A stretch of 56,297 nucleotides of DNA, counting the filler, from Bipalium vagum (lineage: Eukaryota): assembly GCA_037834085.1 (NCBI GenBank). It is 3 parts of 3 records of this genome, joined end to end, with 100 filler letters (N's around TTAATTAATTAA, not from the genome) between each part and the next. Parts side by side here need not be neighbours in the genome. Positions count along the whole stretch, not along the records: positions 17,838 to 33,871 come from JBBMKC010130861.1; 2 more parts are not named here. One strand, written 5' to 3'. The number at the start of each line of letters is the position of its first letter. Positions within the stretch are counted from its first letter, which is position 1. Positions 1-56,297 of this stretch are shown here, piece by piece. The notes under the pieces were generated by a model, which had not been told where the DNA came from, did not search any database, and saw nothing but the letters and a program-made list of their open reading frames with translations. Position numbers and translations under genes: made by a program.

Positions 1-1729
1 AAAATTACAAAATCATAGTTTTTACAACGTGTTAAAATCAAAAAGTAGTCAATTTTGATACGTTGGATGTTCTAGTGATATATATATATATATTAATGAT
101 ACATAAAACATTTTGCAAATAAAAAATATTTTATTTTTCTATTATATTATATATATATAATATTCTTTGATGCATATATAATTAATGCATTATATTATAG
201 TTACATTTCGTTATTCGGTCGATTTTATTTGGTGAATGTATCGATTTGGGTGAAATTGTAAAATTATAATTCCATGAAATTGTTTTACTGAATCGATATA
301 ATATTATATTTATTAGCCAGAAACTTTATCATTATTTTGTTTTAATTATTTCTTGACTCTAATTAACGAATAATAATTGGTTTTGTAAAAATAGTAGTCT
401 ATATTCCAGAAAAAAAAACATTTTTCTTTTATTACAAAAGATCTTTTTTTATATAATTATATTTTATACTGTTTAATTTTTTTTGTTTCAATTCACTGTA
501 CGATAAGTGCATTATTTTCTCGGGATCATTATATTTTCAACTTTGATGTTTGGTATTTTTCAAATGCCATAAAAATAAATATATAATTAAGTGGTTTTAT
601 TTCGAAGCTTACGTGAGTTATCGGATAACGATCATTATCAAAGACAGACTGAAATCAATATTACTGACTTTCTTGGAGCAGTTCAATATGTCGACATTGA
701 ACAATTTCCGTACAAGTCGGCAAATGATCTTTTATAAGATCTATGGTTTTTTGTATGATCAGATCAAATTAAGTTGACTATTGTCCAATATGAAAATGAA
801 CTTTTCGTACTGAGAAAATATTAACGTGTTCGTGTTTCATTTTTACTATTATAGAATAAATAATTATGTTGAAGATTTTGTATTTTGTATTTTGATTCTG
901 ATCATGATCCATAAGACTGGATCATCATATTGGTTCGATAATCGATAGATTTTTCCAGTTTATTTTGAAAAATTGGAATCAATTTAAATCCTCTAAACAA
1001 TTATAATACGTAGATTAATTATAGAAATTGTACACTTTATAATAGCAAATATATCTATACATATTTTATATAAGAATAGAGTATTAAAAATTTTCTCGTA
1101 TTTTATATTTTATTCAAAAAAATCAAAATAAAAAATCAATTTTTTAATCACATATTTCCCTGAAAATGGATCTGTGAAAGATAGAAAATGTCCTGGTCAG
1201 AAGAAGCGTTGTAGCGCAGATATTCGTGATGATATTTGTGACCGTGTCCGTCGTAGTCCACAGACATCTCTGAGACGTCTTTCTGCTGAAACTGAATTAT
1301 CGCTAACGAGTTGTTTCAGAGTAGTACATCAAAAACTGAATTTATATCAATACAAGGTACGAGATTTACAACAGTTGCAGGATGCAGATTTTGCAAAGGG
1401 TTCCAGCAGAACATGAAAGAGGAGCAATTAACAACTTCACAGATGAAGTTTGGATCCATCTATTCAGATATTTCAATAAATAAAATTGCAGAATGTGGTC
1501 TAATAGAAATCCACAAATTTATATCTAATATTCTCTTCATCCGGTTAAAATTGGTATATGAGTTGCAACAATGCATCGCAGAATAATCGTTCCTATTTTA
1601 TATAGTGAGACATTGAACAGTGAACGCTATCTCATCGTTTTCGATGAATTTGTGAAACAATTAACAAAAGATTTCAAACGACCACATTGGTAGTTTCAAC
1701 AAGTTTTGGCTATGTGCGATACAAAAAAC

Positions 1730-2633
1730 TTGAGATCATGTTTGATTTGACCGACTTGTTCAAAAATGATACTTGATTCGAATGATCGGTCAAAAAAGAT
1801 TCTTGAAAAGAATCACAAAAAAAAACAAAAAGAAATAATTTTTTTTAAAAACAAAGATATTTAAAATCATAAATACTTAAAAACATACACAAAAAAAATT
1901 TCTCGACTGAATACTTTGGTTCCACTTTTAGATATTATTCCAAGAAATCATCATAGACGCCCTTCGTTGACACGATCTTAGTCTTCAGTTTTCTCAAAAT
2001 CGATTCAATTCTTTGCGTGTGAGTTTCCTTGTCAACAAAATTCATCTTGTGATTGATATTTTGATGAACATATTTTTAGTCAGTTGGAAATAGGGTTTCC
2101 ATTCATCACTCATTTTAACGGAGCCAAGCTCGTTCCAGTCCGTCAATTTTTCTTCGATTTTTCAAGAAAAAAATCTCACATTTTTTCCTTATTTTTGTAT
2201 AGAAATTAATAACGATAGATCTTGAAACGCCCGTGTCTTCAGTAGCTGACTTTTGTGATCTGCCCAGGGTCCAAAAATGTAATAAATGGACACATTTATT
2301 TAGAGGTATTTTGAATTTCTCAAAAAAAGGATTTTTTTTCTAATAGAAAAATATCTATTGTAATTTGTGCAATTTTTCGTATAACAACGCCATGAAACAC
2401 AATCATTATTTCTTTTTGATGTGCATTCCTTGAATATCTTGCCATGAAATCATTAATATTATTATAAATTACCTGATAGTAATAGCAGACTGTTTTCTCT
2501 TAAAAACAGAATTGCATCGGGTGAAACTGGAGTTCGGAAAAATTGAGTATTTATGTATCAATGTATAATATATAACAAGATCGGTAAAAAAAGACTTGAT
2601 GTAATAAACCGGTCAAAAATGAGACTTGATAGC
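1730..2633 (-). mobile_element. Merlin/IS1595-like DDE transposase fragment nested in the mariner
   Basis: Minus strand ~2130-1930 reads GSVKMSDEWKPY..NINHKMNFVDKETHTQRIESILRKLK, matching the Merlin SDxWxxY / VNH..NFVD / HTQxIE motifs. Boundaries approximate. Confidence 0.6.
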
Positions 2634-2874
2634 CATTTCTGTAGAAAAATACATGATTCGAAACTTGTCAAAGCAACAAATATCTCGAATCTCCGAAGAC
2701 CGATTTATTCCTAAGAATCTATCGTCGCCCAAATCACCAGATTTAACACCACATGATTACTCATTGTTCAGTGCTCCTAAGGAAAACGTTATTTCAAAGT
2801 ATCCGCAAACTTTGAATGATTTGAAACGACACATTTCTGATGTCATTGTATCAATAGCTGACGAAATATTTTAA

Positions 2875-2937
2875 AAAATTAAATTAATAATTTTGTAAAA
2901 TTAAATTAATAATTTTGTAAAATTAAATTAATAATTT
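2875..2937. repeat. 22-bp tandem repeat (AAAATTAAATTAATAATTTTGT, ~3 copies)
   Basis: Directly visible; lies within the 3' part of the mariner coding region. Confidence 0.85.
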
Positions 2938-3748
2938 TTTTATTAACATGCGCAAAAGAATTCAGTTGTGTATGCATGAAAACGATGGTCACTTTCAACA
3001 TTTACTAAGTTTCATACTTAACTTAACTTAAATGCTTTTGGTACACATTTTTTTACACATAAAACCCCTGGTTATATATGGGTGTGGATAATACACGCGA
3101 AAATACAGCATACCATTGATTTATATATACTATTCTTAACTATTGCAATCGACTAATATTAATTACATTTGTTTATGTATTATTTTTTTGATCAGTAAAC
3201 AAAATATTAGAGTGAAAACTAAAATAACCTCTAACACCTCCTAACTATCAAAAGGATAACATGATCAATAATTAGTATTAATTTGTATATATATTATAAT
3301 GATAAAAATATAATATAAATATAACATAAAAAATTGTCTTCATACTTAATAGTTTAGTAATTAGTGGAATGACGATACAGATGATAATCCAATGCTGCGA
3401 GAAGCCACCAGGTGAGGGGAAAAACATAACAAGTACCAATACATCTGGAAACCCCAGGGAAAGTCGTTATGATGTTCCCCTTAAGAAGAACAAATAATGG
3501 GACAAATCTACAACACTGTAATATGTAGTTTTTCATATTCAGCTTTGAGTATTATCAATTTGCTCTACAAATCGAAAGTACTATAAACGGTTGCATTTTA
3601 CAAATTTAAATTCCACTATGATTCGTGAAAGATGATAATATATTTTATTTAGCAATTAATTAATTTGATTTAATAAATAAAACATGTATATTTATTATAT
3701 TAACTTGACCAGTTAAAGTCTTTCATAATCTTTATCACTCATGTACAG

Positions 3749-4431
3749 TATAGTCTAAGGAAGAAATTAGGAAACACTTAAAAAGGTGATAGGTTCCTTA
3801 AAAAAATTATTTTATTTTATGTTAAGAAATATATAATTTATTTCATATCAGGACATAAAATATACAACAATACAGAGTTAATGATTTTAACGAGAATCCC
3901 AGTCATCTTTAAATTGCTGCTCATGTGATGGTATTTGTGTGGGGCTTTTATTTTATATTATTTTGACTCTATATAAAATATTTATCATATAATTTTATAC
4001 TTTATATTATTTATACAATGCCTTGGACTTTTCAATAAGGTTTATTAGTAAATGGCTGGATGGTTCAGTTTAAGATGAAATGAGACTAAGGTCCTAGACT
4101 CCAATAATTAACATAAGGGAGACTAAGTTTTAAAAAATGACGTCATATGAAGTTTGATTATTAAATATTTTCATTATTTAATGTAATAGAATTTTTAATA
4201 TTTATTATTTATTTATATTTTAATGATAGTTAATCTGATGTTTGTGTATATTACCTAATTAGTTTGTCTACGTATGATGTCTGGAGCCTGGAAATAAGGG
4301 CAAAGGTATCCTTGTCTATAAAATTCTGTATTTTTTATTTAACCTGATCACTTTTTATGGATTTGAAATAGTTCAACTCCAAAATCGTGATCGTTTTTCA
4401 AGTGTGTAGCTAATGCTTCGTTATACTTTTA
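3749..4431. mobile_element. Possible old non-autonomous TIR element (Tc1-like)
   Basis: Left TATAGTCTAAGGAAGAAATTAGGAAACACTTAAAAA versus reverse complement of right end TAAAAGTATAACGAAGCATTAGCTACACACTTGAAAAA: a degenerate inverted pair with no ORF between. Confidence 0.35.
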
Positions 4432-4455
4432 TTATTTAATAGACATTGTTATGAC

Positions 4456-4516
<61 letters not shown>
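4456..4516. repeat. (AAT)n microsatellite
   Basis: About 20 perfect AAT units. Confidence 0.97.
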
Positions 4517-4568
4517 TTTTTCTCTTATATTTTACAAATAGACTTTTAAGTAAATTTGTTTTAAACTA

Positions 4569-5697
4569 TTGGATTGTCCCTAAAGTTCATTCGGTTTTTG
4601 ATAACACAATGTGTTTAGTAACTTTTTAAGAATTTATGAATGAATAAATATAAAATAATTATGAATAAATATCAAACCGACATTATTTTTAATAACTGAG
4701 TAATTCTTACATTGTTTACATTCATTACTTCATTTAGCTTGTTTACATTTGTTTGGCGGCATTTTCAAATGGATAATAAAAAAGAACATTTAGAGAAAAT
4801 AATTCTATTTGATTTTAACAAAGGCAAAAATACAGCAATGCGCATAAAAAATTGTCAGAATTGTTATAGCAAATTTCGTTCCGAAAATTTTACAATTAAA
4901 GAAGTTATCCGTTCTGAGAGGCCAATACGAAGTTCTGATGATCGGATTTTATTGAAGTTAATCGACACGCAACACCTCGTGAAATGGCAGAGAAACTAAA
5001 AATATCCAATATCTGGGAAAGCTGAGATACGTAAAGAGACTCAGTATCTGGATTCCACATGATTTAACGGAAAATCATTTAATGCAAAATATCAATATCT
5101 GCGATATTCTGTTAAAGCATGATGAGATTAATCCATTTTTGAAGAATCTCATTACCGGTTTTGAAAAATGAATTTCGTACAAAAATGTTCAACTCAAGAG
5201 ATCAAGACCAGCGAGCTTCCTCAAACAACAGCAAAAGCTGAAACTCAGCAGAAAAAAGTTATGTTATCAGTCTGGTGGGATTATAAGGAAATTTTATATT
5301 TCGAGCACCAACCGAATGCAGTTGTCAGCAACTAGACAAATTAAAAATTCTATGTTGGAGATTTGGCTGAAATTAGCAAATTGTAGAGATGTTGTGTTCC
5401 ACCATTACAACGCAAAATCTCAAACTTTTTTGAAGAGTCTACAAAAATTAGTGGAACTTGGATGGTCCTGATATGGCACCGTCAGACTATTATCTCTTTC
5501 GTTTTCTACAAAAAGATTTAGCTGGAAGAAGTTGTATTTCAGGCGAAGATGTCAAATGGTACCTGAAATCGTTTTTCAATCAAAAGTCCAGAGATTTTAT
5601 GAAAAGGGAATCATGTTATTGCCTAAAAGATGGCACAAATTGTCGATAATAATGGAATAAAGTTTTTCTATGTGGCAGAATTTTTGGGACAATCCAA
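4569..5697 (+). mobile_element. Near full-length mariner (DD34D) transposon, pseudogenised
   Basis: TIRs TTGGATTGTCCC(T/A)AAA flanked by TA at 4567-68 and 5698-99. Motifs MDNKKEH..FNKGKN, WIPHDL (WVPHEL), LITGFEK (ITGDEK), KKVMLSVWWDY, GPDMAPSDYYLF (YSPDLAPSDY). Multiple frameshifts. Confidence 0.92.
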
Positions 5698-5740
5698 TAT
5701 CAATTCTGCGATTAAATATTTGAAAGCAGAATTAGTAATT

Positions 5741-6260
5741 ACAGTCGTAGACAATGACTTGTGCACACCTTTAAAATCGGTGCACACCTTTAAACTAATG
5801 CATTTTTAAAATTATTTCTTATTTATTCGTTTCAACTAGTTAACTAAAGTGAAAAGGCAACTAAAGAAATTATATATATAGCAATATAATTATTTTCTAA
5901 TCTTGTTTTAATAAAATATTTATTTAAAATGGATTTTAGCAAAAACACGAAAAGAGCCACAAATTTATCAGATTTTATGCGTAGAAATTTGTTGCTCCAT
6001 GGAACTACTAGGAGTTTACGGTTTATTTAAAGACCTTTAGAACAACTACAAAAAAGTTATACCCCAGAGAAGAGTAAAAGCAATAAATATGAAAGCAGTA
6101 AAATTACAAGTGATTGAGATGAACGCCATATCATACGAAATTATAAAGCTAATCGGTTATCAACTTTTTTCTAATATTTTGAATGGCGATAATATTGACT
6201 TTTCTGATTTGTACAGATATGTGCGAAGATGTATAGAATGAGGAATATGTAGAAAACCAT
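5741..6260 (+). mobile_element. Tc1-like element 5' end (fragment)
   Basis: TA-CAGTCG terminus followed by a duplicated GTGCACACCTTTAAA motif (5761-5794) and decayed coding-like sequence. Confidence 0.35.
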
Positions 6261-6829
6261 TTGAATAACAGTCTAATATATTATGTTTTATTATTTACAG
6301 TTGTTGTAAAATCAAATTATTAAAAGTAATTAACTTAGTAAATCAAAATTATTAATTACAAATTAATTTAGAACTAAAAAACCTTCAAATTTAATAATAA
6401 TATTATTATTTTATTTACTTATAAATTAATCATTAAAGAAAATTAATTAGTTTAATATTTTAAATCGATTAATTTATGTATGATAAAAATATAAATAATA
6501 TTTTTTTATTTAATAATATATAATATTTACAAATCAATATATTCGTACGTATTTAAGCTTAGAAAAATTGATATTTTTTTAAAAATGTTACACAAAATAC
6601 ATATTTTACAATTATCAATTCATATCACAATATTTGTCTTAAAACTTTAAATATTTATTTTATATTAAAACTAATTGATGAATATCTTTATTAAGTTGGA
6701 TTCGAATCACGGCATCCACGATTCTCCAGCTGCCAATAACGATGGTTCTTTAAAACAAAAATATATTTTTGTAAAATATGTCAATTATTTTACATTGAAA
6801 TTATTGGAAATTACCAGAGAGAGAGAGAG

Positions 6830-7272
6830 AGGTCAATGGTTCACCATAATTGAACATGTTACAATTTCTTTGGTGACATTTTTTATCTAATTAAGACGGA
6901 AAACTTGTAAATTAAAACGCATAAATATCGAAATCCAGATATTTCCTCTCGTCGATGTTACTCTCCTGACTTGACTAGTCACCTTTGGTCTCCGTGTTAT
7001 TTTTAATTAAGCTATTGATTAAAACAAAAAAGAAATTAAAAAATATTAAGCATAAAAATTCTATTAATAATAACATTTATTTTCCAAACTTAAAATACCA
7101 CTGTTTTCAAAAGAAATAAAAACTATACAAAAATGGCCGTTGTCTCCAAGTGATAAAACAAAACTTAATACGAATTCAACTACGTAAAATTTACCAATGA
7201 AATAAAAATGATCACACCGTGACAAATCAATAATTTTTATCTGAGATCAAAGTGCATACCATCCACCCTGTT
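6830..7272 (+). mobile_element. Decayed Tc1/mariner 3' fragment
   Basis: Reads YSPDLTSHLW at ~6958-6990; terminal CACCCTGT at ~7264-7271. Confidence 0.35.
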
Positions 7273-8087
7273 TTATAAATAATTCTATATGCTTTAAAAT
7301 ATATATATAAATAAATATATATCTACAATTGTCCATAATCTCAATACCATATTATTAACAGTGTTACCATGTATATTCGATAAAAGCAGCAAATTAAAAG
7401 AATTCACAACGAACTGGAAACATGTCCTTGATCTTCATGATATTGAAAATATATATATCTGAAAAATATAAATAAATAAAATCTAAGACAAAAACAAATA
7501 TTTGCTGAACTTGACATATTTACACATATTGTGTGAAGTTCGGTAAATAAACGTGTCTTGTTCGGACCGAAAGGATAACAATAACGTAATGAAGAGTCTA
7601 TTTGAGAACTTGATCATCAAAGGAACAAGATACAAAGCATTCAAAAGAGAACAGCGAAATATATTAATTAGAAGAGTTTTGATTTTATGAATTATTTTTC
7701 TATTTGATTGTGTGACTTTTTTTGTTTTTCTTACTTAACATTTTTCTTTTTGTAAGAATAACGATAACTAGTGATTTGTGAAAGATTTTTACGGTTCAAG
7801 AATGTTACAGTTTCTCTATTTACATATTTTCTTTTTTTTTATTTAGTAATTATATTAATTATAATTATATAATTATGTTAGTCATATTAATATTTTTATA
7901 TAACCATTATAATAATTATATAATTATATAATATTGTTATAACAACATAATTATATATTAAATATATCAAATGGTATGTGATTGCTTCTAAGCTGCAATT
8001 TGATTAAGTAAAAATATAAAATAATATTTTTAACAGATTAGCAAGAGTAAATACAATTTTAAATATTTTTGCTTTAGAGTCAGTATA

Positions 8088-8475
8088 TCAGGTAGAGTCA
8101 AAAGCTTTTCATGTTTTTAAACAAATTTACAATTTTTTTAACACAGATCACAGTAATCTTCGAAATATAGTCTATCAATTTCTATAACTTGAAGCCATCT
8201 TTCTGCCAATTGCTCAATTCCATGGCGATACCACTCAGGTTTTTTTGAGGCGAAGAATTCGTCTATTCCATTTGTAAGCTCTTCCTCGTAAAAAATGTGA
8301 GAATGAATTTATAGAGGGAATTTTATAAATTTTACTTTTAAAATTTAATTACATTTTCCTTTGCATGGGCTTTTAAATGATACCAAATGTTTTATATAAA
8401 TATTTTTATTAAATGATATGGTAAAACAGGAACTTTATATAACTAAAAACATGAATAACTTTTGACTCAACCTAA
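8088..8475 (-). mobile_element. Internally deleted mariner (~390 bp)
   Basis: ~30-bp TIRs (TCAGGTAGAGTCAAAAGCTTTTCATGTTTTT / reverse complement TTAGGTTGAGTCAAAAGTTATTCATGTTTTT) with TA on both sides. Retains the transposase C-terminus DEFFASKKPEWYRHGIEQLAERWLQVIEIDRLYFED. Confidence 0.85.
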
Positions 8476-11400
8476 TATGAAAAATCGACAATACTTTTCC
8501 CTCAACCTAATACTTAATATTTTCATTATATTTTATGGGTAACCGAAAAGTTTTCCATTATAAATAAATAAATCGTAAAGAAAAACAAAACTTTTCACTT
8601 ATTTATTAATTAATTTACTTATTTATCAAAAATTGATTTAAAATAAATATTTTGTAATTTTTAAATAAATTATATTATATTATTATAATATATCACATAT
8701 TTATATATTATATCATTATATGATATATACATATATTATTATTATTATTATTATCTCATTTCATTATAATGAACATTCATTTAGTTATTAATGGAATTAT
8801 TTTATATACAAGTTTGTTATATATTAGAAACTTTGAAAGTAAAAATAAATAAATTAAATGTTGCTTAGCTAATTTAAAATTTTGGATTTTATCTCTGTGG
8901 TGGTATTTACTTCAAAGTCAATCATTTGGAAATAAAAAATTGGACGTCTTGCTTCATTTGAAGTTCATTACGAGTGTCATTATTTATCAATCACATATAT
9001 ATCAAACCGTAATTTTAATAAATCTAATTAAAATTATTAAGAATATATAATTATTTATATATTTATTCCACGGAATGGCTAATGAATTGATACTGCAGAC
9101 AAACAAAATTATGTAGATATTGGAATAATTCTTTTAAATTAATTTTATTAAATATTATTTTCTATTAATTAAATTAATTAATATTGATAAATAATGGAAT
9201 ATTAGTATTTTATAAAATTTGAAAATTATTTAATAATAATAATAATATTATTATTATTATTTATAATGATAATAATAATAATTATTATTTTAATAAATAC
9301 TCATTGCTTTGGAATGAAATTTTCAAATATGATTTATTTCAAATTCCAAAAATGAACTACAGCTTGAAATCATGTCTGGTAGTAGAGAGAATCATTTACA
9401 GAATCCTTAAATTTATGTCTAAAATTGTCAGCTAATCATTTAACCATAACCACTTAGTAAGTTTTATTAAATTTATTCACACTGGCTTTCCTCCGCAAAG
9501 TTATAATATTTTAAAGTTTTATATCTATGAAAATTGGTTTGAAAATCAAATTATTTCAAAATAGTGAAAAATATAATATTTGGTGACTGTTTAAATATTT
9601 TATTTCTAAATTTTTGTTTTAATTAATTATTTATTTTTTTTATTTTGTTATTTTTCAGAATCTGTTTTCTAATTATTCTTTACAACATTGTACAGATTGG
9701 ATTTAATTTATAATTTTTTTTATAATCATTAACCATATTTAATAATTTTTAAATATTATTTTATTTTATTTTCAATTCACTCCCTTTATCATTTTTATTT
9801 AACTAATTCAAAATATCTAAATACTTTTAATTTTTTAAAAATATAATTATTTTTTTTCAATATTTAAGGGATTTTAAGTCATAATTTATCTTATCTAATA
9901 ATAAGGTACTTACAATTAAAAACTAAAAAAATAATATTAATTAAATAAATTGTACGGTTAAATTATAAAAGATTTTATTAATTAAACTGAATTACCTTAT
10001 GAAATAGTTTAAATAATTTAAAATAGTAATATTTTTAATTTAATTATTTTATAATTTTTTTTAATTGTTGTAATCTTATATTTTCTGTTTATTTTTAAAA
10101 TTTGTTTTAATTAATCAAAGTAAAAATGTCATTCTTTTAAATAATATATTTTTTAATTTTTAAAATTACAAAAATTCAAAGAATATTATTTAAGAAAAAT
10201 AATAGTCAAGAAAATAATAAAAAAAATTATATATAATTTTATTTCATTACAATACCTTTTATATTTAATGTAAATTGTGATATTTAATTTGGAAATTCAA
10301 CAAAAAAAATAATTCCACTTTGACTTCAATAATAATTTTTTATTATTGAATTTATAATAATAATTGCTGAAGTCTTTGAGTTGATATAATTAAATTTTCG
10401 AACTATTTTGCTCTGTAAAAAGTCATTACGAAGACGGTCACAGGTCAATAAGTAAGTTTTTTTTCCCTAAGAATTATTTTTATTTTTAACCAAAAAATAT
10501 AAAGTCGATATTTTATTTAATTTATTCTTCCAAAATAAAATTTAAATTAAGAAAAAAGTAATAAATTGTTAATTTTATCAAATTAACCGTAATTATGAAA
10601 ATAAAGCGATTTATTTGTAAAGCCATTAATTTTTGAAAAATTACTTTTTTGTCTGAACATTAAGACTGAATTTATCCGAGTTTTATTTGTTTAGCTGGAC
10701 TGGTTTAGGTGGGAGGGGGTGGCTCTTGAATTTAATTTAATGACTGCATCGGACCCATGGCTTGGTATAGGATGTATGATTTTGAGGTTCAATAATATAA
10801 CATTTGACATTGATTTATTCAGCATGAGAAATAGAATTAATTTGATATTATAGACGGAAAAGGATCTTGATACACTTTCTTTTTATAAAACTCTCTATTA
10901 TTGGAAAATATTATTCAACGTTTTTTTTCTCTCATTATTTGGCTAAATCTTCTTGAAATTCTTTTACATTTAAAACGAAAAAATGCTAATATCATTGTGC
11001 TAAATATAATAATATAAATATTTAAATATATATGTTCGTGAATCTGTAAATGTCAAAATATTATTGTTTATCGATAATATTTTTTGTTTATTAACATTAA
11101 ACCGTGCCACATTATATTGTTTATATAAATAAGAAAAATATAAGGACAATTTTAGGTCATTTTTTTAAAAAGGCGGTGAAATATTTTATGTCAATTATTA
11201 TTTATGGAAAATTTCGTTTTGTCTCTATTTATTAGACAAAAATATCGGGAAAAAAATAATATATCTTCTCTCTATTCATATAATTAAAAAATTAATAAAT
11301 AAAAATCTATATTAATTAATTTTTCGTTTATTTTCTTTGTTAATATTAAATTATCTTAATGTTTTTCCGGATATGCAAATTTTTTTTTCTTTTACAAACC

Positions 11401-11956
11401 TATAATTTAATAATAAAAAAGCAGACAATTTTTTTTTGTTTTTGATATATAAATTTATTCATTACTATGCCCAAATAGATGTAATCAAGAAAATTGGCAT
11501 CTTACTTAAAGGAGAAATATTAGATTTAGCGGACTCTGCAGCCTCCGAAAAATAAAGATGAATCAATATTGCATATTGATTATGGTCGTGTGTGTGGAAC
11601 AGTCAACGGAAAGTGAATCAGGAAAGGCTGATACAAAATTATATTAATATCTCTGGATTGTTATAAAGTATAATTATACTTGATCATCTCTCCATACAAC
11701 AAAACAAAAATATTTCTCATCTGAGATCTGTGAATTGTAACATCATATTTTTGATCTAACTGCTGGGGATCACAGTTAACGAAATGAATATATTATTCCA
11801 TATATTTGTTGATTTGCAAAGATTTTCCAATGATTAATTTTTTATTTTTATTTATATAATAAAGCAGACTTTTACAATTAAATCAGATCGAAAAATGCTA
11901 TCCAATATTATTATTTATCAATAATATATTTTTTTTTTATTAATATTTGTTTAATT

Positions 11957-12520
11957 TTAATAAAATTTATTTTATTTTATTTTATTCGTTTAATTAATTT
12001 TTTACTCTTGATATTTTATGTTATATATATTTTTTATTATTTATAAAATATTTTATGTTATTATTGATTAATAAAATAATTTTATTAATATTTATTAAAT
12101 TTAATAAAATTTATTTTATTTTATTAAATTTATTAAATCATTTTTTGTCCTTAATCTTTTGTTATATATTATTTATTATATAATAAATTATATTATTTAT
12201 TGTTATTTATTATATTATTACTATATATTATAATAATATATTATTATTTATTATATTATTTATTATGTTATATAATAATTTTTAATAAAATTTATTTTAT
12301 TTTATTCATTTAATTAAAAATTTTTTACCAGAGATATTTTAGATTTTATATAACATTTTTTATTATTTATATAATATTTTATATAATTTTATGTATTAAT
12401 AAAATAATTTTATTTATATATAAATATTGAAGTTAATAATATTAATTTTTTTCATGTTATTTAATTCATTTAATTAATTTTTTACCCTTGATATTTTAGA
12501 TGATATAGATTATTTTTTCA
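11957..12520. repeat. Degenerate AT-rich direct repeats (~3 copies)
   Basis: Motif TTTATTC(G/A)TTTAATTAA..TTTTTAC....GATATTTTA recurs at ~11981, ~12301 and ~12463. Confidence 0.55.
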
Positions 12521-13299
12521 TATTACAAAAATTGAATTACAGATTTTATTATAATTATAATTAAAGAAAAATCATGAAAAAACATACAAAATCATTAGTG
12601 TATCTTGTTGATTCTATTAGAAATAGAAAAATGAAAATTCTAATATTTTTGGATAAATATTAATAAGATTTCTGGTTTAATAAAATATAAAAAATTATCA
12701 TTTTTATCTAAAGTATAAATTAGAATTCTTCCCAAAATCCTAATACAAATTACGATATGTAAATTGCCTTAAACGTAATATTTTAGCCCAGGAGCTTCTA
12801 ATACAAACAAAAAATAATTATATATAATAAATAAATATATAGAATTATAATATCTAGGAAAATAAAAGGATACATAATATTTATTCCTCATTTTCATGAA
12901 ATATTATATCAATAATGTACTGCACCGTTGAGAGTTATCTAAATTTTTATATTTTTCAAAAAAAATACAAAAATAAATCATTTTATTTTGACTTTCTTAT
13001 ACGTAATTTTATTTCATTTATAATAATTAAAAACATCTTCATTATAATGCTTCATAGTCTCCCATTGTTTGGCTGAAATAATACGACTTTGCGTAAACAG
13101 TTTAAATTATTATATAAAATAATTCTATTGGGCTCAAAATATAACACATAAAAATTTACATACGTGTGTGTACGTGTGTGTCTTATCGTTGTAAAATTAA
13201 ATGTCAAAAACGGTAATTTCTTTTTCCCCAACCTAATATATAAAACAAAAATATATTACTAATATTTTAGAAAATCCATAATTGATTTTGGGAATTTCA

Positions 13300-13730
13300 A
13301 TTAGCGAAACCCTTAAAGAATATGATAAAAAGGAAAGAATAGGAAAACCCTAAAATAAAAATCTATTACTGATAGTAATGAAAAATTCGATGTCAGGAGA
13401 TCACGGCATCTATCTTTCATCAATTCACATATTTACTCAATATGTCACGTCTCGCTCATAAAACTCACTTAAAATTGGGCATGTTAGACAAATTGCAAAT
13501 ATCATATAGAAGTAAAGGTATTGGTGAGTACAGTTTCTATATCCCGCACGAAACAAGTTAAAAGAGTTTCAGATCGAAAAATGATACGCGAAGAACTGTT
13601 TCATCTAAGTGAGGTGATCTAACTTTCATGCGAATGGTTTTCTGGTTTGATGATGATGAAGTTTCTTATTTCTCATTGTGCAAACTACCAAACCTGAATA
13701 ATATGGGGTTTTGAAAATCCTAAAATACAA
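13300..13730 (+). mobile_element. Heavily decayed Tc1/mariner-like fragment
   Basis: Reads VFWFDDDE..NYQT*IIWGFENP, resembling the NxQNxRxWGxENP motif after the first catalytic D. Confidence 0.35.
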
Positions 13731-25800: not shown

Positions 25801-28330
25801 TTTCATTTATATTAATAATTTCTTGGATAATTAAATTTAATTAATTGAAAAAATCAATTTAGGTGTCATTTAATTTAGAAGACTAATAAGATCAGTATTA
25901 ATAAAATATATTTTATCAGTTTGTAAAGAACTAAAATAATGTTTTTAAATTTTACTATCAATTTTAATATAATTATTTTTATTAAAATTATAAGAAAATT
26001 TTCAATAATTTTTTAGTACATATTGAATATTTTGTTGATTTTTTATTGATTTATTAATTTAAATAAATAAATAGAAAATATAAAAATAGATAGCTTTTTA
26101 TTTAACATAAGCCACATTTTAAATATATAATTTTACTTTTTCTAGTATTATTTTTATTTTATTTGAGAAATGCTTTAAAGATCAACATATAAAAGTCTTA
26201 TATGGTATGGAATTGATTATTTTTCTTTAATTGTATGCGAAGTACTTTTTAAATTATCATTACTAAAAGTATATTTAAGATATATTTAAAAATTTGAAAT
26301 ATTTTATATCACCAGATACATTAGAATAGGAACATATGTAACATATTCCGGTATAATTTTTCATTTTTCAAATTCTTCAAAATCAATTACTTTCTTTTAC
26401 TTTCAATTTCAATATTTATTAAAATTGACTTTGATCTAATTGTTTTTCGTAAAATTTTTCTTCAATCACTTTAAATACTAATACTAATTGATATTAATAA
26501 CTTAAAAATACCACAACGTTTTTATCTTGAAAGTTTCTTTCTAATTTTCTCTTCACCTGATTTTCTGAATGTTTTGCTGAATTTTTGATGAATCCAAAAA
26601 TGGGAAAAGATAAAAAATTTCATTTTATTGTAAAATATTCTCTTATTTAAAATATTTCTGCTTTATTTATTTTTAATGTTCATAAACCTTTTTACTAAAT
26701 GGCTATAAAATCGTGTTTTTTACTTTTTAAATTTTCCAGTGAAATCTATCAACTTAGACATTATATATTATAGCATTATTTCCTATTTTATTTTGTAAAC
26801 GAAATAAATTCAAAATAATCTCAACATGCAAAACCCATTTCAATCAATTGGACAACTATACCGAAATTAAACAAAATTTTTTATCGACTATTTCTTCAAA
26901 ACAATTCTTTATAATTAATGTTATTAACCGAAAAGAGAAATTTTAATATTATCAATATGACGAATTTTTGATATATTATCTCTATAACTGAAAGGTCATT
27001 GATAAGAATTTCAGAAATATGATTCAGAAAAATTTTGAATCAGGTAGATCAAAATACAGAAGTACATTGCTTCAAAAAATAACCTTTGAAATGTTTTATC
27101 ATTATTAAAGAAATCAATTAAAATGTAGCGCTCTTTCAAGAAACAAGTTCTGGATCTTTAATAACAATTTTGACAAACAAAAACTTTTTACAGTTTTTTT
27201 TTTAAATGAAACTTTTGAGGTTTGTAATATTTAAGAACAAAAATTTTAATATACGTTTTTCTTTCAATGATTAGCTAGGCTGAAACATAAAATTTATAAA
27301 CTAAAAACATAATATAGAGGGGTCCATAAAAAATGTTTTTAAAAACAAAATATTTAGGTTCATATTATTACAATACATAAATATATCGTTATTATGAATT
27401 TTTGTTAAAAACGAAATTTTTTATGGACCCCTCTATATTATTTCTAACAGTATTGACTGTTCTTTCAACATATATAACATAATATTTACCCAAAGAAGCG
27501 CTATCAGAAGAAATAGTAATCATTGAAAAATATTTTTTACTGACAAAGAAGAGCAATAAATTTACATTAAAGAAGATCAATTTTATACAAGTTTTAATAA
27601 AATCAATCAAAATTTTCAAAATTACATCGATTTTTATATTTAACAAAACTTGAATTGAGATAATTATCATCATGAACTATTTAATATCAATGACTTGCTT
27701 CGTAATTATTTCTAAAAAATCTCTTAATATTTGTAAATGATAATTTAATTTTAATTAATGATCTGAATTTAATTTTATAAAATTTTAAAAGTGCTGCTAA
27801 AATACTTATAAATATAAAAGTTTCCTGTCAGGTTATTAATAATCAAGGTACTTATGAAATTTGAAATATTTGGGGTCGTTAAAACATTTTATTTACCTGA
27901 TATCCATAAAATCATTCATTTCTGGAATTTTACGAATAATATATTCAACCACTTTTCCATCTGGACAGAGAATATCTCTCAATTTTATTACAGATGATTT
28001 ATTTTCAATAACAATTTTCTCTATAACTTTAAAAGATTCACATATTTCATTATCAGATAAACCAGGGCTTTCATTCTCTAATTAAATTACTATTTCATAC
28101 AATTATAATAAAACAATACCTCCTTTTCCTAACTGGAAAAAAAATTCTCCTTGACTTTCATCGAGCTTTTTCTTAAATTCATTTGATAACTTAAGATATT
28201 CTTCATTTGTTGGATTTACAAAAATAGTCTAAAATCTCGTTAATGTATAAAAATTGTGAATATATAGCTTTACTTTATGGGACAAAATATGTTCGGTGTC
28301 CTTATCTGAATCTACAATTATATCATCCAT
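19732..28330 (-). CDS. GTPBP1: GTP-binding protein 1 (translational GTPase), complete 9-exon gene, 549 aa
   Basis: Exons 28330-28274, 28228-28120, 28077-27897, 24280-24034, 23974-23682, 23625-23439, 20430-20224, 20158-19882, 19823-19732. All introns GT-AG; total 1650 nt, in frame, ending TAA. Motifs [78 protein letters not shown]. Confidence 0.95.
19882..20158 (-). CDS. GTPBP1: GTPBP1 exon 8
   Basis: [16 protein letters not shown]. Confidence 0.95.
20224..20430 (-). CDS. GTPBP1: GTPBP1 exon 7
   Basis: [23 protein letters not shown]. Confidence 0.95.
22515..22840 (-). mobile_element. Mariner 3' fragment in GTPBP1 intron 6
   Basis: Reads [35 protein letters not shown], a typical mariner C-terminus. 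Confidence 0.6.
23439..23625 (-). CDS. GTPBP1: GTPBP1 exon 6
   Basis: [23 protein letters not shown]. Confidence 0.95.
23682..23974 (-). CDS. GTPBP1: GTPBP1 exon 5
   Basis: [26 protein letters not shown]. Confidence 0.95.
24034..24280 (-). CDS. GTPBP1: GTPBP1 exon 4 (P-loop)
   Basis: [20 protein letters not shown]. Confidence 0.95.
27310..27440. mobile_element. MITE (~130 bp) in GTPBP1 intron 3
   Basis: Perfect inverted repeat TAATATAGAGGGGTCCATAAAAAAT at both ends, extending imperfectly to ~40 bp; TA termini. Confidence 0.8.
27897..28077 (-). CDS. GTPBP1: GTPBP1 exon 3
   Basis: [34 protein letters not shown]; AG/GT boundaries. Confidence 0.88.
28120..28228 (-). CDS. GTPBP1: GTPBP1 exon 2
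   Basis: [36 protein letters not shown]; AG/GT boundaries. Confidence 0.88.
28274..28330 (-). CDS. GTPBP1: GTPBP1 exon 1
   Basis: [19 protein letters not shown], donor GTAAAG. Confidence 0.75.
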
Positions 28331-28554
28331 ATAAAATATAAAAAATATTTTAATTAAGAAATGTATGAATTTATTAAATCAAAAAAGTTAAACAAAGGCA
28401 TTATAGAAAATAAATTACTTAATATTTTCAATATATTTCAATATATTTTTAATGAAAAAACTTTATTTTAAATAAATAAAAATTATATAGTATATGATAT
28501 ATATAATATATATTTTATATTATATAAAATAATGTTAATACAAAATAATTCGAA

Positions 28555-29729
28555 GGTTTAAATTCGGTTTGTTCCCGTTTTGTTTATATGGGTCAAACCG
28601 AAAGTCGTTTTAGATATAAGTATTTAATTTTATTTAATTATGTTTTTAGGTATTTAAAATATTTTAGATTTGAAAGTTTATGGCCCTCTTTAGGGACAAA
28701 TTTATGATTGTATTATTCTGAAATATTGAAAGAAATATCAAAGAGTAAGGAATTTTTATTGAAATATTACAAAATATTGCTATTTTTCGTCTCCATATGA
28801 ATTCCAATAAGTGAGGTGCAATTTTTGTAGTTCGGTTTCGTACAGATATTTTTATACCAGACCATGTACCTTCGATTGTATTAGTATGGTGGTCATTTTC
28901 AGGGTTGACGAAATGTAAGAAATGGTTCACCAAACTGTTTCATTTTCAGCAATGGTTTAATTATATTGTAACCTCGCCAGCCATCGGTATAAATGATAGA
29001 TCCTTCTTTCACATGCTTTGTAATGACATCGAGCAATGTTTCTGCATTTCGTTTCTCTATTATTTTGAGGAAGAGCTTTCTTTCTGGTGATCTTTCAACA
29101 CCTTCGACGTGGTGTCCGCGATTATTTTTTCTTTTCCCAAATTTTGACTCATCGATTTCAACAATTATGTCTTGTCCACCGATCCGTGAGTCTTCTTCTG
29201 TTAAGGAATCAATTATGATCTGGTGAGCAGAGGCCGAAAAATTTGTAATTGTTTCCGATGAGTGATGGGTCAAGGTTATTATTGTTGTCTGCTGAACTTG
29301 GCATATCCAAAGATATGATAGTAACAGAAATTCGTGTGCTTTTAAATTTATATTTTCCAAAGCATTTTTTTGGAAAATACGAATTTCTTTTTGATATATT
29401 TTACTGTAGCACCTATAATATTTCCTTTTTAGGTTTATGGCTACAATTTGACCACAATCACAGCGGTTGTGGATTTTAATTATTTGCTTTTCAATTAAGT
29501 AATTAATAGCAGATTCTGGATGAAAAAATAACAAAAAGATCTAAAATTTTAAGAATTGATAGATTCATTTTACTAAAATTTTAATATAAATTTTCATAAT
29601 ACAATCTCTATTTAGACTTATATTGCGAGGTTTTTCGAAAAATATTTTTGAATTTTTTAAAAAATCTAAGAATTTACTATGATTAAATTATTGCATTTAA
29701 ACAAAACGGGAGTAAATCAAATTTACTGC
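28555..29729 (-). mobile_element. Full-length Merlin (IS1595/ISXO2-like) DNA transposon with frameshifted transposase
   Basis: 8-bp TSD AATTCGAA (28547-28554 and 29730-29737); degenerate TIRs sharing TCCCGTTTTGTTTA. ORFs 29534-28899 and 28933-28664 carry a Cys-rich N-terminus, VEIDESKFGKRK, IYTDGWRGY and VNH..FVNP..HTNTIEGTW. Confidence 0.93.
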
Positions 29730-29944
29730 AATTCGAAAATTACTTGCATATGAAAAAATGTTAAAATTCAAAAAAATAGCCTATTAAAAAGTTGTGCAGA
29801 GTTAGAAGTTATATTATCAAAATAAAAATATATGGTTGGGGAACTAATCAATTGAACATCAAGTTATTTACTAAAAAAATAAAATTAAAAGTGAATAAAA
29901 TGAGTGGGCCGAAAAGACGATTTTTAGACTTTTCTGTTTCCTAG

Positions 29945-30173
29945 CGATTACATTTTTCATTTTACCAGTTGGATCATACTTTTAGTTGCAAAGAAAGACA
30001 ATTTTTATAAATATGCCAATAAAAATGAATTTAGTGTAGTAATGAACAACTTTGATAATGATGAAGAAAGAAAAATATGTGAATCATTAGTAATTTAAAA
30101 GCTGAAACCAGAAATTAATTCACAAAATGGAGAAAGCAGGAATCAATGGATGATTATTGTTTTCTATAATTAA
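29945..30173 (+). pseudogene. GIY-YIG endonuclease C-terminal relic (Penelope-like)
   Basis: FSVVMNNFDNDEERKICESLVI*KLKPEINSQ fits the RxIxExxxIxxxxPxLNxQ C-terminal motif; the GIY-YIG N-terminal motif is not found. Confidence 0.45.
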
Positions 30174-30474
30174 TATTTTAAAATAAAAAATTAATGTAGA
30201 TAATTTTTTTAAAAACATGATGGTGTTATCATTTGAAGATAGAAATCGAAGAAGAATAAAATTGACTGAAAAAGATCTGAAAGAAGAATCGAAACATGTT
30301 TCAAGATATTAAGAATATATAAAATTTTGTGTGTTCAAAAATGTTTTTTCTAAAAGCGTATACTTGAAAAATAAAAATGTATTGTTCACTATGTATAACT
30401 ATATATATATTTTTTTATTTCATTAAAAAGGGCAAACATTGATTTAGATGTAGTAATTATCATCAAGACTTATC

Positions 30475-30594
30475 ACACATAGTGTACTACTTTGGTACCC
30501 CCATTTTTTCCTCACTCACTCATATGCGTGCCTCCCAGCACACATACTCGTTCCTTCGCCAAAAACGTATTTACCAAGGTAGTACACTATGTGT
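30475..30594. repeat. 23-bp inverted repeat (hairpin or MITE-like) with 74-nt spacer
   Basis: ACACATAGTGTACTACTTTGGTA (30475-30497) versus TACCAAGGTAGTACACTATGTGT (30572-30594), one mismatch. Confidence 0.9.
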
Positions 30595-30670
30595 CGTATA
30601 AAAATAAAATTTTTTTTCTTAAAAAAATCACTAAAAAATTCAAAAATTTTCTTTAAAAATGTCTACTTGA

Positions 30671-31640
30671 AACACTGCAAATTCAATCATCAATCTTGAT
30701 AAATGGCAAGCTATAAACAATATTTTACCTTTTGAAGAATGTCCTTTTCCTGAAGATTTATTTCATGATGATTACAATCTAAGATTTTTAAGTTTTGAAG
30801 GTAATAAAATAACTTATTCTCATTATTATAAAAAACATTTAGGTACAGTTTATCAATTTAAAATTTCTCCGAAAGATATTACAGAAAGAACTATTACTAA
30901 TTGTTTAAATCTTACTTTAGAAACCATTACAAATAATTATAATGTTAAGCTGACACCCTTACACACTTTAATTTATTCAGGACATAGTTGTTTTCCTTTA
31001 TGTAAAAAGGAAGGAGTAGTAAATCAATTATTTACAAGATTAGAAAAAATTTTACAATCAGAACAAACAATAAATATTGAAGATGTAATTTTTGAATTTT
31101 TACTTTTACCAATACCTCAAGGAAAAGGAAAAAACTATGTTAATTATAGTGGAAATAATTTTAAAAATTTAAGATTACAACATTTTGCACAGAATTCTAT
31201 TAACATAATTTAAAATAATGATACAATCTGTTTAGCCAGATCAATAATAATTTCTTTAACTTATGATAACTTTACAAACAAAAACTTTTTAAAATTTGGA
31301 GAGCGTGATAATAAAATTAGATATATTAGAAGAGCGGATCAAATTCAAGAAGAATGGGCAATAAAATTACATAATATGTCACTAGTAGAAATTAAAGAAA
31401 CTGGAAATAATATTGACGATTTAAAACAATTTTAAATTTTTTTACAAGTAAGAATTATAGTTTATTCTCATAATAATAATCAAGCTGTTTCTATTTTATA
31501 TAGAGGAAATGAATAATTTGAAAAACAAACTTTTATTTATTATGATTAAGAAAATCATCATTTTATTTCACTTACAAAAATAGCAGATTTATTATAATCA
31601 TTAAAATATTTTAATAAATGTTTAATAGGATTTAAAAATA
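30671..31640 (+). pseudogene. N-terminal region of Polinton protein-primed DNA polymerase B (terminal-protein and vOTU-like segments)
   Basis: A single frame, absent from the ORF track: LFTRLEKILQSEQTI..LLLPIPQGKG..SINII*NNDTICLARSIII..QEEWAIKLH..IDDLKQF*IFLQVRIIVY..ENHHFISLTKI. Five in-frame TAA; no polymerase core. Confidence 0.65.
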
Positions 31641-31659
31641 TTTTTTCTATAACTAAACT

Positions 31660-32616
31660 ACCAATTTATTGTGATGATAATGATAATGAAGAAATAAACG
31701 AAATAAATGAAGAAATTAAAAATATTCAAAATGACTCAGAAAATAAATTTTTAAATGTTACTGGTGATTCAATGAAAGGAATTTTATATATGAATAATAA
31801 TGAAATAATAAATATTCCTAATCCTACTGAATATAATGATGTTTTAAATAAAAAAATATATAGATGATAAATTAAATATAATAAGAAGTGAAAAAAATTA
31901 ATAAAGATGATAAAACAATTAATTTTAAAAAATTTGAAAATGACTTAAATGAATTAAAAATAAAAATTAAAAATATAGAAAAAGAATTCCATGATGAAAA
32001 ACTAAAATCGAAAACATATATTTCGAAACTAAAAATCTTTAATGCGGAAGATGATTATAAAAAATTAAATGAAACTTTTAGACCAAATATTTGGCATTCT
32101 TTTGGAAATCACCAATATCAAAAAGTATAAATGTTTCTGGTCTAAATATCATTGCAAATAATGATGGATATTTATTTAGAAATATTTCTAATTCTTTAAT
32201 TGAACCTTTTACAATAATATTAGTTGCAGAAAAAATAATTATAAAAAAGATGATATTATAAATTTTGGAACTGAAAATAAATATCATGTTTTTGGTTGCT
32301 ATAATAATAATAGGAATTACTTTTTTTTATTGGAAAATCAATCGGACGAACAAAAGTAACAGAATCTAAACTCGGAACCAATTAAATATTTTTAAAATTT
32401 ACTAAATCACATACTTTTCTAACACATTCACATTTTTTCTAAAATTCAGAAGAAAAATATTCAACAATTTTTCCATGAAGAAGTAGGTATGAATTTCAAT
32501 TTAATTCAAGAAATATAAAAATTTATAAAAAAAAATTATTTAAAAGTGAAATGGAAGAGATTGAAATTTTTATGAAAAGGTTTTATCCAAATATACACTA
32601 CAATGTAGCGTTCTAA
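31660..32616 (+). pseudogene. Putative viral fibre/adhesin-like gene (neck motif, coiled coil, LamG-like head), frameshifted
   Basis: FLNVTGDSMKGILYMNNNEIINIPNPTEYNDVLNKK(Y)IDD; coiled coil KKFENDLNELKIKIKNIE; PFTIILVA; IKIYKKKLFKSEMEEIEIFMKRFY* ending at TAA 32614-32616. Confidence 0.45.
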
Positions 32617-32669
32617 GACTTCGTCTCAATTTTATATAATGTTAAATTTAAATTTAAATTTTAAATTAA

Positions 32670-33351
32670 AAAAAGGAAATTGATGCAAGTGCACCTTTCA
32701 GAAAAATGTATCCAAATTTAGAATATAAATTTATTTATGAAGATTAAAAATTTGAATCTGATAGATTTTCTAGTCCAATTATTGATCAATTAGAAAAATT
32801 AAAAATTTTATGAATGAAAAAAAGTTTTAGAAGACTTATTAACAACTTATAAAAATTTAAAATTTAAGTATACTAATATAGATTCTCATTTAAAATTAGG
32901 AAGTTATTGTATAACAGGAATTGTTGGAGTTGGAACAGCAGTAATGATAGGAATTTCAACTTTAGGAGTTGGATTGATATTTTATATTCCTATTGGTACT
33001 GCAATTTTTGAAGTTGTAAATTTATTTATTTCTGGAATTATTTCAAAAAATATTACTTCAAAACGAAAAAACTTTATAGAGAAATTTGTGAGTCTATGTT
33101 TTTCAAACAATCCTCAATTATCTTTATTAGAATTTCAAAATTTAGATTCTATATTTTGTTTTGATTTGAAAGATCAACCAGAAGATTTATGTTTAACTGG
33201 AACAGTTATAACTTTACATATTTTAAAAGATAAAGATTTTAAAGGAAAAATAAATGTTGTTTTATTGAAAGAGCAATTTATTGAAATAAAATTAAAAGGA
33301 GGAAAAATGTTTAATATTGAAACAAAGACAAAAGAGAGTTTGAGAAATTAA
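32670..33351 (+). pseudogene. Hydrophobic Gly-rich Polinton protein joined in frame to a major-capsid-like C-terminus
   Basis: ASAPFRKMYPNL..KKVLEDLLTTYKNLKFKY..GIVGVGTAVMIGISTLGVGLIFYIPIG, then from ~33085 LSLLEFQNLDSIFCFDLKDQPEDL..ITLHI..VVLLKEQFIEIKLKGGKM. Confidence 0.5.
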
Positions 33352-33367
33352 AAATTTTTTATCTTAT

Positions 33368-33790
33368 TCATTTTAAATAATTGTTAAATATTTCCGTTTC
33401 TTTTTTATATTCTTTTTCAAAATACTTTGCATTAATTTCTTGAAATAAATATTCTTTATAATAAATTTTATTACTTTTACTAAAATTTTTATCAGTTCTT
33501 AATGGACTTAAATTTTTCCAATTCCAACATATTTTAAAATGATCTTATTATCAAAATCAAATTTAGAAACTGGAAGAACATGATCAATATGCCAAAAATA
33601 TCCTTGTTTTTCCCCTGTCATTCCATCATAAAATTGAAACTCAATCCACTTATATAAAAAATCAAAATTACATCCGATTAACATTTTTATGTGTTCAGAT
33701 TCTCTCTGTTCTTTTAAACATCTATTTAAACTGGTATATAAATTTTGTTGAAGTTTTAACATTTAATTTTCTTGTCTTCTATTTCTATGA
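33368..33790 (-). pseudogene. HNH-type endonuclease of the WHIDH family common in large DNA viruses, frameshifted
   Basis: LIGCNFDFLYKWIEFQFYDGMTGEKQGYFWHIDHVLPVSKFDF; after a frameshift KICWNWKNLSPLRTDKNFSKSNKI, ending at TGA 33370-33368. Confidence 0.75.
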
Positions 33791-33871
33791 TAGGTATTGT
33801 TAGATAATAATTTAAAGTATTTGTTTATATAAATGATTTTTGATAAATAAACAGTTTTTAAAAAGTAGTTA

Positions 33872-33971
33872 NNNNNNNNNNNNNNNNNNNNNNNNNNNNN
33901 NNNNNNNNNNNNNNNTTAATTAATTAANNNNNNNNNNNNNNNNNNNNNNNNNNNNNNNNNNNNNNNNNNNN
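33872..33971. other. Artificial 100-bp assembly spacer (N44-TTAATTAATTAA-N44)
   Basis: Same structure as 17738-17837; truncates the features on both sides. Confidence 0.95.
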
Positions 33972-34605
33972 TATATATATATAATTTTCTTATTTACTTT
34001 TTTTTTAATTACATAAATCATTCTGATAAATTGATTTCTTTCTTCATGCTAGTTATACTTTTACTATTTTTATTATTATTATCGTAACGATTTCATGATC
34101 AAATTGGAAATTTTCAAAATTCAATTCACATACCAAAACATCAAGCTGAAAATATATAATTCTATTGTGAAACCAAATAGCAATTAAAATCAAAGTTTTC
34201 TGGATTGAAAACATGAAACCCTTTCTGATATCTTTTGAATGAAGACTTGAAAATTGATAACATTTTTATTTCTTTTAGATTATCTTTTAAATTAATGAAG
34301 AGAAAATCTTTCTTTTCCAATGTCAATAACAAAAATAAATATTTGCAGATTAGCATGTTAAAGAATATTAACACCAAAAGACCAATTAAGAAAATATAAT
34401 CAATATAACTATAAGATAAAAAACAATTATCGATCGATAGGATTATTATTAATAAGCGTAAAATATTGATTATGATGATGATTATAATAAAGCACTTATT
34501 ATAATATGGCAAAAATGAGAACTAACTCGTAAAATTTTACAATATACTTTAATCTATCTGAGAAAATTATACACAAAATGTCGGACAATGAAAACATTCT
34601 CAAAC

Positions 34606-34698
34606 CTGTAGAATTTCTTCAGGATCATGTGCTTGAGCCACAAGTTCATCTGCGGCAATGATCAATTTTTCTGCATTTGTCAAAGTGTTGGCAGCAAC
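34606..34698 (-). CDS. TRIO: Trio/Kalirin-like exon 10
   Basis: VAANTLTNAEKLIIAADELVAQAHDPEEILQ; CAG / GTTTGA. Confidence 0.88.
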
Positions 34699-37600
34699 CT
34701 GAAAAATGAATGAAGATAATAATAATATTTAGTGACAAATAATAAGAATTGAGAACAGATAATTTACAGAACTAAATAAAAATGCAATCAATCAGACCAA
34801 TAATATAAATATATTATTCGTCTCTGATCAAGATCATTTTAATTTCCGATTTCATTACTATTATTATGAAGTAAAGAATACAGACAGATTAAAAATTCAA
34901 TCAATTTAATTATTGAAATCTATTTATTTGAATAAAATTTGTAATTAAATTCTATTGGCACTTCAAACTGAAGACTATATAACGACAAGAATAATGGAGA
35001 TGAAAATTATCAGAATAAATGATTAATAACGAAGAGAAACTAGTATGAAGAAATGAATAAATAAGAAATAATCTTAATTTATTGATTTTTACATATTTCT
35101 AAAAAGATTTAGTTCAGAATTTACACATGATTAAAATCAATATACCTTACCTCTTCAAATTGCATATGAGCATTGTACAGTTGCTCAGCACGTTGCAAAG
35201 TCTTTCCAACCGCCGTTTGTCGTTTTAAAAACGGTTCTCCATGCTCATTCAGCCAAGCCAATACTTGAGCGACATCTTCACGAAACATCAGTAAGCTGAG
35301 ACGAGCTGTTAGTCTTTTATATCGATTCGCTTGAACAGTTTCTACTCGTTTAAAGCACGCCCAGACCTATTTTACAAATAAGCAATTATCAATAATCAAT
35401 CACATGTCTTTATGAAAAAAAACATTCTGTAACGTCATAATACAAGGAATTCATAAAACATGAGCTCACTTTTACTTAACTGTTAAGAGCTGAAAACCGT
35501 GATAAAACATCATTATAAATTCTATAAATAATTTCAATATATTTATTTTATTGTAAATATCTATTATAACATAAATTTTCATTGTCAAAAAATAGATTTT
35601 TGATTTTTTTTAGGAAACAATATTATTTGATTGTAAGTTCAAAAACTCTATTGTACTGTTTGTTTTTTACAAATTATGTCATAATTTAGATTTGACTTTT
35701 GTAAGATCAAAATGTCATCTGATCTAAATAAGACTTAATTTTCAAAATATTATAATTATTTAATAATTAATAAACTAATATTAAAATTTTACACTGTAAA
35801 TTGATAATATTTTTGATTTATTATCTATTTTAATATTGTTATTAATATTATTTAATATTACTATTAATATTTTAATATTTTATCTATTTTAATAAAAAAT
35901 ATTTTAAGTTATTGATTTGAAAAAAATATTTTCCTGAAGTGTTTGTAATTTTAAAAATTATAAAATGATGTAAGAAATAAAAGTGTGGCGGCAAAAAATG
36001 TTTAGAATATAAAAATGAAAATGCAAATTATGTAATATTCATAATTTAACATTTCAAAATATTATTCTTTAGACATCAAATCAATTATAACAATATAAAT
36101 AACCTGCCCATCGATATGTCTAAATTTGACAACTAAATGTAAATATACCCCCAACAAATAATATTTTATCCTAATTAGACACCACCGTTTCGATGTTAAC
36201 CAGAATGAACATTTTTAACTTGTATAAAATCATTTCACATAACAATATTATCATAAAAAATTAAAATATTTTTCTAATATCATGTCTTAATGATATCAAA
36301 ATAACTATTATTTTTACCTTTTTTAAAAAATAAAAATAATCAAAATATATTTTCTCTTTGAATAAAAGTTAAATAAAAAAATTTCTATGACAGCTAAAAT
36401 AAAGCTTCGAATTTTTTACATTTTTAAAATACAGATTAATCATACTCTATATCGATAACTAAATTTTCAAAAATAATGATTTCTAGAATGGAAATATTTG
36501 ATATTATAAATCAGACTTTGAAAGATGTTACGGTGGATCTTCCTCAAAAGAGTTTAATTTGTTTTTATTATCTATCAAAGGAAATAAATTTCAATAAATT
36601 GTCCTGGAAATAAATTTGAAATAACTGTAATATGAAACGAATTAAAAATTAACTTTTTTCTCATACTTTTTACTAATAAATCACACAAAAAAATTCTTAT
36701 ATTTTTAATATTATTATTGGTTAAAATTGTAAATAATTAATGGTACTCTTTATGGTACATTTCAATCATATTATATTGAATTATTTGGCATTTTAAAAAA
36801 TAATTAATTAAAAATATATAAATATTGGATGACATTCGTGATATGCTGGAACTATGTCATTCAAATAAAAAAAATAAAATTGTTTTATTTCATTGATACA
36901 TTATAATTATAATATATATATATATATATATATCAATTAAGGAAATTATACAGTTAATTGAGATCGTGGAAACTTTCTAAAACAGAAAAAACCGACATTA
37001 TTTAATGGCTGATTTTTCTTCTTTAACGTCTATTATTGACTATTGAAATAATTGTAAATATTTTTAAAATAATAAAATGATATATTGATTTTTTATATAG
37101 AACTATATTCAATAATATATAACTATATTCATTAATAGCATAATACTACTTTTTTTACTTATCGAATAATCAAACACTTAATTTCAAAAAGCAATATAAA
37201 AACTTTCGAAATATTTTCGAAAAAATGCAATTACAACCACAAATTCTAACAAACCAAGAGGTCAGATTGATCACCGAATATCAGAAATATATATATAATT
37301 AATGACAAAAAGAGGTTCATTTTCTAATCGATCTCATAAATTTAATGATTAATGATGTTAATATATTTGTGAGCAGAAAATTTAAATATTAATAAATAAA
37401 AACAAAATATTATTTCAGAAATAAATTAAAAATATATTAATAATTGTTTATATTACAATAGAAAAAATATCAATTTGAATATATAAATAATTTACATAAA
37501 TAACCGAAAAAATTGAATTAAAAACCACTGGTCGATAATAAGAATTTTCACTTACCTCGTGCATTAGATGAGTACAATGCTTGCGCCCTTCTGAATAATC

Positions 37601-40600
37601 CACAGCTGCTGCCAGCGATGTATGGCTGCCTTTTGGTACCGGGCTACTAAGGTGACTTGCCAACGCTCTTCCGTCAGAACAGACTTCTTCGTGGGCCATT
37701 CTAGCTTCTTGCCACAATTGCTGTTTAGTGTCCATTTCAAACAATTACAAAAACAACAAGTCAATTTCCGTACTTGAAGTGTTGCGATATACTGATTTAA
37801 TGAATTGACAGTTTCCATTTGTCCAGGTTGAATCTGCTGTTGTTTCATGGCAGTTTCCCAATGAGGGCAGTTTGCCAGAAAGGCCTCGGCCCTTGAATGG
37901 AAACTGGCAGATAATTGCAATACATTACTTCGGTCCTCGAGAGCTGTGGTAAATGATTTCCAATCATGATCAAGTTTTCTTGCCTAGGGAATTTAAAATA
38001 CATTTTGTTTAAATTTATCAAGATATTATTTACTTTTTATGTAAAACTTCACTATTAAAATAATATTCATATAATTTGAGTATGAAATATTAAAAAATTA
38101 TAAAATCAAATAAATCAGAGTAAAATACAAAATAAGAAAGAAATGAAGTAAACTTTATAAAACAAATTTGAAAGTATAAGAAAAATTATATCTAAATTAT
38201 TATAATTGTAACAAAAATAATAGTAATAAATATAAAATAATCATAAAAAAAAGAATTAATAAAAGTGATAATAAAATTTGAAAAATTATTATTAATAATA
38301 ATAATAATATATTAATTGTATCCCTGAAAAAATTATTATTATAATTACTACTACTAAATAATAATAATAATTGCAAAAAAAGAAAGATATCTAAAATAAA
38401 TATTAATTTCTAATTATAATTATTAATTTTACAAAATTTGAAGATTAAAAAAAACTTTACGATAAAATAAATAATATTATGATTTTAGCCCAAGGAAATT
38501 TTAGATTTACTATCATAATTAAGATTTAATGTAAATATTTTATCAATAATGACATTTAAAATATTAATAAATTATTAAAAAATTGATAATAAATATTTAT
38601 ATTATCGATTAATCTATATCTTTAAAAATCTGAATATTGTCTTAGGAAACCATGCTGTCTATATATAAATTATTGATAATCTTGATATGTAAATTCAATG
38701 ATTAAGCGGAACAGAAACACAGATATCAGAACTGCTGTTTGCAATAAGAAAATTCATAGGAAATTAGATTTCTCGATATTATATATTCAATTTTCATCTC
38801 ACGAAGTAATTACCACGAAAAAATGAAAAACAAAAATGGTTTCAATATCTTATAAAATTCTGATGATCTTAGAGACAAGTAAAGGCTAACATTTCGCCTG
38901 TTTTTATTAAACTTAATATTTTTTAGAAAATTATTGATTTTGTAGTTACACAGCATTTATAATAGACTCATTATAAATTCTTATTATTATAAGTTTTATT
39001 TATGTAAAAAATTCTTGGTTAGATTTGCTTATCAAAATGTGATCAACTACAAAATCTTAAAGGACTCGTGAAACCGTACAGATATTTCGCATAAATAATA
39101 TCAATATTACTTGATAAAATGGAAATGAACTGTTAAAAAAAAAGAGTGTCTGAGAGTCTGAGACGAAAATGAGTCAGATAGTCGAAATTTGACAATAATA
39201 ATAATATCAATGAAAAAAGAAGTGTTGTTAAACTTTAAAAATTGAAAAACATCTCTTATAATACACCACCCAAAAGAAAAGACAAATTAACTCCATTATT
39301 AATATCAGTGAATCACAAAATAAATTGCATCAATACAATCGGGTTTCATATAGAAGATCGATGATGAGCAGAAATTCAGTAGCTCAAAAATAATCATTCT
39401 TATGATTTCATTTTAAATCCAAAAAAGATTAATAAAAATGTTTAAATTTAAAAAAATATCTATTCGTATTTTGTAATTATAATTAAATTAATAACTGAAA
39501 CAGGAACTATAAGATATACTTATTATTATTAAAAGCATCTGTTTAATATAAAAAGAAAAGTCAAAATATAATTAATTTTAATTATTATTATTTATTATTA
39601 CTTTAGTTGCTAATAATTAAATTTTGTATCATATCTGTAATGTTTACACAATCCTGTACTGTGTATCGTAGTAAACATTAATGATTCAATAGTAAAATGA
39701 CAAAATTAATAAGTAATCAATCAGTCATCATTTATTGAAAATTTTGAACCTTTTTAATTTATAAGTACAAAACCAGAATTTAGTACCTTTCGTTTTTTCA
39801 ACTGCTTTAATGCATGTTTGTCATTGAATATAAAAATATTTAAGAATTAAATAAAAAATATCGACTAACGATAAAATCAGAATAGAAGCTAAGTAAATAA
39901 TATTGAGAAACAAATAAAGACACAAAATCAATGAATAAATAATACAAGTCAAAGGATGTACCATTGATCACTTCGATTCATATATTAGATATGGAAATAA
40001 GATTCTCATAATACATAGTCTTATTGGTTTGGTTCAGATTTTGTGAAATTATAGTTTATTGAACTGAGGCCTTAAGGGTTAAGAAAATCGAGATTCATTG
40101 AGAAAATTGTCTAACTAATTTTAAAGTCCAAGACTTAATGGATGATGACTAGAAATCTTGACAAATTTAATCTTAACCTTAAAAGTAACAGAGAAATATA
40201 TAAAATTTCATATAAAATTATATTTCACATAAAATTACTCATTAATGTATAACGGAGTATTGACCATGGTCGACTACATGTCTCAACTCTGTCTTTATAC
40301 CTCTGCAACCTTCTTGTACGTACTTTGTGCCTTTTAATCAAATAAAGTCTTATTCCCTTTTTAATTTGTTCAAACTTTTTTGCTCTCCTGTTATTTTTAT
40401 ATACAAGAGATTTTAGAAAGCCAAAAAGATCTCTGATTTAACATTATTATAGGCACAAAATGTATCTCTTTTGCTTTTAAAAAGTCTTGGGTCTTTTTGG
40501 CGTAATGTGAAGAGACCTTGTCTGACCAGAAGACAAAGTTGTCATCGAAATGATGATCTTTCAGAAAAGTTAAATCTTGTACAAACATTCATCCTATTTT

Positions 40601-43600
40601 CTGATTAATTGTCAAACCTCCATCTTTGAACCATGGCTTTGATACACCTTTCTCAGAGATGAAAATTTACAACATAAGCTTTGTTTCATATTTTTTCTGA
40701 AAAATTGTATTATTAGGTGGAGATGTAACAAGACTGTAAGAATAAAATATGTTATTTCCAGGCACTCGAGAGTTTCTCAATGGAAAAAAACATTCATTAT
40801 CCATTCGTTGATTTCATCGGAATTTACAGCACGATCTCGAAGCATATGTTGTTTTGACATATTTTTTTGTAAAATAGTTTATTATGAAAATTTTAATTTT
40901 GCTATTTAAATAAATTTAATTTAAATTTTTTATCACCATAGGAACGATAAAATATGTTTATAATACCTTCTATAAAAATTATTTATAAATTTTGCATTTG
41001 AAATTACTCTAGATTTCTATTAATCACCCGTTATTCAGTAAGTATCATTTTTTGAAGAAATTTTTAATCATTTGGTGATTAAATTTTACAAAAGTAGATA
41101 TACATATAAAAAGATTATTATAAGACGATATATAAAAAATAGATCGAATGATCAGATAAGAATATAAATCTAATTTATTTGAACATACTGATAAAAGAAA
41201 ACTTATGATAAATTTAAAATATATCAAAATAGGAAATTATTGGTTTCATTTTAAAAAAGGAATTTAATGATTATTTATATTTTATTATTCTACATAATAA
41301 TACATGTGGAAATTTTACGAATTTTACCGATGAAAAGGATTTTTACAATTTTACGATTAAAATTTTCAGCTTTACAAATGACTTGTAAATTATATACATA
41401 AATAAATAATAATTTAGAATATTTCTATTAATGGGAACCATACAATATTAGTAATGCTTATTGAATCCGTTAATTTGCAATGGTAAAAGACAAAATAATT
41501 TGGATTGTGATTAATATTGAATTGAGTTAGTCACAAAACAATGGAAATACTGATCAACGACCTTCTATTGCTAGAACAGATCGATAACAGATTCGCATTA
41601 AAACTATTAACAAACATGGATAATAGTTTTATTATTTAGGAAAATTCCATTTTCCTTGTGAAATATAATGATGCATTAATTATTTACCAAAAATATTATT
41701 TTATTTTATAATTATACTTATATGGTGATGAAATTATATTTTTTTGAGAAATTTTTTAAAAAATTAAGCCTTTTGACATTCCAATGATAAAATATGACAG
41801 AAAATTAAAGTTTGATTAAAATATAAATTAATTTCTTACAAAATAAATATTTTTATTTAAATTAATCAAAATTTCTAAAAAGAGAATTATTTTTGTGTAT
41901 GTGGAAAGATATCTTCATAGACTCTGTTTAATTCTTAATTCTTTAAGTGGCAAATTAATGAATCAACAATATTAAACTCTAAAATAAATTCACATGTGAA
42001 TTTATATCTGACATGGCTAAATTGATAATCGTAATCAGACCATGGGAATTTTTAATTTTAAAATCATAATTTAAATGTTTTACTAATAGTATAATTTAAA
42101 ATATAAAGACTTTTCTGAGAACCTGTCTCGCTTTGGCACTGCTTTTGAAATTTCACCTGAGTATAACCACTGGTTTATGTTATCAGCATTTTGGAAATAT
42201 GTCCATTTTTCATCACAAATGTCATTTGCACAACCCGAAAATCTTCGAAAGATACATTCATCGCAGGGATTTTCAATCAGTTTCCGACATATTTTCAACC
42301 GTTGATTTGATTGATGTTCGGTTAATTCATGAGGGACTTTCCCGACAGCTTCGGATGACTTTCCCAAGTTCATGCAGGTGTGAGACAATTGATGTTTGAG
42401 GAATATCCAACTCATGTGACAACAAACGACTGCTGGTTGATCGAGTAACGCCTCGGAATCCAAGATTCAAGGTCGACCAGAACGTGGATCATCCTGAAGG
42501 TTGATGTGACCCTTATTACCTTTTTATTGACATTTTCGGGCTGTGCGAATGATAAAATCTTTCCCTTCAATGTCGTATATATTCTTGTGGCCGCTTACTC
42601 AGCATTTAAGCGCTGTATCCAATAAGGACGCAAAAGCACTCGTTATTTTCAATTTTTCATAAGTTTAAAAAATAGATTATTAAAAAAACTTTTTGAGATA
42701 TATTTTACAGTTCATATTAAACCTAATTTAAAAACCTATAAAATGATGTACATTGTATTACTTACCGAAATTTATAAATATATACCAGCTTTAAATATTA
42801 CTATATATAGTATACAAAAACCCAAGAACCTTTGGTTCACCATAATATATGGAAATCAACCGTGGAAATTTCAAAACTATTACAATAAGAACTTATTGAA
42901 AATAAAAACCATTAGACTCATTGCATTTTCCAAGTGTAATAAAATTTTTAATTCATTTATGATAAAAATATGGATTTCGTTAATTTTTAAAGACCATTTT
43001 TTATAGATTTTTAAGAAAATTTCTACTAACCACTATTCTATGTACCTAATTATTAAAAGTTTATAGGTGTATGATGAGAATATGAATGAAGGTCCATTCT
43101 ACAACTTTTCGTAAAACATGAGACCCAAGTGATTCAAAATAAATTTTTTCAGCGATTATTGTCCGATAAAATCGGATGATAACAAATTTTTCAATCACTT
43201 CTTCGACAAGAATAAACCATAGACTTCTTTGAATATATCTTTGGTTTAGACTTCGTTAGCTGATAAGAATTCGTTTACCATTAACAGTCAACTTTATATA
43301 ACACATAAACAAGAAAAAGCATAGATAGAGCTTCTTTCAGAGAACATATTTTGATACTTTTATTTGCTTAACATGTACAAATACATTTATTCTCTTTTTG
43401 ATTTCCCAATAAGCTTAAGTGGATATAAGTTGAACACAAAAATTCATTTTAGTCTCTGTGACAGGCTTTAATTCTACTTGGATTATTGTTTTTAAAAAAT
43501 AATTATCAAAAATTATCTGTTCCGTTCTTCAATTTCCCATCAGACTCAATACTATCTCTGCGGAGCGATATATTATTTAATTTTTGTATTGTTGAAACAA

Positions 43601-46600
43601 AATACCAGATTAAAACTAATTAATGAGACATGTTAGAATAATTCCAGGGATATGAAACTTATTGATATTGTTAAGAAAATATAGATTAATTATTTTTATT
43701 GGTGGACTCTTTCGGCTATTATTAGTAGTAATAGTAATATAAATGAAAATCAATTGAGTTTTTAATCCGGAAACTGATGTTCAATAGAAAATAATGAAAG
43801 GAAAATATCTCTTTTTAAAAAATAATTCTTTAAACTTACCGTTTCAAGTTTGACTTCCTAACGTTTTTAATTAATTTTTGTATTAATTTCATTTTAAACA
43901 TTGATTTTTACAAAGAACTTTTTAATTGATTTTAATGATATTGTTGATAGTAATAATTTTGTTGATATTTCCAGTGAAAAATATCAAAAATCAGAACAAT
44001 TTTGTTGTTTACACCAAAGTGGATTCTTGCAAGAAAAATTCGATTCAGTCTCAGATTTTTTACAATTCTTATTATAAACGAAAACAAAACTCTTCAAAAT
44101 CTCACCTGGCCCTGTATTTGTTGACTGGCAAAATGACCAGAATCCGTCAACATATTTGCGACGCCAGTCAATCTAGAAACCTGTTCACGAACATCACTGC
44201 AATTGACCAAAAACTGTCGATGTTCAGCGTACAAATCAGCCGCCTAATTCGAAATTTTGTAAATAAAGGAATGCCGAAATATAAATGATTATTTTAATTT
44301 TATCGTTATTATTTTCATTATCATTATATTATATATATTACATTTTTTGGTAAATAGTAAATTTTCCAAATACTTTTCATGATAAGTTTTCGTGAGTTAA
44401 TTTTAAATTAAAGTTTATATATTAAATGTCAAATCTATAAAATTAGTAGACAATCAATGACATGAAACATGATAATAAAGTATCTTAATTTCATCACAAT
44501 GAATTATAATCTGATGTCTATTTTATTAAATATCGATCGAAATAATATATCAAACTGAGAGACATTCTCAGAGGAACTTTATCAACCATATTTGTCTGTT
44601 TTATAAACTGGTTTCAGTAATATAAAAATGGGTATTGAGATATACAATGCTGATTGACTTGTAAAATAAGTCGTAGTAAGAACTTAAACCCAGTATTTAA
44701 TACAAATTAACAACTGTGGCCTGAATTTAAAATAGAAATAAATATATGATGCTAAAACTGATTTTGGTAAAATGAAGGAAATACATCTTTGTGAAAATTA
44801 TTTTTACCAATAAATTGAATTTAACTAAATCAATTCTTGATTGCAGATTCGCTACAAAAGTTCAATATAAAATAACCCCGATGAAAATAAATAATTATTG
44901 ATTTTGGTTCTTTGTATAAATAAACAGAGAAAGACAATCGAAAAATGTAAAACAACGGTTCAGATATATAATGTCGAAGTATCGATTATGAAGAGAGACA
45001 TTTATACGTTGGTCGAGAAATTAGGTAAAACAGACAGACCGGTTTGCATGGCATATTGATGTTTAGGAATGAAGTAATGAGAAAGACGTTACCAGAAAGT
45101 TCACAATGAACAATGAGAATACAATTTTTAAATTAAAATTTTCAAGAAATGAAAGCAACGTAATCAAGTTCAATAAGAGTGACTTCCTCTTCACACATTA
45201 TAAATTATCTTTTTAGCACCTTTTTGTATTTGTAATTTTTGAAATCGACCATTATTGATTATTAATCAACAACCGATGAAAAATTCCATACGATAATTCA
45301 CTTAAAATTTAATAATAAAAAATTAACAGAATAAATTTCTTAACGATGGCGAATTTGACCAATCAAAATTCATTGACTCATGATTATGTATCAAGAATAT
45401 CGACATTCTCAAATCATCGGCGACGATTATTAATCATACAACAATTGAGTCTAATTGTTAAATGAGGAATTTTTTGCTACAAAATATAAAGTAATAATAA
45501 TAATAGCATGACATACTTGAGAAGCAGTTTGTCCAATATCGTGATATTCGGTGAGAAACAGATGACGCTGCTGATTCAACCATTCCGACATTCTACCAAT
45601 ATCTTCTTCAAAAAGTCGCAGCTGATAGATTTGTTCCAGTCGACTGCGACCAGCATCCCATTTGTGTTGAAGATGGGCTCGATATTCATACAATTGTTGA
45701 ACAGTTTTTTTCACTTGTGGTATTAACTGAAATTTGTTCGAAGTCAAATCCTTTAATATTCCATTTTTATAAACAAAATGATCGGAATAACAATCGATTT
45801 TTATTATTTCACATTTTTATTGAAAGAAATAATGTAAATAGAAAATCAGAAGTTATTTGAGATTTTGGTTGTTTTTAATAATAATAATAAATAATATTCG
45901 AAAATAATCGAATTAATCATTTTACTTGATATTTTATTTATCAAAATAATAAAAAACGAATTGGAAAATTATTTGAGACGTAACTAAAAGAACTTTCCAC
46001 AATATTTGAGTGTTTTTTATATCATTTATCAATTTTTTAAAAAACTAACTTAATTTTTTTATACTTTAATCAATTAAGAAACCTTTTTTATTATTGTCAT
46101 TCTCAATACAAATCTTTATTATTTATACACAATTCAAAAAGTTAAAAATAAACTATCAATAATTTTAATTTTTAAAAAATAAACATAAATAATTAAAATC
46201 AATATTAAAAAATAAATGAAAATAACATTCGATAATTTCAATTGTTGAAAACAATTATAGCAGTTTAAAACAAAAATCACAACTCACAATTATTAATTTT
46301 ATTAACAGACCAAGGCTGTCTTAGGAATAATTGTATTAATTTCTATAAATTTATCTAAATTTGAATTGATCTAAATGATAAACAAAAACATTTGTAAAAC
46401 GAAAAGAAATTGTTTCATAAAATAATTTATATAAAATGAAATTACGATTTACTTTTAAAATATTTAAATAACTTAGATGAAATAAAAGTGTTTTTGTTCC
46501 TGGCTAATATGATTTTAATTTCTTATTTTTCTAAAATAAAATACATTTTTTGAAAAACTTAATTTATTTTTTATTATTGATAAGCATTTCTTTAATTTTA

Positions 46601-49600
46601 ACTAAAACTGATAATTCATTATATCGATATATTTTTCATAAACCTTGAGTTGTTTTAATTCAATGCCATGAAAAGAAAAAATAATTTATTCACCAACGAA
46701 CCTAAAAAGTATTAGTAATATTGATTATTAAAAATTGTTAAGTATGAATTATTAAGTATTATTCTGATTAGTTATTAATAATAATTATGATTATTGATTA
46801 TAAATAACTTGATTATCAACTTTATATTATATATAATCATTTAATATTATTACTTTTTATTGATTTTTTATATCTAGAAAATGAAAATAAATTTACATAT
46901 TCAAATGATAACAAAGGAAGATTGCGAAATTTTCCCTGTTCATTAAAATTCAATCTAATTACAACATATGAATGTCTGTCTTAATATAATTGTATGATCC
47001 TCGTAATAATTTGGGTAGATCATCATGAGACTCGCTTTGTCTTGTATATATGGAAAATTATTAATATCAGTTTAATTGTTAGGCAAATTTGTGCATGCAC
47101 TAATTATTAAATTTGCATTTAAATTAGACTGTTGTGCTTTGCAGCTGAAAGTGACATTGACTTTAGAGACCCTGGGACAGGGAATCGATATTAAATGTCT
47201 GTTAGACAGGACTAAAATTTACCATAATGCTTCTTTGAAGGGTGATGATAGCATGAATCACAGAGCCAATCATCATCATAGACAATATTATCAATTTCAG
47301 CTACAAATTCTTTCTCCGTCCATTTTTTTCTTCACTTGACGTAAATTCAGACAATTTAAATAAGTCAACGAAAATAAAATTGTCACGTAATGATAAACTA
47401 TTTTATCTTTTTGCCAGTGAGAGCGGCTCCTAACTAATCTGATCTGAGAATCAAAATTAATCGTTACTACCGATTTTTTGACATTTTAAGAATCTTTTTT
47501 CGGAAAAAATGGAAGATAGCTGAAATGTTATGATGATTATCGAAAGTGAACGGGCTTTGTGAACATTTTGTGTTGACAAGCGCACTTGTTGCTTGTGACT
47601 AATTGCTGTTTTGTTTGCAATTCGATTAATTATTTATATTATTTTCTTATTTTAATTATATTTTTAAAAAATTTTTGTCAAAGATAATTTTTATAAATCC
47701 GATTTGATGAAACTTTATGAACTGTGGAATTGATTTTAATCAATCATGGATTTATTTACATTTACTTATAAATTAATTTAAAGAATCAAATTCAAATCAA
47801 TATACTTTGAATTATAATTCTAATTTGAATCACAAACACTTAAATTTCTTATTGTTTATCTTTTTTTCAATATCGAAACCCTGTTTCAGCATTACCTTCG
47901 GTATAGTTTCCCACTTTTTTAAGTCTGTTTCTTATTTTAACAGTACATTTCAGATTTTTATTGATTTTAAAATGTTTTTTGATTGAAAAAATATTCCAAA
48001 AATTTTCATTGATATATAAAAATCGAATTTATGAAGAATAAAAAGAAAATTCAATTTAAATCAAACATAAAGCAATTTCTTTCAATGACAAATAAAATGG
48101 AATAGAATTTTATTTTTGTTGGTTTTCTATTTTGTTTTAAAGTTTAACTAGATTCATAGGAAAAAACAAGAAAACTGTACAAATTGAGAAAACCAGGTCT
48201 AGACAGAAGGCTGAGAAAAAAATAATCAGTAAAGAAAGATTTTTTTTATTTTTCTGATATTGAAATGAAATTGATTTTTGATACAACTAAATAATGAGAA
48301 AAATAAAATCAAAAACTTGTTCCTTATGAAATTTCAAAATATTTTTATTGATTTATTGAAAATGTGAAATATAATTACAAAAATAATATTTTAAATTCTT
48401 AAAAATTTCTCAAAAAATGAATTTATAAATTTTTAAAAAAGCAAATTAGATAATCAACTATTCTAAACACAGTGGCATCAGTTCCAAATAATGATTTTAT
48501 ATAATCTTTAAACTGCTTTCCTCTGGCTAATGAATTTTCGTTCTTGAACTTATTTACAGTCCTTGGTTTAATTTAAAATCATAGACAACTGAAAAAATTC
48601 AATTGTGATTTTCATAAACTCATTCAATTGAGGAACAACTGAAAAATCTCCAAAATGCTGAATTGCATTTCTATGATAATCAATAGGATATCAAAGTAGG
48701 AAATCGTCAATATCAAATCAATAATTAAAGTCTCAACATTCTGGATATACAGCCTCAGTGCTTAAGTTAATGAACAAACGAATTTACAACACGAACAAGA
48801 CAAAACCCATCAGACAAATAAAGAGGGTTGTGATTAAGTTTCGCTGTTAACTCATTAACAGCAATTTTGGTGATAATTATTAAGACTAATATAGAAAATA
48901 TTCTTTATAGATGATGGACACCATAGTTTTAAATATACATCTACTGCTTACAAAAGACTTAATTAAATTGATTCTTTACATATATTTGACTATTTTTAAT
49001 AGTACAGAAAAATATACAAACTATCCATAGATTTTATTTTTCCCACCTCTAATTAAAAATATTTATCCAAAATCCTCTAGATTCATAATTATCGAATAGT
49101 AATAAGATTATGAGTAGAATTACTTTCTCCATCGATCTTACTACAGAATTGGAAATATTCCTTTAAGAATATAATCCATTTTTTATCAGATTTTCTAATA
49201 AGTTAGAATAGAAAGATTTAAATTTCGACTAATGGAGATATATGAAGTTATAAAGCTCTTTACAATAAAGACAATATTTCTTTCTAGTTGATAAAAATTT
49301 AAAAGATAAATATTTAATTTTTTTAAATATGAAAAAATCTATATTTCCTTTCCATATTAAATTAAATTAAAAATTATGGTTTCGATAAATAACAATTTTT
49401 CCTCATTGATTTTAAAAATTTTATTTTAATAATTATTTAAGAATTTTAGTGAACATAAGCAGATTTTTTAAAAATTTTTAATATATATTACCTTTTTTGG
49501 AAAATTTATTGACCATTGCCGTCATTTTATCCGAATTATCTCCCATAAAAATTAATACCGATAAATCAAAAATAGATGATTATTTTTATATTATTTTTTT

Positions 49601-52304
49601 CATAATCAATATATTTATTATTTTATTTTTATTATTGACATTAATTTTTCATTGACTTTCTATTTTTATTAATAATTCATCTAGGAATATTGTATCATTA
49701 ATAAGTCAATGTATAATTTTAAGTACTCCATAAAAATAAATATATTTAATTTAATTAAATAAATAATAAATTAAAATTAAAATAAACTAATTTTTGTAAA
49801 TTTTTACAAAAACTGAAGTATTTTAATTTAAAAATCGTCTTCCGTTTAATTTGTAATTTTTTATCTATTTAGTTATTTTGCTATATTTCATAAATAATCA
49901 AAGTGATAAAATATATTTGGAAAAACAATGAAAAAAACTGGTTTACTTTTTATAAATATATTAAATTCAATTCATTTTAGAAAATCAATAGAGGTAAAAA
50001 TTGAAGAAAGACCAGTGAAAAACTTGATTATCCATATTATTAAAATTAAAACCAATGAATGATAATTAAAATCATTTTCTCAAATCAATTCTGACTTCAG
50101 ACATTTCAATAATTAAAGTAAATTCTATATTTCAATATTTGAAAAAGACCCCTAACTGAAAATTAATAGGGAATTTTTTGTTATTTATTTATTCATTCCA
50201 AAACATCATTATCATATCTTAATAATTTTCTTAAACACAAATACCGTAACAAAATATTAATAATTTAATTACATTAGCATATGTTAAAAACATTTACAAA
50301 ATCTAAATCAAGTGTGATCGGATAAATAATTTATATCAACTTTTCTTATTAAAATATTTTAGGAAAAAATAGTATTAATACAAATATTACGTCATTTTGA
50401 GAGATTTAAAAGAGTAAAAAACAATAATCAATTATTGTGACAAAATAATTTTGATTTTTATTAATTTATCATAATTTAAGTAATAATAAATTATTGATTT
50501 TCTATACGAAAAATCAACAATAAAGTCTTTAATCAATATCAATTAAGTGTCACTTTTTTATTTAATTTCTATGTTTATATGATTTCTGTTAAAAATATTT
50601 TTTTCCTTTCTAAAATATTTTACAATGCAATTTATCGATCTTTATCGCAAAAGACCATAAAAGTCGATAAATTTAATAAAAATTAACTTTATAATAATTC
50701 ATAATGATTGAAATAAATTATTAAAATACTTATCGTTAATGAAAAAAAAACTATACAAACCTGCTGATAATCAGGGTTCATGGTCACCCATGAAGGTTTA
50801 TTTTGAGTTTGAGCATTCAATCCATATCTCAGCCAATGTCCTAGTTTATCTCCTTCGGATTCCAATATATGTACAGGTGCTTGTATAATCTGTTGTATTA
50901 TATTAATTATTTCAATCAATAATTTAATTAATAAGAAAAAATAAATTTAAATAAAAAATGTTAGTTATCACATATCCAGAAATAATATATGACATTGTTA
51001 ACAAGCAAAGCAATAAATATGAAGATCAATAGATCAATAAAAACGAAAATAACTTTTTATTAATTATCAAAAAAAATTTAAATAATCAATGAGCTAACTT
51101 TTAGTCGCACAGATTTGTGATCCTCAACTCGTCTTTTGGATTCCTGGACAGTTTCCGGGGTGTCTTTACGATCGAGAAATTTGTAGAGACTAGTAAACTT
51201 ATCGGACATATCATGAGCCAGAGTAAAAAAATCCTCAAGACAAATCCTGATTTGAATCCATTCTTCATTGTTGTAAGGCAGTACACCCTATAAAAAATTA
51301 TTTTCAAAAAAAGTACATTTAGTGCTCTTCCGCTTCCCTCCCTCCTAATCTTCCGCCCCATTTCTTACACTATTCCAGAAAAAATCGATTATTTTTTAAC
51401 TTACATCAAAATCTTTCGTTAATTGTGACTGATCTATCTCCTGATATAAAGCATTGACAGACACTATTTGAATATCAAACATAAATTTACTGCAAGCCAT
51501 TTGGGTCTTTTGTTTTTCAATAAATTTATCTGGTTTGATAATGTACACGGAACCCGTGCATTGACCGATACACTCTTCGAGAACCTGAAAATGTAACAAG
51601 AAAATATAAAGATTTTATTTATCGATTTATTCTGTCATTTTTACATAATGAAAATTTGATTTTTTTTATTCGAGATTAAGCTGGAAAACCATATGAAAAT
51701 CTTGGCAACAAATTTAAGTTTCAAAACAAAATCCCAAGTCTCTCAAAACAATTTTCGAATTACATAATTGAATTACGTAGAAAAAAGTCTGAAGAATGTC
51801 TGTATATTGAAAAATTATGATATTCAATATTTTTTATAAAAGAAAAATTACAAAATGAACTTTTAATATTGTTCATAACGATAAGAAAATAGTTTAGACG
51901 TTTTTTATTAAGAAGAATTTCATATTTTTCCGTTTTACCCTGCCTTCATATTGATTATTAAGTGAAAATAATAATGATTGATTACAATAATCCACAAGCT
52001 GTCAATTAACATATATCAGTAATCTTGTTTAATAAAAAACCAAAGATAACTTAAATAATTATCGAAAAACAATTTCACGGATTTTTTTAAGATATGTCAA
52101 GTTAATCTCAGGGTAAAATGATATGAGCATTTTTTTAATGAGCTTGTTGATCTTAACGGAAAACTGATAACGATAATGATAACCTTTACACAATCAAGCT
52201 CTCTTTTAAAAAGAAAACAAAAAAATTAATTATTACAAATCAATTTTTCCAGATTATTTGTTAAAGAAATAATGAAATAGTATTTAATATTGTAATTATA
52301 TTAA

Positions 52305-52337
<33 letters not shown>

Positions 52338-54934
52338 TAAAAATGATGATTTTTATTCAATATTTAACTTATTTTTATCATTCTGTCTACGCTTATGCTG
52401 AATATTTTACTACAGCGACAAAAGAAAGTTCATATATATATTTTTTATCATAAATTCATAATACATTCATTTCATGAAAATTAGATTTAACGTCTGTTAA
52501 TTAATCAACAAATATGAGTGTTTTATTTTATTAGACCGCTGTTTTATTCATTTTCCAAAACCCATTGTGGATATTGATTAATTTTTTTTCTCAACGAAAA
52601 ATATCTAATATACATCAATATTATCAAGGCTCCACAGAAAATATTATGGCTTATTTCTAGTCATATTCCAGGAAAATGTGATTAATATATCGTTCTAAAA
52701 GTCATGATCACTTTATTTCCTGTCTTGTGGGATTTTATTTTGATTTTTCAATTACAAAGAGAAGGCAATGTTGTACAATAGAAGATATTATTTCTAATTT
52801 CCAACGATAAGAAAATTATTTTTTTAAAAATTATAAAATTATCATCAAAAAATGTTTGCTGTTCAAAATTATTGGGAATTATTTAAATTGAAATTTTCAA
52901 AGAAACTAATATATAAGATCTAATACTTCTTAATCTAAAGAAAAATAAATTAATTCTTAAGAATCTGTTGGTACAAAATATTATCACTTCATTTTGATTA
53001 TCTGACGATTGTTAATAATAAAAGAATTATTAAAGAAAACTCACAGCTTCAAAAGACTAACAAGAAAACACGAGAACAGTAACATCGGTAAAAAAAATCA
53101 ATACATCCTAATAATTTGAAATCGCAAAGACGACAATAAGTATGTTTTAATTGATGTACTGAAATTTCGCTTTTCGTTTTTTTCTTTTGAATACTGAATT
53201 TTTCATTTTCAAAAAATCGATAATAATATTTCAGAAATTAATTTCTGCAATTTTTTCAACGGAGATTAAATTGCTGAGAAAACCATTTTAATTGCTTTTT
53301 TATAGTTTAATGGTATTTAATAAGACAAGAAACGATTTCTAATTAATTAAAATAATAAATATTTAATTACAGAAAAATCTTTTGACTTCAGTGACAATCG
53401 ATTAAAATTACTAAAAATCAATTTAATATTGATAAAAAAATGAAAAACTTTTACAACATTGTCTGTTGCTACAGAAAAACGAAATTGTTTATTGCACATT
53501 TCCAACATAAACATAATTGGCACCAAACAAGATGATGGAAAAAAATTTCTGGTCGCGGTTTATCAATTTGTATAAACGAATTTGTATGTATATATGATTA
53601 TCTGAAAACGATTGCATCAGAAGCAGACAAAAGTCACCACTTGCGCTCTTGTTTATTTATTGTTCATCATTATCATTTTTACAAGATTTAATTTAACTCG
53701 ATTTTTTTATTGATTTTCGGTTATAAAAATTATGCCCTGGTCCGAATTCTAAGATAATTTCATATTCAAAATTTTAATAAAAGAAATTTTCTAAAATTTT
53801 ACATTTTTATTATTTCTTAATAAGATAATGGGAAAAATCAATTTTAATTATTGATTTGAGAATGAAAATATAAGAAACAAATGATGACAATTCTGTCTTG
53901 ATTTTCGATATCTGTCTGAATTCAGTAAACATTTATTTTTGCAATAATGAAATAGAACATTTTCTATACCTGTTACATTTATAATAATTCTTAACAAAAT
54001 AATAGTAAAATCTGATTTTAATTATTTATTTAAAAATAAAGCTATTCCAACTGAGTAATAACACTATTTTTTATATTCAAAACAGAATTTTCATTGTTTT
54101 ATCTTTGATTAATTCTAAATCATAAAATCGATTTTAATTGATTTGACATTGATGAAGAAAGTTTATACAAACAAGATTCGTATCCGCCCACTCAAGAATT
54201 TAAATTATTGGTCATAATATTAAATCCCAGTCACAATCAATTATTAAAATAATTAAATTATAAATTAATAACCATGCCTTCAAAATTGGTTTCACACTGT
54301 GCCAAGTTGTACCCGCTCTCATATCGATAACCACGGAAAATTTTAATTTCTTCACATTTTCATCTGGTAAGAATGTTAAATACCGAACCAAAATATACAG
54401 ATCTTCTATATCTAATTCGTCTGCTCGGGAATTAGCAGGAAAACACAATACAGGTCCACCTCTTTTGTCTCTGCCCCCGGGTAACAATGCAATTCCATGT
54501 TTCAATAACGATAGTAAGTCTTTGGCTTTGAGACTAGTTCCACTGCCAGTGTTTGTATGGCTATTTCCTAGATTTAAGGAATGCGTTGTATTGGCCACAG
54601 CTGATGATTGATGGTAGTCTTGTGAACGAGAACCACTACCGTAAATTTTAGTTGGTTTCGATATCGCTGGAGGCTGAGAATTAATTGGAACATTTTGTTG
54701 ACTTTTTTGATAATAAGTTTGTTGAGAAGGAATTGAAGGCTGTTGACGTTTTATTGCCTGCTGTTGATTTTGTTGCATTTGTTGGATATGCTGATGATAA
54801 ATTATTTGCTGTTGTTGATGCTGTTGTTGAGAAACAGGAATTGATGATCGATTTTGTGACTGACTAGATTGCTTCGGTTTAATTCGATAAAAGTCCAATA
54901 CTTCTGGGTCAATATTTGAATCATTGTAATCCAT
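34606..54934 (-). CDS. TRIO: Trio/Kalirin (UNC-73)-family protein, 5' part: Q-rich N-terminus, SEC14 domain and spectrin repeats (10 exons, 729 aa, 3'-truncated)
   Basis: Exons 54934-54278, 51584-51405, 51287-51099, 50889-50761, 45726-45517, 44243-44106, 37983-37774, 37720-37556, 35366-35151, 34698-34606. Motifs GGRDKRGGPVLCFPA, VIDMR, IIKPDKF, SQLTKDFDG..YNNEEWI, QLRLFEED, GHFASQQI, QVLAWLNEHGEPFL, FEEVAANTLTNAEKL. RhoGEF domains are not in the window, so Trio versus Kalirin cannot be resolved. Confidence 0.88.
35151..35366 (-). CDS. TRIO: Trio/Kalirin-like exon 9
   Basis: VWACFKRV..QVLAWLNEHGEPFLKRQTAVGK..QFEE; TAG / GTAAGG. Confidence 0.92.
37556..37720 (-). CDS. TRIO: Trio/Kalirin-like exon 8
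   Basis: QLWQEARMAHEEVCSDGRAL..HLMHE; CAG / GTAAGT. Confidence 0.9.
37774..37983 (-). CDS. TRIO: Trio/Kalirin-like exon 7
   Basis: ARKLDHDWKSFTTALEDRS..YIATLQ; TAG / GTACGG. Confidence 0.92.
40240..41033 (-). mobile_element. Decayed Tc1-superfamily element (ITmD37E-like) in Trio intron 6
   Basis: FVFWSDKVSSHYAKKTQDFLKAKEIHFVP (compare FWPDLASxHY..I.FVP); terminus TAACGGGTG on the minus strand at ~41033. Confidence 0.6.
42083..42727 (-). mobile_element. Mariner 5' half in Trio intron 6
   Basis: NLQDDPRSGRP, KVPHELTEHQSNQRLKIC, CDEKW. Confidence 0.8.
43050..43620 (-). mobile_element. Heavily decayed mariner-like fragment
   Basis: Reads KSKPKIYSKKSMV (compare KPKLHPKKxM); many indels. Confidence 0.3.
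44106..44243 (-). CDS. TRIO: Trio/Kalirin-like exon 6
   Basis: AADLYAEHRQF..GHFASQQIQGQ; TAG / GTGAGA. Confidence 0.92.
45517..45726 (-). CDS. TRIO: Trio/Kalirin-like exon 5
   Basis: LIPQVKK..QLRLFEED..DIGQTASQ; CAG / GTATGT. Confidence 0.92.
50761..50889 (-). CDS. TRIO: Trio/Kalirin-like exon 4
   Basis: IIQAPVHILESEG..MNPDYQQ; CAG / GTTTGT. Confidence 0.9.
51099..51287 (-). CDS. TRIO: Trio/Kalirin-like exon 3
   Basis: GVLPYNNEEWIQIRICLEDF..HKSVRLK; TAG / GTTAGC. Confidence 0.9.
51405..51584 (-). CDS. TRIO: Trio/Kalirin-like exon 2
   Basis: VLEECIG..SQLTKDFD; CAG / GTAAGT. Confidence 0.92.
52306..52337. repeat. (AAT)n microsatellite
   Basis: About 10 AAT units. Confidence 0.9.
54278..54934 (-). 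CDS. TRIO: Trio/Kalirin-like coding exon 1
   Basis: MDYNDS..Q-rich..GGRDKRGGP..WHSVKPILK; donor inferred to be GC. Confidence 0.88.
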
Positions 54935-56297
54935 TACTTATAAATATCCTATAGATAAAAATAACAGTTATTTGAAATTGGATAAATTGAAAAAAGTAAA
55001 TATTTAGTAAAACATTTCAATATTTTTAAAATATAATGGAGTTGTTTATAAATATATTTAAATTTGCGGTATCTAGTTTTTTATTTAAATAAACAATCAA
55101 ACAAAATAATTAATATTTTGGGAAACATACATTTTCTTATTTTTAAATTATTGTAAATTTTAAATAAAAAACTTCTGGTTTTGATTTATATTTCATAATT
55201 TATTATTAATATAATTTATAAATGTCTTAAAATTAAACAATCATTAATAATTTTAAATATAAACATAAATGTATTTTTTATTTAACTATTATTTTTCTGT
55301 ATAAAATAAACTCTAAATTTCTTATTTTCGTACAGCTTTTGTAAAACTGCTCGAAAAAAGTAAAATTCAAGACAAGTTATATGTACCTAATAGATATTGA
55401 AAAGTAAAATATTTATTAAATATTAAACAGAAATATATCGTTTCAAACTACTTAAATATCTATATAAATTTATTATTGTTAAGTTTCAACTAAAAAGATA
55501 ATATGAGATGAAAATGATTATTAATATTTAATCTGGTTAAGAAGATCGATAGTGGACTTTTTAGGAACTAAACATAAACTTTATTTAAATTCAGAAGGAT
55601 TTAGTAAGAGTACGTTCGAAGTTAAAATTTGAGTGACAATAAAAACTTTGATTACGAAAAGTTGAACTTTTTAACAAATACTGATTGCAAAACTTTTAAC
55701 TTTTAAAATGATAAACTTTTACACCTTTAAAACAATAAATTTAAATCTATCAACAGAACTAATAAGTTGTTTTAAAAAATATATTTGAAATAAATCTAAG
55801 AACTTTATTTTTTAATACAATTTGCTTTGGAGTTAAAACCCGAGATAAAAAGTTAAGAGAAAAATCAAATCATCCTTCGGTATCTTACTCTCAAGAGCCC
55901 TCAGTTAAAAATTCAATTCTCCATCCTACTAGACGTGAAGAACACAAAAAATACTGGGAAGTAAGAAAAAAGATAACAATTATTAGATAATAAGGTATTA
56001 AAGTACCTGTCCAATCCTTAGCATTTATTTAATTTAATTAATAACTTAATATTATGGAGAATGATTCTCTAAATCTCATAATTGACACTTTAATAACATT
56101 TTAATTGTGAAAATTTTCATGAAAAAGTCTTGTTAGGCTTACTTTCTGTTATAATATGATTCCTTTTACGTGTTACTTTATATTTTATTTTATAATTTTT
56201 AAAAATAATAATATTTAAATTATACATTCGTTTTTAATTAATATAAATAAATAAAATAATAATATAAATTGTGGGTTGAAGTTAATTAAAACTTAAC

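Follow-up and report, generated by a model that had tools for sequence, protein, structure and literature searches.

Features of the locus

Within the window (the whole 56,297-nt stretch of DNA that was analysed), positions 30659 to 33871 hold 3.2 kb of coding-derived sequence. On the plus strand it comprises the N-terminal part of a gene for a protein-primed B-family DNA polymerase (pPolB), a candidate fibre-type repeat, a probable membrane protein remnant and a probable major capsid protein (MCP) C-terminus; the minus strand carries an HNH nuclease pseudogene. A frame with three stops or fewer is present in 19 of 30 overlapping, and hence not independent, 300-nt windows of this region, compared with 31 of 251 GC-matched windows elsewhere, and just two stop-free stretches reach 100 codons. 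The back-to-back frames of about 3.2 kb in the original prediction are coding-derived beyond chance but, with their stops and frame changes, not intact. The limits proposed for the element, 30335 and 33871, were not retained. Coding begins at 30659, and positions 30335 to 30474 are AT-rich non-coding DNA that showed no significant similarity when set against the element start. Position 33871 merely borders a 100-nt scaffold spacer (33872 to 33971; N44, TTAATTAATTAA, N44), which truncates the HNH gene on its 5' side; the same spacer sequence recurs at 17738 to 17837. Since the right end of the element is hidden behind the spacer, its description as compact is unproven.

The host DNA is AT-rich (24% GC) with short introns, and on these grounds the host looks like an invertebrate animal. 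Remnants of transposons crowd the window, including a Merlin-type DDE remnant at 28559 to 29725 and mariner-like pieces.

The pseudogene at 30659 to 31639 (plus strand) is firmly supported as the N-terminal quarter of a Polinton pPolB, with a terminal-protein-like (TP) region followed by a vOTU cysteine-protease domain. An unindexed homologue search recovered 84 relatives at E <= 0.001 (top identity 57%), and PF03175 was found in 15 of the 24 relatives scanned, including all 14 with at least 790 aa. A word-indexed search with the same piece had found nothing; since the unindexed search later gave 84 relatives, blanks from word-indexed searches are weak evidence. The predicted model (pLDDT 80.8) matched OTU folds over residues 159-306 (Z up to 10.2) and, weakly, the little-finger-domain structure 4IR1 over residues 56-150 (Z 4.7). 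Its top viral structure matches were adintovirus/MELD PolB-type proteins, from Drosophila-associated adintovirus 2, MELD virus and Adintovirus sp. The model argues strongly for the vOTU domain, in which the conserved Cys and His are retained, and hints at the TP domain. Zinc fingers dominated the matches when a profile of the piece was run against PDB sequences, and yeast OTU1 was matched at E 0.034. Among 189 ORFs taken from loci that bear Polintons (L001-L018), two match the window, and both are polymerases. The relatives, with PF03175 in every long one, the OTU folds and the adintovirus PolB matches bear out the predicted Polinton/adintovirus origin and pPolB N-terminus.

The polymerase frame contains six in-frame stops within 327 codons (30668, 31211, 31433, 31514, 31547, and 31595), as well as a 180-codon run without a stop. 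An alternative genetic code was considered and rejected: the TAA codons face no single residue type in the closest relative and the 14 Gln codons are used normally, so recoding is unlikely. That closest relative is an uninterrupted 333-aa sequence with 57% identity, and homology to it stops at residue 327. When a full-length pPolB profile (1268 positions) was searched against six frames of the window, positions 94-344 alone were matched, and the exonuclease and polymerase domains were not found. The end of homology and the truncated profile match support the predicted internal deletion at this point, with a probable junction near 31640 that leads from the polymerase into the fibre frame.

The fragment at 31640 to 31867 (plus strand) continues in the frame of the polymerase piece and ranks first among 806 window peptides against a fibre-repeat profile from Polinton locus L004 (E 0.0026). 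It also weakly matches three phage tail families (E 0.004-0.17) and had no phage tblastn match. The predicted fibre-like gene is thus moderately supported as a fibre-type repeat, judged by its sequence. Frameshifted coding-like pieces follow on the same strand at 31885 to 32616, a coiled-coil-like stretch and then fragments that may be the remainder of the fibre gene; they had no significant match in Pfam, PHROGs, NCBIfam or phages, and their end may resemble a lectin/LamG domain.

A small hydrophobic protein remnant at 32670 to 33072 (plus strand), with its 5' part in a different frame, is probably derived from a membrane protein. Kyte-Doolittle values peak at about 2.0 over residues 27-75 of the ORF at 32818 to 33351, which has 177 codons without a stop. 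The predicted membrane-protein gene stands as a hydrophobic sequence but not as one with an identified relative: none was found by Pfam, homologue and Atlas searches or by alignment to Polinton locus ORFs, and phrog_28964 matched weakly (E 0.053). A cupiennin-like adintovirus gene is a possible candidate for its family. Frame changes occur within the fibre, membrane-protein, and HNH pieces alike.

The remainder of this ORF, 33073 to 33351 (plus strand), is probably a capsid C-terminus, judging from its BLASTP and alignment behaviour. Its top BLASTP segment coincides with the motif at the C-terminus of a capsid with PF21738 (E 0.054), and global alignment to three Polinton capsid C-termini gave z values of 3.8, 3.2, and 2.8, ranking them 1, 7, and 24 among 706 protein C-termini, in a test that was chosen after standard profile and database tests had failed. 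Pfam, database and profile searches gave no match; with a four-sequence capsid HMM the piece lay outside the top 12 of 806 window peptides, hhalign scores were at shuffle level, and PDB sequence searches with the piece and with a reference capsid returned nothing relevant. Word-indexed homologue searches with the ORF and its C-terminal part found nothing, and Atlas searches over the membrane/capsid region (32670 to 33351) gave no usable match. A single-sequence model of the ORF reached a pLDDT of 38 with no confident fold, which makes a fold search meaningless. The MCP C-terminus of the original prediction therefore has the ranked alignments on its side and the profile searches against it.

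The stand-alone pseudogene on the minus strand (33368 to 33871) is supported by sequence homology as an HNH nuclease, as predicted, and is of the endonuclease-VII type; the giant-virus type proposed for it in the original prediction is putative. Its coding sequence is split between two frames, 33762-33508 and 33544-33368, a stop occurs at 33765, and phrog_1035 is matched (E 1.6e-4). Relatives were found in 46 phage records of the phage collection searched, all of the phage endonuclease-VII type. Phage protein YP_010356464 aligns with the two pieces in the same order (E 5e-13 and 0.015), with homology that spans the His-Asp-His and downstream Asn motifs across the frameshift that splits the gene. 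The predicted convergent stop pair was recovered exactly, with a plus-strand TAA at 33349-33351 facing a minus-strand TGA at 33370-33368 and 16 nt between them. No element peptide had a significant match in Pfam or NCBIfam, local pairwise alignments of 12 window peptides to Polinton locus ORFs were not above shuffles, and Rfam gave no match in 28000-35000.

Hairpin and element ends

A GC-rich hairpin at 30475 to 30594, 64 nt upstream of the polymerase ATG, has 23-bp arms (22 of 23 positions complementary) and a 74-nt spacer. It folds better than expected (z = -7.6; none of 200 shuffles folded equally well), and neither another such hairpin nor its arm sequence occurs elsewhere in the window. 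The left arm holds ACTACT and the right arm AGTAGT with one mismatch; AGTAGT is a Maverick end motif of the (AGT)2 type (PMC8097293). End-like hexamers are present in the hairpin and at 33864, yet also inside a gene at 31015. None of the 14 other Polinton loci examined has a comparable hairpin upstream of pPolB, and no direct target-site duplication (TSD) flanks the present one.

The long terminal inverted repeats (TIRs), TSD, integrase, ATPase, and protease sought in the window were not found. The visible sequence, which ends at the spacer, has no long inverted repeat or TSD. Neither the 189 locus ORFs, integrases included, nor Pfam on six frames of 28230-34600 revealed an rve integrase, which may sit in the gap. 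The same searches, run with distant references and blind to the gap, found no packaging ATPase, maturation protease or penton. The window holds no second copy of the element.

Origin of the locus

We consider it highly probable that the locus is what remains of a Polinton/Maverick (polintovirus, "adintovirus"), now an inert genomic fossil. It combines core-gene homology with stops, frameshifts and lost coding capacity, as do Maverick fossils in the sense of PMC8097293, and as a broken, partly deleted remnant of a common animal element it is an ordinary genomic fossil. PMC8097293 classes 96% of vertebrate Maverick loci as degraded, and Table S1 of PMC4028283 records fragmented or non-autonomous Polintons from many animals. 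Most likely, nothing functional is encoded now, and replication or movement by its own means is impossible.

We infer a single element because the identified pieces are collinear, gap-free, uniform in GC (0.18-0.22), and of kinds that co-occur in locus L004, which carries pPolB, fibre and PF21738 capsid together; against this, no long TIR, TSD or integrase joins them. A full-length element of about 13-25 kb would have used its own retroviral-type integrase to enter the AT-rich genome of an animal at a site upstream of a GTPBP1 gene. Most of its interior would then have been lost through at least two deletions (polymerase to fibre, and membrane gene to capsid end), which are read from the fragments themselves rather than from an intact parent, and nonsense and frameshift mutations would have followed. 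In the parent, the terminal-protein domain would have primed replication at the genome ends and been cleaved from the polymerase by the vOTU protease, with capsid and fibre building and targeting an icosahedral particle (PMC11161782). The parental HNH may have been an accessory or selfish nuclease.

Alternatively, a true Polinton polymerase fragment could lie beside unrelated, independently inserted debris, with the HNH derived from another mobile element or a contaminant contig and the "capsid" and "membrane" pieces misidentified. The abundance of transposon remnants in the window, the phage origin of the HNH relatives found, the lack of a database relative for 32670-33351 and the end of the contig at a spacer are consistent with such a patchwork. 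However, no intervening DNA, TSDs or GC steps separate the pieces, the fibre repeat ranks first of 806, three capsid C-termini fall within the top 24 of 706, the convergent 16-nt packing is virus-like, and Polinton-like viruses carry HNH genes (PMC12220804), so we regard this explanation as unlikely.

The locus could also belong to a non-autonomous, defective-interfering-like mini-Polinton family whose ends were preserved and whose copying was done in trans by an autonomous element; past production of fused products would then explain why the frame was kept at the junctions. The reading frame does run through both inferred junctions, the hairpin with end-like motifs lies directly upstream, and non-autonomous N1 families of 11-15 kb are known (PMC4028283 Table S1). 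Two in-frame junctions have a chance probability of 1/9, however, and six stops, several frameshifts, a window lacking a second copy or TIR, and the absence of such a hairpin from 14 of 14 other loci make this reading highly improbable. A bolder version, in which the mini-Polinton stems from an undescribed invertebrate polintovirus lineage with a stand-alone phage-type HNH, a membrane gene and hairpin ends, and intact parents are active in this genome, is quite improbable; if true, an animal polintovirus would have a defective-interfering-like satellite, and a tractable host for a particle search would be at hand. That the membrane-plus-capsid frame (32818-33351) has been held open for a host function is barely credible, since its 177 stop-free codons (about three stops expected at the polymerase's stop density) are paralleled by the 180-codon run of the dead polymerase, and its 5' part is frameshifted, its model unconfident (pLDDT 38), and no relative was found.

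The best reading is thus a fossil of an unnamed invertebrate Polinton sub-lineage. In the polymerase tree it forms a clade with six unnamed database proteins (153-463 aa) and no named ones (SH-aLRT 97-99), so that the undescribed lineage of the original prediction is possible at the sub-lineage level only. The suggestion of unusual cargo and a novel system did not hold up: fibres and HNH/GIY-YIG nucleases already figure among the reported genes of Polinton-like viruses (PMC12220804), and decay is the usual state of copies (PMC8097293). With a supported clade and an uninterrupted 333-aa relative, intact members of this polymerase branch probably exist. A single decayed copy matters little, fossils being the usual Maverick state, and its value is as a pointer; intact relatives would add to the Polinton tree and reveal if animal Polintons regularly carry a free-standing HNH. 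As of PMC8097293, animal Maverick virions had not been observed. A host carrying intact copies would be relevant to the virion question; this fragment alone is not.

Comparison with known Polintons and adintoviruses

Invertebrate Polintons, such as those whose pPolBs are annotated in Pinctada imbricata (KAK3107046), Bemisia tabaci (XP_018908718), Araneus ventricosus (GBN04848), and Diabrotica undecimpunctata (XP_072400453), share the TP and vOTU N-terminus, with about 27-32% identity over the matched stretch, and the fibre-repeat and probable capsid fragments seen here have counterparts in locus L004. In contrast to these elements, the visible 3.2 kb lacks the polymerase core, integrase, ATPase, protease, penton, long TIR, and TSD, and all of its genes are broken. 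Autonomous Polintons/Mavericks have 100-1500-bp TIRs, a 5-8-bp TSD and (AG)n or (AGT)2 ends; they span 13-25 kb with intact ORFs, whereas the 3.2 kb visible here carries stops and frameshifts. Adintovirus classes Alpha and Beta each have a class-specific polymerase core and virion module (PLA2X versus GasderminX/Cupiennin), and since the polymerase core is missing here, neither class can be assigned.

Adintoviruses, in the portion of Starrett et al. 2021 (PMC8502044) available, have an OTU at the PolB N-terminus, as here, and small membrane-active accessory genes and fibres; unlike here, no stand-alone endonuclease-VII-type HNH is among the genes described there. The degraded Maverick fossils of Barreat and Katzourakis 2021 (PMC8097293) likewise show homology to core genes along with stops and frameshifts, and their TIRs are not discernible, whereas the host here is AT-rich and invertebrate-looking and named sequences are only distantly related to its polymerase lineage. 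Set beside the pPolB2-bearing Polintons of nematodes (Jeong et al. 2023, PMC10748475), the locus shows no visible gene of fusogen size. Those elements also have an associated HNH, but there it is inserted inside the polymerase, whereas here it is a separate convergent gene.

A truncated polymerase gene in a decayed reading frame

The polymerase piece of the element occupies 30659-31639 on the plus strand. A query from 30671-31633, with X placed at stops, was searched against 1.84 billion representatives and returned 84 relatives at E<=0.001, the top one 57% identical. DNA_pol_B_2 (PF03175) was found in 15 of the 24 relatives scanned with Pfam, and in all 14 of those with 790 aa or more. Organism names on four clusters, from 30 relatives looked up, were pearl oyster, whitefly, spider, and beetle. 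When aligned with 40 relatives, the window sequence keeps the one invariant Cys and the one nearly invariant His. The predicted structure (pLDDT 80.8) resembles OTU proteases; the top Foldseek rows listed against the PDB are OTU domains, none at E<=0.001, and VIA-align gave OTU Z scores up to 10.2 over residues 159-306. Residues 56-150 weakly match the little-finger domain of a Y-family polymerase (4IR1, Z 4.7, in the chance range). Krupovic et al. 2024 (PMC11161782) report both the 4IR1 comparison and a terminal-protein domain followed by a viral OTU protease domain for Polinton protein-primed DNA polymerases (pPolBs); the window piece has the same order, although its terminal-protein part is weak. 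Among viral structures, proteins of adintoviruses and MELD virus match best (TM-scores about 0.3, E 4e-6 to 5e-5). The Polinton origin put forward in the original prediction is thus borne out by the pPolB relatives, PF03175, the OTU fold, and the adintovirus structures. In a quick tree (113 rows, SH-aLRT support only, six short matches dropped) whose deep branches are weak, the window sequence pairs with row P0004 (SH-aLRT 99) within a seven-row clade (97) that has no named member.

Against a full-length profile of 1268 positions built from ten long relatives, the window matches positions 94-344 only, and homology to the closest relative ends at residue 327. The exonuclease and polymerase core is therefore missing; the N-terminus is retained, as predicted. 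Six stops interrupt the gene, the pieces downstream change frame, and just two runs of 100 codons or more are free of stops. Across 30659-33871, at least one stop-depleted frame occurs in 19 of 30 overlapping 300-nt windows vs 31 of 251 GC-matched windows elsewhere. Of the back-to-back frames originally described, coding-like stop depletion over 3.2 kb stands and intactness does not; the convergent stops 16 nt apart were confirmed in the sequence.

Probable fibre, capsid, and membrane-protein pieces and an HNH nuclease

Reference Polintons were sought by scanning bacterial and archaeal assemblies with long polymerases, and long polymerase matches made up about 16 of the 77 loci found. These are most likely eukaryote-derived Polinton contigs binned into MAGs by mistake. 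Loci L001-L016 (e.g. L004, L008, and L013) are Polinton-like contigs, with genes for pPolB, integrase, ATPase, and capsid, filed in public records of bacterial MAGs; L016 additionally has an RT/RNase H retroelement.

Among these, L004 has a PF21738 capsid and a fibre-repeat gene as well as an integrase and an ATPase. The piece at 31598-31864 ranks first among 806 window peptides against the L004 repeat profile (E 0.0026) and weakly matches three phage tail families; tblastn against phages gave no match. The claim of a fibre-like gene has moderate support. For the capsid piece (33073-33351, plus strand) every standard search (Pfam, database, profile, and fold) was negative. Its top BLASTP segment lands on the C-terminal motif of a PF21738 capsid (E 0.054), and three capsid C-termini aligned to it globally gave z of 3.8, 3.2, and 2.8; these rank 1, 7, and 24 of 706 protein C-termini, in a test picked after the other searches had failed. 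Two of the three references (L007 and L008) are mutually related, and their capsid label comes from a profile match to L004 (E 2e-4), Pfam identifying neither. The piece is likely a capsid C-terminus, judging from these alignments, and the fibre and capsid fragments are both graded as probable. The capsids at L008:13978-15294, L013:19692-20831, and L007:10076-11404 go undetected by Pfam (0 of 3) yet align to the PF21738 capsid; Pfam does not cover this class of Polinton capsid.

The predicted membrane-protein gene has a hydrophobic product, and a search for relatives found none. The HNH nuclease (33368-33871, minus strand) is supported: it matches phrog_1035 and 46 phage records, and its two frameshifted halves align in order to one phage endonuclease VII-type protein. 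Both it and the polymerase are identified, decayed genes. A patchwork, with a real polymerase fragment amid unrelated debris, is unlikely beside these probable fibre and capsid neighbours.

Element ends and genomic setting

When 189 ORFs from the reference loci (L001-L018) were searched against the window, only two matched, both polymerases; integrase, ATPase, protease, and penton were not visible against these distant references, and the element showed neither a long TIR nor a TSD. A 120-bp hairpin (z -7.6) with 23-bp arms, unique within the window, is found 64 nt ahead of the polymerase ATG. Among 14 reference loci none has such a hairpin upstream of pPolB; in five of them the upstream sequence is <500 nt long. 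Its arms contain (AGT)2/(ACT)2, one with a mismatch, a reported end motif of Mavericks (PMC8097293), and the same hexamer also occurs inside a gene. The hairpin may represent a terminus duplicated in inverted orientation or two ends lying side by side, or it may be a MITE unrelated to the element. A mini-Polinton family mobilised in trans is quite improbable. AGTAGT, a hexamer of the Maverick end type, also occurs at 33864-33869, two bases before the gap; lying within the HNH coding frame, it is probably a coincidence. The broken frame at 29780-30150 (plus strand) gave no significant match in searches; its end resembles a GIY-YIG nuclease C-terminus. The frame may come from a Penelope-like element, or from another Polinton remnant that would end at the left arm of the hairpin.

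The window is AT-rich animal DNA (GC 0.12-0.32 per 1 kb). The element sits between two host genes that have introns and run on the minus strand, a GTPase that is presumably GTPBP1-like (exons from ~28330 down to 19880; GTP_EFTU E 1.5e-14) and a Sec14-plus-spectrin gene, presumably Trio/kalirin-like (54937 down to about 34606). It adjoins a frameshifted Merlin/IS1595-type DDE transposon (28559-29725, minus strand; PF12762 E 1.9e-7; 32-bp imperfect TIRs) ~230 bp upstream of the GTPase start. Degraded transposase-like remnants, Tc1/mariner-like plus a second Merlin-like piece by eye, lie at 1130-2870, 4950-5650, 8140-8310, 40230-40780, and 42090-42470; Pfam gave no match on the three of these stretches scanned, nor on a GC-richer (0.38-0.46), coding-like stretch at 16640-17450 between two gaps. 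On the right the element runs into a 100-nt scaffold spacer (33872-33971), identical to that at 17738-17837 (N44-TTAATTAATTAA-N44). In the Trio-like gene the last exon that can be seen closes on a GT donor near 34606, and a Pfam scan of 28230-34600, a weak test, detected no further exon. Because the gene breaks off at a donor with no 3' exons detected, the spacer probably hides much sequence or joins non-adjacent contigs.

Origin and relation to known Mavericks

Most likely, a full Polinton integrated into host DNA, lost its interior through at least two deletions, and decayed, leaving a remnant that is inert today; we infer the single origin of the pieces, the deletions, and the integration. 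Domestication of the membrane-capsid frame is very improbable.

Literature searches turned up no account of this locus, nor of an animal Polinton carrying a free-standing HNH of the endonuclease-VII type, which is weak evidence because most subscription papers and Repbase lay outside the scope. The cargo, originally called unusual, has precedent in Polinton-like viruses, from which both fibres and nucleases of the HNH and GIY-YIG kinds, free-standing or fused, have been reported (PMC12220804). Table S1 of PMC4028283 lists fragmented as well as non-autonomous Polintons from many animals, with planarian, Hydra, and Caenorhabditis families among them. Meloidogyne incognita has annotated Mavericks (PMC8288018), and even the human genome has a disrupted adintovirus relic (PMC8502044). 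The suggestion of a novel system is not upheld, degraded fossils being 96% of vertebrate Maverick loci (PMC8097293). On core genes and size the element falls outside autonomous Polintons; it fits in with the degraded fossils already known for Mavericks, and is real and Polinton-derived, yet an ordinary fossil.
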